From the NCBI GenBank assembly GCA_019058315.1, contig JAHPZH010000002.1:800001-864000 (forward strand): DNA of 64,000 bases. Direction: 5' to 3'. Both the position numbers and the translations under genes were made by a program. The notes below the pieces were generated by a model. It was given only the letters and a program-made list of their open reading frames with translations. It made no database searches and had not been told where the DNA came from. This stretch comes from Candidatus Helarchaeota archaeon (GTDB taxonomy: Archaea; Asgardarchaeota; Lokiarchaeia; Helarchaeales; RDOG01). Within the stretch, counting starts at the first letter, position 1. Every line of letters starts with the position of its first letter. Of the stretch, positions 1 through 64,000 are shown in pieces.

Positions 1-1
1 C

Positions 2-373
2 GCAGCACTTGGGAAAGCTAAATGTATGAGTGAAGAAGAGGGATTCTTAATGATAAATACAGATGAACAAACAGAGGAGATACTAGGAGCATCTTGTATT
101 GGTGTTTCAGCGCCCGAATTAATTTCAGAAATAGCACTTGCGATGAAAAATGGATTAACAATACTTGATATAACAAATACAATCCATAGTCATCCAACAG
201 TATCAGAAATGGTAAAGGAAGCAGCGGCGGATGTTTATGGACTAGCAATACATCGAATAAAACCCCGTATTAAACAAAAAATTGACTTGAAAGAGGATAT
301 GATCCAAAAATTCGCTAAGAGTGAAAAATTGAAAAAACATGGTCTTATTACATTGGAAATACCTGTTATATAA
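2..373 (+). CDS. lpdA: Dihydrolipoamide dehydrogenase, C-terminal part (5' truncated by the window edge)
   Basis: Frame open from the window start (AALGKAKCMSEEEGF...). ILGAxxIGxxAxELI and IHSHPTVSE dimerisation/active-site motif present. Confidence 0.85.
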   Translation, partial: AALGKAKCMSEEEGFLMINTDEQTEEILGASCIGVSAPELISEIALAMKNGLTILDITNTIHSHPTVSEMVKEAAADVYGLAIHRIKPRIKQKIDLKEDMIQKFAKSEKLKKHGLITLEIPVI

Positions 374-407
374 TGAATATTTCTATAATTACCAAGGACT
401 GCCATAA

Positions 408-1031
408 TTATCTTAATTTTGGATATAACATTGGCACGTTTTTTTTATACTCCTCATAATCTTTACCAAATTCTTTAATTAATTCTCTCTCCTCCTTCCA
501 AGCTGTTAAATAATTATATAAAATGATTAGAGGAGTAGAGAGTAAAGAAAACAATGATGATAATAAAATAGAAATGCCCAGATGGGATAAGATAGCACCA
601 AAATACTGAGGATGTCTTATAAATGAATATATACCTGTCGTAACTACCTTTTCTGCCTTATGGGTTTCTGATACCTCTAAGGTGGTTTCTTTAACACCAA
701 CTATTCCAAACCAAGCACCCAATAAGATTATTGGAATTGAAATAATAAGATGAACTAAAGGAATAGAATAATTTATGAATGGTATTATTATTATCAAATC
801 TTGAAAAATAGGAACAGTAAATTTTGGTTGGGGTGAAATCCAAATACCAAATAAAAAAATAAAAAAACCCCATCCCGAAGCCATGCCAAGAATTTTAGTA
901 ATTTTATCTCCCTTCTCTAAACCATATTTTTTTTGAAATTTTAAATGCTCAACTGATAAAAAGTGAATTGGTAATATTAAGAATATTCCAATAAGAAAAA
1001 TAAAAAACCAAATCCATTCCAATACTTTCAC
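408..1031 (-). CDS. Isoprenylcysteine carboxyl methyltransferase / PEMT-family membrane methyltransferase
   Basis: Hydrophobic protein with VVTTGIYSFIRHPQY and EERELxxxFGxxYxxYxxxVP motifs. Confidence 0.85.
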   Translation of the reverse strand: MKVLEWIWFFIFLIGIFLILPIHFLSVEHLKFQKKYGLEKGDKITKILGMASGWGFFIFLFGIWISPQPKFTVPIFQDLIIIIPFINYSIPLVHLIISIPIILLGAWFGIVGVKETTLEVSETHKAEKVVTTGIYSFIRHPQYFGAILSHLGISILLSSLFSLLSTPLIILYNYLTAWKEERELIKEFGKDYEEYKKNVPMLYPKLR

Positions 1032-1185
1032 CCACTAAAAACACAATTAATGAAGGAAAATTTATCTTTATTGGTTTAATTCTTCAAAAAATTATGCTTC
1101 TTTTATAGTTACATATTCAGTTGTTTTTTTTTTGTTTGAAATTGTTTAATATGTTAAATATTAATACGGTGCATTTATTACAGAA

Positions 1186-1347
1186 TTATGATATTTTTTG
1201 GAATCTATCCTTACCTACACCACATACCGGACATAACCAGTCATTGGGAAGATCCTCAAAGGGTGTTCCAAGGGCTATACCTTGAGTATCATCGCCAATC
1301 TCTGGATCATAAATATAACCACATTCTATACATTCATACTTATCCAT
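1186..1347 (-). CDS. Rubredoxin (53 aa; below the ORF-track cutoff)
   Basis: Manual translation [53 protein letters not shown]: two CxxCG knuckles plus YxYDP and FEDLPxDW. Confidence 0.97.
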
Positions 1348-1465
1348 AATTATTCACCAATTTTTTCAAATCGATGATCTATAAATATGAATATTCGATT
1401 AAAGTAATATCGATCGTTTTTTTTTAATTTTTACTTAAAATATAGAGCTTAAAGAGGAGCTTACT

Positions 1466-3127
1466 ATGATTAAAGATATTTTTACGTTTATAGTCGGAGG
1501 TAAAGCTGGTGAAGGAATCAGAAAAGCTGGTGCGGTTGCAGGAAAGATTTTTTCAAAGAAAAGACGTTATATTTTTATTATGGATGATTATCCGAGTCTT
1601 ATCAGAGGAGGTCACAATTTCTCCGTTGTCAGTACCTCTGTTAGGAAAGTTTCAAGCCATTATATGAAAGCTGACTTAATAGTTGCTCTAGATAAAAGAA
1701 GCTATGATAATCATATTAAAAATCTTTCAGACCAAGGTATTATTGTATATAATTCTGATGATGAATTAAAAGATGTTAAAGGCGTTGGTGTACCGTTAAA
1801 ATCCAACGCAAAAAAATATCCATTCAAAGATTTGATTCTAGGTGTCGGTGCAGTTGCAATCCTTGCAGCTGCGATAGGTATTGATAAAAATGAATTAGGA
1901 AAAATAATTAAAGATCAATATCCCACTGGTATTGAGGATAATATAGAATATGCTATTACAATATATGATATAGTTCATCCTGAAATTGGAGGGAAATATC
2001 AACTCGAAGAAGGAAATCAAGAATTACCATTTTTTACTGGAAATGAGTTGATTGCCCTTGGTGCGGCAGCAGCAGGATTAGATGTTTATTTTGCTTACCC
2101 TATGACTCCTTCAACATCCATTCTTCATTATTTAGCTTCAAACGATAGGGATCTTGGTATAACTGTTGTACAACCCGAAAATGAAATAGCAGTTATTAAC
2201 ATGGCAATAGGCTCTACTTTTACTGGAGCAAGAACAATGATTGCGAGTAGTGGTGGTGGTTTTGCTCTTATGCAAGAAGCTTTATCTCTTGCAGGCATGG
2301 TTGAATCACCGATTTTATGCATTATTTCATCTAGACCTGGACCATCAACAGGTGTTCCTACTTATACTGAACAAGCTGATCTATTTTTTGCTCTTAATCA
2401 AGGTCATGGAGAATTTCCAAAAATAGTTGCATCACCAGGTTCTGTTGAAGAAACATTTTATCTTACTGCTGAATTACTATATTTGGCTTGGCAGTTTCAA
2501 ACACCGGCATTATTACTTACTGAAAAACACATGTCCGAAAGTAGAATGTCTGTAAAAATCGATCCGGAAAAAGTCAAGTGGGCTGAACCCTTAATGCATA
2601 AAGAAGGAGAATATAAAAGATATATTGACACTAATTCAGGAGTTTCACCTTTATTATTCCCACTGACGAAGAATATAAATAAATGGAATAGTTATGAACA
2701 TGATGAACTTGGGTTTACAACAGAAAATGCTGCCATGATTTCTAAAATGCATATAAAACGAAGAAAAAAGTTGGATAGTATTAAAAAGTTTATGGAAAAA
2801 ATTCATACAGTTAATATATTTGGTGAAAAAGGCCCTGTTATCTTTACTTACGGATCTACTACAATGAGTGTATTAGAAGCTTGTAAAGTGGGTGATATTG
2901 AAGCTCAAGTGGTTCAACCAATCTATTTAAGACCATTTCCAATATGGGAACTTGAAAAATTTAAAAATGAACGTACAATATGTGTAGAACTTAATTCATT
3001 TGGGCAACTGGCTACTATTCTTAAAAATGAGATTGGTATTAAACCCATTGAAGTAATTAAGAAATTCGATGGAAGACCTTTTGATCCGATTGAGTTATCA
3101 AAAAGAATAAAGGAGGTAGTCAGATAA
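1466..3127 (+). CDS. korA: 2-oxoacid:ferredoxin oxidoreductase alpha subunit (gamma-alpha fusion)
   Basis: GGxAGEG, DYPSLIRGGHN, YPMTPST, ENEIA, SSGGGFALMQE and RPGPSTGVPT motifs. Substrate specificity cannot be determined. Confidence 0.92.
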   Translation: MIKDIFTFIVGGKAGEGIRKAGAVAGKIFSKKRRYIFIMDDYPSLIRGGHNFSVVSTSVRKVSSHYMKADLIVALDKRSYDNHIKNLSDQGIIVYNSDDELKDVKGVGVPLKSNAKKYPFKDLILGVGAVAILAAAIGIDKNELGKIIKDQYPTGIEDNIEYAITIYDIVHPEIGGKYQLEEGNQELPFFTGNELIALGAAAAGLDVYFAYPMTPSTSILHYLASNDRDLGITVVQPENEIAVINMAIGSTFTGARTMIASSGGGFALMQEALSLAGMVESPILCIISSRPGPSTGVPTYTEQADLFFALNQGHGEFPKIVASPGSVEETFYLTAELLYLAWQFQTPALLLTEKHMSESRMSVKIDPEKVKWAEPLMHKEGEYKRYIDTNSGVSPLLFPLTKNINKWNSYEHDELGFTTENAAMISKMHIKRRKKLDSIKKFMEKIHTVNIFGEKGPVIFTYGSTTMSVLEACKVGDIEAQVVQPIYLRPFPIWELEKFKNERTICVELNSFGQLATILKNEIGIKPIEVIKKFDGRPFDPIELSKRIKEVVR

Positions 3128-3963
3128 TGGAAAGTTTAGGAACTTATGTGGAAAATACTTGGTGTCCAGGTTGTGGAAACTTTGGGATTCTTAATGCTTT
3201 TAAAAAAGCAGTTATAGCTCTAGAAAACAAGGGAATATCAAAAGAAAAGATCATAATTTCAGCCGGAATTGGATGTCACGCTAAAATATTTGATTATTTA
3301 AATTTAAGTGGACTATATTCTATTCATGGTCGGTCTATGGCGACAATTCAGGGAATAAAACTTGCGAATCCGGATCTTAAAGTTGTTGCTTTTGCTGGTG
3401 ATGGAGATGCTTTTGGTGAAGGTATAGCACATATGATATTTGCAGCAAAAAGAAATGCTGATATAACTGTTATTGTTCACGATAATGGGCGTTATAGCTT
3501 AACAACAGGACAATATACCCCATTAACTGAAAAAGGGTATAAAGGACCTTCAACACCTAGAGGTACAGTAGAGGATCCTCTTAACCCTTTATCGCTCCTC
3601 ATAGAAGCTGGTGCGACTTTTGTGGCCAGAGGATATTCGGGAAAAATACAACATCTTACTGATTTAATAACTCAAGCAATAGAGCATGAAGGATTTTCGT
3701 TTATTAATGTACTTCAACCATGTATTACGTACAATAATACGTATAAGAAATATAATAAACTAGTTGAGATATTAGATGAAACTCCTGCCACTATAGAGGA
3801 AGCTATTGCAATTTCTAAAAGAAAAGATACATTACCAATTGGAATTATATACAAAACTAAAAAGACATCATTTCATAAAAGATTATACGGGGATTATAAT
3901 CCTGTTTTAAATCGTATGTCCCGAGAGGTTAAGTTAAAAACAATACTAAAGTTACTAAAATAA
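3127..3963 (+). CDS. korB: 2-oxoacid:ferredoxin oxidoreductase beta subunit (TPP-binding)
   Basis: WCPGCG, GIGC, HGR, GDGD...DN TPP motif and QPC. TAATG coupling to the alpha gene. Confidence 0.93.
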   Translation: MESLGTYVENTWCPGCGNFGILNAFKKAVIALENKGISKEKIIISAGIGCHAKIFDYLNLSGLYSIHGRSMATIQGIKLANPDLKVVAFAGDGDAFGEGIAHMIFAAKRNADITVIVHDNGRYSLTTGQYTPLTEKGYKGPSTPRGTVEDPLNPLSLLIEAGATFVARGYSGKIQHLTDLITQAIEHEGFSFINVLQPCITYNNTYKKYNKLVEILDETPATIEEAIAISKRKDTLPIGIIYKTKKTSFHKRLYGDYNPVLNRMSREVKLKTILKLLK

Positions 3964-4029
3964 GTATTTTCAAATCAAAATTTATTATTTTTTTATTATT
4001 TTGTTCTATAAAAATTACTCTTTTATAAT

Positions 4030-5094
4030 CTAGAGCCATTTCTTCTTTTTAAAATATATAAGCATTGAAATTGCTATAATTAATAACAGAATCAATATCA
4101 TGGGATAGCCTAAATCCCAGTTAAGTTCCGGCATATTAATAAAATTCATCCCATAAAGGCTTGTTATAAAAGTTAAAGGGATAAATATCGTTGCTATAAT
4201 AGTTAAAACCTTCATAATCTCGTTCATTCTGTTGCTTACACTAGAAAGATAAATATCAAGCATATTTGATAGCATATCTCGATAAATCTCTATTGTATCT
4301 ACAATTTGAATAATATGGTCATAAATATCTCTGTAATAGATTTCTGTATGTTCATGAATTAAAGGTGATTCTCTCCTTAATAAACGATTTATAATTTCTC
4401 TTAATGGCCAAATTGATTTTCTTAAGGTAATAAAATTATTCTTCAAATTATAGATTTCATTTAATGTTTTAGTAGTTGGCTTTTCTATCAACTCAACTTC
4501 TAAAATTTCTATTCTTTCTCCGAGTTTTTCCAATTTTTCAAAATAATCATCTATTATTATATCTAATAAAGAGTAGACAAGATAATCAGATTTCATCTTT
4601 CTAATTTGGCCCATTGCAGCTTGAATCCTCTCTGCAATAGGTATGAAAATTTCACTTTCTTTTTCTTTAAATGAAATTACTAAATTCGATCCAAAAATTA
4701 TACTAATTTGCTCTGTACTAAGTTCATTGGTGTTTTTCTCAAATTCTATCAGTTTTAAAATTATACAGATATAATTATCGAATAACTCAATTTTAGGTCG
4801 TTGGTTTACATTTAATATATCTTCTAGAACTAGTGGATGGATTTTATAAAATGAGCCGATTTTAGCAATTATTCCTAATTGTTGAAAGCCATCGATATTA
4901 ATCCAAGAAATTGATTTTTCATCTATAATAGTTGAATAGTCTTCTGGTGATTTTATTTCTTCTTCTAGAATTTTTTGTTCATTATATTTGATAAGATTGA
5001 TTTTTGTTGGTACTTCTATTCTTTCACCCGTATATTCCAAAGTACCTGGAAGAGAACTTGATTTTTTTTTTCTTCTTTTAAAAATATGGGACAT
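4030..5094 (-). CDS. corA: Magnesium/cobalt transporter CorA
   Basis: HPLVLEDI, QRPK, YYRDIYDH, MNEIMKVLT and the YGMNF signature. Confidence 0.96.
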   Translation of the reverse strand: MSHIFKRRKKKSSSLPGTLEYTGERIEVPTKINLIKYNEQKILEEEIKSPEDYSTIIDEKSISWINIDGFQQLGIIAKIGSFYKIHPLVLEDILNVNQRPKIELFDNYICIILKLIEFEKNTNELSTEQISIIFGSNLVISFKEKESEIFIPIAERIQAAMGQIRKMKSDYLVYSLLDIIIDDYFEKLEKLGERIEILEVELIEKPTTKTLNEIYNLKNNFITLRKSIWPLREIINRLLRRESPLIHEHTEIYYRDIYDHIIQIVDTIEIYRDMLSNMLDIYLSSVSNRMNEIMKVLTIIATIFIPLTFITSLYGMNFINMPELNWDLGYPMILILLLIIAISMLIYFKKKKWL

Positions 5095-5384
5095 AGTTTA
5101 ACAGCCCTCATTATTTTATAATTTAAAGTTATAACATTATTTATTTTTTAAAATAAAATTATTAAATTTGTATAAAGTAGTTATCAGAAGTTTTTAATCT
5201 GTTCTAAGTATGGATAGCTACCTAATGTTTATTCTTTTAATGGCTAATATTAATTCCCTTCTTTAATATTTTTATCATTTAATCAGTATTATACGAAAAA
5301 AAAGGTATTTTATCAAAATATATTCACTAATTCTTATAAATTTCTTTTCATTTTAAAAAATACAACCTTTGGAGATGAATATTA

Positions 5385-6203
5385 TTGGCTGATATATTAA
5401 TAACAATTCTTGTCATTTGTATTATAGTTGGTTCCTTTTTTTTAATTTGGATTCTTTTAGGGTTTAGAGTCGTCAAAGAATGGGAAAAAGCCCCATTATT
5501 GAAATTTGGTCGATATAAAGGACTTAAAGGTCCAGGATTGATTTGGTATCTTAGAGGAATATTTTCAATACCTATGATTATTTCTACTAGAATTTTAACT
5601 TATACATTTAGAAGTGAGCAGACATTGACAAAGGACAATGTTAGTGTGAGTGTGGATGCAATAATGTATTTCAAGGTAATAGATCCTGAAAGTGTCATAT
5701 TGAAAGTTGAAAATTATATAACAGCAACCCAATGGGCCGCACAAACGACATTGAGAGAAGTTATGGGAAAAGTTGAATTAAACGAGCTCCTAAGTGAAAG
5801 AGATCAAATAAGTAAACATTTACAAGAGATTATCGATGAAAAAACAGAGGCATGGGGCATTAAAGTAACCAGTGTAGAAGTTAGAGACGTGAATTTATCT
5901 CAAAGCTTAATTGATGCAATGGCTAGACAAGCAGAAGCTGAGAGAGAACGTAAAGCAAGGGTTACTTTAGCAACAGCAGAGGCAGAAGCATCATTTAAAA
6001 TGATCGAGGCAGGTAAAAGATATAAGAGTGATCCTATTGCAATGGAGTTAAGATGGATGAACCTTTTATATGAAGCTGCCTCTCAAGGCAAAAGTACAAT
6101 TATCGTAATTCCTGCAAATGTTCCTACTGCAGGAATATCTGCCGTTTTAGGACCTTATGGAATCCAAAAAATAGTTGAAGAACAGCAAAAAAAGAAAGAT
6201 TAA
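5385..6203 (+). CDS. SPFH/band 7 (stomatin-like) protein
   Basis: N-terminal TM, LTKDNVSVSVDA, AQTTLR and MARQAEAERERKA. Confidence 0.93.
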   Translation: MADILITILVICIIVGSFFLIWILLGFRVVKEWEKAPLLKFGRYKGLKGPGLIWYLRGIFSIPMIISTRILTYTFRSEQTLTKDNVSVSVDAIMYFKVIDPESVILKVENYITATQWAAQTTLREVMGKVELNELLSERDQISKHLQEIIDEKTEAWGIKVTSVEVRDVNLSQSLIDAMARQAEAERERKARVTLATAEAEASFKMIEAGKRYKSDPIAMELRWMNLLYEAASQGKSTIIVIPANVPTAGISAVLGPYGIQKIVEEQQKKKD

Positions 6204-6226
6204 GAATTTGAAGAATAATAAAAAAA

Positions 6227-6997
6227 ATGGAATTAAGAATTATGAGAAAATGGTTAATTTTTTTTGGAATTGTACATTGGGCAGTATTCGGATTCTTAAT
6301 TTATTACTTTTTATTTGTTCTGGAGATAAGCTGGGTATGGGTCCTAATCGGAATCTTGATTTATGTTCTATTTTTCATCTTTGTATTAGTAAGGATAATT
6401 AGACATTATTATCATTTTCCAATTCCATCTTTTATGACAAGGATTATTGACAACCCACTTCGCAGAAAATTCGTACAAAAACCAGATCTAATTGCGGAAC
6501 GAATGGGGCTTAAAGATGGAATGACTGTTGTCGAAATTGGACCAGGTAAGGGGTCCTATACAAAAGCTGTAGCAAAAAGAATTCTTCCTAATGGAAAAGT
6601 ATATGCAGTCGATATTTCTGAAAAGGTAATTGAAAATTTGAAAAAAAGAATTGAAAAGGAAGATATTACGAATATAATTCCCAAAATTGATGATGCATAC
6701 AATTTTACCTTTGCTGATGAAAGTGTAGATCGAGTATTTGCAATTGCTTGTTTGCCTGAAATCCCTGAACCAGTTAAAGTTCTTCGTGAATGCCGCCGAA
6801 TTTTAAAACCTGATGGTTTAGTATGTCTCTCTGAATTATTTATAGATCCAGATTATCCTCGTCGTAAAACAGAAAAACGATGGGCAAGTGAAGCCCAATT
6901 GGAGTTAAAACAGGAATTTGGAAATTGGGTTAGTTATCAACTCAATTTTGGAAAAAAATCAAAATCGAATAATGAAAAAATAATCTTAAATGACTGA
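6227..6997 (+). CDS. Class I SAM-dependent methyltransferase with two N-terminal TM helices
   Basis: VVEIGPGKG motif I, VYAVDIS and RILKPDG. Confidence 0.85.
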   Translation: MELRIMRKWLIFFGIVHWAVFGFLIYYFLFVLEISWVWVLIGILIYVLFFIFVLVRIIRHYYHFPIPSFMTRIIDNPLRRKFVQKPDLIAERMGLKDGMTVVEIGPGKGSYTKAVAKRILPNGKVYAVDISEKVIENLKKRIEKEDITNIIPKIDDAYNFTFADESVDRVFAIACLPEIPEPVKVLRECRRILKPDGLVCLSELFIDPDYPRRKTEKRWASEAQLELKQEFGNWVSYQLNFGKKSKSNNEKIILND

Positions 6998-7054
6998 ATA
7001 TTAGGTATTTTAATATTTATTATTTAAAAAAAAGAAGATAATGGAATTTAGGTA

Positions 7055-7579
7055 ATGAAAATGGTAAAAAATTCAATTAGTTTTGATTTTGTGGAAAAAC
7101 AAATTCGAAAGAAGACTTTTGGAATTCTTACCACAATTAGTCCAAAAGGCAGAGCACAATCAACAGGGATTCTATATGGAGTTTCACCACCCAATTCTAA
7201 ATTCTCTCTATATTTGCTTACATCTAAGGATTATAAGAAGGTTGAAAATATCCAAAACAATCCTTATATTTCATTTTTTATTCCATTTCCACATTATTTC
7301 TTGCGTTTTGTCCCTGCATCATATGTTTCTTTTCAGGGAAAGGCTGAAATCATCCCACATGACGATCCTGAAGGATTAAAAGCTTTTAGTCAAAAAAGAA
7401 TTCTTAAGATGAATTTAGAACAAGTCAAGCAACCAGATATGAAAGGAAAACTGGTAATCATTAAACTCAAACCAAATAGAAAACTAATTTGTTATGGTCT
7501 TGGTTTAAGTCTAATGAAAATGCGTAAAGAACCCGAAATTGGTAGTTATACGGTCAATGTTCCCCCAGAAAGACTTTAA
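7055..7579 (+). CDS. Pyridoxamine 5'-phosphate oxidase-like (FMN-binding split barrel) protein
   Basis: GILTTISPKGRAQST, KKVENIQNNPYISF and VSFQGKAEI pattern. Confidence 0.75.
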   Translation: MKMVKNSISFDFVEKQIRKKTFGILTTISPKGRAQSTGILYGVSPPNSKFSLYLLTSKDYKKVENIQNNPYISFFIPFPHYFLRFVPASYVSFQGKAEIIPHDDPEGLKAFSQKRILKMNLEQVKQPDMKGKLVIIKLKPNRKLICYGLGLSLMKMRKEPEIGSYTVNVPPERL

Positions 7580-7606
7580 TCACTCTAAATAGCGGAGGAA
7601 TTTAAT

Positions 7607-8767
7607 ATGTTAACAGAAATATTATTTCTTATCGCCGTTGGCGTAATGACTTTTTCAGTTTACTTTTTTGCTAAAGCCGCACTAAAAACCAGAAAATCAT
7701 TACCTTTAATTTATAAATTTATGATTGGCTTTTTAGTTATTAATGCTTTTACAATCGATTATGCATTTGCATATTTTTTTCTTTATTTAAATTATTTTAC
7801 ACCAGAAATATTCGTAACTTATCGATTCTTTTTTGAAATATTAATGGGTGTCGTTGGTTTCTATATTTTCTTCGACTCTAGGTTCAGAAAAATTAAATAT
7901 AACTATTTAAGTAAATTTCTCATTATTTTATTTGCTGTTGTCATTGGTGAAGCTTATTTAATCTATTTTTCCCAAACCCCCTTTCTTTTTAATGATATCG
8001 ACTTTTTTAAATTATTATTTGACTTTTATAACAATCATCCTATGTTATTCATAATTTTCGGATTACAAAAACTATATTCATTTATAGGTATTGTGATATT
8101 TTCTCTAAATATTTGTTTTATTGTATTAAAAAATAAAATTTATTCATTGAAGGCAAAAATACTTCTCACAATTGGGATTTTAACATTTATAGATATCCTT
8201 TTTACTATTCCAGTATGGGAAGCGTTCACTGGTGAAATCAATTTGGTATATATTCTTTGGATTTTTTGCTATTTCTTCATAATTTTCGCCAGATTAACAA
8301 AAATCAACTTTAAAGCAATTTCAGGAATACATGAAATTTTGATAACCTACAATGATGGAAGATTACTATATAATACAGGAAATGAACAGCTGGATCCTTT
8401 TTTAATAACTGGAGCATTATCTGCAATAATTTGTTTTTTGAAAGAAACTTTGCATAGCAAAAAGAAGGTGCGTTCAATTGATCATCAAGATAAAAAGATT
8501 CTATTCTCATATGGTGAATTCATTATTACAAGTGTAATTACCGATGAAGATACACATATTGTATATAATAAAGTGGAACAACTCACACATGACTTTGAAA
8601 AACAATTTTATGGTGTTTTAAAACATTGGAATGGGGAATTAACCACATTTTCTTCAGCTTGGTTCATTATTGATAATATTTTTCCAGTCAGTGGGTGGAT
8701 GCACAAAAAATCAGTTGAAGAATTCAAGGATAGCATTTTAAATAAAATTAAACAAATTGAAAAATAG
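7607..8767 (+). CDS. ~7-TM membrane protein with C-terminal longin-like cytoplasmic domain
   Basis: About seven hydrophobic segments, then IHEILITYNDGRLLY...LITGALSAI...IDHQDKKILFSYG...HWNGE, which matches the C-terminus of 24007..25629. Confidence 0.65.
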   Translation: MLTEILFLIAVGVMTFSVYFFAKAALKTRKSLPLIYKFMIGFLVINAFTIDYAFAYFFLYLNYFTPEIFVTYRFFFEILMGVVGFYIFFDSRFRKIKYNYLSKFLIILFAVVIGEAYLIYFSQTPFLFNDIDFFKLLFDFYNNHPMLFIIFGLQKLYSFIGIVIFSLNICFIVLKNKIYSLKAKILLTIGILTFIDILFTIPVWEAFTGEINLVYILWIFCYFFIIFARLTKINFKAISGIHEILITYNDGRLLYNTGNEQLDPFLITGALSAIICFLKETLHSKKKVRSIDHQDKKILFSYGEFIITSVITDEDTHIVYNKVEQLTHDFEKQFYGVLKHWNGELTTFSSAWFIIDNIFPVSGWMHKKSVEEFKDSILNKIKQIEK

Positions 8768-8775
8768 TTGGAGAG

Positions 8776-9474
8776 TTGAGATATTTTATGAAGCAGGGAA
8801 TTCTGAATTTTTTTAAAAAAATTCTTAATTACATTGAACCAGAAGGAATACCATTTCCCGGATCGATAATATATAATAAAATTATGCAAAATTTTGATTT
8901 GTATGATTTATTATTGCATAAAATTGCCAAATCTGATTTGATATCTAATATTAAAGGGACAATTCTTGATGTTGGAACTGGTCCGGCATATCTTCCGATT
9001 TATATTACGCAAAATAATCCTGCTTGCAAAGTCATAGGACTTGATGTATCTTCTGGTATGATTCGTTTAGCTTCACAAAATATACAAAAAGCAAACCTTC
9101 TTAATGCTATATATTTAAAGAAAGGAAATGTAAGCAAACTCCCCTTTCCAGACCAATTTTTTGATTTTATTATTAGTACAGGCTCATTCCATCATTGGAA
9201 ATTGCCAATTAATGCTTTTAATGAAATTTATAGAGTTCTTAAGTATAATAGTGAAGCTTGGATTTTTGATGCTATAAACCCACTTCCAAGAGAAGAATTT
9301 TTAGAACTTTGTCAAAGGTTTGGGAAATTAAAAATTATCCTATTTTATCTCCATACATTTTCAGAACCTTTTTATGAACCCCAAAAGATATATCGAATTA
9401 TTCAAAAAAGTAAATTTGAAAAAGGTGAGCTTGAACTTTTTAGTATTCTTTATCGTATTAATTTGTCAAAATAA
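8776..9474 (+). CDS. Class I SAM-dependent methyltransferase (UbiE-like)
   Basis: ILDVGTGP, GLDVS, LPFPDQFFDFIISTGSFHHW and EIYRVLK. Confidence 0.88.
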   Translation: MRYFMKQGILNFFKKILNYIEPEGIPFPGSIIYNKIMQNFDLYDLLLHKIAKSDLISNIKGTILDVGTGPAYLPIYITQNNPACKVIGLDVSSGMIRLASQNIQKANLLNAIYLKKGNVSKLPFPDQFFDFIISTGSFHHWKLPINAFNEIYRVLKYNSEAWIFDAINPLPREEFLELCQRFGKLKIILFYLHTFSEPFYEPQKIYRIIQKSKFEKGELELFSILYRINLSK

Positions 9475-9532
9475 TGAGGCTAATCTGATGTTTATCCTAT
9501 TAATTTGTTTAAATAATGAGGCTAATCTGATG
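9449..9532. repeat. 42-bp tandem duplication spanning a stop codon, SD and start codon
   Basis: 9449-9490 and 9491-9532 differ at only 3 of 42 positions. Confidence 0.9.
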
Positions 9533-10273
9533 TTTTGGTATATTTTTTTCAGCATTATCGGACTTATTATCATTTTGATCTTGATTTTTGGTTATCCTCG
9601 AAAGAAAAATGAAAGAATTCCTTGTATAGAAGGGTTAGATGATCCAGGAGTTACAAAAGCATTTGAAAAAATGACAAAATTTTTACCATTTAAAATGTTA
9701 TATCGAAAAATATTATCTAAATTAAAGAAATTTCAACCAAATGGGCTATTAGTTGATATAGGTTGCGGTTCAGGAAATTTAATAGTAAGAATTGCAGAGA
9801 AATTTCAAAATCTGGAACTATTTGGTGTTGATATATCCGAGGATATTATTCAACTTGCAAAACAGCGGGCACTAGATAAAAGCGTAGATGAAAAAATTGA
9901 ATTTAAAATTGGAACTGCAGAAAGTTTGCCATTTTCAGATCATTCAGTTGACTTTATCATTAGTACACTTTCACTTCATCATTGGTCAGATCCCCTAAAA
10001 GTCATTGAAGAACTTCATCGGGTTCTTAAAAATAATGGCACATTATTAATTTTTGATTTCCGTCGAGATGCACGAAAATTTTTCTATGGTTTATTTACAT
10101 TTGCTACAAAAATCGTAGTTCCTAAAGCGTTAAAAAAAATTAATGAGCCTTTGGGTTCAATTTCAGCGAGTTATACTCCTGATGAAGTAAATGAAATTTT
10201 TTCTCAAACAACATTTCAAAATATTGAGATTCATCCTTACCTTGCTTGGATGTTTATAAACGGAAAAAAATAA
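9530..10273 (+). CDS. Class I SAM-dependent methyltransferase with N-terminal TM (start moved from 9374 to ATG 9530)
   Basis: LVDIGCGSG, GVDIS and LPFSDHSVDFIISTLSLHHW. GAGG precedes ATG 9530; the longer ORF overlaps the upstream gene and reads through the duplication. Confidence 0.85.
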   Translation: MFWYIFFSIIGLIIILILIFGYPRKKNERIPCIEGLDDPGVTKAFEKMTKFLPFKMLYRKILSKLKKFQPNGLLVDIGCGSGNLIVRIAEKFQNLELFGVDISEDIIQLAKQRALDKSVDEKIEFKIGTAESLPFSDHSVDFIISTLSLHHWSDPLKVIEELHRVLKNNGTLLIFDFRRDARKFFYGLFTFATKIVVPKALKKINEPLGSISASYTPDEVNEIFSQTTFQNIEIHPYLAWMFINGKK

Positions 10274-10354
10274 GTGCACATACTTTTTTAAAATATATTT
10301 TAGCATAAAATAACAATAAATGTGCTGGTAAGGATTATTTAATAAAGTGATATT

Positions 10355-11032
10355 TTGATTGATTTACATATTCATACTAATTATTCAGATGGACAAGCTA
10401 CCATTCGTGAAGTATTAGAAATTGCAAGTAGAAAGAAATTAGAATATATTGCTATTTCTGATCATTATACCACCACCTCTAAACAGAACATAATACCGAC
10501 CCTTTCTCTTGAAATAATTGATAAATATATTAAAGAAATAAGAGCAACAACTGCTTCATTTTCTACGAAATGTTTTGTAGGAATTGAAATTGATTGTGAA
10601 TCTAAGTTTAAAGATATTGAAAAATTACCGCTTGAAGAATTCGAACTAATCCAATTTGAAGATGTTTTTTCGATAAATATTTTGAAAGAAGTATGTGAAT
10701 TAATTGATAAAAGGCAACTTCAAGGAATTTTTTGTTTAGCTCATCCCGCTATTCATTTTTACAATGATTCTTATCCTGTAGATCTTGATTTTATAAGAAA
10801 ACAGCTTGCCCCATTACTTGTTGAATATAATATTGCATTTGAACTGAATTCACGTTACACTCATCGTTGGGCAAATCTTGTTCCGAGAATTAAGGCTTTA
10901 TTAGATATGGGAATCTCATTTTCAATTGGAAGTGATGCTCATTTCAAATCTGATATAGGCGGAGTCTTAGAGCAATATGAATTCTTAAAAAAAATGGGTG
11001 GATTAAAGAATATTATAAAACTAAGTATTTGA
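10355..11032 (+). CDS. PHP-domain phosphoesterase (histidinol phosphatase-like)
   Basis: DLHIHTNYSDG, ISDH, GIE, LAHP, FELNS and GSDAH. Confidence 0.9.
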   Translation: MIDLHIHTNYSDGQATIREVLEIASRKKLEYIAISDHYTTTSKQNIIPTLSLEIIDKYIKEIRATTASFSTKCFVGIEIDCESKFKDIEKLPLEEFELIQFEDVFSINILKEVCELIDKRQLQGIFCLAHPAIHFYNDSYPVDLDFIRKQLAPLLVEYNIAFELNSRYTHRWANLVPRIKALLDMGISFSIGSDAHFKSDIGGVLEQYEFLKKMGGLKNIIKLSI

Positions 11033-11159
11033 TAATTTCATCAGCATTCTTAAGATTTTTAAATTATTGTTTGTACTTAGATAAAATTAGAATGGATATT
11101 GTTAAAATCGGAACAAAAACTAAATTTTGGATATTAAATCAACAAATTAAGGAGATTTA

Positions 11160-11543
11160 TTGAAAAATAATCAAAAAGGAGGTTTAAAAATTACAAAAAC
11201 TAAAAAAATTTTATTTAAAGGAACCATACAAGGAACAGTGAGTTCTTTTTTTCCTCATGTAGGATATTTTTTAGGTAATTGGGCTTATAACAATTATATT
11301 AGCTTTATGATTAAGTTAGATAAAGTTATTGAAGGAAATCCAATAAAAATCCCCGAAGAATTTCCAGTATTAGGACAAAAATATGTAGACAGAGAGTATC
11401 TCCTCAATACTCATGTGAGAAATAAAGATATTATCTATGTTACTGGAAAAATAATTTAAAATACATTAAAGCATTGGAAAAAGGATGTCATTTGGATGAA
11501 AGCTGACCATATCTATAACGAAACTCTAAATTTTGGATACTAA
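11160..11543 (+). pseudogene. Hypothetical beta-rich (OB-fold-like) protein interrupted by an in-frame TAA at 11457-11459
   Basis: The same frame continues for 27 sense codons (NTLKHWKKDVIWMKADHIYNETLNFGY*) and ends at 11543, exactly abutting the convergent gene. Confidence 0.5.
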
Positions 11544-13940
11544 CTAACAAGATATTGTTATTTCCAATTTATTTTTAAAATTAACTTCCAATTTATAAAT
11601 ATTTTTCGACTTTTTGATTAAATTAATGTGTTTTATATTATCAATCTGCCATTGATTTTCTTCTGGATTAAAGAAAGTAAGATTTCCAACATTCTTTCCA
11701 GGGAATTCTATTTTTAATTTTATTTTTTTGGAATCGTTATCATAAACACAATTTTTAATTTCTACAGCCCCTTGCATAAAATGAAGAGTTGATGAAAGAA
11801 GTTGTGGTCTAGATTCTACTTCTTTAATTGTAATTAATTCACATGAATGTCTTCTAATGTTTCTAAAGGTAAATTTTTGCTTAAAAGTTCCGAAATATTT
11901 CTGCTTCCAGAATTCATATATGTGATATTCCTTATCTTTTCTTAATCCTAAATCCTCAAACTTTAATTCAATATTTTTTGATTTATTACTCCAATTAAAA
12001 ATTCCTACAATATGCCAATCTCCAAATTCTCTTTTTATTGGAAGGTCTAGAATTTCAGGCATTTCACTTTCGAAGAGATCGATGGGTATAGCTGTATTAC
12101 CATCAAATGGAAAAAACTTTTTAATCAAACTAATTTGTTTATCATTCACAAAAGAGAAGTTATCGCTTAAGAAGTAATAACCATTTAATAATGCTATGCA
12201 TGTAATCTCTGTTTTTACTTCCTCTTCCGTAAGATTTGTGTTTTCTAACCTGACCATTAAACAATCAGGATCATTAATCCAAAACTTCTTATGCATGAAA
12301 AAGGCTCTTATATTATTTCTCATTGCATTTACAACGCAAGGAACTCCATGTAAATGTATACGTTTTCTTAATAATTTTGCATACCAAGGATCCCAACTAG
12401 TGTGTGTATCTGGGGAAACTCTCATCGCGTTGACAAGCCCGATTGACGGTCCGATAGGTGCTCCGCACCCGAGTAATAATACATCCGGTCCAATTGCTTT
12501 TCGAATGATATCAAGCCCTTTTCTATAGACCTGGGCCCTAGTCATTTTTTTATTATAATAATTTGTAGTTGCAACAGCTCCAAAAATAAAATCAATTTTA
12601 ATGCATTTAAAGCCCCAATCATTAGTAATTTTAGTAAATAATGAATGCAACCACTCTTGGACTTCCGGATGAGAACAGTCTAAAGCATATATTGTATTTC
12701 TATAACCCCAAGCCGGATTTTTAGTTACAACAACTGGTTTTCCCTTATTATTTCGAAGTACCCAATTTGGGTGTTTTTTATAAAGCATAGATTTTTTTCC
12801 AACAAAAAATGGGGCTAACCATAACCCCGCTTTGAATCCTTTTTTTTCAATTTTATCCACAAATTTTTTCATTCCATCTGGAAACTTTTCATTAGCCTCC
12901 CAATCTCCGATTGTCTTTTGATACCCATCATCAAGCTGGAAAAAAGTTATAGGAATTTGATCTCGTCTTTCAGCTAGAAAATCTAAATTCTTTGAACATT
13001 CTTCTTCATTAATTTTATGAAAATAAATATACCAAGTGCAATATCCTGTCGGAACAGTATCCCATTGGATTGTTTTGTTTATTTTTTTAATTAAATCAGC
13101 GTAAAGGGTTAAATTTTCTATTGGCGGAGTTACAAAATTAACCACTAGTAATTCTGAAAATAATTCTTCATTTGGTTCTAGAATAATATTATCTGCTTGA
13201 GATCTTGTTCTTAATTTCTTTAAAGCTCTTTTCTTTTTGTTAAACTGAAAAATTATTTGAGATAATTGATTTTCAAAGGTTAAAAATCCAAATAGAATAC
13301 TGGATTGTGTTTTTAAATTCTTGATTACTATATAATTATCCCCCACTTGCTCATATTTTTCCCTCTGTTCATCTGGATTTGATAGAAATACTACACGTCC
13401 AGGTGCAATAAAATCTGGGACTTTTGGCCTAAAATCTTTTTCAAAAGGATCTATCAATTTAATAGGAGCCCATGATTGATATTGTCCAGCTAAAATTTTC
13501 CAGTCATTAATTGAAGTACCTAAATCTATGCTGCTTAGACTAGTTTCCCGTAATTCAATGGGATTAAATGATTTTATCCTTATATTTTTCCCTAGATTAT
13601 TAATAATTGAATTTTGTAGAAAAATAAAAGGTTTATTTTCAAATAATTTAATCATTAATTTCAAATGTGGTTTGTCAATTTTCGATAGAAAATTCAAAGT
13701 TAATGACTTTCCTTTACCGCCCTCATCTTCAAAATCGTTTATCTCCCATTTAATTTCTGCTTCATCTAGACTATCAACATCTCTGGAATCATATAAAATA
13801 GAGGAAAAACCATTCGAAATAATAGTATTTTGCTTCTTTTTATCCATGAAATTCATGAAACCTGAATTAGTATCAAATTGGAAATTAATAAACTCATTTT
13901 CAACTGTTAGAATCCCATCATTTTCGTTAAAACTTATCAT
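11544..13940 (-). CDS. Alpha-galactosidase, glycoside hydrolase family 36-like
   Basis: GYCTWY, QLDDGYQ, GLWLAPF, KIDF (nucleophile), RVSPD (acid/base) and NDPD. Confidence 0.88.
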   Translation of the reverse strand: MISFNENDGILTVENEFINFQFDTNSGFMNFMDKKKQNTIISNGFSSILYDSRDVDSLDEAEIKWEINDFEDEGGKGKSLTLNFLSKIDKPHLKLMIKLFENKPFIFLQNSIINNLGKNIRIKSFNPIELRETSLSSIDLGTSINDWKILAGQYQSWAPIKLIDPFEKDFRPKVPDFIAPGRVVFLSNPDEQREKYEQVGDNYIVIKNLKTQSSILFGFLTFENQLSQIIFQFNKKKRALKKLRTRSQADNIILEPNEELFSELLVVNFVTPPIENLTLYADLIKKINKTIQWDTVPTGYCTWYIYFHKINEEECSKNLDFLAERRDQIPITFFQLDDGYQKTIGDWEANEKFPDGMKKFVDKIEKKGFKAGLWLAPFFVGKKSMLYKKHPNWVLRNNKGKPVVVTKNPAWGYRNTIYALDCSHPEVQEWLHSLFTKITNDWGFKCIKIDFIFGAVATTNYYNKKMTRAQVYRKGLDIIRKAIGPDVLLLGCGAPIGPSIGLVNAMRVSPDTHTSWDPWYAKLLRKRIHLHGVPCVVNAMRNNIRAFFMHKKFWINDPDCLMVRLENTNLTEEEVKTEITCIALLNGYYFLSDNFSFVNDKQISLIKKFFPFDGNTAIPIDLFESEMPEILDLPIKREFGDWHIVGIFNWSNKSKNIELKFEDLGLRKDKEYHIYEFWKQKYFGTFKQKFTFRNIRRHSCELITIKEVESRPQLLSSTLHFMQGAVEIKNCVYDNDSKKIKLKIEFPGKNVGNLTFFNPEENQWQIDNIKHINLIKKSKNIYKLEVNFKNKLEITISC

Positions 13941-13964
13941 AATTACACCAAATATTTCTTTTTA

Positions 13965-14528
13965 TTATCCACCCAATCTTTCAATAAATGTAATATCAGA
14001 ATAAAATGGTTTAACATTTCTAATCTCAGAACCAACAACAACTACTTCTTTTTCAATTTTAAAACCAAATGATTTAATAAAATTAACTGCTGAAAGATTT
14101 TCGGAATATACCTCACAAATCCATTTTTTAATTCCTTTATCCTTCAAGTATAATCCCCCATGAACCGCTAAAGCCGTTGCTACACCTGATTTTCTAAAGC
14201 TTGGATGAACTCCAATTTGGGAAATTAACCCAATTCTTTCTCCCTCCCGTTCTTCTATATTCACAATTATAAAACCAACTAATTTTCCTTCCTTATTTTC
14301 AGCTACAAAGATATCTTCAGCTGGAACTTCATCAAGTTCTCCAAGCGTTAAGGGGATAAAAGGATTTTTAGAATAGGTGAATGATCTGTTAAAAAGATCA
14401 ATAAAAATATCTTTTTCTCGAGTTTTATCTATGTTTCTTATCTTCATTTTTGAAGATATTTCAGGAATCTTCAAAGATTCTAAATCTAGAGTCATTATGT
14501 AATAAAGATATGTTACTCGAGATTGCAT
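13965..14528 (-). CDS. GNAT-family N-acetyltransferase
   Basis: IGVHPSFRKSGVATAL acetyl-CoA motif A and NLSAVNFIKSFGF. Confidence 0.9.
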   Translation of the reverse strand: MQSRVTYLYYIMTLDLESLKIPEISSKMKIRNIDKTREKDIFIDLFNRSFTYSKNPFIPLTLGELDEVPAEDIFVAENKEGKLVGFIIVNIEEREGERIGLISQIGVHPSFRKSGVATALAVHGGLYLKDKGIKKWICEVYSENLSAVNFIKSFGFKIEKEVVVVGSEIRNVKPFYSDITFIERLGG

Positions 14529-14619
14529 AATTAAGAATAAATAAAATTATATTAAAAAAATTGAATGTTCATACAAATTCTTAAAAACTACGATAATCAA
14601 TCTAAAGCTTATTTATTAT

Positions 14620-16128
14620 GTGTTGGAAATGGAAGATTCTTTATTTAATCCAAGAGGCGTTGCAGTAGTAGGAGCATCTCCACATTTCGTTTCTGGAGGA
14701 ACTTTCTTCTTAAGAGCACTATTAGCTGCGGAATTTCCTAAAGAAAGGTTATTTCCTATAAATCCAAAACATAAGGAAATGTATGGTCTTAAAGTTTATC
14801 CAAATCTTCAATCAGTTCCACATCCAGTGGATTATGTTATTGTTATTGTTCCTAAAAATGCCACGTTTGACGTAATGAAGGATTGTGTTGAAAAAAAAGT
14901 CAAATTAGTAAGTTGTTTCACTTCTGGATTTTCTGAAATTGGTAATAAAGAAGATGAGAAACGACTAGTGTCTATTGCTAAAAAAGGTGGTGTCCGATTA
15001 TTAGGTCCTAACTGTATGGGGTTATGTGTGCCTAAACTCCGGTTAGTGTTTGATACAGGAATCGAAGCTGGAGAGGAATGGGCAGGTAATATTTCAATTA
15101 TCTCTCAATCTGGTGGAAATGCTGATGTTATGATTATAATAGGAAATGGAATCGGTTTAAAATTTAATAAAGCGGTATCTTATGGAAATGGGTCTGATAT
15201 AAATGCAGATGAACTTTTAAAATATTTTAAAAATGACCCTGAAACTCATATAATCTTACAATATTTGGAAGGATTTAAAACAATTGAACAAGGGAGAAAT
15301 TATTTGAAAACCCTTCGTGAAACGACTCTAAAAAAACCTGTACTTATCTTTCAAGGAGGGACTACAGCTATAGGAAAACGATCTATATTCAGCCATACGG
15401 GTTCCATCTCTGGAGACAATCGTGTGATAGAAGGAGCCTTTAAGCAAGCTGGAGCTATTATGGTTAAGCAAGGAATTAGACATGTTCTATATACTGCCTT
15501 ATTAATTTCATGCTTTCAAAAATCTAATAAATTATTTAAAGTTGGACCAAATCTCGGGACAATTCTAGGGGGAGGAGGTAATAATGTATATGTTGCTGAT
15601 ATTTGTTCTAAAATGGGATTTAATTTTCCTGCATTCGACGAAGATATGAAAGAATGGCTTAAAAAAAATGTTGGGGAAGTTGGAACTGTATTGGGAAATC
15701 CAATTGACATGAATGCCGGCATGAGTGGCTATAAAACTGCTATTAAAATAATGAAATTGATGGATAAAATAGATCAAATTGACGTTATTACCTATGAAAC
15801 CGATTTTGATTGGTGGTTAGTATCTGCTAAAATTAGACAAAAATTGGATTTATACAAAGAATTTGATTTTAAAGTATTAATGGAATCAATAATGGATACG
15901 AATGTTAAAACCTTGATTCGTAACATAAGAAAGCTCCAAAAACCAGTTATCCTTGTCTCTTCACAGACATTTTATGATGCAGATATCGTTTCAAAACGAA
16001 ATGAATTAGAAGATACTTTTCGCAAGGCTGATATACCCATTATAAATGATATGGCTACCATGGCAACGGCTTTAAAATACCTAATTGAATATAAAGAGTA
16101 TATTTTAAATGTAAAAAAAACATTATAA
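14620..16128 (+). CDS. Acyl-CoA synthetase (ADP-forming) alpha subunit / CoA-binding protein
   Basis: VAVVGAS, GFSE, RLLGPNCMG, ISQSG, SYGN, SHTGS (catalytic His) and NPIDM. Confidence 0.88.
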   Translation: MLEMEDSLFNPRGVAVVGASPHFVSGGTFFLRALLAAEFPKERLFPINPKHKEMYGLKVYPNLQSVPHPVDYVIVIVPKNATFDVMKDCVEKKVKLVSCFTSGFSEIGNKEDEKRLVSIAKKGGVRLLGPNCMGLCVPKLRLVFDTGIEAGEEWAGNISIISQSGGNADVMIIIGNGIGLKFNKAVSYGNGSDINADELLKYFKNDPETHIILQYLEGFKTIEQGRNYLKTLRETTLKKPVLIFQGGTTAIGKRSIFSHTGSISGDNRVIEGAFKQAGAIMVKQGIRHVLYTALLISCFQKSNKLFKVGPNLGTILGGGGNNVYVADICSKMGFNFPAFDEDMKEWLKKNVGEVGTVLGNPIDMNAGMSGYKTAIKIMKLMDKIDQIDVITYETDFDWWLVSAKIRQKLDLYKEFDFKVLMESIMDTNVKTLIRNIRKLQKPVILVSSQTFYDADIVSKRNELEDTFRKADIPIINDMATMATALKYLIEYKEYILNVKKTL

Positions 16129-16146
16129 AAATCGGAAGGATTAATA

Positions 16147-16965
16147 ATGGAAGAAGAATCAGTTGTTAATAAGTATCCCATAGTATTTTTTTATATCACT
16201 GTATTAGCGATTGGATTTATTGCTTTAATACCTGTAATATTTTTTGGAATTGGTATATTCACATTAATTTCTGCTACTAGTGCGAGTTTAGGTGCTATAA
16301 TTTTTGTTGGTATAACAAGAAAAAAGGAAGGTCTTAAGGATCTATTTAGCACCTTTAAGAATTGGCGTTGTAACCCAGTTTGGTATATTATATCTATTTT
16401 TTTAATGCCTGGTCTTACACTTCTTGCAATGGGAATTTCTATTATGCTTGGTCTTCCTCTAAGATCAAGCTATCTAACCCCTCCACCTTTACGAAATTTA
16501 GAATTATTCATTTTTCAGTTCATATTTATATTTTTTCAGGCAGGTTTAGGTGAGGAAATCGGTTGGCGCATCTACGCTACTCCAAAGCTTGCAGAAAAAT
16601 ATTCAAAATTAAAAGCAGCCCTAATAGTTGGTGTTCTTTGGGCTTTCTGGCATACTCCTTTATTTTTATTTCCGGGAACGTTACAACATGAAATGTCAGT
16701 CCAAGCCGGATTTTTATTTGCTTATTCGGGATATATGTTGTACGTAGCTCTTTCTGCTATTTTATTTGCATGGGTATATTTTCAATCAGGTGGAAATGCA
16801 TGGCTACCTGTATTGCTTCACACAACCCTGAACGCGGCTAACTGGCTCTTACTGCCGGAAGCTCCCTTCATAGTGAAGATGGTTTTTACTGTTTTAGTAT
16901 GGATCCTTTCTATATTAGTTGCAGCGGTTTATGGTTCTGATCTTTCTCGAAAAATTAAGGATTAA
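16147..16965 (+). CDS. CPBP (Abi/CAAX) intramembrane glutamic endopeptidase
   Basis: GEEIGWR, WAFWH and LLHTTLN motifs; multiple TM helices. Confidence 0.92.
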   Translation: MEEESVVNKYPIVFFYITVLAIGFIALIPVIFFGIGIFTLISATSASLGAIIFVGITRKKEGLKDLFSTFKNWRCNPVWYIISIFLMPGLTLLAMGISIMLGLPLRSSYLTPPPLRNLELFIFQFIFIFFQAGLGEEIGWRIYATPKLAEKYSKLKAALIVGVLWAFWHTPLFLFPGTLQHEMSVQAGFLFAYSGYMLYVALSAILFAWVYFQSGGNAWLPVLLHTTLNAANWLLLPEAPFIVKMVFTVLVWILSILVAAVYGSDLSRKIKD

Positions 16966-16983
16966 CATCAGTTTATAAATTTT

Positions 16984-17547
16984 TTATCGTCTATGATTGA
17001 TTAATTCTCCAATGATGTAATTAAATGCCTCCTTAACATTCATATTCTGTTTTGCTGAAGTTTCCATATACTTAAAACCAATTTTATCAGCATATTCTTG
17101 ACCTTGTGTTGGTGATATTTTTCGTGGAGAAATATCAATTTTATTGCCGATTAGAATCCTTGGGACTTCATTATCAATATATTTTTCAATTTGCTTTTTC
17201 CAAAATGATAGATTTTTAAAAGTTTTCGAATTTGTAACATCAAAAACTAATATGATACCATTTACTCTATCATAAAATTGTCTAAAAGATTCCGCCCTAT
17301 AAAATTTAAGATCTCCTAATATTTGCCAAAAATTAACCTTAACTTCCTCATTAAGACTTGGCTTATTTATTTTCAAAGTCTCAATATCCCATCCCAATAC
17401 ATTATGTTTTCCAAGTTTTCTAAAATCAAGGGGAAGATAACGATATAATAAAGAAGTCTTACCAGATCCATTATCACCAATAATAATAACTTTATAACTT
17501 GGCAAATTTTTTTCCCATTTCTTCAATATTATAGTAAATATAATCAC
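16984..17547 (-). CDS. Rab-like small GTPase with degenerate switch motifs
   Basis: G1 GDNGSGKT, G4 NKID and G5 ETSAK. G3 reads WQILGD instead of WDxxGQ. Confidence 0.85.
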   Translation of the reverse strand: MIIFTIILKKWEKNLPSYKVIIIGDNGSGKTSLLYRYLPLDFRKLGKHNVLGWDIETLKINKPSLNEEVKVNFWQILGDLKFYRAESFRQFYDRVNGIILVFDVTNSKTFKNLSFWKKQIEKYIDNEVPRILIGNKIDISPRKISPTQGQEYADKIGFKYMETSAKQNMNVKEAFNYIIGELINHRR

Positions 17548-17688
17548 TTAAAATTGTAAAGAATATTAAAAATTATTTCATTTGATATTATTAAAATGAA
17601 AACCTAATGGATTTTTTCTTTTCTCAGTTTTATATGAGTCTTTTCCCTTTTTATTAACAAAAATGAATAGTTAAATTGCAGATGAAAC

Positions 17689-18876
17689 ATGAGATTGACA
17701 GAGCACATTCAACTAAAGAAGAGTAAGGAATTATCAAATCTTTGCCATTTATCTAAAAACCTATACAATGAAGCTAACTATATCATAAGACAAAGATTTT
17801 TTAAAGATAGACATTGGACTCGTTATACTGAGCTAAATAAGATTTTAAAAACCTCTACAAATTATAAATCATTACCGATTCAATCTTCTCAACAAATCAT
17901 GAGATTATTGGATAAGAATTGGAAATCGTTTTTCAAAGCAATAAAAGATTGGAAAATATATCCTGAAAAATATTTTGGCAGCCCAAAATTACCGAGATAT
18001 AAAAAGAAGAATGGGGAATATCTGGTCATCTTTACTAACCAACAATGCCGAATTAAAGATGGATTTCTAAAATTTCCTAAAAAATCAAACCTAACACCAA
18101 TTAAAACAAGAATAGACAACAACCTACACCAAGTTAGAATCATACCAAGAGGAGAGAGATACATTTTAGAAATCATTTATGAACAAGATGTAATTAATTT
18201 AGAATTGGATAAAAGCAGAATTATAGGGATTGATTTGGGACTAAACAATCTCGTAACTGTCGTGAATAATGTTGGCTTACAACCATTCGTTATTAAAGGC
18301 GGGATAGTTAAATCTATCAATCAATACTATAATAAGCAATTAGCAAAGTTTAAGTCGATAAAAGACAAGCAAAAATACAAATTTGAAACAAAACGATTAC
18401 AACGCTTAACGTTAAAGAGGAATAATAAGATAAAGAACATATTTCATAAAGTTTCACGAATGATAATTTCTTTTTGTATCGAAAATAATTTTGGAAAGAT
18501 AATTTTCGGATATAATATCGGTTGGAAGCAAAATATAACAATTGGTAAGACAAATAATCAAAACTTTGTGCACGCTCCGTTTTCAAAATTGCTTCAAATG
18601 GTAAAATATAAAGCCGAATTGATTGGAATTGATGTAAAGCTAATTGAAGAAAGCCATACTTCTAAATGTAGTTTTTTAGATGGTGAGTCGATTGAACACC
18701 ACAACCATTACTTAGGAATGAGAGTTAAAAGAGGATTATTCAAGACAAAGAATGGAAAAATAATTAATGCTGATGTAAACGGGGCTTATAATATTATTAA
18801 AAAAGCAGTCCCAAATGCCTTCTCGGTTGATGGGATAGAGGCACTTGGGTTAGTGCCACAATCTATTTTGATATAA
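17689..18876 (+). CDS. tnpB: RNA-guided endonuclease TnpB (IS200/IS605 family)
   Basis: SKNLYN, PKLPRYK, RuvC-I GIDLGLNNL, YKAELxGI, EESHTSKCS, RVKRGLF and NADVNGAYNI. Confidence 0.95.
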   Translation: MRLTEHIQLKKSKELSNLCHLSKNLYNEANYIIRQRFFKDRHWTRYTELNKILKTSTNYKSLPIQSSQQIMRLLDKNWKSFFKAIKDWKIYPEKYFGSPKLPRYKKKNGEYLVIFTNQQCRIKDGFLKFPKKSNLTPIKTRIDNNLHQVRIIPRGERYILEIIYEQDVINLELDKSRIIGIDLGLNNLVTVVNNVGLQPFVIKGGIVKSINQYYNKQLAKFKSIKDKQKYKFETKRLQRLTLKRNNKIKNIFHKVSRMIISFCIENNFGKIIFGYNIGWKQNITIGKTNNQNFVHAPFSKLLQMVKYKAELIGIDVKLIEESHTSKCSFLDGESIEHHNHYLGMRVKRGLFKTKNGKIINADVNGAYNIIKKAVPNAFSVDGIEALGLVPQSILI

Positions 18877-18920
18877 TAGATTGAAATAAATCTTATCATA
18901 TTTGATAGATTTTTGTAACC
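18808..18920 (+). ncRNA. Predicted TnpB omegaRNA scaffold (3' part), overlapping the tnpB 3' end
   Basis: Stems GTCCCA/TGGGAT, GGCACT/AGTGCC (18840-18857), CAATCTATT/AATAGATTG (18859-18883) and a subterminal hairpin at ~18888-18912. Loop-region GGTTA is complementary to terminal TAACC. Confidence 0.55.
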
Positions 18921-19036
18921 TAGCAAATTCAAATTATAAATTTATAGATTTTAATTAGAATTAAATAAATGGAATTTAAAAATAATTATTTTAATAATTT
19001 ATTGTGATTTTAAGAAATATCTAAATCGAGATTACA

Positions 19037-19270
19037 ATGCCTTTTAAAGAAGTTGATATTCCATCACATATAAGAAGTTATCAAGGGTATCCTCAGTTAA
19101 TTGAAAATGAAGGCTGCCCTAGATGCAAAAGTCTGATGTTAACTGTTGATATTAAAAGCTTTAAGATAGGTAATTTAACATTCGGTGCAACTTGCTCGAA
19201 CTGTGGGCTGTTTTTTTATGTAAAAGAGGATGATAAGAACCAAAAATTATTATTTGAATATGAAAAATAA
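19037..19270 (+). CDS. Small zinc-ribbon protein
   Basis: CPRC...CSNC in 77 aa; co-oriented with the three downstream genes. Confidence 0.6.
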   Translation: MPFKEVDIPSHIRSYQGYPQLIENEGCPRCKSLMLTVDIKSFKIGNLTFGATCSNCGLFFYVKEDDKNQKLLFEYEK

Positions 19271-19284
19271 TTGTTCTTTAAACA

Positions 19285-20043
19285 TTGGTGAATTTAGTGA
19301 CACTTTCTGTTGGGGGAATTAAGGATATTAGCACTATTGATTATCCTGGAGAAGTAGTTTCCGTAATTTTTTTATGTGGTTGCCCCTTTAAATGTCCATT
19401 TTGCCAAAATTGGTCATTGCTTGATTATAAGAATTGTAATGATACAGAAATTTCTGATATTATATTAAAATTAAAGGATTATTCGGATTTTGTTAATGGT
19501 GTTTGTATTACAGGTGGTGAACCTACTTTACAAGAGAAAGGATTAATTGAATTTCTTAATCAAGGAAAGGATCTAGGTTTATTAAAATTGGATACAAATG
19601 GATTCTATCCCAGAATTATTGAAGAAATTTTGAAAATGAAGGTTATTTCATATATTGCACTTGATATTAAAACAAGATTTAACCCTATTGAATATGGGAC
19701 TGCATGTGGTCTCCCCGAATCTGGAGAAAAAATTATAAAACAAGTCAAAAGGTCAATCGAATTAATATTAAAGGAACCTTCAATCATTTTTGAAGCTCGT
19801 ACTACTATTGTTCCTAATTTAATTGATAAAGAAGAACAGATTGAAGAGATTGTATCTAGCTTATCTGGAGTTAAAAGATACGTTTTACAACAATTTAGAT
19901 CTGATGGAGGAACATTGGATCCGAATTTTAAAAATTTAGAAATGCCCTCCTATTCAAAAATGGTAAAATTGGCAGAAATTGCAAAAAAATATATAGACGA
20001 TGTCCGAATTAGGACCCTACTTAATGGAGAAGAAATAATTTAA
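19285..20043 (+). CDS. nrdG: Anaerobic ribonucleotide reductase activating protein-like radical SAM enzyme
   Basis: STIDYPG, GCPFKCPFCQN, ITGGEPT, KLDTNG, ALDIK and EARTT. Confidence 0.85.
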   Translation: MVNLVTLSVGGIKDISTIDYPGEVVSVIFLCGCPFKCPFCQNWSLLDYKNCNDTEISDIILKLKDYSDFVNGVCITGGEPTLQEKGLIEFLNQGKDLGLLKLDTNGFYPRIIEEILKMKVISYIALDIKTRFNPIEYGTACGLPESGEKIIKQVKRSIELILKEPSIIFEARTTIVPNLIDKEEQIEEIVSSLSGVKRYVLQQFRSDGGTLDPNFKNLEMPSYSKMVKLAEIAKKYIDDVRIRTLLNGEEII

Positions 20044-20069
20044 TAAAATATTATTAACTTACTAAAAGA

Positions 20070-20789
20070 TTGATTATGCCACGAGAAAAGGTCGCAGCTC
20101 ATTATATAATCCGCGAAATTAAATACAATACTCAAATTTGGGAAATATTTCGACAAAAACGCAAAATTGCACTTGAATTAATGAAGGCATTCAAAAGGTT
20201 TAACCCATTTATTCATGGTTCAATTGCACGTGGTGATATTAAACCTACTAGTGATATAGATATCATTATTCCTCATATAATAGATGAATTCGAGTTAATT
20301 CAACCACTTGATTCCATTAAATATGAGATTATAGAAAGATGGTTAGTTCAAGCTACCCCATTATCTGGAATTAAAGCAAATTTAGTATTGACACCTGAAA
20401 TTACAGTTACTATACCTCTGATCCCTTTCTACCCACGAGAGTTGCAATTTTATGATTTTGGTGGAAAAGTTGGTCTAGATGCAGTTCAATTAGGAACTAG
20501 AGTTCCTGGAATTAATAAGCAACTTTTATTGATAGATCCTACTGATTCTGGACATATTGAATCCCGTGTTACTAAACAAAATGCTGGTCAGGTCTCAAAA
20601 TTACTTGGAATATCTATTTCAACAATCCTTGAACGTATTCGTGTCCTTGAGAGAAGAGATAAAGTTGGTCGAACTGGGATGTATTTAAAAAGATTAGTCC
20701 CTCCATCAAAGTCTTTCGGACAAGTCCTTAAAGAAATTAGTAGCCGATTTCCCGCAACTAGAAGAAGAATTAGAAGGAAAAAAATATAA
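20070..20789 (+). CDS. Archaeal pol-beta-superfamily nucleotidyltransferase
   Basis: HGSIARGD...SDIDI, VQATP, FYDFGG, RVPGINK and RRDKVGRTG. Confidence 0.85.
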   Translation: MIMPREKVAAHYIIREIKYNTQIWEIFRQKRKIALELMKAFKRFNPFIHGSIARGDIKPTSDIDIIIPHIIDEFELIQPLDSIKYEIIERWLVQATPLSGIKANLVLTPEITVTIPLIPFYPRELQFYDFGGKVGLDAVQLGTRVPGINKQLLLIDPTDSGHIESRVTKQNAGQVSKLLGISISTILERIRVLERRDKVGRTGMYLKRLVPPSKSFGQVLKEISSRFPATRRRIRRKKI

Positions 20790-20801
20790 AAGGTAAAATA
20801 A

Positions 20802-21410
20802 ATGAGCTTTATATTTACAATCGATCCCCATATACATTCTAAAAATTCACCCGATTGCAAAATGACTCGAAAGCAAATTATTTTAAAAGCTCTTGAGTTG
20901 GAATTAGATGCTATATGCATCACTGACCACGATATTATTACTAAAATGCTTCCTGATGCAAATATTCTAATTTTATCAGGTTGTGAGATAACGACAAATC
21001 ATGGCCATATTTTAGCCTATGGTATTTCGGAACCTATTCCTATATCACTTTCAGCAGAAGATACTATAGATAGGATCCATAATCAAGGAGGTGTTGCAAT
21101 TGCTGCCCATCCCTATCGTAAATTTGGTCAAGAAAATGCAGATATTATTGGGCTAGGAAACAGCGATAAAATCTTTTCTTGCCCTATCGATGGTGTTGAA
21201 GTTATCAATTCCCTTACTAATAAAAAAGAAAATTCAAAAGCCCGTGAAACTGCAAAATTACTTAAACTCCCTATGTTGGGTGGAAGTGATGCACACCGGA
21301 TAGAAACCATCGGAAAAGCTGTAACTAGATTATCAACAAGTATCGAAAATATTGATGATTTTATTAATTGTATAAAAAATGGAAAATTATTGCCCTCTAT
21401 AGGCTATTAA
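20802..21410 (+). CDS. PHP-domain metal-dependent phosphoesterase
   Basis: DPHIHS, ITDHD, GCEI, GHIL, AHPY and GGSDAH. Confidence 0.9.
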   Translation: MSFIFTIDPHIHSKNSPDCKMTRKQIILKALELELDAICITDHDIITKMLPDANILILSGCEITTNHGHILAYGISEPIPISLSAEDTIDRIHNQGGVAIAAHPYRKFGQENADIIGLGNSDKIFSCPIDGVEVINSLTNKKENSKARETAKLLKLPMLGGSDAHRIETIGKAVTRLSTSIENIDDFINCIKNGKLLPSIGY

Positions 21411-21418
21411 ATCTATAA

Positions 21419-21991
21419 TTATTGCTTTACTCTTCCTGCTCCTTTAAATTCAATAGTAATGAGTTCATCCTCTAGTTGCATAGCTTCTAATGAGTTTGTA
21501 AATATTTTATATTCCTTACCTATCAATAAGCTAAAATATTTTGAAATCGATTTTATAGCATTTGTAAAAAGGAAAATAGCAGCTTCTTTTTCGGTCTTGT
21601 TATTTAAATTATTCATAAAGAGACTATTTTTTATCGCTTTTGTTTCATCTTCATGAAAATAATATGTTATTGATAATTGTGAGTCCACAGCAGAATGCTT
21701 GTCACTCTCTATTATTAAAAACTTTTTCTTAAACGGGAAAACTTCAGATAACCACGTTTTAAATAATTTGGGTCCATCTTTTTTAAAAAAATCCGCTATT
21801 GATAAAAAAGAACCTGCCCGTTTACTCCAATCTTCATATAAAGCTTTAGCTTTTTCTTGAAATTCAAATAATTTTTCACCAAGCCCTGCGACAATATAAT
21901 CTTCAAAATACTTGTTAGCTATTCCTGCTGTTACTTCTAGGTTGGATTTCATAATAATATCATTAGTGAATTCAATAAATTCCTTTGACAC
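21419..21991 (-). CDS. Hypothetical protein (HSAVDSQL family, paralog A)
   Basis: Shares WLSExFPF, HSAVDSQL, LFxxAIKSISxYF, YKIxT and EFxGAGR with 22099..22680. Confidence 0.8.
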   Translation of the reverse strand: MSKEFIEFTNDIIMKSNLEVTAGIANKYFEDYIVAGLGEKLFEFQEKAKALYEDWSKRAGSFLSIADFFKKDGPKLFKTWLSEVFPFKKKFLIIESDKHSAVDSQLSITYYFHEDETKAIKNSLFMNNLNNKTEKEAAIFLFTNAIKSISKYFSLLIGKEYKIFTNSLEAMQLEDELITIEFKGAGRVKQ

Positions 21992-22098
21992 GGCATGTTT
22001 CGCCTTCTATTCTTTTTTAAATCTTTAAAAAGAATAATTTTCCATAATTTTTAAAGGTTTTAATAAAAAAAATTTTAATACAAAATATTTTCAAAGCT

Positions 22099-22680
22099 TT
22101 ATTGAGGACGCCCAGCACCTTGAAATTCTACAAAAATAGATCCATTAACATCAATTTCATATAAATTAATATTTTCAGTGTAAATTTTATATCTAGTTCC
22201 AATTAAATTTTCAAAATAATCCGAGATTGATTTTATCGCATCGACAAATAATATTCTTGCGACGTCATTTATTTTCTCTTTCCATTCGTGAAATTCTAAC
22301 TTCTCAAGAACAAATTGAATATAGTCTAATTCAGCTTTATCGTAAACATAACTAATAATCAATTGAGAATCCACTGCCGAGTGCCCTTCGGGACAATCAA
22401 TTATTAAACTCTCTTTTTGAAATGGAAAAATTTCTGATAACCAATATTGAAACAAATCTCTACCATTCGTGCTAATAAAACCAGATATACCTTCAATAGA
22501 ACCTCCCTGTGTTTTATACTGCTGGAAATGATTGTTAACATATTGTTGAAATAGTATAAGCGCTTCTGGGGAGGCATTTTTCAAATAATGTCTAAATATT
22601 GATTGTAATTTTCCTCCCTCTATTCTTAACTGGGAGAGATTTATAATATTATAAACCAATATTCTAAAACGTTCGCTCGT
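22099..22680 (-). CDS. Hypothetical protein (HSAVDSQL family, paralog B); probable start is ACG at 22680 (track start TTG 22659)
   Basis: Paralogy with 21419..21991. The N-terminal alignment extends to ACG-AGC-GAA, 9 nt after GGAG. Confidence 0.75.
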   Translation of the reverse strand, partial: TSERFRILVYNIINLSQLRIEGGKLQSIFRHYLKNASPEALILFQQYVNNHFQQYKTQGGSIEGISGFISTNGRDLFQYWLSEIFPFQKESLIIDCPEGHSAVDSQLIISYVYDKAELDYIQFVLEKLEFHEWKEKINDVARILFVDAIKSISDYFENLIGTRYKIYTENINLYEIDVNGSIFVEFQGAGRPQ

Positions 22681-22783
22681 TTTTTAGCACTCCATTTTTT
22701 ACTCTTATTCAAATAAAATCCATCGCTAATATTAAAAATTTATTATATAGGTCTTGTCAATTCTTGCTTTATAAATTGAATGT

Positions 22784-23824
22784 TTAAAGTTTAATAAAAC
22801 GTATGTCTAAATCTTTAGCTTCCATGTGCTCATACTTTCCAGTTATACCAAGTTTGCCCTCATGATCTACTTGTCGTGCCATATGTCCATAAGGTGTCCC
22901 ATTTTTTATTCCTTCAGTAATAAAAGTGTGACGTAGTGAATGAAAAGTGCGTCCTTCTTTCTTTATACCTGTTTGGTTTAATACTTTGTATAAAATTCGA
23001 TTCATTGATGGTATAGAAAGCTCTCCGGATTTTCTAGAGGGAAAAACTATGTCAGAAATATGAGTTTTATGATGAATATAATTATATAATTCTTTACAAA
23101 ATTGCTTTTCAATACGAACTCGGATTTTACCACGTTCTTCTTGATTTTCCTCGGTCTTTCCTTTCCTTAGAAGTCTCACAGTTGGGATGCAGTTTTCACA
23201 ATTTTTAGAACAATAGTTACAATCTAAATCCTGTTTCTTTAACTTCCTTACAGCTGTATTACGTGCACCAGTTCCCACAGCGCTAAATTTTAATAATAGA
23301 TAATTTCTAAGACTTAAAGTTGAATATCTATTATTTTCTAACTCTTTAGAAGCTTCTAAAATCTGTTTAAGTTCATTAATCCTAAATGGCAATTTTTCTT
23401 TTTTTATTGCTTTTACTCTTTCAAAATTTGAGATATCCTCATATTCTTCAATTAAGTTTCTAAGTTTTTCAATTTGTGGACCAAAATCCTTACCGGAACG
23501 CTTTTTTCTCCTTAAAAGTCTTCTCTTAATTCCTATCATATATTTGACAAACGACTTTATTGCTGAAATCCTTCTATTAATTGTTGAACCTGAGCATTTT
23601 CTGCTTCTCATAGTTTCTATATAATCTTCAAGGTCCTCTATTAAGATATTTTCAACATTCTGAATCCCCGTATTTTGACAAAAATCTAGAATATCATAAC
23701 GATAATTACGAATAAGTGATTTTGATTTTCCTTCTTTCTTCTTTTTATCTAAAAATTCTTCAATAATAGTTAAGGATCCACTTAATTCAATTTTTTTATC
23801 CCTAGATTCAATTTCAATTACCAT
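22784..23824 (-). CDS. Tyrosine recombinase (Xer/integrase family) with Cys-rich insert
   Basis: SAM-like N-domain (NYRYDILDF, STINRRISAIKSF). Catalytic R (TGARN), HxxR (FHSLRH), H (VDH) and Y (TGKY). Confidence 0.92.
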   Translation of the reverse strand: MVIEIESRDKKIELSGSLTIIEEFLDKKKKEGKSKSLIRNYRYDILDFCQNTGIQNVENILIEDLEDYIETMRSRKCSGSTINRRISAIKSFVKYMIGIKRRLLRRKKRSGKDFGPQIEKLRNLIEEYEDISNFERVKAIKKEKLPFRINELKQILEASKELENNRYSTLSLRNYLLLKFSAVGTGARNTAVRKLKKQDLDCNYCSKNCENCIPTVRLLRKGKTEENQEERGKIRVRIEKQFCKELYNYIHHKTHISDIVFPSRKSGELSIPSMNRILYKVLNQTGIKKEGRTFHSLRHTFITEGIKNGTPYGHMARQVDHEGKLGITGKYEHMEAKDLDIRFIKL

Positions 23825-23847
23825 TTTGAGGATCCTCTTTTAATTTG

Positions 23848-23882
23848 TGAATGAAATATAACCAGATCTGTTATTTCATTCA
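23848..23882. promoter_or_regulatory. 11-bp perfect inverted repeat directly upstream of the recombinase
   Basis: TGAATGAAATA-(13 nt containing CAGATCTG)-TATTTCATTCA, 23 nt from the recombinase start codon. Confidence 0.55.
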
Positions 23883-24006
23883 TAAAGCCTCAAAATTATT
23901 AAAAAGAAAGTATCATTTAGAGAATATTCGGGATATATTTAGAGCAATAAATAAGCCTATTAACTATTAATAAAAATAAATGAAAAAGAAAATAATTTTA
24001 GGTGAG

Positions 24007-25629
24007 TTAAATCGAAAAATAGTTTCTAATCATTGTATTAATTGGATTAAAAACCTCAATATTTCCGTCCCAGCTAGCTATTGTTTCCCAAAAAACGTTT
24101 TGAATTTCCTCAGTCAAATTTTTCAATTTTGTTCGAAGAATCTTTAGGTCTTTTGAAGCCAATAAAGCTACAGAAAATTGTTTTCCATATTCAAACAACA
24201 GTTTCTTATCTTCATGATCGATAATTTTCAATCTTTGATCACTATGTGTCATTTCTTGTAATATTGCTTGGACTCCAGAAATTCCACCAACAAATAAATC
24301 TGCATCTACTTGTTCAGACTTCTGAAATGAGTAATCTATCAATACTATGCCCCCTTCATTAATTACATAGAGATGAATGAGTTCTTTATCCCATTCCATT
24401 TCTTCAGCAGGAGGAAGGGATTCTTTCATAAAAACAAATGGGATTAATGAGAATTCGCTTATTAAAAAGATGGTTACCAGAATCATTGTATCTATGAATT
24501 GATTTAATGCAGGTAAAGTCATAATATTAGCTATAATAAACCCAAGTCCTCCTCCAATCGCAACTGAGCTCCATCCATATCCATTAAATCGTGCCATATT
24601 ATTTTTTGGAGAAAAATCAGACCAAACAGTACAGATAATTATTACATAACTTGCTGTTATCGTTGAATAGAAAACTACACTGATAATCATGAAAGCAAAA
24701 ATCTCCCAGAATACTAAAAATACCAATACAGTTGGTATAAGCATGTTTGAGATGAAAAAAATATGTTTTCGTCCATATTTGTCCATTAATTTTCCAAATG
24801 CAGGGCTCAATACTAGGTTCATTCCCCCTATTACTAAGAAATCAAGATTTATAAGCCCCAGACCAAATGTATCTGCAAATTGAACATAATATCCTAAGTT
24901 TTTGAGATAAAAACTCATCGGCATATTTGCTTCAAAAAACCTGGTATTTGCTCCTAATAGAAATACAATTATTCCTAAAAACATACCAAAAACCAAAGTA
25001 CTTGTCCAATAAACAAGCCCTGCTCTTTTTACATCAAAATCTCTTGGAATAGTAATTAATGGTTGATATAACAATTCTAATTTTTTTGTTCTAATTAGAT
25101 AAAAACTAACCACTCCAACGATTATATTGATAATTCCTAAAATAAAAATGTTTAAAAAGATATTAAAAGCCGAAATTAGCGCCGTTACTGATACAAAACC
25201 CCATCCTATTCCAAGATAAAGTCCAGCATTTAACCCTCGTTTATTTATTTGAATATTAGATCCTATATAGCTTGTTCCGATTATGACATTAGGACCTGTA
25301 AAAATACCTAACAATAGAACGAGGAATAATGATATTTGTACATTTCCATAAAAAAAAATTAAAAGAAGAGCAAGAGTTCCCCATATAATGAATGAGAGGA
25401 AAAAATAATTTTTATTCTTAATTTTATCAATAATAATTCCACATAAAAGGCTTGAGAATCCAAATGACATCCAAAAAGTTTCCATCCACATTACATCTAT
25501 ACCATAATGAAATACTAGATTAAGAAAAGGCACAAAACCAAAGGTCATTGTGGTCATTACTCCCACAGAGACCAGTAAAAAATGTGAAAAATTTTGAATA
25601 TCGAATTTTGTCATTTTATTATCCACCAT
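24007..25629 (-). CDS. MFS transporter fused to a C-terminal longin-like domain
   Basis: ~12 TM with MFS motif A (GKLMDKYGRK; GIIIDKIKNK). C-terminal ~125 aa read LIHLYVINEGGIVL...LFVGGISGV...IDHEDKKLLFEYG...SWDGN. Confidence 0.8.
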   Translation of the reverse strand: MVDNKMTKFDIQNFSHFLLVSVGVMTTMTFGFVPFLNLVFHYGIDVMWMETFWMSFGFSSLLCGIIIDKIKNKNYFFLSFIIWGTLALLLIFFYGNVQISLFLVLLLGIFTGPNVIIGTSYIGSNIQINKRGLNAGLYLGIGWGFVSVTALISAFNIFLNIFILGIINIIVGVVSFYLIRTKKLELLYQPLITIPRDFDVKRAGLVYWTSTLVFGMFLGIIVFLLGANTRFFEANMPMSFYLKNLGYYVQFADTFGLGLINLDFLVIGGMNLVLSPAFGKLMDKYGRKHIFFISNMLIPTVLVFLVFWEIFAFMIISVVFYSTITASYVIIICTVWSDFSPKNNMARFNGYGWSSVAIGGGLGFIIANIMTLPALNQFIDTMILVTIFLISEFSLIPFVFMKESLPPAEEMEWDKELIHLYVINEGGIVLIDYSFQKSEQVDADLFVGGISGVQAILQEMTHSDQRLKIIDHEDKKLLFEYGKQFSVALLASKDLKILRTKLKNLTEEIQNVFWETIASWDGNIEVFNPINTMIRNYFSI

Positions 25630-25696
25630 TATTAAAGATAAAGTGTATAATCATGGGTACAATAAAAATTATTCTTATAGAAAAAAATGTTCTACC

Positions 25697-27079
25697 TTAT
25701 TTACCCTTAAAAATCCTTAATATGGTGTCTGCATCATCGATATCTTCTTTAGATAATGATAATATTATCTCTTTTTCTTGTCTTGTGAACTCAAGTTCCT
25801 TAATATCTGGTTCAAGAATGATTTTTTCAATATTTGACCATTGATCTGATAAAAAGGTAAGTGTAAGGTCCTCTTTACGACTATTAAAATTGATTATGTG
25901 AATTAAATTATCGTCACCATAGATAGTACCAATAATTCCAAAATCTTTCTTATTTAATGTAATTCCTGGGACTTTTTTCCCTTTATAATTCATAGGAACA
26001 GCTTCTGTAAATAATAAACGCCTTGGTTTATACCATTTTCCAAGTTGTTCTAATTGTTGAGCTGTTTCTGGGTATAATTCACCATTCATTTGTGCAGCCA
26101 TTCCAAAACCAAATTTGCCCCCATTAGCCATTACTATTGCTGCCATTCGAAATATTTCGTAAGGATCAGATCTAGGTAATGGAGCATCCCAAGCCTTTCC
26201 TGCTGGACCTACTAATTCCCATGGTTTTTTTAGTTTTCTGTATCTCTTCCCTTGTTGCCATGCTGTTTTGGAATCATGAGCTTCACCTGATAGATAATGG
26301 GCATATTTTAGTTTATAATCAATACTTTGATTAAATGTAAGAATAATTTCAGGATATTTCTTTTCCATAAAATACATAACTATATGAGAGGACCTCTCTC
26401 TCATATTTGGAAAATGATACCAATCCATCCATAAACCTGCTGTTTTATAATTTTCGATTAGTTCTACAAGCTGCTTTAACATATAAATTTCATATTTTAA
26501 TGGATTGTATGTAAATTCGTTAAAATAGACATCATCGAAAAATTCTTGTGTATATTGGATGTAATTTCTTTTAATACTAATATCAAACATAGTTTTAACA
26601 AATTTTGCTGTTTCGTAAGATTGTTTTGATATATATTCTTTATTTTTATGATGCATCGCAATGAAAGACGGTGTACAAGATCTTAGTGGTTGAATATCAT
26701 CAAATTGGGAGTTATGATCAAAAATGCTTGAATAATAAAACATTAGTGGAATCCTTGCTTTTTCGCTTTCTTCAGAAAGCAATTTAACGTAATCTACTGG
26801 AGTCTTCCAATTAGTATATTTTGTATCCCAATAACAAATGCCATCATGCCATTTAGCTTCAAAGATGTGATAATCAACCCCAACTTTTTTTGAAAATTCG
26901 ACCCATTTTTTCATTTTACAAAAAGGACCATTAAATTTAAAGTTTCCATCCTTATCTCTCATAGATGCGTTAAATTTATCGTAATTTCGATTCCATATCC
27001 AACCAGGTCTCGCTTCTATCTGATACATTATGGCAAGACCGGGTTTCTCCCACCAATCTTTATTATTTTTATTTGACAT
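25697..27079 (-). CDS. Alpha-L-fucosidase-like glycoside hydrolase (GH29-like)
   Basis: AKWHDGICYWDT (KHHDG-like), FYYS, QLVELIENY and GLWMD nucleophile. Confidence 0.75.
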   Translation of the reverse strand: MSNKNNKDWWEKPGLAIMYQIEARPGWIWNRNYDKFNASMRDKDGNFKFNGPFCKMKKWVEFSKKVGVDYHIFEAKWHDGICYWDTKYTNWKTPVDYVKLLSEESEKARIPLMFYYSSIFDHNSQFDDIQPLRSCTPSFIAMHHKNKEYISKQSYETAKFVKTMFDISIKRNYIQYTQEFFDDVYFNEFTYNPLKYEIYMLKQLVELIENYKTAGLWMDWYHFPNMRERSSHIVMYFMEKKYPEIILTFNQSIDYKLKYAHYLSGEAHDSKTAWQQGKRYRKLKKPWELVGPAGKAWDAPLPRSDPYEIFRMAAIVMANGGKFGFGMAAQMNGELYPETAQQLEQLGKWYKPRRLLFTEAVPMNYKGKKVPGITLNKKDFGIIGTIYGDDNLIHIINFNSRKEDLTLTFLSDQWSNIEKIILEPDIKELEFTRQEKEIILSLSKEDIDDADTILRIFKGK

Positions 27080-27193
27080 TTTTATTCGAATTTAATTTGT
27101 ACAAATATTAAGATTAAGTTAGCTATTTTTTATTATTGATAAGAAGGATTGATTCACTAATCTTTAATAGATTATAGTAATCTATATTTAGAT

Positions 27194-28021
27194 ATGAAAA
27201 ATCAAAAAGGCTTTGATCGTGAAGCATATCCCGAGCTAAAAGAGTATTGGGAAAAATTTGAATCCACCGTTAAACCATATATCGAAATAAAAACTAAAAT
27301 TAATGAAAATATGAGTTATTGGCAAAGTAAATTTGGGGGATATCCATACTGGCCTAAGAAAATCGAATTTCCAAAGGATTCAAAAGGAAATTACTTATAC
27401 TTAGTCGCTCAATTGAATTTTGAAGAAATCCCTCAACTTAAGGGATTTCCCCAGAAAGGAATACTACAATGGTATGTATCACCAGATTTAGGTTTATACG
27501 GATTGGATGGTTATAAATTTAAAGATACTATTACTCAAAACAATTGGCGAGTAGTTTATTTCCCAGATATCGAAAAAAAGGAAGAAAATCTAATTACTAA
27601 TTTCTCATTCCTACCCAATCCTAAAGATTATACCACTTGGCCGCCGGTTTTAAAACCATGCTCTTTAAGTTTTAAAAAAGATTATGCTCCAATTGCATTA
27701 TATGATTATCAATTTATTGAACTATTTGGTGATCCATTCGATTTCTTTGGACAACTTGGTGAGGTTGGTGAAGAAGCTATGGATGCTTACAGTGTTGACT
27801 ATTCTGCTAAAGGACATAAGATAGGAGGATATGCAGATTTTGCTCAAGTAGATCAAAGGGTTCCTGAGTGGGGATATAATACTTTACTCTTACAAATAGA
27901 TAGTGAACCATCAAGAGACATCGATTTTGGCTCAGCTGGGGTTGGACACCTTTTTATAAAAAAAGATGATTTGAAAAAGCTAGATTTCTCAAATGTTATG
28001 TATACTTGGGATTGTGGTTAA
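27194..28021 (+). CDS. YwqG/DUF1963-family protein
   Basis: SKFGGYPY, LVAQLNF, HKIGGYADFAQ, LLLQIDS, FIKKDDL...DFS and YTWDC. Confidence 0.85.
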   Translation: MKNQKGFDREAYPELKEYWEKFESTVKPYIEIKTKINENMSYWQSKFGGYPYWPKKIEFPKDSKGNYLYLVAQLNFEEIPQLKGFPQKGILQWYVSPDLGLYGLDGYKFKDTITQNNWRVVYFPDIEKKEENLITNFSFLPNPKDYTTWPPVLKPCSLSFKKDYAPIALYDYQFIELFGDPFDFFGQLGEVGEEAMDAYSVDYSAKGHKIGGYADFAQVDQRVPEWGYNTLLLQIDSEPSRDIDFGSAGVGHLFIKKDDLKKLDFSNVMYTWDCG

Positions 28022-28114
28022 AGAATAAATTTTTAAAAAAGGAAAAATTTTAATAATTACAATAAAATTTTTAGTGAAATAATTAGTGATTAAAAACTGG
28101 GACTTGGATTATAA

Positions 28115-28531
28115 ATGGCAACACCCGAGCAAATTTTATCTGTTGTTTTAATTAGTTTAGTAATTTCGTTTTTCGTTCTAATATTTTTAATATTTTTTAA
28201 TCTTAAACAGGTTAGAAAATTATATTCCTTACGAGCCGAAGATAAGATATGGGATCCATGGGGTTCGCTTTCTTTTGGGCTCAGCATCTTTTTAATTGGA
28301 TTTTCAGGTTTATTATTAGGAATGTTTTTCTATTTAAGCTCCACTCATCCTGAAATTCTAGGTCTCGGATTTTCACCTTTAACTTATTTTCAAAATCCAA
28401 TTCCCAGTTTAATGCTTTTGATCTATATAATAATTGGGATGGGAGTTTCCATTTTTGGAGTCTCTTTAAGTATTTACGGAATGGACCGATTTATTAATAA
28501 TGTTGAAAAGATAAGAGGAGAAAAAAAATAA
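28115..28531 (+). CDS. Small 3-TM membrane protein (WxPW pair, A)
   Basis: Three hydrophobic segments; KLY...WDPW; HPEIL. Confidence 0.7.
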   Translation: MATPEQILSVVLISLVISFFVLIFLIFFNLKQVRKLYSLRAEDKIWDPWGSLSFGLSIFLIGFSGLLLGMFFYLSSTHPEILGLGFSPLTYFQNPIPSLMLLIYIIIGMGVSIFGVSLSIYGMDRFINNVEKIRGEKK

Positions 28532-28917
28532 TGGTAGCACTTCCAATTTTAATGTATATAGCAATTATATTAATCTTTCCAACCTTTGTAGGAGCATCCT
28601 TTTTTATTTTTTATCAATATGAATTATATAAACTTACACATTATTCTGATACTTGGTATCCTTGGAAATTTTGTACATTCGGTATTTTCGGATTTGAAAT
28701 AGGTATAGGTATATTAGGTGTTAGTTTATTCGGAGGTTTTTTCTTTTTATATCCTGATATTCTTAATGTTGAAGCTGCATACATTCCTCTCTTTTTGCTT
28801 ATATATGGATTTTTAATTTGCTCTGCTGCAGGAGTTTCTTGGGCAGCTTTTAGCCTAAGAAAATATTGGATAAATGTAAAAGAATTAGCAATTAAAAGCA
28901 AAGGTGGCAGTCTATAA
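28531..28917 (+). CDS. Small 3-TM membrane protein (WxPW pair, B)
   Basis: KL...WYPW and YPDIL. TAATG overlap with the upstream paralog. Confidence 0.7.
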   Translation: MVALPILMYIAIILIFPTFVGASFFIFYQYELYKLTHYSDTWYPWKFCTFGIFGFEIGIGILGVSLFGGFFFLYPDILNVEAAYIPLFLLIYGFLICSAAGVSWAAFSLRKYWINVKELAIKSKGGSL

Positions 28918-29023
28918 TAAACCAAATTTTTTAAATGTAATTTCTTTTCTTTTTTCGATTAATTTTCTAATTAAAAAATATACATATAAATCCATAAATG
29001 GAATTAGTTAATGTGTTGTTTTT

Positions 29024-29845
29024 ATGTCATCTAGTTCAAATAAAGGTATTTTAAAAATAATAAATAATATTAAAAGCAAAACCTTACCCCAAGATAAATT
29101 AATCGAAAGTATTAAAGAAATTGGCAAAATAGGAAATAAATTTTTAGCGGATGATCTAATTCCATTACTAGATGAATTTGATGATGAGGATATTTTATTT
29201 CAAATTAGAGAAACATTAGCGAAATTAAGAATAACTCCCGGTTTCTTGAATGATACAGGTCTTGAGAAGGAGGATGAGGGAAATATTGCCGAAGCTATTA
29301 GAAAATATGAGTTATGTATAAAATTAGATCCCAATTATTATTATGCTTGGTATAATATGGCTCGAATGTATGGGGACAAAAAGAAGAATTTTCAAAGAGC
29401 AATAGAGTTATATAAAAAAACTCTTTCAATAAATACAACTTATGGACCAGGATGGAATGGTCTGGGAAATGTTTATTTTGATCTAAAGCAATACAGCCTT
29501 GCAAGACAAGCATATGAAAGAGCAATTCAATGTGTAGATTATAAAGGTAAGAATTATCCTTATTATAACTCAGGACTTGTCTATGAAAAGTTGGGTAACT
29601 TGAGGAAAGCCTTAGAGTATTATTTAAAGTCGGTAGAATTTAAACAAGATTATTCTCGTGCTAGTTATAACGCAGGAAGACTTTATAGAGATTTAGGAGA
29701 AAGCCAAAAAGCCTATGAATATTTTGGAACTGCTTTGAAATACGATCAATCATATGAGAAGACGATAAGAGAATTAGGCGTTATTGTAGAGGAAGTTATG
29801 ACAATATATCTATTGAAAAAATTAGATGAATTTGAATTGGAGTAA
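29024..29845 (+). CDS. TPR-repeat protein with N-terminal HEAT-like helices
   Basis: Repeated 34-aa AWYN/GWNGLG/YYNSG...A..YY..A patterns. Confidence 0.9.
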   Translation: MSSSSNKGILKIINNIKSKTLPQDKLIESIKEIGKIGNKFLADDLIPLLDEFDDEDILFQIRETLAKLRITPGFLNDTGLEKEDEGNIAEAIRKYELCIKLDPNYYYAWYNMARMYGDKKKNFQRAIELYKKTLSINTTYGPGWNGLGNVYFDLKQYSLARQAYERAIQCVDYKGKNYPYYNSGLVYEKLGNLRKALEYYLKSVEFKQDYSRASYNAGRLYRDLGESQKAYEYFGTALKYDQSYEKTIRELGVIVEEVMTIYLLKKLDEFELE

Positions 29846-29896
29846 AATTGGTAGTTTTATCAGGATTAGAACTAATTATTTTTATATGATGATATT

Positions 29897-30790
29897 ATGT
29901 CTCAAGCTACAAAAAAAAGGATTTCAAAACTCATCGAAGATATTAAAAGTAAAACCCTAACGCACGAGAAATTAATGGAAGCTATTTTAGAGATTGGGGA
30001 AAAAGGAAATAAGTCTTTTGCAGACGATTTAATTCCATTATTAGACGAGATTGAAGAAAAAGATATAAAATTCCAACTTAAAAATTCAATTTTAAAATTA
30101 GGTATAACCGCACAGTATATGAACCAGGAGGGTATTAGAAAAGAAGATGAAAATGATTTAGATGGTGCAATTCGAAAATATGAATTATGCGTGAAACTCG
30201 ACCCAAAACACAAATGGGCATGGTATAACCTGGCGAGAATGTATGATAAACACAAAAATAATTTGGAAAAAGCAATTGAATTTTATAAAGAAGCAGTTGC
30301 AGTTGATAAGAATTATGGGGATGGATGGAATAATATGGGCAATATATATTTAGATCTAAATCAACTTAGCCTTGCAAAACAAGCATATGAAAAGGCAATT
30401 CAAAGTAAAGGTTATGATTTTAAATATTATCCCTATTATAATATAGGTTTAGTATATAATCGGGTTAATAATCCGAAAAAAGCATTAGAATATTTTTTAA
30501 AAGCGATAGAAATAAAATCAGATTATGCCAGAGCTCTATATCATACTGGAAAAACATATAGAATGTTAGAGGAACACGAAAAAGCATCCGAATACTTCGC
30601 ACGTGCACTAGAACATGATAAAAAACTTGAAAAGAGTATGAGAGAGCTTGGAGTAGTTATGGAAGAGGTCATAACGAAACAAATTTTAAGAAAGTTAAAT
30701 AAATTCGAACCTGATCAGGATAAGAAAAGTATAGAAATAAAAGAAAAACCAGTTGAAACCCATGATACTAGAAAGCATGGGGTAAGATAA
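29897..30790 (+). CDS. TPR-repeat protein, tandem paralog of 29024..29845
   Basis: Colinear similarity (IKSKTL, ADDLIPLLDE, AIRKYELCxKLDP, RELGVxxEEV). Confidence 0.9.
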   Translation: MSQATKKRISKLIEDIKSKTLTHEKLMEAILEIGEKGNKSFADDLIPLLDEIEEKDIKFQLKNSILKLGITAQYMNQEGIRKEDENDLDGAIRKYELCVKLDPKHKWAWYNLARMYDKHKNNLEKAIEFYKEAVAVDKNYGDGWNNMGNIYLDLNQLSLAKQAYEKAIQSKGYDFKYYPYYNIGLVYNRVNNPKKALEYFLKAIEIKSDYARALYHTGKTYRMLEEHEKASEYFARALEHDKKLEKSMRELGVVMEEVITKQILRKLNKFEPDQDKKSIEIKEKPVETHDTRKHGVR

Positions 30791-30811
30791 AAATTCTAAA
30801 AATAAAAAAAA

Positions 30812-33445
30812 TTATGAATATGGGGATAAATCATCTTTAATAGCTTTGGAAGGTAATTGCTGAATACCAATTATTTTTACTTGCCGACTAAATTCTTCTA
30901 AATATTTTTGAGATAGTGAAGGTTTAATATTTTTTATATGATTTATTAAATCTTCATTTTGAATTAATATTTTAGGATCTTTCGCTAATTTCCTTTGCAT
31001 TGCATCTTGAGCTGCTCCTCTAAATACTTTCATGATATCAGCACCCACAAAGAATTTCGACATTTTACTTAATTGATCATAATCTAATTTCTTTTCTATG
31101 GGAAAGTTGGAGGCTAATTTTTGAAAAATTTCGACTCGTTCTTCATGAGTTGGTGGGGGTACGGGTATAATGTATTCAAATGATGAAAGAAGAATATCTC
31201 CTATTTTAGAAAGATCTGAAGTTTCGCATATTAAGATAACCGCAGCTTCTTTTTTGATTTTTTCAAATTCATTAGTAATAAATACGGCAACTTCTCTTGG
31301 AATAAGCTCAAGATTTTGAATTACAATTATACTTGGAGCTACTCTTTCTGCATCGTGTAATAATTCATGAAAATTCTTCCTACTGTCTCTACTGGAAAAC
31401 CAATTTGTTAATTCAATTGCGCTAAAAATGAAATAGTTTGCATTAGATTCTTTCAATAAAGCTTTGTAGAGTAAACTTTTTCCAGTTCCAGGAGGTCCAA
31501 ATAAGATTATACCTTTTTTTGCAGGCAATCCATATTCATGTACTTCTTTAGGATGAACTAATGACATTAACAAAGTATTTTTAAAGAATTCTTTAATAGC
31601 TCCTAAACCCCCGATATCATCAAACGAAATTTTTTCAATTCTTTTAATCTGTGTGACGACTCCCCGTCGTTCAAATCGTTCCCTCATTTCTTGAAATGAT
31701 TTAATATCATCTTCGGTTAAATCAGGTTTAATATTTTCTAAATGAGTCAAAATATCTTTCATACTTATTTTTGTAAATTTATTTGTCTTCATAGCTTCTA
31801 TAGCGACTGCTCTTTGTGCTGATTCACAGATATATTCTATTTCAGCACCTGTATAACCTTTTGTTTTTCTCGCCAACTCTTCATAATCAATATCCTTTGT
31901 GATAGGCAAATCTTTTAAATGAACAGCAAATATTTCTTTTCTAGCATGTTCATCAGGAGGAGGTATTGCTATTCTTTCATCAAGTCTTCCCGGTCTTAAG
32001 AAAGCTGGATCGATATCTTCAGGTCGGTTTGTAGCACCTATTACGAGGACCTGATCATCTTCATTTAATTCTGAAATTTCACTTAATAGAGTTGATATTA
32101 GGGTAACTAAATATGGATGATCTGTTGTTCGGCTTCTTTCAAATGCCAAACCATCAAGTTCATCAAAAAATAAAATGGAGGGAGCATTCATCTTTGCTAA
32201 ATTAAATACATTTCTTACGTTCTGTTCAGATTCACCAAGCCATTTTGAGAGTATTTCTGGAGCTGATACGTATTGAAAATTTGAATCGGTTGTTGCTGCC
32301 AATATCTTCGCAATGTATGTTTTTCCACATCCTGGAGGGCCAAATAACAAGATGCCTTTTGGTGCTTTTAAATTATATTTGGAAGCCATAGCATTTCCTT
32401 TAACGATATTTTCAATATTCTGTAATTGTTCTTTAACAGATTCATATCCTCCTAAATCATTCCACGTTAATTTTCTCTCTTGCGATCCTTTATCTAAAGC
32501 TCCAAATTTTCTTGCAGTATTTTCAAATTTTGTTAGAATTGAAGTAGTTATTGATGGATTTATATTCTTTAATGCCTTGTTGAAGTCCTCCATGGTTACT
32601 TCAGCTTTAGCTTTCCATGATCTTTTAATCCAATCAAGCTCAACATTTTGAACCAATCTATTCAAATCATAAATGCTATAATGTTTCGTTTTTTCTGCCA
32701 ATTCATCAAAATTAATATCCTTTGAAAGAGGTTTTTCTTTTAATAAATCTTTTAAGATGAGTTTTCTTGCTTCCGTATCTGGAGGATTGACATAAATTAC
32801 TTCGGAAATATATTCTTGTTTCAATAACATGGGTGAAATTAGATCGGGATTATCAGAAATTCCAATTAATACAACTGGTTTATTAGAATTTTTGATACTA
32901 TTAATTGCATCCATAAGTGAGATCATGGGATCTTGCATTCTAAAAACAGATGTAAAAATATCTCGCTGATCTGCAGCTGGAGCTACTATATCAATTTCTT
33001 CCACCATAAAAATTGTAGGCTCTACACACTCTACTATTTGCGAACTTATAGATTCTACGTTACGTGGATTTAGCTGTATCAATTTAGCCTTGCTTTCTTC
33101 TGCGAGAATCTGAACCAATTTTGATTTTCCACACCCATCAGGACCGAATAAAATAATTACGGGAAGAGCAGTTACCTTTTTTTCTGGAAATAAAAATGGA
33201 ATTTGAATAGTTTCTATTAATTTCATCTTAATATGATCTAACCCCACTATTTCTTTCCATTTTCCTTTAAATTGTAATTTATTAGGATCCAATATATAAT
33301 CACACTCATCATAATTACTTTTTAAGCATAAAGATTCACAAAAATCAGTTTCTAATGCATTTTCCGTTACGCCACATTTAAAAAAAGCTTCTCCAAAGTG
33401 AGTTTCTTCAATTAAATTTGGACATTTTTTCAAAATATAAACCAC
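30812..33445 (-). CDS. Cdc48-like AAA+ ATPase with three AAA modules and a Cys-rich N-terminus
   Basis: Walker A GPDGCGKS, GPPGCGKT and GPPGTGKS. Only the middle module has LFFDE, ATNRP and LRPGRLD. Confidence 0.9.
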   Translation of the reverse strand: MVYILKKCPNLIEETHFGEAFFKCGVTENALETDFCESLCLKSNYDECDYILDPNKLQFKGKWKEIVGLDHIKMKLIETIQIPFLFPEKKVTALPVIILFGPDGCGKSKLVQILAEESKAKLIQLNPRNVESISSQIVECVEPTIFMVEEIDIVAPAADQRDIFTSVFRMQDPMISLMDAINSIKNSNKPVVLIGISDNPDLISPMLLKQEYISEVIYVNPPDTEARKLILKDLLKEKPLSKDINFDELAEKTKHYSIYDLNRLVQNVELDWIKRSWKAKAEVTMEDFNKALKNINPSITTSILTKFENTARKFGALDKGSQERKLTWNDLGGYESVKEQLQNIENIVKGNAMASKYNLKAPKGILLFGPPGCGKTYIAKILAATTDSNFQYVSAPEILSKWLGESEQNVRNVFNLAKMNAPSILFFDELDGLAFERSRTTDHPYLVTLISTLLSEISELNEDDQVLVIGATNRPEDIDPAFLRPGRLDERIAIPPPDEHARKEIFAVHLKDLPITKDIDYEELARKTKGYTGAEIEYICESAQRAVAIEAMKTNKFTKISMKDILTHLENIKPDLTEDDIKSFQEMRERFERRGVVTQIKRIEKISFDDIGGLGAIKEFFKNTLLMSLVHPKEVHEYGLPAKKGIILFGPPGTGKSLLYKALLKESNANYFIFSAIELTNWFSSRDSRKNFHELLHDAERVAPSIIVIQNLELIPREVAVFITNEFEKIKKEAAVILICETSDLSKIGDILLSSFEYIIPVPPPTHEERVEIFQKLASNFPIEKKLDYDQLSKMSKFFVGADIMKVFRGAAQDAMQRKLAKDPKILIQNEDLINHIKNIKPSLSQKYLEEFSRQVKIIGIQQLPSKAIKDDLSPYS

Positions 33446-33480
33446 CTTAATAATAGAAGTTCTAACATGTAATTTCTAAA

Positions 33481-34296
33481 TTATTTCTTTTTTCTCTTAC
33501 TTTTTTTTCCCTTCTTTTTTGCTTTTGTATTCTTTTTAGATTTTTTGAGTTTGGGAGTTTTTCCTTGTAAATTTTTTAATATTCCATCTACTTTAGCTTG
33601 GTCTTTTTCAAATCCCAATTCCTTATAAATTTGTTTAGATTTAAGCACACAACTCTTTGCCATGGTTTTGTCTTTTTTTTCAAAGAAATATGAACCAAGC
33701 TTCATGAAGAATAAAGCATGATTTGGATTGCATTTTTTATCTTTTAAAAAATTTAAATAAGATCCTGTAAGAAAAATTAAGATATCTAATTCAATCTCTT
33801 TATCTTGATATTTTTCTATGAGTTCGCTCATAAATTTTTCAATATAGTCATTTAAAAATTCTTTATTTCCTATAAAATTTTCATAAGAATCAAAAAGTTC
33901 GGAAATTTCATCTTTAATTTCTTTATATTTTCCTTCCTCTAATAATCCATTGATTTTATGGGTTAGTTTTTGTAATGGGCTAGTTTTTTCTTCCATTTTT
34001 TCAATTAATTTTTCCTTTAAATTATTTGAAATCAAAGTTCCAGGATATCTTTCAACTAATTGTTTAAAGAGAACGTTGGAAATAATTCCTTTTGAAAGAA
34101 AATCCAATTTAGCTTCACTTTTTAAACTGAATATTTCTGTTGCCCAATTAGTTAAAAAATTGTATATCTCTTCAGGTTCCATGCTTTTATACGCTGCTTT
34201 CCACTCGTCTATAAAGAAAGATTTAGTCTCTATAAGGTCCTCTATCTCCTTTTCAAATCCGGACTTCATTCCAACACTTTTTTCTTCTTCCAACAT
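33481..34296 (-). CDS. Hypothetical alpha-helical protein with a TPR-like helix pair and Lys-rich tail
   Basis: 271-aa ORF co-oriented 35 bp upstream of the AAA gene; ends KKSKKNTKAKKKGKKSKRKKK. Confidence 0.7.
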   Translation of the reverse strand: MLEEEKSVGMKSGFEKEIEDLIETKSFFIDEWKAAYKSMEPEEIYNFLTNWATEIFSLKSEAKLDFLSKGIISNVLFKQLVERYPGTLISNNLKEKLIEKMEEKTSPLQKLTHKINGLLEEGKYKEIKDEISELFDSYENFIGNKEFLNDYIEKFMSELIEKYQDKEIELDILIFLTGSYLNFLKDKKCNPNHALFFMKLGSYFFEKKDKTMAKSCVLKSKQIYKELGFEKDQAKVDGILKNLQGKTPKLKKSKKNTKAKKKGKKSKRKKK

Positions 34297-34462
34297 TTCA
34301 AGAACCGTGTAATTTTAACCTCTTTATTAAATTTAAAGTCATAATTTGCTTCTTAATTTTTCTGTTAATTCTTAATTGTATTTTATTTATGTTATTTGAT
34401 AAACATTATAATTAATTGCATCTTTAAAAAATAATTAATAATATCTTTATAACGGTTTTACA

Positions 34463-35152
34463 ATGGAAGAACTTTTAGGTCTATATTCTATTTTAAAGGC
34501 ACGAACTCGTTTTTTTTCTGATGGTTATAATTTAGAAATATCTCAAAATCAAAATAATAAATATGAATTTATGCTAGAATTTACTTCAAGTGGTCAATTT
34601 GGTAGTACTGGCTATATTTGGCAAGGAAAGTGTACATTAGACGAAAAAGAATTAATTTTAAAAGTTGAAAAAAAAACTGATTGGAGAGATTTGGCCGTAT
34701 CCGATGGAAGAGAAGAGGATATTTCTGATTCTTCTGAGACTTTTAAAGCAGATATTATTCATACAGAAAAGAATATTGAAATTAAAATTTATAAAGAAGA
34801 AAAAAAAATACTATTAAGTAACTTAAAGGGTCTTAATAAAGACGAACTCTATTCGGTCACTTATTGGATAATTGATTCGGTCCTAAAAAAATTTCAATTG
34901 GGTAGAAGCATGAGTATCCATGATAAAGTACCTCATTGGTCAATAAATGCTCTTCTCATAAAAGATATCACCCCTGTAATATATGAAGGAAATGAAGCTA
35001 CAGAAATTTTAGCTGAATTCGACTTATACACAGAAAAAGAACAAAAAAAAGTAAATACTGAGGAATTAAAAAAAGAACATTATAGAGTCAAGGGGATTTT
35101 TAATAAAAGATATAAGATTTTAAAATTTGATATTATTGAGGGAGAAAAATAA
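34463..35152 (+). CDS. Hypothetical protein
   Basis: 229-aa ORF with a beta-rich N-half; coupled to the next gene. Confidence 0.65.
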   Translation: MEELLGLYSILKARTRFFSDGYNLEISQNQNNKYEFMLEFTSSGQFGSTGYIWQGKCTLDEKELILKVEKKTDWRDLAVSDGREEDISDSSETFKADIIHTEKNIEIKIYKEEKKILLSNLKGLNKDELYSVTYWIIDSVLKKFQLGRSMSIHDKVPHWSINALLIKDITPVIYEGNEATEILAEFDLYTEKEQKKVNTEELKKEHYRVKGIFNKRYKILKFDIIEGEK

Positions 35153-36012
35153 TGAATCCACTTGTTGGTAAATGGGATTATGTGTGGTGTACGATAAAAA
35201 ATACATCTGTCAAAGGTATGATTACATTTAATGATGATGGAACCTTTGCAGCAGAAGTTAAAATGTGGGAAGATCACCCCACTCCCCCAAAATCTGTAAT
35301 TAAAGGAACTTATTCTGTAAAAGGGAACCAAGTTACATATGAAAATCTTGAATTTGATAATGAATGGTATCATCCAAGACCATTTGGAACTTATTTTTTA
35401 TTAGAAGGAGAACATCTTTACTTTGCTTTCATTAAGCTAGAAAAAGCGGAAAAAGACTATACAAAGGCAAGGTGGAGATATAAGTTGATCAATAACAAGC
35501 TTAAAAGGTTATTTGATAAAAAATATAAAGATCCTTTGATTTTCGATCATACCCCACCTGAAGGTATTCCGGGATTAAAACTTTACAAAGTTACTGGTAT
35601 GGATCAAATATTACCGGGAAAACCTATACCCGCAACTAAATATATAGTTACATCTGATTACTCAGCATATAAAGGGGAAGATGTTTTAGATGTCTTGAAA
35701 AGGCGTAAATTCGTTCCAAAGTCTGATAAAATTGCGTTGAACGCTGCATTTTTTATATTAATTAGTTCATTTGAGGGATTAGCACTTCTTTCTAATCTTT
35801 CAGCTAATATAATTGAAGATTATCGCAAAAAACACAAAATTAAACCGGAAATTTGGAAAAATTACCTTAAACCAGAGATTTTGAAAAAAGAAAACCATTT
35901 TGAAGTAAACTTATACGGATATTATAGTATTAAAGGAGCACTTTTTAAATTTATCATAAAAATTGGTGAGGGGATTTATGAATTGAAAAGAGAAATTATT
36001 CACAGAGCATAA
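35152..36012 (+). CDS. Hypothetical protein with a lipocalin-like N-terminal pattern
   Basis: LVGKW...ITFNDDGTF...KGTYSVKGNQVT. Confidence 0.6.
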   Translation: MNPLVGKWDYVWCTIKNTSVKGMITFNDDGTFAAEVKMWEDHPTPPKSVIKGTYSVKGNQVTYENLEFDNEWYHPRPFGTYFLLEGEHLYFAFIKLEKAEKDYTKARWRYKLINNKLKRLFDKKYKDPLIFDHTPPEGIPGLKLYKVTGMDQILPGKPIPATKYIVTSDYSAYKGEDVLDVLKRRKFVPKSDKIALNAAFFILISSFEGLALLSNLSANIIEDYRKKHKIKPEIWKNYLKPEILKKENHFEVNLYGYYSIKGALFKFIIKIGEGIYELKREIIHRA

Positions 36013-36056
36013 AAAAATAAATAATTATGTTAGATAGTTTTATTTACTCAAATTTA

Positions 36057-36590
36057 TCAAGGGGGAATTCCGAATAATCCTTTGGAAGTATCGTAAAACG
36101 GTGCAAGATAGGGTGGCAGAAACGTAAATAATGCATATAATGCTCCCCAACTAATAATTATTACTAAGCTTAAAATATCCAAGTTTTTAGATAATTCCTT
36201 AGAAATTAAAATCTTATAACTTACATATTGTCCTAAAGCAACAGCAACTACGAATAATGAGATATCATAAATTAAATTAGAACTCCCTGTAATTAATTTG
36301 TGTAAGTAAAAACCTCCCATAATCGTTAAAGGCGAGATTGTAAAGTAAAGTGCTTTGGCGAATAAAAAATTATTCATCTCATCCTTCAAGTATTTGTATT
36401 CAATAATGAAATAAATTATACCTGGAGTATAAGTTAATTTTAGATGTTCCCAGACACTTTCATTCACTGGTAAGAATACGGCTAATGGTAAAAATTTTCC
36501 AGTTATATCAAATAAGGAGTGAAATAGACTTCCAACTAGTGATAAAAATACAATACCAAGTATTTCCCAGTTTAAAATTTGTTTATCCAT
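36057..36590 (-). CDS. Conserved membrane protein (DUF6512-like)
   Basis: GSLFHSLF, PVNESVWEHLKL and FTFLPP...F.D. Confidence 0.75.
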   Translation of the reverse strand: MDKQILNWEILGIVFLSLVGSLFHSLFDITGKFLPLAVFLPVNESVWEHLKLTYTPGIIYFIIEYKYLKDEMNNFLFAKALYFTISPLTIMGGFYLHKLITGSSNLIYDISLFVVAVALGQYVSYKILISKELSKNLDILSLVIIISWGALYALFTFLPPYLAPFYDTSKGLFGIPP

Positions 36591-36727
36591 TGTTGTTACC
36601 TACTAAGATAATGAAAAATTTGTTTAAAAAACAGATTATAGTTACATATTTGAGATCAGTGAAAATATTAATATTGAAATAAGCGTTTTAGTTAAAAAAT
36701 AAATTGGAATCTTATTGGTAAAAAAAA

Positions 36728-37534
36728 TTGAATGCTATAGAGATAGAAAAATTTCAAGAAAAAGTTTTTACTTGGTGGAATGAACATAAACGTGAATTTC
36801 CTTGGCGTGATACGACAGAGCCTTACAAGATCATGGTGTCTGAATTCATGCTCCAACAAACCCAAACAAATAGGGTAAAAGATATTTATCAAGAGTTTAT
36901 TATAAAATATTCAAGCCTAGAAACCTTGGCAAAAGCAAATGCATCAGATGTGGTGAAATTCTGGTCTCAAAATCGTTTAGGTTATAATCGAAGAGCTTTA
37001 TGGTTACATAAAGCAGCTTTAGAAATAAATAAAATGGAAAATTTTCCCGATTCGATTGAAAAATTACAAAAACTTAAAGGAATTGGACCATACACGTCAA
37101 GATCAATACTTATATTCGCTTTTAACAAAGATATCGCAACAATTGATACGAATATAAGAAGAATATTGATTGCGGAAGGGTTTGCTGATAATTCAATGAG
37201 TGATCGAGAATTGTTATTACTAGCTGAAAAATTACTTCCTAAGGGAAAATCCCGAGATTGGCATAATGCGTTGATGGATTACGGAGCATTAGTAAAGACT
37301 TCAATAAAAACGGGTATAAAACCCAAATCAACGCAATCAAAGTTCAAGGGGTCTAGCCGTCAGTTCAGGGGGCGGATTGTAAGATTTCTTACTAAAAATA
37401 AAGAAGCTAAAAAAGAAGTCATTATCAATAAATGTGAGATTCCTAAAGATAAAGTTGATAAGATTATTTCTTCTCTTGTCAAAGATGGCTTAATAAAACT
37501 AAAGAAAAAGGAAAATACATATTATATTCCTTAA
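36728..37534 (+). CDS. mutY: MutY-like HhH-GPD adenine glycosylase (short form without the Fe-S motif)
   Basis: RxFPWR, VSEFMLQQTQ, LGYNRRA, LKGIGPYT, IDTNIRR and ALMDYGA. Confidence 0.85.
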   Translation: MNAIEIEKFQEKVFTWWNEHKREFPWRDTTEPYKIMVSEFMLQQTQTNRVKDIYQEFIIKYSSLETLAKANASDVVKFWSQNRLGYNRRALWLHKAALEINKMENFPDSIEKLQKLKGIGPYTSRSILIFAFNKDIATIDTNIRRILIAEGFADNSMSDRELLLLAEKLLPKGKSRDWHNALMDYGALVKTSIKTGIKPKSTQSKFKGSSRQFRGRIVRFLTKNKEAKKEVIINKCEIPKDKVDKIISSLVKDGLIKLKKKENTYYIP

Positions 37535-37564
37535 AATTAAAAAAATACTTAATGAAATAATTCA

Positions 37565-38455
37565 CTAAATATATGCTAATTCTTTAAGCAGTTTCACCGC
37601 TTTTAATGCACTTTTTTCTTTATCTTTTATCTCCAGCATTATGTCGAGATCAATACCTATAATATCCTTTAAAAACTTTTTAAATAAATTTAAATCAATA
37701 GAAGTTATATGTTTGCCTTTTTTTTCACCTATTTCTTGAGAGCTATAATCTATCATTAACAAACCATCTTGATCCTTCCAAGTTTCTTTGGCTCTCAAAA
37801 TAGCTTCCCTTTGAGATTCTTTATTATTGTTATATTGATGGTGTAATGTGTCAAATATTATAGGTATACCCAGAATTTTGTTTATATCTAAACAATCCTT
37901 TATATTATAAGATCTTTCATCATTTTCAATTACTAATCTCTTTTTAATTGATTTATCTAAGGTTTTATAGACCCTACAAAATCGATCAACCGCTTCTTTT
38001 TTATTATTATAAACTCCACCAACATGGATTTGAATTTTAGCAGTATTATCAAGCCCCATCGTATCTAAAACGTTTGCATGATAAATTAGATCTTTTATAC
38101 TTTTATCTACCACTGCTTTTTTTAGTGAATTTATCACTATGAATTGATCAGGATGCATGGAAATTCGGATATCATGCTCTTTAATAAATTCCCCTATTTC
38201 TTGAAATTGCCCCCTAAAATGATCTACCCAATTAAATTTACAAATTGGATGAGAAGCGAAAGGAACCGTGTTTGAACTTATTCTAAAAAAGAATATATCA
38301 TTTTTTACATTAAATTTTAATATTTTAAAAAGACAATCTAAATTATTTTTTACTGTATTTTTTAATTTTTCTTCAGAATATGAGGCTAATCTGAAATTTG
38401 AGTTAGCTGTACAACCTATACCCCTATTAATTGTAACATAACCTAATTTCATCAA
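37565..38455 (-). CDS. uvsE: UV damage endonuclease
   Basis: FFRISS, PFASH, RISMHPDQF, IHVGGVY, LVIENDE, FDTLHH and MLEIKDKE. Confidence 0.95.
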   Translation of the reverse strand: MMKLGYVTINRGIGCTANSNFRLASYSEEKLKNTVKNNLDCLFKILKFNVKNDIFFFRISSNTVPFASHPICKFNWVDHFRGQFQEIGEFIKEHDIRISMHPDQFIVINSLKKAVVDKSIKDLIYHANVLDTMGLDNTAKIQIHVGGVYNNKKEAVDRFCRVYKTLDKSIKKRLVIENDERSYNIKDCLDINKILGIPIIFDTLHHQYNNNKESQREAILRAKETWKDQDGLLMIDYSSQEIGEKKGKHITSIDLNLFKKFLKDIIGIDLDIMLEIKDKEKSALKAVKLLKELAYI

Positions 38456-38595
38456 ATTTCAAATATTAAATAGAATATTGAAATAAAATATTGATGATCT
38501 TGAACAATTAGATGCTAAATTCACTATTATATTATTTTTATGAGAGCTGAAGAAGTATAAATTAGAATAATTTATTAATTCATTATTCTAAATGC

Positions 38596-39756
38596 TTAAT
38601 CTTTGAATGTATTTTCTTGTTTTATGTTCAATAAAGATTTGAGATCGTCAAGAACTCCAGATATTAATTTTTTTGCATCATTTTTTGTATCTGTTTTTTC
38701 AATTTCTTTTTTTTCTATTAAAATTTCATCCTTAGTTGGGGTTGAACCAGTAAATTTTACCCATTCCCTAATATCATTTATTGATTTCTCGAGAGATTGA
38801 AATCGTTGTTCAATGGTTGTGCTTATCTTATAGAATGTATTTAGAAATTTATCCATTATATTTATAAAAAATTCTATATTTTGGTGTTTATCCGTAGGAA
38901 GAACTGTTAGATAATCTCTAATTTCTTTATACAAACTCTTACCATCGCCAAACCACTTATAAATACTATATGTGATAATCTCATAAGAAAATTTATTTTT
39001 TTGGAACAATTCATCAACTTTATTCTTTAAATATTGAATATTTTCTTTGATTTCTATATCTCCTTTAAGATCAGGATCATCTTTATGTAATATCACTAAA
39101 AATTCTGGATTTTCATTTAAACCTATAAGTAGATCGAGGATATCCTTTAAATATATTAAAGATTTCTCAAAATTTGGAGCATCTTGGACATCAATGACAT
39201 ATATAAGTATAGAAACATTTAAAAAATATTTTTCTGCATTTTCAAAATAAGCCATTCTATATACATCTTGCCCTCCCATATCCCATATTTGATAAGTAGA
39301 ATCAAACTTATCTAATACTACTCTATTCGCTCCTTTTGTCGGAGATAAATTATTAATCATCTCGAGGTTTGTATTTCCTTGTAAAATACTTAATATGGCT
39401 GTTTTTCCAGCGTTATCGAGCCCAACTATTGATATTTTTTGAGTTTCTAAAAAGTCATCTATCTTTCCTTCAGCAATCATTTTTGAAATAATTATCCAAC
39501 CATTTAATTGATGTGGTTGAATTCCCAACGCTTTTAAAACTAATTTGTCTTCTTTAGAAATGTATTTTGAGGAAAGTTGTCTTATTTTCGATATTTTTAA
39601 TACTTGTTTTAATATTGCTGCATTTTCTGCACTTAAACTTCTAATATGTGTGAAATCTAAATCTAATATGTCTTGTACTCTTATGGTTTTAGCTGGAATA
39701 GTGATGAACTTTTCAATTTTTTGCAAAGTTAATGCGTTTTTTATTGAATTTTCCAA
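38596..39756 (-). CDS. Arf/Rag-like small GTPase with N-terminal helical (HhH-like) domain and C-terminal coiled coil
   Basis: GLDNAGKT, PTKG, WDMGGQ, YVID, HKDD (HKxD) and YSIY. Confidence 0.85.
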   Translation of the reverse strand: MENSIKNALTLQKIEKFITIPAKTIRVQDILDLDFTHIRSLSAENAAILKQVLKISKIRQLSSKYISKEDKLVLKALGIQPHQLNGWIIISKMIAEGKIDDFLETQKISIVGLDNAGKTAILSILQGNTNLEMINNLSPTKGANRVVLDKFDSTYQIWDMGGQDVYRMAYFENAEKYFLNVSILIYVIDVQDAPNFEKSLIYLKDILDLLIGLNENPEFLVILHKDDPDLKGDIEIKENIQYLKNKVDELFQKNKFSYEIITYSIYKWFGDGKSLYKEIRDYLTVLPTDKHQNIEFFINIMDKFLNTFYKISTTIEQRFQSLEKSINDIREWVKFTGSTPTKDEILIEKKEIEKTDTKNDAKKLISGVLDDLKSLLNIKQENTFKD

Positions 39757-40087
39757 AAAGTTACACCAAAAATACCAGATAATCGGGTATAAAAGAATAA
39801 CAGATCATTTGATTTAAAATTGTTTTATATTTTAAATAATTCTATATTTCATTTTAACAAATATTATAATTTTTATTTAACAGCACTTTTCAAATTTGCA
39901 ATTTTCTTAATTTGGTATAATTTCAATCATATCTGAGGGGGGTAATACTTCGAACAATATTATTATAAAACTGGTTATAATCTATATTATCATTATTGAA
40001 AATTAAAAGTATATTTTAAGTTACAGAAAATAAGTAAAATTAATTATGAAACAGGTTTACGTTTCAAATCAATTGGTGAAATGAAAT

Positions 40088-41908
40088 TTGAAAACTATTA
40101 GTAATTTAGAAAATAATCCCTTTCAAATCTTAGGGCAATCTTCTGAAAAAGTATCTTATGAAGATTATTCAATTACTTCAACTCATATTCCAATGAGAGA
40201 TGGTGTGAAAATTGCTGCAACTATCTGTGTGCCTAATGGATTACCTTCCGGTGAAAAAATCCCTACTCTAATATCTCAAACCCGTTATATGAGAGCACAT
40301 ACTCTCAATATCCCATTTAGGTGGGTCTTTAATGAGGTGGTTTATGGATTACCTAAAACTGAAATTATTACAGGACATGGTTATGCTACTGTCTATATTG
40401 ATGTTAGGGGAACGGGAGCTTCACTTGGAACAAGACCTTATCCCTTTTCCGCAAATGAAATTAAAGATGGAGCCGATATTGTTGATTGGATAATTAAACA
40501 ACCATGGTCAAATGGAAAAGTTGTATCAAATGGTATTTCTTATTCTGGGTCGACAGCCGAATTACTTGCAGTAAATAATCACCCCGCTGTTAAAGCTGTT
40601 ATGCCTGGACACGCTTTTTTCGATCCTTATGCTGATGTTCTTTTTCCAGGTGGCTGTTTCTGCACGATGTTTGTACAGCTATGGTCAATTCTCGGACAGC
40701 TACTGGATCGAAATGATGTTTCCATGTTTAGACAAATCATGCCTGCCTTTTGGATGCTTCTCAAATCAGTTACACCAGTTGATTCTGACAAGGATTTAAG
40801 TCTTTTAAACCAGGCAATTAAAGAACATCATTCAAATGCATATATTTATGATTTAACTAAAAAATACTCATTTCGAGACGATTCTTTACCCGATGGAACA
40901 ACCCCTGATCAGTTTAGTATTTTCTATCATAAAAAAGAAATTGAAAAACTAAATGTTCCCGTTTTAGCTTGGAGTTCTTGGCTTGATTCGGGATATGGGG
41001 ATGCATCAATTAATCGTTTCCTAAATATTGATAATCCGATGATTACTATCATGGGCGATTGGAATCATGGTGCTAGAACGACTGCAAATCCATTTTTCCC
41101 GTCAAAAACGCAAGTTTCTCCCACACCGAAAGACAGACATACCGCTTGGGTCGGATTTTTCAATCAATGTTTAAAGGGTGGGGGAATAAAAGGAAAAACA
41201 CTATATTATTATACTATGGTTGAGGAAAAGTGGAAAAAAACAAGTGTTTGGCCACCTGAAGGGCATTCAATGCAAAGATGGTACCTCACAGATAATGGAT
41301 TGTCTACTTCCATGCCCCAAGATAAAGTAGGTGAAGATAATTATAAGATTAATTTTCGAACGACAACTGGCAATTTAAATCGCTGGTATACTCTTCTGTC
41401 ATTCCCTATTTCGTATCCAGATAGAGCCAAGGAAGATAAAAAATTATTAACTTATACGAGTGCTCCTCTTAATGAAGATATTGAAATCACTGGCAATCCC
41501 ATAATTAATTTATATCTTGCCTCAACACATGAAGATGGGGCTGTTTTCGCATACTTGGAAGATGTGGATGAAAATGGTAATGTTATTTATCTTACAGATG
41601 GCCAATTCCGAGTTATCCATCGTAAAATCTCATCTGAAAAACCGCTTTACAAAATGATGATCCCATATCATTCATTCTTAAAAAAGGATGCTATGCCTCT
41701 CGTGCCAGGGGAAGTCGCAGAAATTAAATTTGGGCTTTATTCCACTTCAGTGCTTATTCGTAAAGGGCATTCAATTAGAATAGCTATAGCAGGAGCAGAT
41801 AAAGATACATTTTTACGATACCCTGCGAAGGGAAAACCGACAATTACTATTGCCAGAAATAGAAATTATCCCTCCTATATTGACCTCCCGGTCATTCGTA
41901 AGGTGTGA
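40088..41908 (+). CDS. CocE/NonD-family hydrolase
   Basis: IPMRDGVKIA, TRY, DVRGTGAS, QPWSNGKV, GISYSG nucleophile, GDWNH and LTYTS. Confidence 0.92.
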   Translation: MKTISNLENNPFQILGQSSEKVSYEDYSITSTHIPMRDGVKIAATICVPNGLPSGEKIPTLISQTRYMRAHTLNIPFRWVFNEVVYGLPKTEIITGHGYATVYIDVRGTGASLGTRPYPFSANEIKDGADIVDWIIKQPWSNGKVVSNGISYSGSTAELLAVNNHPAVKAVMPGHAFFDPYADVLFPGGCFCTMFVQLWSILGQLLDRNDVSMFRQIMPAFWMLLKSVTPVDSDKDLSLLNQAIKEHHSNAYIYDLTKKYSFRDDSLPDGTTPDQFSIFYHKKEIEKLNVPVLAWSSWLDSGYGDASINRFLNIDNPMITIMGDWNHGARTTANPFFPSKTQVSPTPKDRHTAWVGFFNQCLKGGGIKGKTLYYYTMVEEKWKKTSVWPPEGHSMQRWYLTDNGLSTSMPQDKVGEDNYKINFRTTTGNLNRWYTLLSFPISYPDRAKEDKKLLTYTSAPLNEDIEITGNPIINLYLASTHEDGAVFAYLEDVDENGNVIYLTDGQFRVIHRKISSEKPLYKMMIPYHSFLKKDAMPLVPGEVAEIKFGLYSTSVLIRKGHSIRIAIAGADKDTFLRYPAKGKPTITIARNRNYPSYIDLPVIRKV

Positions 41909-41914
41909 AATAAA

Positions 41915-42277
41915 ATGGAAGAATTACTACCCAATTTAAAAAATTTATTTAAATCAACTATTGAAATCAAAGTGGATGATGCTAATCTTACACTTTCTAT
42001 GATTATAAAAAGCAAAGAAACTAGGGGCGGCTTTGCCACACCTAAAGAAATTAGGAATATGCTCCAGATATTTGGTGGATTGAAGGAAAAAATACCTATG
42101 GACATTGAAATTAATGATAAAGCTAAAATAATAGATTTAAAATTTCAAAATAAAGCTGATTTGAAAAAAGTACAAACGGTAATGGATAGAATTTGGGATC
42201 ATACTGTAGAAATTCTAGAAAGAGCTATAGCAGGGGATTTTGGGGTGCTTAAAGATATTGGGGAAATTGAGGAATAA
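41915..42277 (+). CDS. Hypothetical protein
   Basis: 120-aa ORF between cocE and the MFS gene, co-oriented with both. Confidence 0.7.
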   Translation: MEELLPNLKNLFKSTIEIKVDDANLTLSMIIKSKETRGGFATPKEIRNMLQIFGGLKEKIPMDIEINDKAKIIDLKFQNKADLKKVQTVMDRIWDHTVEILERAIAGDFGVLKDIGEIEE

Positions 42278-42322
42278 TAAGAAAAAATAATTCCTCCTTA
42301 ATTCAAATGAATACTTTTTTAA

Positions 42323-43699
42323 GTGTTAAAATTGACAGAAACAGTAGATTATGGAGAAAATGAAAAAATTCCATTAAAGGTCAATATGATCTACGGTCTA
42401 GGTAATTTGGGAACAACATTATTTACTGGAATCTTTGATGGGGCTATTGTAAAATATTATACCGATAAGGTATTTCTTCAACCTATTTATATTGGAATTG
42501 CATTTCTTATTTTTGCAATATGGAATGCACTTAACGATCCGATTTTCGGTCATATGTCTGATAAAACAAGGACAAAAATTGGTCGTAGAATCCCTTATTT
42601 AAGGGTTATCAGTTTTGTTTTTGGGATATCTTTTGTCATTGTATGGTTTCCACCAATAGGAACTCAAATTGAAATTTTTATATATTTACTCATTACAATT
42701 TTTATCTTCGATACTTGCTTCACAATTTACGGGCTTTGTTATATTGCGTTAATGCCCGAAATGTCTCTTGATCCTAACGAAAGAACAAAATTATCCTTAT
42801 ATATGACGGTATTTGGTATGATTGGGGTGATAATTACTTTTCTTATACCATTTATGTTTTTAACACAAATAGGAGGAAAGGAAGAATTCCAATTTATTTG
42901 TATTATTATTTCAATTGTAGGAACTATACTAATAATTCTAGCAGCCTTTACACTAAAAGAACGTGTTGGTTTCTACGATAAAGAAAAATCATTTGGACTT
43001 ATAGAAAATACCAAATATTGTCTGAAAAATAAAGCTTTTATAACATTTGTATTATATAATTTCGGTTTAACCTTAATCTTCTCAAATCTCGTAACTTCAA
43101 TCTTATATTATACTCAATATGTCTTAAATTTAAAAGGTGAGGCAGTATTTATACCTCTTTTAATAGTAATTGGAGGATTTTTTACTACTTACTTTCTAAC
43201 ACCAAAACTTGATGAGAAATATGGTATTCGAAAATCCCTATTAATAACCGGAATATTGGGTATTTTTGGCTTTCTTCTATTATTGATTCCTGATTTGATA
43301 TTGAGTAGTATTGCAATTTCAATTATAGCGGCATCAATAGCAGTCTATGCCATATTAGGTAATCCGATGATTGCTGATATTTGCGATGACGATGAAATTA
43401 AAACTGGATCGAGGAGAGAAGGTTCTTTTTTTGGTATAAACGCACTGGTAACCAAACCTGCAATCTCTCTAGGAGTTTTTATTATAACTTTAATGTTAAA
43501 CTATAGTGAATATTTTCCCCAATTAACTGAATATTTCCAATATCCTCAATCCGTTGGAGTAAAAATTGCAATCCAGATTACGATGGGGTTAATTTTTGCT
43601 GTTGTATTCGGTCTAAGTTTAATTAGTCTCTATTTTTATCCAATCCATGGTGAATATTACACCCGATTAAAAGAAGAAATAAAAAAAAGACACTTATGA
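42323..43699 (+). CDS. MFS glycoside-pentoside-hexuronide (MelB-like) transporter
   Basis: WNALNDPIFGHMSDKTRTKIGRRIPY and ADICDDDEIKTGSRREG. Confidence 0.92.
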   Translation: MLKLTETVDYGENEKIPLKVNMIYGLGNLGTTLFTGIFDGAIVKYYTDKVFLQPIYIGIAFLIFAIWNALNDPIFGHMSDKTRTKIGRRIPYLRVISFVFGISFVIVWFPPIGTQIEIFIYLLITIFIFDTCFTIYGLCYIALMPEMSLDPNERTKLSLYMTVFGMIGVIITFLIPFMFLTQIGGKEEFQFICIIISIVGTILIILAAFTLKERVGFYDKEKSFGLIENTKYCLKNKAFITFVLYNFGLTLIFSNLVTSILYYTQYVLNLKGEAVFIPLLIVIGGFFTTYFLTPKLDEKYGIRKSLLITGILGIFGFLLLLIPDLILSSIAISIIAASIAVYAILGNPMIADICDDDEIKTGSRREGSFFGINALVTKPAISLGVFIITLMLNYSEYFPQLTEYFQYPQSVGVKIAIQITMGLIFAVVFGLSLISLYFYPIHGEYYTRLKEEIKKRHL

Positions 43700-43731
43700 T
43701 ATATCTTATTATCAATTATTACTTTATTTAC

Positions 43732-45912
43732 CTATTTTTCTAATAAATCTGCAACATTAAAATTGCCCTGTTCATTAGCATAATCTAAGGCAGTTTTACC
43801 GCTATTATCTTTAATTTTTGGGTTTGCACCTTTTTTTAATAATAATTGTACAACTAGAAGCCAGCCTCCATATGATGCCAATATCAGAGGAGTTGCACCT
43901 TTTTCTTTTTCTTTTGCGTTTACATCATCACCAAATTCAATACATATTTTAGCAACTTCTATATGTCCTTCTAGAGAAGCTTGCATCAACGCAGTCCAAT
44001 CCAAATTATTCTTTATTTTTATTAGATTCTTATTTTTCTCCAAAAGATATTTTACAACAGGAGCATGTCCACTCCAAGCTGCTTGCAATAATGCCGAATT
44101 TCCCCTGGAATCCTTTAAATTGCTATCTGCACCTTTTTCTAAAAGAAATTTTACAACATCAAGATGTCCATAATACGCAGCTTTCATCAAGGCGGTATTA
44201 TCATCATCTTCCCTTTTATTTATATCTTCACCCTTTTTTAATGCAGCTTTAACAGCATCTAGATCTCCATTCCCAGCGGCTTCGGTAAGTTCCTTACTTT
44301 CTCCAATTGTTTTTTTTACTTCGACATATTTTGGTGCACCTTTCAACATTTCTATGATTTCAGGAGGTCTATGAATTTGAACTGCCATCCAAACATCTTC
44401 AGTTACGTGTGCTCCATTATCAAGGAGAACTCTAACAACATCTCTATAGCGTCCACCACAAGCAGGAACAAGTGCAGTAGAATCAATAGTATCTTTAGCA
44501 TTCACATCAGCTCCTTGATCAATAAGCAATTGTACAATATTGGCATGTCCATTACGAGCTGCTATAATTATCGGTCTATTTTCTGCAGTACCATTGACAT
44601 CAGCTCCATTCTCAATCGCAATTTTAACTCTATTTATGTCACCACTCCATAATGCATCATTCAATTCCCTATTAGCTTTTTCAGCTTGTTCTTTAGTTAT
44701 TTTCTTTTTCTTAATAATCTTTGGAATTGGTTCGCTAGGAGGTTTTAATAACTCCTCAATGTCAACGAAGCGTTTTAACCTAGCATAGTCATAGGCAGTT
44801 CTTAAACCAAGGCTATGAAGTTCTGTATTGGCACCTCTTTCCAATAATAATTTCACAGTTTCTAAGTGTCCTTGATCTGCTGCAACCATCAATGCAGTTA
44901 ATCCATTTGCAGTGGATTTTTCATCAATTTTTGCTCCTTCATCAAGAAGCAATCTTACAACTTCAAGATGTCCTTCACTAGATGCCCTCATTAATGCATT
45001 TTCCCCATGTTGATTAACAGCATTAATATCAGCTCCTTTTTCTAATAATAATTTTACAGAATCAACGTCTCCCTTCTCTGCACGATAAATTATTGCAGTA
45101 AAACCATGATCATTCTTAAAGTCAGGATCAGCTCCTTTGTCTAAAAGTAATTTTATAATCTTAGAGTTGCCCATAATACTACCAGCAATTAATGCATTTG
45201 CTCCGATTTGTTTTTCAACAATGTCAATATCTGCTCCATTATCCAATAATATTTCTACAACTTCAGTTTGCCCTGCACCGGCAGCGTCCATTAATGCAGT
45301 TGTACCAGTGTTTGTTACCGCATTAACATCTGCCCCCTTATCAATAAGAAGTTGTGTAAGTTTCACATGTCCATTTTTTGCTGCAAACATTAAAGGAGTC
45401 CAATTCGAATTACTTTTACTATTAACATCTGCTCCTTTATCCAATAATGAATTTATAATCTCAGTAAATCCTCCCTCACTAGCAATCATTAAAGCATTCC
45501 AACCTCCCGTTTTTTCCTTATGATTAACATTAGCATTATGTTCTATAAGTAATTTAACAATATCTGTATGTCCAAATTTTGAAGCATTTAATAATGAAGT
45601 CCTTCCTGTGTCATGGGTTTTTGCATCAACATCGGCCCCTTTTTAAGGAAGCGTTTTTATAATTTCAAAATGACCCTTCTGAGAAGCAATTAATAGTGAA
45701 GTCCATCCAGCATTATCTGCAGAATTAACATCTGCCCCGTTCTCAAGAAGGATTTTTACAACCTCAAGATGTCCATTTTCAGAAGCCCATATTAATGGAG
45801 TTCCACCATCTTTGTCCTTAACATTAACGTCTTCACCTTGCTTCAGTGCATCTAAAACTTCCTTTACATCTCCCTTTATGGAAGATTCAATAAGTTTATT
45901 TTCAGCTGACAT
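43732..45912 (-). pseudogene. Long ankyrin-repeat protein split by one in-frame TAA at 45643-45645 (joins track ORFs 45643..45912 and 43732..45489)
   Basis: Many G.TxLxxAxxxGHxxxVxxLLxxGAD repeats. The frame is continuous across ...IKTLP*KGADVDAKTHDTGRTSLLNASKFGH... Confidence 0.85.
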
Positions 45913-46005
45913 AGTATAATTCTTAAGTAGGATGATTTAAAAATATGATGATTAAGTTTTTAGTTAAAACTAATCGAGTTCGGAAATAATGGAAGATAAA
46001 ATAAA

Positions 46006-47199
46006 ATGAAAGTTCGTAAATTAGCAGAAAAAGATCGGACTACCTTCAAAAAACTTGTTCGATATGCATTTTCACCTATAGAAAATAATTATGAGAAACT
46101 AGAAGAACCTAGCGATGAAATTCCCATTGATCTTTTTTATGGTGTTTTCGATAATGAAAAACTCATGTCTGGATGCTTAGTAATTCCATATAAGATAAAA
46201 TTACGTGGTAAAACTATTAAAATGGGTGGAATTTCTGAAGTAGCAACAAAACCCGAATATCGTAATCGTGATGCAGTAAAAAATATGCTCTCCCAAATTT
46301 TTCAAGATTTATATGAAAAAGGAGTTCCAGTATCGGTCCTATACCCATTTAAAGTGTCTTTCTATGAAAAATTGGGGTATTATGTTGCTGAAGAACAAGT
46401 TTTATATCATTTTAAAATTACTAGCATTAAACCAAAGAAGACAAAGTATTACATGAAAGAAGTTGAGGATAATTTTGAAGATCTTAAAAAAATATATAAT
46501 GAAATAACAAATTTCTATGATTATATAGCATTAAGAGAAGAGTATCATTGGAAAGAAATACTTAAAAAATACTATAAATTTGTTTGCTATAATGAAAATA
46601 AACCGGTTGGTTATCTTATCATCCAATTTCCGAAAAGTGATACGCAATGGTGGAAAGAATTAACCAACATTGAGGAAACTATTTACATAAGAGAAGCATT
46701 TTGGCTTGATAAAAATGCTAAACAGACAATTTTTAACTTTCTATGGAGTCACAGAGATCACCGCAACTATGTTGCAGGAGCTTTCTCGGTAGATGAAAAC
46801 ATTATAGATATGCTAGACAACCCCCGGATTTTAAAACGGGAGACATATGTAAATTCCTTGCTTCGAATAGTCGATGTAAAAAAAGTACTAGAAAATCTAG
46901 AATATCCAATCAATAATTTCAATATATCAATACGAATTCATGATAAGCAATGTCCATGGAATCATGGTGATTTTCAACTTGATTTAAAAAATGGTGCAAT
47001 CAGTGTTAAGTTCCAAGAAAATAAAGGTGGCTCTGTTGACTTAGAAATAAATATTGGTCACTTTGCCCAATTAGTCGTAGGTTTCAGAACAATCAAAGAC
47101 CTATTAGAATTTGACTTTGTAACTATTAACAATGATAAAAAAGAATTACTTCAAAAAATCTTTCCTAAAGCGAATAATTATTTCAGGGACTTTTTTTAA
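46006..47199 (+). CDS. Eis-like GNAT acetyltransferase with C-terminal SCP2-like domain
   Basis: GGISEVATKPEYRNR, SVLYPF, FYEKLGY, RIVDV and DxxCPWN. Confidence 0.9.
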   Translation: MKVRKLAEKDRTTFKKLVRYAFSPIENNYEKLEEPSDEIPIDLFYGVFDNEKLMSGCLVIPYKIKLRGKTIKMGGISEVATKPEYRNRDAVKNMLSQIFQDLYEKGVPVSVLYPFKVSFYEKLGYYVAEEQVLYHFKITSIKPKKTKYYMKEVEDNFEDLKKIYNEITNFYDYIALREEYHWKEILKKYYKFVCYNENKPVGYLIIQFPKSDTQWWKELTNIEETIYIREAFWLDKNAKQTIFNFLWSHRDHRNYVAGAFSVDENIIDMLDNPRILKRETYVNSLLRIVDVKKVLENLEYPINNFNISIRIHDKQCPWNHGDFQLDLKNGAISVKFQENKGGSVDLEINIGHFAQLVVGFRTIKDLLEFDFVTINNDKKELLQKIFPKANNYFRDFF

Positions 47200-47261
47200 T
47201 CTTAAAAAAAATTAATGTCGAATTTCGCCATATACATTCTTTAATTAGAATCTTCATCTAA

Positions 47262-48545
47262 ATGCTTATGACGGAAAAATCAAGTAAATCAAAGGATAAA
47301 AAGAGGGATAAACTTAGTTCTTTTCAAATAATAACGGATCAACGTAATATTAAATTTCAAAATCCACGAAAAGATGTCCATACCGCCGAAATGATCATTT
47401 CTGGTTGTGGTTGGATCGATACAAATGATGGAGTTGTATTGATCGATACTTTAATGAGCGAAAATGCCGCTAGAATGGTATATAAGAAAATTCACGAAAT
47501 AAGCGGTAAAATCAAATATGTAATTTACACACACGGCCATGTGGATCATATTAGTGGATGCAAAGTTTTCATGGATGATAATCCTGAAGTCATAGCTAAT
47601 AAATATGTGTCTGAAAGGCTAGATGGCTACAAAATGCTAGCTCAACATAGAAACCGGATTTCGGCACAACAGTTCAATTTACCAGAATCAAATATGGAAA
47701 AAATGGCAGAAGAAATTTCTTCTAATTGGGTTTATCCAACTAAGACTTTTATAGGTGAGATGACTTTCTCTCTTGGTGAAAAAACCTTTGAGCTTCACTC
47801 TGCTCGCGCTGAAACTGATGATGCATGCTGGATTTGGGTACCCGAGATTAAAACGGCGATTGTAGGAGATTTAATATCTGGAGTTTTTCCAAACATAGGC
47901 AACCCATGGAAGCCCACTCGTTTTGCTTTGCCTTGGATTAAAGCCTTAGAGGAGGTTAGGGCTAAAGAACCAGAGCTCCTTCTAGCTAAAGGAGCAGGAA
48001 TCGCCTGTCAAGGAGATGATGTTATGGCTATTTTAAATGCAAATATCGAAGCCATACGTAGTCTGCATGACCAAGTTGTTGATTGCATTAATAAGGACAT
48101 GCATATTACAGAAATGATCCACGCTGTTAAACTTCCAGATCATCTCAAAGATAACCCATATCTTATGTCCTTGTATTCTAAACCCGAATTTTTCGTTTAT
48201 AATGTTTACAGATGGTATCATGGTTATTTTGATCACAATCCTGCTCACCTTCTACCTAGACCCGAAAAAGAAGTTAACACCGAGCTCTTTAATCTAATTA
48301 AGGATCCAAATAAAATTCTGGACAGAGCTAGAGAACTTTTAAAGCAAAAACAAGCTCAACTTGCTCTTGAAATACTTGATGTGTTGATTCAAGCTGATCC
48401 AGAAAATATAGAAGCAATTAAACTACGTATTAAAATCCTTAAAAAATTGGGGTCACGAGATTATTGCCTCATGTCACGTAATGCTTGGGTTTATTTCATC
48501 AATAAAGACAAGGAATTTCTTCAATCAAGGGAACAAAGCATATAA
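47262..48545 (+). CDS. Alkyl sulfatase-like metallo-beta-lactamase-fold hydrolase
   Basis: VLIDT, YTHGHVDH, ETDD, GD, PNxGNP, WYHGYFD.NPAHL and the dimerisation region. Confidence 0.85.
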   Translation: MLMTEKSSKSKDKKRDKLSSFQIITDQRNIKFQNPRKDVHTAEMIISGCGWIDTNDGVVLIDTLMSENAARMVYKKIHEISGKIKYVIYTHGHVDHISGCKVFMDDNPEVIANKYVSERLDGYKMLAQHRNRISAQQFNLPESNMEKMAEEISSNWVYPTKTFIGEMTFSLGEKTFELHSARAETDDACWIWVPEIKTAIVGDLISGVFPNIGNPWKPTRFALPWIKALEEVRAKEPELLLAKGAGIACQGDDVMAILNANIEAIRSLHDQVVDCINKDMHITEMIHAVKLPDHLKDNPYLMSLYSKPEFFVYNVYRWYHGYFDHNPAHLLPRPEKEVNTELFNLIKDPNKILDRARELLKQKQAQLALEILDVLIQADPENIEAIKLRIKILKKLGSRDYCLMSRNAWVYFINKDKEFLQSREQSI

Positions 48546-48549
48546 ATTT

Positions 48550-49005
48550 TTAGCCTTCATTAAAAACCAATTCATTACTAATTGGTTTTAATGGTTGTTT
48601 TTCAGCTATATTGCTGGCACACAACACTAGTCCGAATTTTCCTTCTTGAATGAGCTGTTTTTCATACGAAATTGGGAGTTTGGAGAAATCTAGAATAGAT
48701 GTTAATTCATCACCCTTTTTTAATTCAACAGTTTTACTTGGAGGATAAGTATTACTTGTTTTGAATTTTAAATTGGATGTGTCATAAGTATCGCTATCAG
48801 ATTTGCTTACTAGCACAAATTTGCCATTCCATAGCACATGCCCAAAATCATCGTCCCAGCTTATTCTGATTGGGTTATCACCTATATATTTGATATGGAC
48901 CTTAATTGTCGGAAATTTATCAACCCTGACAGATTTAGAATCTGTAGAAATGTTACATTCGATATTGCCAAAGAATTCTGCATAATCTGTTTCGTTTAGA
49001 GTCAT
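48550..49005 (-). CDS. Hypothetical Ig-like beta-sandwich protein
   Basis: 151-aa beta-rich ORF ending ISNELVF. Confidence 0.55.
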   Translation of the reverse strand: MTLNETDYAEFFGNIECNISTDSKSVRVDKFPTIKVHIKYIGDNPIRISWDDDFGHVLWNGKFVLVSKSDSDTYDTSNLKFKTSNTYPPSKTVELKKGDELTSILDFSKLPISYEKQLIQEGKFGLVLCASNIAEKQPLKPISNELVFNEG

Positions 49006-49105
49006 AAAAAAAACCTTTTTTTTATTATGCTTTATAGGTTTTTCTTATATTTTTAAGCTTTTATTATTAGCATTAACAAGATCAATTATTTAGCCAAAAA
49101 TTTTC

Positions 49106-50323
49106 TTAGATTTCCTTATTAAATCCATATAATAATCTATTTTTCCCCATATCTTTCTCTCTATTTTTTAACTTCTGTTCATTTTGCTTTTTCCATTGCT
49201 CAATCTCGTTCCAATTTATCTTTTTTACTTCGTTAGGCAAGATTTTTTTTAATCTCTCGATGATAGATTGAATATAATCAATTGAGAATTTATGATTTCC
49301 TTTAAAAGAATCAACTAATTCCTTATAATATCTCGAATAGCCATTAATTATGAAAGAATGTATTAATTTTTTAATTATTTTTTCTAAAAAACCTTCCTTA
49401 CTGAAAATGAGCTTTTGGATTCCAAATTCTCGAATACCAATTGCAGAAATTTGACTATTGATTTGATTAAGAAGATTATTATCTATTAAATGTGACTCCG
49501 AGCACATTATGGCACAACGATTACATAAATAGCATTCTCCTTTATTAGAATCACGAAAAGCTTCCTGTGTAGGACATATTTTTTCACATAATCCACAACT
49601 GATACAGTTAGATGTTCTTCTGAATTTAATCAAGCTAAATTTGCTAACCTCACATGCTAATGCGCCAAATGGACAAAAATATCGACAAAATGGACGATAT
49701 ACAAAAAAACTAGTGATGAAAATACCAATCATAAATATCCCAGCAAATATAAGCATTATATTTGTCGTGTAATTAAAAAATTGAAACCCATTAAATGGAT
49801 TTAGAAATACAGTAGCCTGAAAACCCCAAATGATTGTAAGCATCAAATAAAGAATAAAAAATCCCCAACGAATATAATTTTTTCTCTTTTTTCCTTTGCG
49901 ATAATTCTCGAAATTCGTCTTAAAGCGAACCATAGAAGCTAATTCTTGCAAAATACCCATTGGACATATAAATCCACAAAATATTCTACTGAAGACTAAA
50001 GTAAGGCCGAGAAATATCAAAAACATCATTAGAGGCAATAAAGGGTTCTGATTAGAGATAAGTGAGGAAAAGAATAACTGCATTGCTTGAAATACATTCG
50101 GAACTCCACCAAATAAAATTCCATTATAAAGAAGAACTGAAATTAGCAAAATAACTTTAATTCTATTAGTTAAACGGTTTTTTCGAATTAAAAATGCAGT
50201 AAATACCCCGATCGAGATTAAAATGACAAATGTTAAAACCATAAAAATTCTTTCTGCAACATATGGAAAACCTATCTGTAAATTTTGACCAGTTATCTCT
50301 GATAAAAGTGTTCTTAAATCCAT
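49106..50323 (-). CDS. Membrane 4Fe-4S protein (NapH/MauN/YccM-like)
   Basis: RIFCGFICPMG, RPFCRYFCPFG, CISCGLCEKICP and CYLCNRCAIMC. Confidence 0.88.
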   Translation of the reverse strand: MDLRTLLSEITGQNLQIGFPYVAERIFMVLTFVILISIGVFTAFLIRKNRLTNRIKVILLISVLLYNGILFGGVPNVFQAMQLFFSSLISNQNPLLPLMMFLIFLGLTLVFSRIFCGFICPMGILQELASMVRFKTNFENYRKGKKRKNYIRWGFFILYLMLTIIWGFQATVFLNPFNGFQFFNYTTNIMLIFAGIFMIGIFITSFFVYRPFCRYFCPFGALACEVSKFSLIKFRRTSNCISCGLCEKICPTQEAFRDSNKGECYLCNRCAIMCSESHLIDNNLLNQINSQISAIGIREFGIQKLIFSKEGFLEKIIKKLIHSFIINGYSRYYKELVDSFKGNHKFSIDYIQSIIERLKKILPNEVKKINWNEIEQWKKQNEQKLKNREKDMGKNRLLYGFNKEI

Positions 50324-50633
50324 ATTTTATCATGCAATTTATTTCTTCTACGCTCTAACTAATAACACTTTAATCTTAAGAAAAAACATTTATAAGTATT
50401 TTATAATTAGGTCCCCAATCACATGATCAGTCAAATTGAAAAGATTAAAAGCAATAATGACCAAGAAGACATCCTATCGATATAATATATTTTATAACTT
50501 ATCCTAATTTCTAATTTATTTAAATAAGAGAGATTTACTAAACATTCACAACCTAAAAATATATATAAAATTAAGAAGTATTTTTGGTAAGAAATTAAAA
50601 TAATAAATTTTTAATTGAGGCTGGTTAAATAAA

Positions 50634-51044
50634 ATGAGTAAAAAAATGAAAAAATACTCCGAAATTTTCAACAAAATCATTAATAAAATAGCTTTACTTA
50701 AGGATAAGTATCCTCATTTTTCAGAAATTGAACCGATCAAAGATAAAATATCCAAAAGTTCAGATCCATTCGAGATTAGTTTTCTATATTCACACAATAT
50801 GGATAACGTCAATAATCCAAGGTGGAAACAAGGATTGAAGATCCCTAAAAAGATATTAGCCCCGACTTCAGATGATGGCATCTATATTTGGATTCGGTTC
50901 ATGGAAAAAGAAAATTATATGGGTCAGCGGGTATTGCCACCAAATTATATCGGAGATGTACAAGTCACTGTAGATATATTAGGTGGTAATCCTGAAATAA
51001 AGAAAAAAATTAAGAGTATAATTAAAAGTGAGAATCTAACTTGA
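50634..51044 (+). CDS. Hypothetical protein
   Basis: 136-aa ORF with a GAGG SD. Confidence 0.65.
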   Translation: MSKKMKKYSEIFNKIINKIALLKDKYPHFSEIEPIKDKISKSSDPFEISFLYSHNMDNVNNPRWKQGLKIPKKILAPTSDDGIYIWIRFMEKENYMGQRVLPPNYIGDVQVTVDILGGNPEIKKKIKSIIKSENLT

Positions 51045-51063
51045 AAAATAGGGTGACTATAAA

Positions 51064-51804
51064 ATGCGTCGAATTCAAATTTCTAAAAGGCTTTTTTTTG
51101 AATACTTCATTAAAGGCGAATTTAAAGAGTTTAATGTAACTGTTCCATTATATAATAAATATTTTAGCGAGCTGGATAGAATAGATCTAAAAGGGGATAT
51201 GATTGAGGATAAATTTGGTAATGTGTCAATAAAATTCGATATGAAAACACCTAAAAGAACGTTTATAAAATATTTTTGTGATGTTCAAACTAAAAAACTC
51301 CCAGATTCAGTATTCGTTCCTGCTAAAGAGATAGTTGATGTATTTGAAGCACCAGAGCATCTAAAAATCGACAATATTTCCCAGAAAGCTTTAAAATCTG
51401 TAAAAGAAATTGGTGAGTTGAAATCCTATCTTCGAGACAATTTTAAATTTGAGAAGTGCGAATATGCCGCTAAATCAGTTGCGCTATTTGCTGAAAAAAA
51501 AGGAATAAAAGTAGCAGCAGCGAGCGGATTCCTCGATAATCATAAGGATGCTAAGGAAATTGCCTCCATAAAAGATCACAATAAAAAATTCAACTTTCAA
51601 AATCATCTTAAACACTATTGGGCTCTTTTAAAAACTCCCAAAGGTATCGAAGTCTGCGATCCGAAGGTTTTTGCTGAAGATGAACATAGATTTGTGGACC
51701 AATTGAATACAAATAACCCTATGACAGTGAATTGGGAAATTGAAGGAGAAAAAGAAACTGCAGAGATTAATTCCCATATATATACCGTAGTTATTTGGCG
51801 GTAA
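51064..51804 (+). CDS. Transglutaminase-like (papain-fold) protein
   Basis: KCEYAA...GIKVAAASGF...HYWA...VCDP give the C-H-D order. Confidence 0.55.
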   Translation: MRRIQISKRLFFEYFIKGEFKEFNVTVPLYNKYFSELDRIDLKGDMIEDKFGNVSIKFDMKTPKRTFIKYFCDVQTKKLPDSVFVPAKEIVDVFEAPEHLKIDNISQKALKSVKEIGELKSYLRDNFKFEKCEYAAKSVALFAEKKGIKVAAASGFLDNHKDAKEIASIKDHNKKFNFQNHLKHYWALLKTPKGIEVCDPKVFAEDEHRFVDQLNTNNPMTVNWEIEGEKETAEINSHIYTVVIWR

Positions 51805-51952
51805 TGAATAATATCAATAAATAATATGCTAAGTTAATAAAAATGGTACATTAAAATAAAAAATTTAAATTTCTTTTTACTTTTTAATCAAAAATTAGGA
51901 TATAAGACTTCTTTTATTGAACAGATTTAAAAAATATAATAATCTAGATTAC

Positions 51953-51973
51953 TAATGTATCATTGATACATTA
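51953..51973. promoter_or_regulatory. Perfect 21-bp palindrome TAATGTATCA-T-TGATACATTA (operator site A)
   Basis: 10-bp perfect arms upstream of 52061; related copies at 52687 and 56120. Confidence 0.65.
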
Positions 51974-52060
51974 TTATAGGATGCTTTTTAATTGTTAAAT
52001 TAAGGAATTATTCAAATATAAAAAGTAGTTTTTTTTTAGATCTTCGTCTGGCGGGAATAA

Positions 52061-52603
52061 ATGAAAGAATATGATGATTTAATTAAAAAAATTAAAGATT
52101 TAACAAAAATAGGCTCGAAAAAATCTTCAAAAGCAGAAATATCTCCAAAGGAAGTAAAACTTGAAAATCTGTTAAAGAATTTTGAAGATAAGCATTTCAT
52201 ACCTATTTCAATGATCTTTACAGAAGAAGGATTAGTCGTATCAACAGGAATAGAACCGGAAAACAAATGGCTAAATGTGGATATTGTCGGAGCATTTGGT
52301 GCGGAATTTTTAAGAATAATTAATACCTTTATAGAAGAAGTTTTAGCAAAACCACACACTGATCCAGATAGTAGAATATCAGAATATGTCGGAGATTCAA
52401 AAAGAATAACAAAAATTAAAACTAATTTTATTGAAACTGAAGTGGAAGGACAACCTATCGGAATTCTTTTCTGCCCTATCGAATCAATAGGTTTCTATTT
52501 AGCTATTATTATAAACCCTGCTCTTAAAAATATCGAGCTTCTTCAAAAAATTAAAGATGATCTGCCAAAATTGATAGATGATATTAAAAATGTGTTTGAA
52601 TAA
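52061..52603 (+). CDS. Roadblock/LC7-like (profilin-fold) protein
   Basis: Helix, then ISMIFTEEGLVVST, helix VGAFGAEFLRII, beta strands and a C-terminal helix. Confidence 0.55.
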   Translation: MKEYDDLIKKIKDLTKIGSKKSSKAEISPKEVKLENLLKNFEDKHFIPISMIFTEEGLVVSTGIEPENKWLNVDIVGAFGAEFLRIINTFIEEVLAKPHTDPDSRISEYVGDSKRITKIKTNFIETEVEGQPIGILFCPIESIGFYLAIIINPALKNIELLQKIKDDLPKLIDDIKNVFE

Positions 52604-52686
52604 TTAATTTCTCCATTTAATTTCCCTAAAAAAAATCTCCAACTCGCTCATTAATAAAAAATCACCTATAAATTCCACACATATTT

Positions 52687-52699
52687 ATATCACTGATCC
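52687..52699. promoter_or_regulatory. Degenerate operator site B (ATATCACTGATCC) upstream of trmB
   Basis: Matches GTATCAnTGATAC at 10 of 12 non-central positions and overlaps a TTTATAT box. Confidence 0.4.
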
Positions 52700-52812
52700 T
52701 TATTTTTCATTAAGTATTTAAAAAAGATAATATCAAAGGAGATATTCTCAAGGTTTAAGGCAGAGTGGGATGGTATTGTTTATAAACTCTTGAAATAAGA
52801 GGAATTGGGAAA

Positions 52813-53610
52813 TTGAAAGAAATTGTAGATAAATTGCATCAATTGGGGTTTAAAAAAAACGATGCAAAAGTATATTTTACATTATTACAACTAGGGGCAT
52901 CTAATCCTTCAGAAATCTCAAAAAAAACAAACATTGTACGAGCTCGAGTATATGATTCTTTAAAAAGACTTGAAAAAAAGGGATTCGTTGAAAGAGAAGC
53001 AGTGTCTCGAGCACCTGAATATTCAGCAGTTAATCCAGATCTAGTTTTTTCGAACATAAAGGGAGAGTTGACTAATAAATTAAACATATCAGAACAATTA
53101 TTAGAGTCCATAAAGGAAAAAGTTAAAATTAAACCAGAAAAGGGGACATGGGCAATTAAAGGAATACCCAAAATCAAATCTAAAATTGAAAATATTATTT
53201 CAAACACAAATAAAAGATTATTGGCTCTTATTACGCCTGATTACACTAAAACTTCTGAAAAATGGATTTATGATTTGCTTTTATTAAAAGCTAAATCTAA
53301 AATCGAAATTAATATTGGGATGAAAATAAAAAAAGATAACTTGCCAGATGTTAAAAAATTAATAGCTAAAAAGATAAAAGTTTATAATTGGCATTTTACT
53401 GAGGAAATTCCAATAGGTCTGTATACCTCTGATTCTGAAAATACTCTACTTACGGTTATTGGTAGCTGGAAGAAAATATATGAGCATAATATCGGATTTC
53501 TAATCCAAGGATCTCCTGCTCAACATAAAGGTTTTGAATTCCTTATAGATTGGTTTTTTGCTTCTTGTCAAAACGGTGAGGAAAGGGTAAATGAACTAGA
53601 AGGTGAATGA
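52813..53610 (+). CDS. TrmB-family transcriptional regulator
   Basis: LGFxxxxAKVYxxLL, EIS, RARVYDSLKRLEKKGFV and YSAVNP wHTH, followed by an effector domain. Confidence 0.92.
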   Translation: MKEIVDKLHQLGFKKNDAKVYFTLLQLGASNPSEISKKTNIVRARVYDSLKRLEKKGFVEREAVSRAPEYSAVNPDLVFSNIKGELTNKLNISEQLLESIKEKVKIKPEKGTWAIKGIPKIKSKIENIISNTNKRLLALITPDYTKTSEKWIYDLLLLKAKSKIEINIGMKIKKDNLPDVKKLIAKKIKVYNWHFTEEIPIGLYTSDSENTLLTVIGSWKKIYEHNIGFLIQGSPAQHKGFEFLIDWFFASCQNGEERVNELEGE

Positions 53611-54130
53611 AATTTCTGAAATAGCTATTAAAATTGTTGTTGTTGGTGATGAGGAAGTAGGAAAAACTTCAATAATCCTTAAATATGTTAAAAATCGCTT
53701 TACTGATGATTATAAACCTACTCTAGGCGCAGATTTTGCAGTAAAAGAACTGCGACTAAATGGAAAAATCGTAAAATTATATCTATGGGATATTGGAGGA
53801 AAAGATCAATTTAAAAATCTGCATAAATATTACTATGAAGGTGCAAATTTATTCATTTTAGTTTTCGACCTAACAAAATTAGAAACCTTTGAGAATGCAA
53901 TTAATGTTTGGATAGAAGACATAAGAAAAAATTACGATACTATACCAATTGTTTTAGTCGGTAATAAATTCGATTTGGAAAATGAAAGGCGTGTATCATT
54001 TGAACAAATCAAAGATTTAACCTTTGATTTTATTCCTCTTTCTCTCGAAACTTCCGCAAAAACAGGTCTTAATATTGAAGATTTGTTTAACAAAATTATT
54101 GAATTTTTAAAGACCATAGAAATTGAATAA
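53603..54130 (+). CDS. Rab-like small GTPase
   Basis: KIVVVGDEEVGKTS, YKPTLGADF, LWDIGGK, YYEGA, VGNKFDL and ETSAKTG. Overlaps trmB by 8 nt. Confidence 0.95.
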   Translation: MNEISEIAIKIVVVGDEEVGKTSIILKYVKNRFTDDYKPTLGADFAVKELRLNGKIVKLYLWDIGGKDQFKNLHKYYYEGANLFILVFDLTKLETFENAINVWIEDIRKNYDTIPIVLVGNKFDLENERRVSFEQIKDLTFDFIPLSLETSAKTGLNIEDLFNKIIEFLKTIEIE

Positions 54131-54137
54131 AATAATT

Positions 54138-54236
54138 AAAAAATTTGAACAAATAAAGAATTTGATCAATAAGATACTTGAATAAATAAAAAATCTGATC
54201 AAATAAAAAACGTGATCAGAAAGAAATAGATAAAAT
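54138..54236. repeat. Degenerate 16-17-bp tandem repeat array (~5-6 units, consensus AAAAAATTTGATCAAAT)
   Basis: Core TGA with G at 54147, 54164, 54180, 54197 and 54214. Confidence 0.7.
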
Positions 54237-54261
54237 TATTCTAACCTGGAACGTAATTAAT

Positions 54262-55302
54262 TTGATTAAGGGAATAATAATTACATCAAGTTCTGGTGTA
54301 TGCCTATTCTATAAAAGTTATGGCTGTGCCTTTGATAGTGAGATTCTTACCAATTTTTTGGTAGCAAATGATATATTCAGTGCTCAAATGATAGGAGAAT
54401 CGATGTATAGAATTGAAATGAAGGAAAAAACCCAATTCGTTTTTGAAAAAGATACCCAAACTAAATTAATTTTCGTAATAATTGCGGATTTAGAAGACCA
54501 ATTACATAATCTCCAATTAAAATTGAAACATATAAAGTACGCAATTCTTTCAAATTTTCCAGAAATACATTACAGCGAATCTGATGCTCTACCTAAATAT
54601 CATAAAATTCCCAATAAATTGAGAGTTGAAAAATTAATAGATCCAATAATTTTACCCCATTTTCCTTCTGGAAATTTAATAAATCTCATTAATTACTTTG
54701 GAATAAAAAATTCTGCATACATTTTTTCAAGCCTTCTTGCTAAGCAGAATATTCTAATTTTTGATGGAAATCAACAATTAATAGAAGAATTAATTATGAC
54801 TTTCCCTTTGTTAATTCCATTTCGTGAATTATTTATAATACAAAAAATTATCTCCGTAGATAAAATCGGACTTTTAGTTCCCTGGATTGAAAATTTCAAT
54901 CTTTCTCAGGCTCCAAATTGCTGGTGGATAATAGGATCAAATAAAAATGATTTTAAAAAAACTGAGAAAAGTTCTATTACTTTTATAGATGTTGAAAACA
55001 AAAGAATTATAAATGGGATAACCCCATCATTCTACGAACATAACTTAATTAAATCATTAAAAAATATTAAAGATCCTCAAATAGCACAATTAACATGGGC
55101 AAATAAAATGCATGATCTTATAAATACCGTTAAGAAATTATTAAATTTCAATCCAATCAATAAAGAAGTCCTGAAATTACATGATCTTCAACCTTACTTT
55201 CTCCCCCTCGTTGAAAAAATTGTTCAGAACGATTTTTCGGTGAATTTAGAAATTGAAAAACACTACTTTACTTCCATACTAAATAAAATGTTTGGAGATT
55301 AA
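54262..55302 (+). CDS. Longin + DENN-like domain protein (candidate Rab GEF)
   Basis: N-terminal longin pattern (IIITSSSGVCLF...FVFEKD...LIFVIIAD...LKHIK), then cDENN-like FGIKNxxxIFSSLLAKQNILIF...LLIPF...AP...IIG...FIDVE and a helical tail. Confidence 0.65.
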   Translation: MIKGIIITSSSGVCLFYKSYGCAFDSEILTNFLVANDIFSAQMIGESMYRIEMKEKTQFVFEKDTQTKLIFVIIADLEDQLHNLQLKLKHIKYAILSNFPEIHYSESDALPKYHKIPNKLRVEKLIDPIILPHFPSGNLINLINYFGIKNSAYIFSSLLAKQNILIFDGNQQLIEELIMTFPLLIPFRELFIIQKIISVDKIGLLVPWIENFNLSQAPNCWWIIGSNKNDFKKTEKSSITFIDVENKRIINGITPSFYEHNLIKSLKNIKDPQIAQLTWANKMHDLINTVKKLLNFNPINKEVLKLHDLQPYFLPLVEKIVQNDFSVNLEIEKHYFTSILNKMFGD

Positions 55303-55305
55303 TTC

Positions 55306-55977
55306 TTGGTTGATGCAACAATATTTTTAATTATTACTTCTGTATTTTCTTGTGCAATTTCTGGTGCTATAGCCGTTTTAATAATATTAAAGCGAGATCT
55401 CCGCCTTGAAACTGTTTTCTTTTCGCTTTTTTTGCTTGGGTCAGCTATTTATGTGTTCTTATATCTATTCTTGTTTGATGAGACATTAAAATACCTGCAT
55501 TACCCTCTCCAAACGATATTCATTAGTCTTGCAACATTTGGATTCTTTATGTTTGCATTTAGTATGGATAATGAGGGAGAAAACATTAAAAAAATGGCAA
55601 TTCCTTTAGCTATAATTTTATCAATTCTACCAGTGCTAAATTTTATCCTTACACCTTATACTTTTATTTTCGTTCCTTACGGTACTGAATTGAATGTAGA
55701 ACCTTGGTTCCTAACTTCAGTTGCCTTAGTTACTATAATATTTCTCAGCTATGCAATGTTCATAATCCTGAAACTAAGCTTTAAATCTCCTTCCCTAGAA
55801 GTCCGGAAAAAAATAAAAATTATCCTTTTTTGCCTTGTATTAATGGTAGTTTTTGGAACCACCTTTTTAGCTATCATCCCCGTTATTACTCAAATACATC
55901 AAATAAAACCTATAGGTTATTTCATCATTTCAGCATCAATGATCCTTATGACTTATGCATTCAGAAAAAGTGAATAA
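55306..55977 (+). CDS. Stand-alone 7-TM receptor-like protein (HisKA_7TM-like, no output domain)
   Basis: Seven hydrophobic segments, a beta-hairpin-like loop between TM4 and TM5, and basic VRKKIK before TM6. 3-bp gap after the DENN gene. Confidence 0.65.
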   Translation: MVDATIFLIITSVFSCAISGAIAVLIILKRDLRLETVFFSLFLLGSAIYVFLYLFLFDETLKYLHYPLQTIFISLATFGFFMFAFSMDNEGENIKKMAIPLAIILSILPVLNFILTPYTFIFVPYGTELNVEPWFLTSVALVTIIFLSYAMFIILKLSFKSPSLEVRKKIKIILFCLVLMVVFGTTFLAIIPVITQIHQIKPIGYFIISASMILMTYAFRKSE

Positions 55978-56119
55978 AGAAAATAGCCAATATAATAGTT
56001 TAGAATTCATTTTTAATTTAATTTTTGTAATTAATTTAACCTACTGACCTATTTTTAGTTTTAAATTTATTAATTTCTTCTTTTAATTTTTTATTTTTTT
56101 AAAAAATCAATTATAAATA

Positions 56120-56139
56120 TAATGTTCCATTGATACATA
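56120..56139. promoter_or_regulatory. Operator site C (TAATGTTCCATTGATACATA) immediately downstream of a TTATAAATA box
   Basis: 17 of 20 positions identical to site A. Confidence 0.55.
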
Positions 56140-56238
56140 TTCATAAATTTGAATTATTGTTAACATATTCTAATTATTTTTTTGTTAAATACAAAATCTT
56201 TCCTTATCCATATAAAAATAAAAAGGAGGATAAAAAAT

Positions 56239-57591
56239 TTGAAAAAAATAAAAATTATTTGGATGTCTCCAGAAATTGAAGATGAATATTCAAGTGGTGC
56301 AGCTAATCATAATAGATTATTTGTGGAATACTTTAATAAACACCCAGATGTGGAAGAAGTAGCAGTGGTCAGATGGCCTGTTCCAGTAGCTGGAAAATTT
56401 TTGCCTCAAATACAAAATTTTAATGGAATTAAATTATATACACCGCAAATTCACCTAAAATTAGATGAGGCACTTAAATCTTTCAAAAGGGAATCATATA
56501 AATTTTCAGAAAAAATAAAATTTGCATTTCTGCGATTGATCCTGAAATTAAAAGGAATGTCTACGTTTGATCCATCAACAATTAAAAAAGCTGGAGCTGT
56601 AGCCACATTTGCTGTTATGCTATTAACTTTCCAAAAACCATTCCCAAATCCCCTTCTGAAACAAATAGCTAAATGTATCGAACATTCTAAACCCGATATT
56701 ATCCAAAATCAAATGGAATTTATGGGGATATCGGGCTCATTGATCCGAGATAAAGTAAAAGGACACCTTATAACTCTCTACGAAATGGAAGGTGGACAAA
56801 GAGAAGTAGAAGAAGGAACTTTGGTTGGAGAAATTGCAAAAAGAAATAGTGAAGCTCTACAATGGGTTATAGAAAATGATAAAGTCGATAAATATATTCC
56901 AGTTTCGGAATCTGTAGAAAAAAATCTGATTAAAAATGGAGTGCCTAAAAATAAGATTCAAACAATATATTCGCCTATAAGAATAGATAAGTTCCCTGTG
57001 GTGGATAGAGAAACAGCAAGGAGAAAATTGGGTCTCCCTAAAAACAAAAAAATCATTGTTTCGGTTGGACGAATGACAGGGGGGAAGAGATTCGAAGATC
57101 TGGTTGAAATGCTAAGGAGATTCCCCGATGATGTAATTCTATATATCAAACAAAGTCGATGTATTTCTGATGATATCCTTGATACTTCTAAAGGGCTAAT
57201 ATCACTGATAAAGAAATATAAATTAAATGATAGGGTAATTATTAACGACACACCACTACCATATGAGCAAATGGCATATGTATATCAAGCTGCGGATGTT
57301 GGGGTATACCCATTTCTAGATGAACCGTTTGGGATGTGCGTCGCTGAAATTATGGCGTGTGCTAGACCAGTAATTGTTTATGATAGCGGATATCTTCCAA
57401 ATTTTATAAATAAAAATGGCTTCGTTGTTAAACCCTTAGATATTGAGGATCTATATCAAAAAACTAAATATCTGCTAGAAGATGGAATAGTAGTAAAGGA
57501 AATGGGCGAAAAAGGTAGAGAATTAGCTCAAAAATACGATATTAATATACTTGGAGAAAAATTACTTGATTTATATAAAGAATTTATGTAA
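56239..57591 (+). CDS. Glycosyltransferase family 4 (GT-B); start moved to TTG 56239
   Basis: PVSE, SVGRM...KR, YQAADV and EPFGMCVAE (Ex7E). AGGAGG precedes 56239. Confidence 0.9.
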   Translation: MKKIKIIWMSPEIEDEYSSGAANHNRLFVEYFNKHPDVEEVAVVRWPVPVAGKFLPQIQNFNGIKLYTPQIHLKLDEALKSFKRESYKFSEKIKFAFLRLILKLKGMSTFDPSTIKKAGAVATFAVMLLTFQKPFPNPLLKQIAKCIEHSKPDIIQNQMEFMGISGSLIRDKVKGHLITLYEMEGGQREVEEGTLVGEIAKRNSEALQWVIENDKVDKYIPVSESVEKNLIKNGVPKNKIQTIYSPIRIDKFPVVDRETARRKLGLPKNKKIIVSVGRMTGGKRFEDLVEMLRRFPDDVILYIKQSRCISDDILDTSKGLISLIKKYKLNDRVIINDTPLPYEQMAYVYQAADVGVYPFLDEPFGMCVAEIMACARPVIVYDSGYLPNFINKNGFVVKPLDIEDLYQKTKYLLEDGIVVKEMGEKGRELAQKYDINILGEKLLDLYKEFM

Positions 57592-57619
57592 AATCAATGG
57601 TTAATTTCGGAGAGATTAT

Positions 57620-58528
57620 ATGAGTCTAATTTTGGCTATAATTTTTGGTCTACTAGCTTATGCAGCATTAAATATCGGAATGGTTCTAGAAAAAAAAGGC
57701 GCAAGTACACTACCACAAATTGAAAACACTTCTGCTCTAGATAACCTTAAAAATTTTCTTGGTTGTAAAATCTGGGTAATTGGGGCATTAATAACTTTTT
57801 CACAGGTATTTCTCTTAATGATTGCTTTAACAATGGCTCCTCTATCATTAATCTCTCCCCTTTTCGGATTCGGTCTCGTTGTGCTGGCGTTCTTTTCGAA
57901 ACTATATTTAAACGAAGATATAAATAAAATAGAATATGCAGGTATAAGCATTACAATTTTCGGGATTATCTTATTAGGATTGTTTTCTAATCCTAATGAA
58001 ATAACTTATACAGTAAATGAAATTGCTGGATTATATTTTTCCCCTTTTTCTTTTATCTACTTTATAAGTATGATAATTTTTACGATAATACTTTGTATCT
58101 ATAGTATCTTAAATAATTATAAATTGGCAGCTATCATTTTCGGGTTTGCTAGCGGAATCGCAGGAGCTTTCGGAAATATTTTTATGAAAGGTGTATCTTC
58201 TGGTGTCGGTCAATTTACACTAGAATCAACTATAATTAATATACTTTGGATTTTGATGCTAATTTTCTCATTTATGGGAAGTGGGGTTTCAATGATGTTA
58301 CTCCAGATGGGATTTCAAAAAGGAAGAGCGGTTCTAGTGGCACCGATTTATTCTATCATCGCTATGCTCTATCCAACAATCAGCGGTATCATCATTCTTG
58401 GAGAATGGGCTGGACAGTTGTTCCTTAATATACTAATCCAATCTACTGGGATAATTATTATTGTATTAGGAATTATTATCTTGTCTTTCTATAATGAATT
58501 GAAAAAAGTAAAATCCGAAGAGTCTTGA
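57620..58528 (+). CDS. DMT-superfamily (NIPA-like) membrane transporter
   Basis: GMVLEK, WVIG, ALTMAPLSLISPL, LNE, Q.GFQKGRAVLVAP and GIIILGE. Confidence 0.8.
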   Translation: MSLILAIIFGLLAYAALNIGMVLEKKGASTLPQIENTSALDNLKNFLGCKIWVIGALITFSQVFLLMIALTMAPLSLISPLFGFGLVVLAFFSKLYLNEDINKIEYAGISITIFGIILLGLFSNPNEITYTVNEIAGLYFSPFSFIYFISMIIFTIILCIYSILNNYKLAAIIFGFASGIAGAFGNIFMKGVSSGVGQFTLESTIINILWILMLIFSFMGSGVSMMLLQMGFQKGRAVLVAPIYSIIAMLYPTISGIIILGEWAGQLFLNILIQSTGIIIIVLGIIILSFYNELKKVKSEES

Positions 58529-58560
58529 GATTTTAATCCAAATTTGTTAGTATAAATTAA

Positions 58561-58579
58561 AAAGATTAACTTAATCTTT
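58561..58579. terminator. Palindrome followed by T tracts between convergent genes
   Basis: AAAGATTAA-C-TTAATCTTT followed by T7 and T10 runs. Confidence 0.35.
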
Positions 58580-58609
58580 ATTTTTTTGAATCTTTCAATT
58601 TTTTTTTTA

Positions 58610-58891
58610 CTATAAAGCCTCCCAATATGAATATTTGGTTTTTATTATAACACCCACAATAACCAAAAAAACCCCTGGTGCTATAAAAAATACTCCCAAT
58701 CCTATGTAAAGTGAGTAAAATGAAGCACGGTTATAAAATTTCTTAAGATAATGAAAAAATTCTGGAGATGAACTTGGTCCAAATATAATAATACATATTC
58801 CAAAAACAATAAGACTAACTCCGAGTATTATTTGGGCCGTAGATCTCTCATATGCCATTCTTCGCCAACTAGTAATTCTTAACATCTCCAA
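58610..58891 (-). CDS. Small 2-TM membrane protein
   Basis: Two hydrophobic segments; start codon uncertain. Confidence 0.55.
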   Translation of the reverse strand: MEMLRITSWRRMAYERSTAQIILGVSLIVFGICIIIFGPSSSPEFFHYLKKFYNRASFYSLYIGLGVFFIAPGVFLVIVGVIIKTKYSYWEAL

Positions 58892-59096
58892 AAGTGTTTT
58901 ATATAAATATGAAATTTAAATTAAAAATTTAAAAAATTCCTCTACTTTAGGATTTAAATATGTGTATTTGTAATTTTAATTAATAATTATACCCCATCGG
59001 AATTAAGGGAGAATTAATAATGATTAAAAGGAGAAATTTATGGAAATTATTAAATTTACTTCTCTTGAATGGGACAAGAAGGTATTCTATTTTTAA

Positions 59097-60788
59097 TTGC
59101 GCATAGTAGGTGTCTTTTTGGATGAAATATCAACTTTTTTGGATTATCTACACAAAATTATGATTTTAGTTTTAATGATTTTAACAATTATATCTATTTT
59201 TTTCCTGAACATACATTCTAATCTTTGGATTTTTTATTTGCTTGGAATAGCTCTCTCAAGCTTATCAATAATCCTATTTTATGTTGGTGGTAAACAAGAC
59301 ATCAATAAATTGCCAATTTTAGGTATAATTGTATTACAAATTGGTACAATTTTTATGTTAATAGATTTATTCACTAATATATATTGGAAAAAAGCCCAAA
59401 TAGGAAGTATTGTTTTAATTTTTTTAATTAAACTTTTTACTAATGAATCTACTGTAGTAATTGATACTACATCATTAATATTATTAGCAATAATAGACGC
59501 TGGAAGTTCAGATATTGATTCATTGCGTTCTCAAATATCATTACCTTTTATCCAGATTGTAATAGGAGTTTTTGGATATGTAATAAAAAGATATGAATGG
59601 TCTAGGGCTCGAATATTATCAAAACGAATTCCACCTACTTACAAGGATATTAGTAAATTTACTTGTCCCACATGTGGAGAAAAATGTATTTCAAGTTTTA
59701 TTGGTCATAGCCTTAAGAAACCAATTTATCAAATCGTTTTAAAATGCCCTATTCATAAGAATGAGATTACCATTCCAGAAAATGATATTAAATACTATAT
59801 AGAAGATATTGTAAAAAGTACTTTAACTTGTAAACATTGCGGAATAAGTGGTTCGGAAATTAAGACAGAAGATCACCAAATATATACATTTGGATTTAGA
59901 CAATTTAAATTAGGTTTTGAAATTTTTTGTTTAAAATGTAGAAAAAGATCTTATTATTCTATTTCAATTAATTTATACTCTCTATTCTATGAGAATTATT
60001 TTGATATTTTAAAAAAGCAATTCAATTCTAAGCTTATAACAGAAAATCGCGAAGATATTTTATGTTCGAAATGTAAAAATTCTATTCTCGCAAGAAAAAT
60101 TCAATTTAAAAACAGAATGGTTTATATTAAAGGTATCTGCTTGGGTTCTGAACATCATCATGTTAAAATGCAATTAGAATTGGATCAATATAATTGGCTG
60201 AATCTTCTTCCAAAAATAATAAATGTATGTAAAAATTGTGGCTCAACTGATTTATTGATTAGAGAATTAAATTTCAAATATTCTTCCAGTGAACATACAA
60301 CTGAAATTCCGTACCGAGTAATTATCCAAACTTGTAATAAATGCGGAACAAAAAATAAATCGCTGTTAGGACTTTACTTTTATCAAATTTATCGAAGGGC
60401 TCTAAGAGAAACTAAAATAAAACCTTATGAAGGGAAAACTTTATTTTGCACAATATGTGGATCTAAAAGTTTATTAGGAAAAGTAGAATTGAAGCGAAAT
60501 GTATTACAAGCAATTCTATATTGTGAGAAAGGACATTTTACAAATAAAATATTAGCACTTGATAGAAAAAATGTCTGGATAAATACAATTTTATCAGGAG
60601 TAAAAATTTGTAAAAATTGTTTCTCACCAAATGTGAGAGTTAAATTAATAGCCTTAAATTATTCATTACTTAGGCAAATAAAAAGTACCAAAATCAAATT
60701 AGAGTGCCTAGATTGTAAAAAAAGAAGAGATATAGTAATAAATAATTTAATTTTTGATGAAATGATGGATTTTTTATTCAATGAGTAA
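59097..60788 (+). CDS. Membrane protein with six tandem zinc-ribbon units
   Basis: N-terminal TM helices, then three ~125-aa repeats of CxxC..Cx(2-5)H..CxxC..CxxC. Confidence 0.75.
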   Translation: MRIVGVFLDEISTFLDYLHKIMILVLMILTIISIFFLNIHSNLWIFYLLGIALSSLSIILFYVGGKQDINKLPILGIIVLQIGTIFMLIDLFTNIYWKKAQIGSIVLIFLIKLFTNESTVVIDTTSLILLAIIDAGSSDIDSLRSQISLPFIQIVIGVFGYVIKRYEWSRARILSKRIPPTYKDISKFTCPTCGEKCISSFIGHSLKKPIYQIVLKCPIHKNEITIPENDIKYYIEDIVKSTLTCKHCGISGSEIKTEDHQIYTFGFRQFKLGFEIFCLKCRKRSYYSISINLYSLFYENYFDILKKQFNSKLITENREDILCSKCKNSILARKIQFKNRMVYIKGICLGSEHHHVKMQLELDQYNWLNLLPKIINVCKNCGSTDLLIRELNFKYSSSEHTTEIPYRVIIQTCNKCGTKNKSLLGLYFYQIYRRALRETKIKPYEGKTLFCTICGSKSLLGKVELKRNVLQAILYCEKGHFTNKILALDRKNVWINTILSGVKICKNCFSPNVRVKLIALNYSLLRQIKSTKIKLECLDCKKRRDIVINNLIFDEMMDFLFNE

Positions 60789-60872
60789 TCAATAATGAAA
60801 AAAATAATTACAAGTGGTATAATAATTGTTTATAATTATAATCTAGAATTTCAATGTGTTAATTAAATTAAT

Positions 60873-61085
60873 CTAATCCTTTAATTTATTGAAAAAATCA
60901 AGAAGGCTTATAATTCCGGGAATAAAAAGCAAAAATCCAAATATAATTTCTATCGTATGTTTATCACTAGCAAATACTGTCCCTGAACCAAACACAAATC
61001 CTGGAAATAAAATAAATATTAATCCTAGTAGGAAACATGCGATACTACCTATTAATGATAAGGCTGCTGATAAGTTTATTGCCAA
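60873..61085 (-). CDS. 70-aa 2-TM protein, copy 1
   Basis: 66/70 aa identical to 63380..63592; GAGGT SD. Confidence 0.75.
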   Translation of the reverse strand: MAINLSAALSLIGSIACFLLGLIFILFPGFVFGSGTVFASDKHTIEIIFGFLLFIPGIISLLDFFNKLKD

Positions 61086-61127
61086 TATATAACCTCAATC
61101 TATTGGATTCTTCAATATTTTATCCAT
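60873..61127. repeat. ~255-bp dispersed direct repeat, copy 1 (copy 2 at 63380-63634)
   Basis: Ungapped alignment at offset 2507 covering the gene and 42 bp upstream. Confidence 0.9.
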
Positions 61128-61737
61128 AATTTCTTATTGGTCTAAAAAATCTTAAATTTGCTCCACAGAAATAACAAAATTGATTATTATCTTGAATTTT
61201 GTTATCACAAATTGGACAAATTAAATTCTGTTCTATTACTGACATAATTGTTCTCATTTTTATGAAAAATATTGTTCCTAAGCTAAATCCTGCTAAAACA
61301 ATGAGTAAATGAATGATTGTATAATAAAAATTAACAGTTGGATTTCCATAATTTCTAATAATAATTATAAAGGAAAGAATTTCATGATTAAGTTCTTTTA
61401 TTGTAATAAGCTCATGAAGGGAAAATATAAATAATGAATTGTTAATTACAATTTGGTTCTGAACCCAAAAAATATTATAAATATTGCTTATTACCAATAA
61501 TGTCCATCCAATCAATCCAATATTAGTCATATTTCTTACGATTTTCATATTTTTAACTGATAATCCAATGAAATATAAAGGACCTGACAATAAATAGATT
61601 ATATTACCAATTCCATAAAAAATACTAATTAATTCATTATTATCAGAAGGAAGTTTAAAGACTAGAAACGAAACAATGGAAAATAATGATAAGAAAAATA
61701 GAAACCTTACCGAATCATCTAATATTCTATTTTTCAT
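61120..61737 (-). CDS. 4-TM membrane protein with C-terminal zinc ribbon
   Basis: CPIC...FCYFCGANL. Confidence 0.75.
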   Translation of the reverse strand: MKNRILDDSVRFLFFLSLFSIVSFLVFKLPSDNNELISIFYGIGNIIYLLSGPLYFIGLSVKNMKIVRNMTNIGLIGWTLLVISNIYNIFWVQNQIVINNSLFIFSLHELITIKELNHEILSFIIIIRNYGNPTVNFYYTIIHLLIVLAGFSLGTIFFIKMRTIMSVIEQNLICPICDNKIQDNNQFCYFCGANLRFFRPIRNYG

Positions 61738-61783
61738 TTGTAATCACTTATCTAAAATTAAATAAATTCTAAATTCCGGCTTC

Positions 61784-62275
61784 TTAATTATGTTCTATAT
61801 ATTTATTCATTAAATTGTATACAGATCTCGTTTCTTCTACCCAAATTCCTGAAATAATTATAGGTTTATTCTCATTTTCTAAGAAAATATGAATTGCTTC
61901 ACGCTCTTTATAGTCAAACCTTATTCTACTTCTGCCAATTTTAACTATCTTAAGTTCTTTGATTGAATTCCAAGAAATAAATCTATATTTAAAAAAACCA
62001 AATGGTTTCTTAATTTTTATACCATTAGAAAATAAAATCAAATAAGATCCATGAAATTGAAGACCAATCCAAATAAGGAATATAAAAATAATTAAAAATA
62101 TAATTGTAAAAGTACGTAAAGTAATTAATAATTGTGTTTCCATATATGAACTGATTAACTGATAAAAATAAATTATGGGAACCCCTATTATTAAGGGCGA
62201 CCACATTAAAGGTATCCAAATCCAAAGTCCTCTATAAAAATAGTCTATTTTACTTTTAAGTAATATATCTGACAA
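61784..62275 (-). CDS. 2-TM protein with PH-like cytoplasmic domain
   Basis: YLILFSNGIKIKKPF...FISWNSIKEL pattern; paralog of the gene at 63648. Confidence 0.65.
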   Translation of the reverse strand: MSDILLKSKIDYFYRGLWIWIPLMWSPLIIGVPIIYFYQLISSYMETQLLITLRTFTIIFLIIFIFLIWIGLQFHGSYLILFSNGIKIKKPFGFFKYRFISWNSIKELKIVKIGRSRIRFDYKEREAIHIFLENENKPIIISGIWVEETRSVYNLMNKYIEHN

Positions 62276-62635
62276 TTTGAGATCTCTAGATGTCCTTTAT
62301 TTAATTTTTAATAATAAATTATTTTATTAAATGTATATGAGATTTCCAACTCATTATTGTAAAATTGATTTGATGTAAAATCAATTTAAATTTATAAAAT
62401 TCTTCAGATTTTATTTCTTATCTTATTTTAATTACTTTTTCTTCTTTTTGGGAAATACATTTGAAAAGTATAAAAAATAAAGAATAACTTAACAGATTAT
62501 TAGATAAAATGTAAAGAATTTATAGATTTTATACTTTTTCTTGGAAATTCAAACAAATAGGAAATTATTATATTAAGTTTTCTCCAGTAATCAATAATGA
62601 AAAAAAGTCCAAATAGATTTTAGGGAAGGTTTTTT

Positions 62636-63199
62636 ATGTTAGAATTAATAAAAGAAGAACAAAAACTATTCATCCTCAATTTAGTCACTATTTTCAGTTT
62701 TTGCCTCTATGCATACGGAATTTACTTACATGTCGCAATTAGGGGACTAGTTTGGGGAAATATGGCGATTGATCTCTCGATTCAAATTCTGGGTCCTGTA
62801 TTTGGGGTTGTAATGGTTGTTGTGTTGGGATGTATTATACTATTTATTAGCTTCTATATCGACCAATTCCGAGCAACTAATGTCTTTTTGTGCTGGTTCT
62901 GGATATTTTCACTTTATCAATGCGCAATTAATTCATTTTTAGCTTTCAATGGACTGCCTAATGAACCTATAAATCAGTTTTTTAAATGGTTGTTTCCCAC
63001 CCTTTGGTATCCCATTAAAGAGATTTGTTTCGTTCTAATTGCTCTTCTTTTAACCTATGTCTTTCAAAAAAAGATAGTTAAAAAAGAATTTGATAAACTG
63101 GATATTTTCTTAATAACTATTTTAAGTGTTGGACTTATTCTAGCCACCCTTATGAGTCAATTGTTTTTAATCAATGCTAACATACTTACTTACTCTTGA
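62636..63199 (+). CDS. Hypothetical multi-TM membrane protein
   Basis: About five hydrophobic segments; GGAAGG SD. Confidence 0.7.
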   Translation: MLELIKEEQKLFILNLVTIFSFCLYAYGIYLHVAIRGLVWGNMAIDLSIQILGPVFGVVMVVVLGCIILFISFYIDQFRATNVFLCWFWIFSLYQCAINSFLAFNGLPNEPINQFFKWLFPTLWYPIKEICFVLIALLLTYVFQKKIVKKEFDKLDIFLITILSVGLILATLMSQLFLINANILTYS

Positions 63200-63379
63200 G
63201 AAATTTTGCATAGTATCAGAAAAATGAAAATAACATATAAATAAGGAAACACCAGGATTAATCTTACCTAATATTAATTATAGAGCCATGAAAGTCAACA
63301 CTCTGGCAGCAAACTTCTATGCTCTTACAAGAATTTGTTGTTCAACCCAAGAATATTATTAAAGCGTTAATTGTATGTT

Positions 63380-63592
63380 CTAATCCTTTAATTTATTGAA
63401 AAAATCAAGAAGGCTTATAATACCTGGAATAAATAGTAAAAATCCAAAAATAATTTCTATTGTATGTTTATCACTAGCAAATGGTGTCCCTGAAGAAAAC
63501 ACAAATCCTGGAAATAAAATAAATACTAATCCTAGCAGGAAACATGCGATACTACCTATTAATGATAAGGCTGCTGATAGGTTTATTGTCAA
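63380..63592 (-). CDS. 70-aa 2-TM protein, copy 2
   Basis: Near-identical to 60873..61085. Confidence 0.75.
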   Translation of the reverse strand: MTINLSAALSLIGSIACFLLGLVFILFPGFVFSSGTPFASDKHTIEIIFGFLLFIPGIISLLDFFNKLKD

Positions 63593-63634
63593 TATATAAC
63601 CTCAATCTATTAATTTCTTCAATATTTTATCCAT
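63380..63634. repeat. ~255-bp dispersed direct repeat, copy 2
   Basis: Aligns to 60873-61127. Confidence 0.9.
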
Positions 63635-63647
63635 TATCCTCAATTTT

Positions 63648-64000
63648 TTATTTTCTCTCATATGATTCAATATAATCTAGCATTATAGAATAAGCGTATT
63701 CTATCTTATCTACCCATTTTCCAATAATATGAAAAGATTTCTTTTGATTCTTAAGTGAAAAACTAATAGCATTATACTTCGTATTATCAAAAATATCTTT
63801 AGTATAACCATATTCATATAGTATAATTTCTTTTATTGAACTCCAAGAAATGAATTTATGATTAAATAAACTAAAAGGGTTCCTAATTTTTACACCATTT
63901 GTATAAATTATTAAATAAGATCCAATAAATTGGAATGTTATCCAGATTGTAATTACATCCCAACTTAAGAATATAATCAATGTAAATATTAAACCCCTTA
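63648..64000 (-). CDS. TM + PH-like protein, paralog of 61784..62275 (5' truncated by the window edge)
   Basis: QFIGSYLIIYTNGVKIRNPF...FISWSSIKEI...IIGKWV; the frame is open to the window edge. Confidence 0.7.
   Translation of the reverse strand, partial: RGLIFTLIIFLSWDVITIWITFQFIGSYLIIYTNGVKIRNPFSLFNHKFISWSSIKEIILYEYGYTKDIFDNTKYNAISFSLKNQKKSFHIIGKWVDKIEYAYSIMLDYIESYERK

Follow-up and report, generated by a model that had tools for sequence, protein, structure and literature searches.

Does a run of genes in a Candidatus Helarchaeota archaeon (Helarchaeales) encode a circuit that leads from a membrane receptor through a small GTPase to a transcription factor? The question is raised by the window analysed here, a stretch of 64,000 nt (GCA_019058315.1, JAHPZH010000002.1:800,001-864,000, forward strand), for which a preliminary description had proposed a self-contained circuit of a seven-transmembrane (7TM) sensor, a DENN-type exchange factor (GEF), a Rab-like GTPase, a roadblock partner and a TrmB regulator. 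A Rab-like GTPase gene together with a probable DENN-type partner gene constitutes a testable GTPase–regulator pair.

Genes and protein families

The seven consecutive plus-strand genes of the preliminary description were borne out by the ORF calls (52061-52603, 52813-53610, 53603-54130, 54262-55302, 55306-55977, 56182-57591 and 57620-58528). The features of the region are:

51956-51970: perfect palindrome TGTATCATTGATACA, putative TrmB-type operator, 91 nt before the roadblock gene
52061-52603, + strand: roadblock/LC7-fold protein, 180 aa (AF2 and Foldseek)
52686-52700: degenerate copy of the putative operator, TATATCACTGATCCT, 113 nt before trmB; three mismatches, core ATCAnTGAT
52813-53610, + strand: TrmB-family regulator, 265 aa (Pfam TrmB, 74.3 bits, 7e-21)
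53603-54130, + strand: Rab-like small GTPase, 175 aa (Pfam Ras, 7.5e-47)
54137-54218: 17-bp tandem array (TRF: 4.9 copies, 72% matches, score 87) with TGATCA cores
54262-55302, + strand: lng346, longin and probable DENN protein, 346 aa
55306-55977, + strand: membrane protein, 223 aa, ≈7 TM segments (hydropathy)
56123-56137: copy of the putative operator, TGTTCCATTGATACA, ≈100 nt before the GT4 gene; two mismatches
56239-57591, + strand: GT4-family (retaining) glycosyltransferase (Pfam Glycos_transf_1, 1.2e-24)
57620-58528, + strand: NIPA/DMT-superfamily transporter (Pfam Mg_trans_NIPA, 1e-15), 28 nt after GT4

The 8-nt overlap noted earlier between trmB and the Rab-like gene is formed by the trmB stop codon (TGA, 53608-53610) and the GTG start of the GTPase at 53603; it was also called in all three orthologous loci (L007, L008 and L040), and thus in four of four. 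The 3-nt gap after the DENN-like gene was confirmed as well, since lng346 stops at 55302 and the 7TM gene begins at 55306 with a TTG preceded by GGAGA. The GT4 gene more likely starts at the TTG at 56239 than at the ORF opening (56182), because GGAGG precedes this TTG and the orthologues align from residue ≈21. Fold or family support was solid for TrmB, the Rab-like GTPase, GT4, NIPA, the N-terminal longin domain and the roadblock fold; the DENN part is probable and sub-threshold, and the 7TM assignment comes from hydropathy only.

The N-terminal part of TrmB is a winged HTH that carries the recognition pair Y47-D48. Its PDB matches, TrmB (3qph, 2.6e-10) and TrmBL2 (1.2e-6), were both restricted to residues 3-137, and its NCBIfam match, TrmBL1 (5e-19), to residues 2-138; no sugar-binding domain was detectable in the C-terminal half in comparisons with Pfam, PDB and NCBIfam. 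In the GTPase, G1, G4 and G5 are intact. The best 60 of its 822 PDB matches were all Rab/Ypt proteins (E ≈1e-32), Rab35 is among the best matches, and there is no Cys at the C terminus. Switch II reads DIGGKD, in which Lys replaces the catalytic Gln; this position is K/K/S/Q in the alignment of the four orthologues. The best NCBIfam matches of GT4 were glycogen synthase, MshA and BshA types, all far under cut-off, and its orthologues are 51-56% identical. In L008 and L040, too, GT4 is followed by the NIPA gene.

The ≈7 hydrophobic segments of the 7TM protein show a positive-inside pattern that predicts an N-out, C-in orientation. It has no soluble domain and no sequence match in Pfam or PDB, and 16 residues are invariant in its alignment. 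Its Atlas features match (0.97) clusters with HisKA_7TM in 25% and 12% of members, and response regulators and HisKA-only ORFs recur near the TrmB, 7TM and GT4 genes of related assemblies; both observations support the inferred role as a sensor.

The protein lng346 opens with a longin domain (residues 1-132). Next comes a putative cDENN (≈135-250), which contains the invariant motif PFRE and P..CWW..G, and residues 257-344 form a helical tail. In eukaryotic DENN GEFs, the cDENN-like part is the Rab-binding face. The proposed longin domain was well matched by structure (Z 14-15.7, rmsd 2.0-2.6 Å over 114-126 residues), and the DENN domain is probable from convergent matches, every one of which lies below its curated threshold. 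The family profile matched DENND10 (E 0.027) and SMCR8 (E 0.17) from the PDB in a single register. Pfam DENN matched the orthologues P0004 (19.8 bits, E 8e-4; cut-off 23.4) and P0005 (E 0.047), with no match to the window's own lng346. Foldseek placed DENND10 first, over the full length (E 1e-4), and FLCN at rank 9, and the Atlas features of residues 115-346 pointed to C9orf72-like, Folliculin_C, SMCR8_C and SPA/Avl9 clusters with scores of only ≈0.8. In the cDENN region, the model has a pLDDT <50. The family has only ≈5 full-length members, confined to a handful of Helarchaeales assemblies, which puts covariation and deep profiles out of reach.

In size and order (longin, α/β core, helical tail), lng346 resembles DENND10/FAM45A (357 aa), which gave its best sequence and fold matches in register (query 134-189 against chain 154-208), although identity to DENND10 and to the DENND1B–Rab35 GEF complex is ≈9-15%, with no match above the curated threshold. 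Unlike in DENND1B–Rab35, the GTPase here lacks the prenylation Cys and the catalytic Gln, and unlike in eukaryotic DENN/Rab systems, the genes share an operon with that of a transcription factor. The proposed pairing of the two proteins received what was graded as "weak support" from complex prediction: the ipSAE was 0.60, against 0.00 for the best control, with a pass mark reached by 58 of 80 solved complexes and two of 110 mismatched pairs, of which seven solved complexes and both mismatched pairs passed at ≤0.60. Contact agreement between runs was ≥87% and partner pLDDT ≥79. The pass may reflect likeness, since Rab–DENN complexes have already been solved.

Conservation of the gene order and the putative operator

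The order TrmB–Ras–346-aa protein–≈224-aa TM protein–GT4 is kept in three other Helarchaeales assemblies (L007, L008, L040), with protein identities of 38-78%, non-conserved flanks and a DENN-like/7TM spacing of 3-23 nt across loci. A lack of synteny, or of roadblock and DENN folds, had been named in advance as evidence against the circuit; synteny, the roadblock fold and the longin domain were found, and the DENN domain is probable. The four Rab/DENN-bearing assemblies are fairly close kin, and part of the synteny may come from inheritance alone.

The roadblock fold itself was upheld: the AF2 model (mean pLDDT 60) has the topology α-β-β-α-β-β-β-α, all 50 best Foldseek matches were roadblock domains (MglB, LAMTOR, Rag C-terminal; TM by target 0.66-0.69), and the Atlas features scored 0.89-0.90, with no match in Pfam and only one close homologue and one paralogue as relatives. 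The roadblock gene is absent from all three orthologous loci. Judged by this distribution, it is a lineage-specific neighbour outside the conserved module, tied to it solely by the shared putative operator in this genome. The model of the 180-aa protein matches the domains of MglB and LAMTOR/Rag, but the roadblock–GTPase linkage of MglA/MglB and Ragulator is not conserved here, and an N-terminal helix and a ≈25-residue insert are additional. The 17-bp array is present as described (TRF) and separates the Rab-like from the DENN-like gene, which are 131 nt apart. It occurs once in the genome and also in a contig from a second study, and is absent at L007, L008 and L040, in which one of these genes abuts or overlaps the other; by this comparison it, too, is a lineage-specific insertion outside the conserved module.

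TrmB, 7TM and GT4 genes occur without Rab/DENN in at least five further assemblies (L054, L055, L056, L061, L062), in several gene orders; 4-nt overlaps join all three genes in L054 and 7TM to GT4 in L056. Overall, the triad is found in at least nine assemblies, with the Rab/DENN-like pair exactly between trmB and 7TM in a subclade of four that includes this genome. Because relatives have the triad without the pair, the simplest reading is that the pair was inserted into an older triad. The notion of a self-contained circuit around the GTPase therefore has to be abandoned: the older unit is a transcription factor, a 7TM protein and GT4. In L040, the flanks are 80-88% identical to the window at the nucleotide level, while DENN'-7TM'-GT4' are ≈66% identical or undetectable, and the resident DENN and GT4 genes survive as stumps; these three genes therefore moved as a unit.

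The palindrome TGTATCAnTGATACA had been described as shared by the roadblock, trmB and GT4 genes. This was correct for the roadblock gene (a perfect copy, with a TATA-like A/T box ≈15 nt upstream) and for GT4 (two mismatches, with a TATA-like ATTATAAATATA immediately upstream), whereas the trmB copy is only degenerate. Better trmB-promoter copies are found at orthologous positions in L040 (TATATCAGTGATACT, 6419) and L007 (TGTATCATTGAGACT, 6447), and GT4 copies in L007 (10170) and L008 (7095), so that copies with ≤2 mismatches precede trmB in L007 and L040, and GT4 in the window, L007 and L008. L055 and L061 carry TGTATCA[CG]TATTAC-like motifs in the spacers between their divergent GT4 and trmB genes. 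None of 500 Markov shuffles of the 9.5-kb region gave two sites with ≤2 mismatches, and with 500 shuffles per locus, the observed count was reached by none in three loci and by two in L008. The palindrome thus behaves like a conserved TrmB-type operator at the trmB and GT4 promoters.

Throughout the 5.8-Mb genome there are six sites with ≤1 mismatch, all intergenic and including that at 51956-51970. A local TrmB regulon is suggested, because five of these six lie within 65 kb of the locus (C5:851956-916602). The putative operator, TGTATCA-n-TGATACA, adjoins TATA-like boxes before trmB, GT4–NIPA and the roadblock gene, and within 65 kb also precedes membrane-protein genes; these operator-bearing neighbours are membrane/lipid genes, with PI-PLC-C1 (1e-12) and an LRR membrane protein among them.

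The genome has 26 TrmB-HTH matches, i.e., many candidate binders of the palindrome, a number that counts against tying it to this TrmB.

Possible roles of the Rab/DENN-like pair

We tentatively favour the reading that the locus is a Helarchaeales-specific, TrmB-controlled membrane module with a signalling chain through Rab/DENN. The 7TM protein would sit in the membrane as a sensor or anchor and engage the DENN-like protein, and the latter would be the GEF of the Rab-like GTPase. The state of the GTPase would modulate the co-translated TrmB, and TrmB would repress or derepress GT4–NIPA, the operon that encodes it and the operator-bearing genes nearby. The direction, from receptor through GEF and Rab to transcription factor, is one that we infer. 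Relatives that lack Rab/DENN would have direct communication between the 7TM protein and TrmB.

The 4-nt 7TM/GT4 overlaps in L054 and L056 link the 7TM protein with the enzyme no less firmly than with signalling.

A somewhat unlikely alternative is that the GTPase pair serves the enzyme: 7TM and GT4 would form a membrane glycosylation complex with TrmB as its ordinary effector-responsive regulator, and the Rab-like and DENN-like proteins would recruit or activate GT4 at membrane sites, by analogy with effector recruitment by eukaryotic Rab/Arf. It would account for these overlaps, the 12 nt between 7TM and GT4 in the L040 cassette, the exchange of DENN-7TM-GT4 there in one block and the membrane/lipid genes among the operator-bearing neighbours, and sugar-related genes are the classic TrmB targets (PMC4158304). 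However, in four of four loci it is trmB, and not GT4, with which the GTPase gene is translationally coupled, and in this genome, L007 and L008, GT4 stands separate, 205-495 nt from the 7TM gene and with its own putative operator. Furthermore, the 7TM protein is similar to sensor-type 7TM regions, at the level of features only, and does not match known membrane subunits of glycosylation.

It is quite improbable that lng346 resembles the longin–DENN proteins folliculin, SMCR8 and C9orf72 in function and serves as a GAP, or as a scaffold specific to one nucleotide state, and not as a GEF. The unconserved switch II Gln (K/K/S/Q) means that hydrolysis may require residues in trans, and would suit a partner that supplies catalytic residues as well as a GEF; the weak similarities of lng346 include the SMCR8, FLCN and C9orf72-like families, and Asgard longins related to GAP longins have been discussed (PMC12290439). 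The longin domain, however, has no conserved Arg where FLCN-type GAPs have their arginine finger, and the sole invariant Arg, R188, is central in the PFRE motif. Invariant residues concentrate in the cDENN-like part, and DENND10 is the best sequence and fold match.

It is very doubtful that there is no functional link and that a Rab-like/longin pair simply landed in the TrmB-7TM-GT4 cluster and was kept in kin by inheritance: the genome is rich in such genes (≈79 Ras-like and many longin genes), only four assemblies carry the insertion, and MK-D1 GTPase genes are generally outside operons with their regulators (PMC10933270), but the junctions with trmB (8-nt overlap) and 7TM (3-23 nt) are tight and conserved despite unrelated flanks and proteins that are down to 38-60% identity, in L007 and L008 the pair lacks a separate spacer of promoter size, and the complex prediction passed, weakly, with controls scoring zero.

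Related systems

An Asgard operon of LAMTOR1-like roadblock, Rab-like and DENN genes was previously proposed as a GEF module, with DENN paralogues expanded in the Hel lineage (Liu et al., bioRxiv 10.1101/2020.10.19.343400, Fig. 5b; Nature 2021). The novelty claimed for the locus is therefore reduced to the coupling with TrmB, 7TM and GT4, partners that are not mentioned in the bioRxiv paper; this coupling appears new to the literature. Both operons place a Rab-like GTPase gene beside a longin/DENN-type gene. Here, however, the roadblock gene is non-conserved, has its own promoter and is separated by trmB, and the DENN-like family occurs in few Helarchaeales assemblies, rather than in "most Asgard".

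The regulator shares with TrmBL1/Tgr a wHTH with the Y-D pair, TATCA/TGATA half-sites in a palindromic operator (here a putative one), the position of that operator at or beside the BRE/TATA box, and probable autoregulation. The half-sites differ in spacing, with one central base here and N5 in the Thermococcales motif TGM (TATCAC-N5-GTGATA; half-sites reviewed in PMC4158304). As in TrmBL2/3, the protein has no detectable sugar-binding domain, and its putative targets are locally clustered membrane and glycosylation genes, whereas those of TrmBL1 are glycolysis genes, genome-wide.

By analogy, the nearest working counterpart to a receptor–GEF–GTPase chain outside eukaryotes is the actinobacterial conservon, with CvnA sensor kinase, CvnB roadblock, CvnC putative GEF and CvnD Ras-like GTPase (PMC13621833, PMC13343842). 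Both are prokaryotic operons that combine a membrane sensor (here a presumed one), a Ras-like GTPase, regulators and transcriptional output. Homology is limited to the GTPase and roadblock superfamilies; the operon described here has no kinase in its 7TM protein, has a DENN-like protein in place of CvnC, and encodes a bona fide DNA-binding regulator.

Gene assignments at the locus

The window is AT-rich (G+C ≈30%) and corresponds to C5:800001–864000 of a host genome (G000) of 5.8 Mb in 12 contigs; the nearest relatives of its proteins are proteins of Helarchaeota MAGs. Seven consecutive + strand genes at 51.9–58.5 kb encode, in order, a 180-aa protein, a TrmB-family regulator, a Ras-family GTPase, a 346-aa protein (lng346), a 223-aa membrane protein, a GT4 glycosyltransferase and a NIPA/DMT transporter. 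Pfam recognized TrmB (7e-21), Ras (7.5e-47), Glycos_transf_1 (1.2e-24) and Mg_trans_NIPA (1e-15), gave lng346 a sole match to Fuz_longin_1 (E 0.014), and had no match for the 180-aa or the 223-aa protein. The central genes are placed as follows.

53603–54130, + strand, Rab-like GTPase
54262–55302, + strand, lng346
55306–55977, + strand, 223-aa membrane protein
56239, + strand, TTG, most likely start codon of the GT4 gene

The 8-nt overlap between trmB and the GTPase gene and the 3-nt gap between lng346 and the membrane protein gene, both reported in the preliminary description, are present in the sequence. The TTG is preceded by GGAGG and is the most likely start of the GT4 gene, since the alignments with orthologues begin near residue 21 of the longer ORF. 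A scan of the stretch for sigma-70 promoters and terminators returned counts at the level of shuffled sequence, such a scan being uninformative for an archaeon.

The model of the 180-aa protein, of moderate confidence, has the order α-β-β-α-β-β-β-α, with helices at residues 29–45, 73–96 and 158–179 and strands at 49–54, 59–62, 122–128, 131–140 and 144–151. The best 50 Foldseek matches were all roadblock domains (MglB, LAMTOR, Rag C-terminal domains and an MK-D1 roadblock; TM by target ≤0.69), in agreement with the Roadblock/LC7 fold originally proposed, on a model with a mean pLDDT of only 60. The further proposal, that this protein is a partner of the GTPase, did not hold up as a matter of conserved linkage. 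No roadblock homologue was found in L007, L008 or L040, the corresponding loci of three other Helarchaeales assemblies, and the gene has two relatives, a close homologue carried by a 701-bp contig and a paralogue at another site of the genome. This paralogue (C1:526828) was considered as a further GTPase-linked case and rejected, having no adjacent GTPase gene. Compared with L040, window 51050–52676 contains extra DNA, made up of most of a 246-aa ORF (51064–51804) and the roadblock gene with its operator, while L040 has a ferredoxin-like gene and a zinc-ribbon gene at this place; the region upstream of trmB is therefore an indel hotspot.

The GTPase has a Ras-fold G domain with all five motifs (GDEEVGKT, T40, DIGG, NKFD and SAK), of which G1, G4 and G5 are canonical in the orthologue alignment, and is closest to the Rabs: the best 60 of 822 PDB matches were all Rab/Ypt proteins (E ≈1e-32). 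Its switch II reads DIGGKD, with Lys at the position of the catalytic Gln in the Rab DTAGQE motif. Across four orthologues this position is K, K, S and Q, so that intrinsic hydrolysis may be poor or partner-dependent. The C-terminus (...KTIEIE) lacks a Cys for geranylgeranylation, as is reported for other Asgard Rab-like proteins (PMC10933270). Genome G000 as a whole has ≈79 Ras-like tblastn matches (E < 1e-5) and 26 TrmB-HTH matches.

The N-terminal longin (uDENN) domain of lng346 is, on the predicted structure, beyond doubt. The AF2 model was built on a six-row alignment, with a pLDDT of ≈70–80 for residues 1–132 and below 50 for 161–241, and VIA-align superimposed 114–126 residues on COPI zeta, VAMP7, AP sigma and Fuzzy longins with Z scores of 14–15.7 and rmsd of 2.0–2.6 Å. 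For the DENN part of the original claim, several weak lines agree, all of them below threshold. The family profile matched DENND10 in the PDB with E 0.027 (query residues 134–189 on chain residues 154–208 of a 357-residue protein) and SMCR8 with E 0.17. In the same register, Pfam DENN gave 19.8 bits (E 8e-4) for the orthologue P0004, below the 23.4 cut-off, and E 0.047 for the orthologue P0005; it did not match the window copy, nor anything genome-wide at E ≤ 1. Foldseek ranked DENND10 first over the full length of the model, with E 1e-4 but a TM of 0.28, and Folliculin ninth. The language-model (Atlas) features of residues 115–346 lay nearest to C9orf72-like, Folliculin_C, SMCR8_C and SPA/Avl9 clusters (score ≈0.8). 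The invariant residues of the family (PFRE, P..CWW..G) concentrate in the putative cDENN part. Residues 257–344, where a dDENN would lie, are predicted as helices with a pLDDT of 33–82. Thus, lng346 is probably a longin plus DENN-like protein, an assignment that passes no membership threshold. The predicted all-helical end (the final ≈90 residues) makes a tri-longin (MON1/Fuzzy) reading less likely, as does the fact that only the first longin aligns to Fuzzy/MON1.

The lng346 family is tiny, with about five full-length sequences in a search of 5.8 billion clusters and an exhaustive HMMER search. The latter, against 1.8 billion representatives, gave eight matches, of which only two were full-length and two more were fragments from this family. 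With the single-protein and profile queries used, no full-length relative was found in 400 phylum genomes except G000; in these and 161 class genomes, only the longin region or a ≈250-aa family corresponding to residues 1–205 was matched. This shorter family (L011–L032, in genomes of family f6; e.g., L012:1501–2244) is widespread in related Lokiarchaeia at 25–30% identity to residues 1–205, and the loci inspected had unrelated neighbours and no adjoining GTPase gene.

About seven hydrophobic segments run through the 223-aa protein; their flanking charges follow the positive-inside rule with the N-terminus out, in agreement across seven orthologues. By hydropathy, it thus has the seven-TM, N-out arrangement of HisKA_7TM-type sensor regions, and itself carries no output domain. 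Sixteen residues are invariant among seven relatives; the relatives search took in proteins of 122–413 residues. The profile matched no PDB entry and no Pfam family at E ≤ 0.1. Its Atlas features place it, with a score of 0.97, next to clusters whose members carry HisKA_7TM (PF16927) in 25% and 12% of cases, which we take as a lead only. Elsewhere in the window (7607–8767), a 386-aa protein has an N-terminal multi-TM region and a C-terminal part resembling a longin/roadblock domain. As a Rosetta stone for a 7TM–longin fusion it was rejected: its TM part shows no relation to the 223-aa protein (hhalign probability 0.2), nor does the tail align to lng346.

Conservation and history of the gene cluster

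The synteny search suggested in the preliminary description recovered the order TrmB–GTPase–lng346–7TM–GT4 in L007, L008 and L040, with identities to the window of 38–78% over the five genes. The 8-nt trmB/GTPase overlap is retained in all three. A NIPA gene (70% and 87% identity) comes after GT4 in two of these loci, and the other flanks are unrelated. The 17-bp array between the GTPase and lng346 genes is absent from these loci, where the two genes overlap or abut, and has no second copy in the whole genome. It is lineage-specific, and real, since a contig from a second study carries it.

In other Helarchaeales assemblies, reached by searches with the TrmB and 7TM proteins, homologues of TrmB (25–30% identity), 7TM (26–41%) and GT4 (35–45%) occur together without a GTPase or lng346 gene.

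Triads without the Rab/DENN pair
L054: TrmB–7TM–GT4, with 4-nt overlaps
L056: 7TM–GT4–TrmB
L055, L061, L062: GT4 divergent from TrmB–7TM

The linkage survives these rearrangements, and the three genes therefore belong together. The Rab-like/DENN-like pair has tight junctions, and the simplest history for the gene orders would be its insertion, in one subclade, between trmB and the 7TM gene. The relatives lacking the pair would then provide natural “before” states.

L040 offers a natural experiment. Three of its stretches share 80–88% of their nucleotides with the window: the 136-aa gene upstream, the part from the trmB operator to the GTPase gene, and the GT4 3′ end with NIPA. The lng346–7TM–GT4 stretch, by contrast, is ≈66% identical or undetectable (L040:7856–11945 versus window 54247–58498). 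Of the resident genes, 35 codons of lng346, a C-terminal remnant of trmB and the 3′ end of GT4 persist. Thus, a divergent DENN–7TM–GT4 cassette has replaced the resident one as a block.

Genes of three further kinds are found repeatedly next to the TrmB–7TM–GT4 triads of other Helarchaeales assemblies: small HisKA-only ORFs, genes for single-domain response regulators and genes for class I SAM methyltransferases.

HisKA-only, response-regulator and SAM methyltransferase neighbours
L054:9016–9285
L061:6776–7072
L007:5912–6274
L056:1641–2051 and 2199–3197
L062:1681–2040

Their recurrence makes a signalling role of the 7TM protein somewhat more likely, but proves nothing.

The putative operator and the TrmB-family regulator

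The palindrome TGTATCAnTGATACA, a putative operator, occurs three times at the locus.

51956–51970, before the roadblock gene, perfect
52686–52700, before trmB, degenerate
56123–56137, before GT4, two mismatches

The palindrome is conserved: copies with ≤2 mismatches precede trmB in L007 and L040 and GT4 in L007 and L008, and the related TGTATCA[CG]TATTAC is found in the GT4/trmB spacers of L055 and L061. Each locus has 2–4 sites, compared with 0.04–0.09 expected from shuffles. It is also locally clustered. Only six sites with ≤1 mismatch exist genome-wide, all intergenic, and five of them fall within C5:851956–916602, a span of 65 kb.

Near-perfect copies beyond the window end (L058, L059), intergenic or in divergent promoters
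G000:C5:865774
G000:C5:867981
G000:C5:871947
G000:C5:916602

One copy lies between a PI-PLC-C1-like gene (1e-12) and a divergent gene for a 1010-aa LRR membrane protein; the other neighbours include several small membrane proteins. The conserved copies and their clustering match the TrmB-family pattern of a palindrome at the regulator's own and target promoters. The half-sites TATCA/TGATA are shared with the TrmBL1/Tgr motif TATCAC-N5-GTGATA, while the spacing differs (PMC4158304). Two of the window sites are just downstream of TATA-like boxes, which would be the position of a repressor.

The regulator has the N-terminal TrmB winged HTH (PF01978, 74.3 bits, cut-off 25.6), and its Y47-D48 corresponds to the Tyr-Asp recognition pair Y50-D51 of Pfu TrmB (PMC4158304, Table 1). 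Matches to TrmB, TrmBL1 and TrmBL2 end at residue ≈137–188 and cover only the DNA-binding and dimerisation part; at 265 aa, the protein is close in size to TrmBL2/3, which lack the sugar-binding domain. Among the 26 TrmB-HTH matches in the genome, the local TrmB is the best candidate for binding the operator, since in orthologues the site is present in the promoter of trmB itself. Neither Ras nor 7TM nor GT4 genes adjoin the three other strong TrmB genes that were checked, all on C3. A TrmB-HTH match at C5:544906 has a Ras-like match ≈1.1 kb away. The paralogue of the C-terminal TrmB domain (C1:26828–27715) was set aside, as the longin–GTPase fusion gene 3 kb away has no direct link to it. Several TrmB HTHs of G000 lie within open frames of 500–1700 aa. 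The protein at L063:803–2359 (G000:C3:1079802–1081358; 518 aa) joins an unassigned N-terminal domain of ≈145 residues to a TrmB winged HTH (4.2e-13). First place in a shape search with the lng346 model went to a 127-member Thorarchaeota cluster of 425-aa proteins, 52% with TrmB (TM 0.42). From these two observations, longin-like/TrmB fusions may exist.

A proposed signalling chain and its alternatives

The anatomy of the locus is well supported; the mechanism that we propose for it is unproven. The 7TM protein would engage the DENN-like protein at the membrane, the DENN-like protein would set the nucleotide state of the GTPase, and this state would modulate TrmB and hence the operator-bearing genes. 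We hold this chain tentatively, at somewhat short of an even chance. The wider reading, of a cascade from an archaeal 7TM receptor through a DENN-type GEF and a Rab-like GTPase to TrmB, which arose in Asgard archaea by insertion of Rab and DENN into an existing 7TM–TrmB circuit, is rather doubtful. If true, the locus would encode a small-GTPase pathway whose cognate GEF is defined by the operon, which starts from a membrane receptor and acts directly on the transcription of envelope or lipid glycosylation genes.

It is somewhat unlikely that the Rab-like/DENN-like pair instead serves a 7TM–GT4 enzyme complex and not the regulator.

The pairing behind the putative GEF step was addressed by complex prediction of the GTPase with lng346. 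The pair scored above its controls (ipSAE 0.60; best control 0.00), with a contact agreement of at least 87% between runs and a partner pLDDT of at least 79. Of 80 solved complexes, 58 passed the mark, as did 2 of 110 mismatched pairs; passes at ipSAE ≤0.60 comprised only 7 of the 80 solved complexes and both of the passing mismatches. The outcome is therefore graded as weak support, and as Rab–DENN complexes have already been solved, even this pass may reflect likeness. The multimer check proposed initially for Rab and DENN was thus positive in direction and weak in strength. That lng346 is a GAP or a scaffold is distinctly unlikely. Slightly less probable still is the absence of any functional link between the pair and the cluster, into which it fits with such tight junctions.

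In Asgard genomes, Rab-like GTPases and proteins of the longin, roadblock and DENN kinds are encoded by the dozen, and for almost none of them can a partner or a function be named. The present locus names one GTPase, a DENN-like partner, a membrane protein and a DNA-binding regulator with a definable operator, with GT4–NIPA and the nearby membrane-protein genes as a plausible output. If the signalling chain is correct, the locus could also reveal the way in which a GTPase switch of eukaryotic type came to be part of a prokaryotic transcription circuit. The parts are all small, expressible and testable in vitro, so that Asgard small-GTPase function could become a question for the bench.

The preliminary description had considered the combination new, which is true in part. 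A candidate GEF module was predicted by Liu et al. in the form of a conserved Asgard operon, which encodes a Rab-like GTPase together with a roadblock protein (LAMTOR1-like) and a DENN protein; the same authors noted that DENN paralogues are expanded in Hel lineages (bioRxiv 10.1101/2020.10.19.343400); the idea of a Rab next to a DENN protein was therefore already known. Their operon consists of three adjacent genes and is conserved in most Asgard lineages, whereas here trmB and a 209-nt spacer part the roadblock gene from the GTPase gene, and full-length lng346 relatives were found in only about five assemblies. TrmB is not mentioned in the text of Liu et al., and a full-text literature search for Asgard, small GTPase and TrmB together returned no paper. 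The TrmB–7TM–GT4 triad, the operator and the Rab/DENN insertion, for which we found no description in the literature, thus appear to be new. In MK-D1, GTPase genes and the genes of their regulators do not as a rule share an operon (PMC10933270). Among working systems, the closest analogy is the conservon, an actinobacterial G-protein system in which a sensor kinase, a roadblock protein and a putative GEF accompany a Ras-like GTPase (PMC13621833); the Helarchaeales locus is built from different parts.
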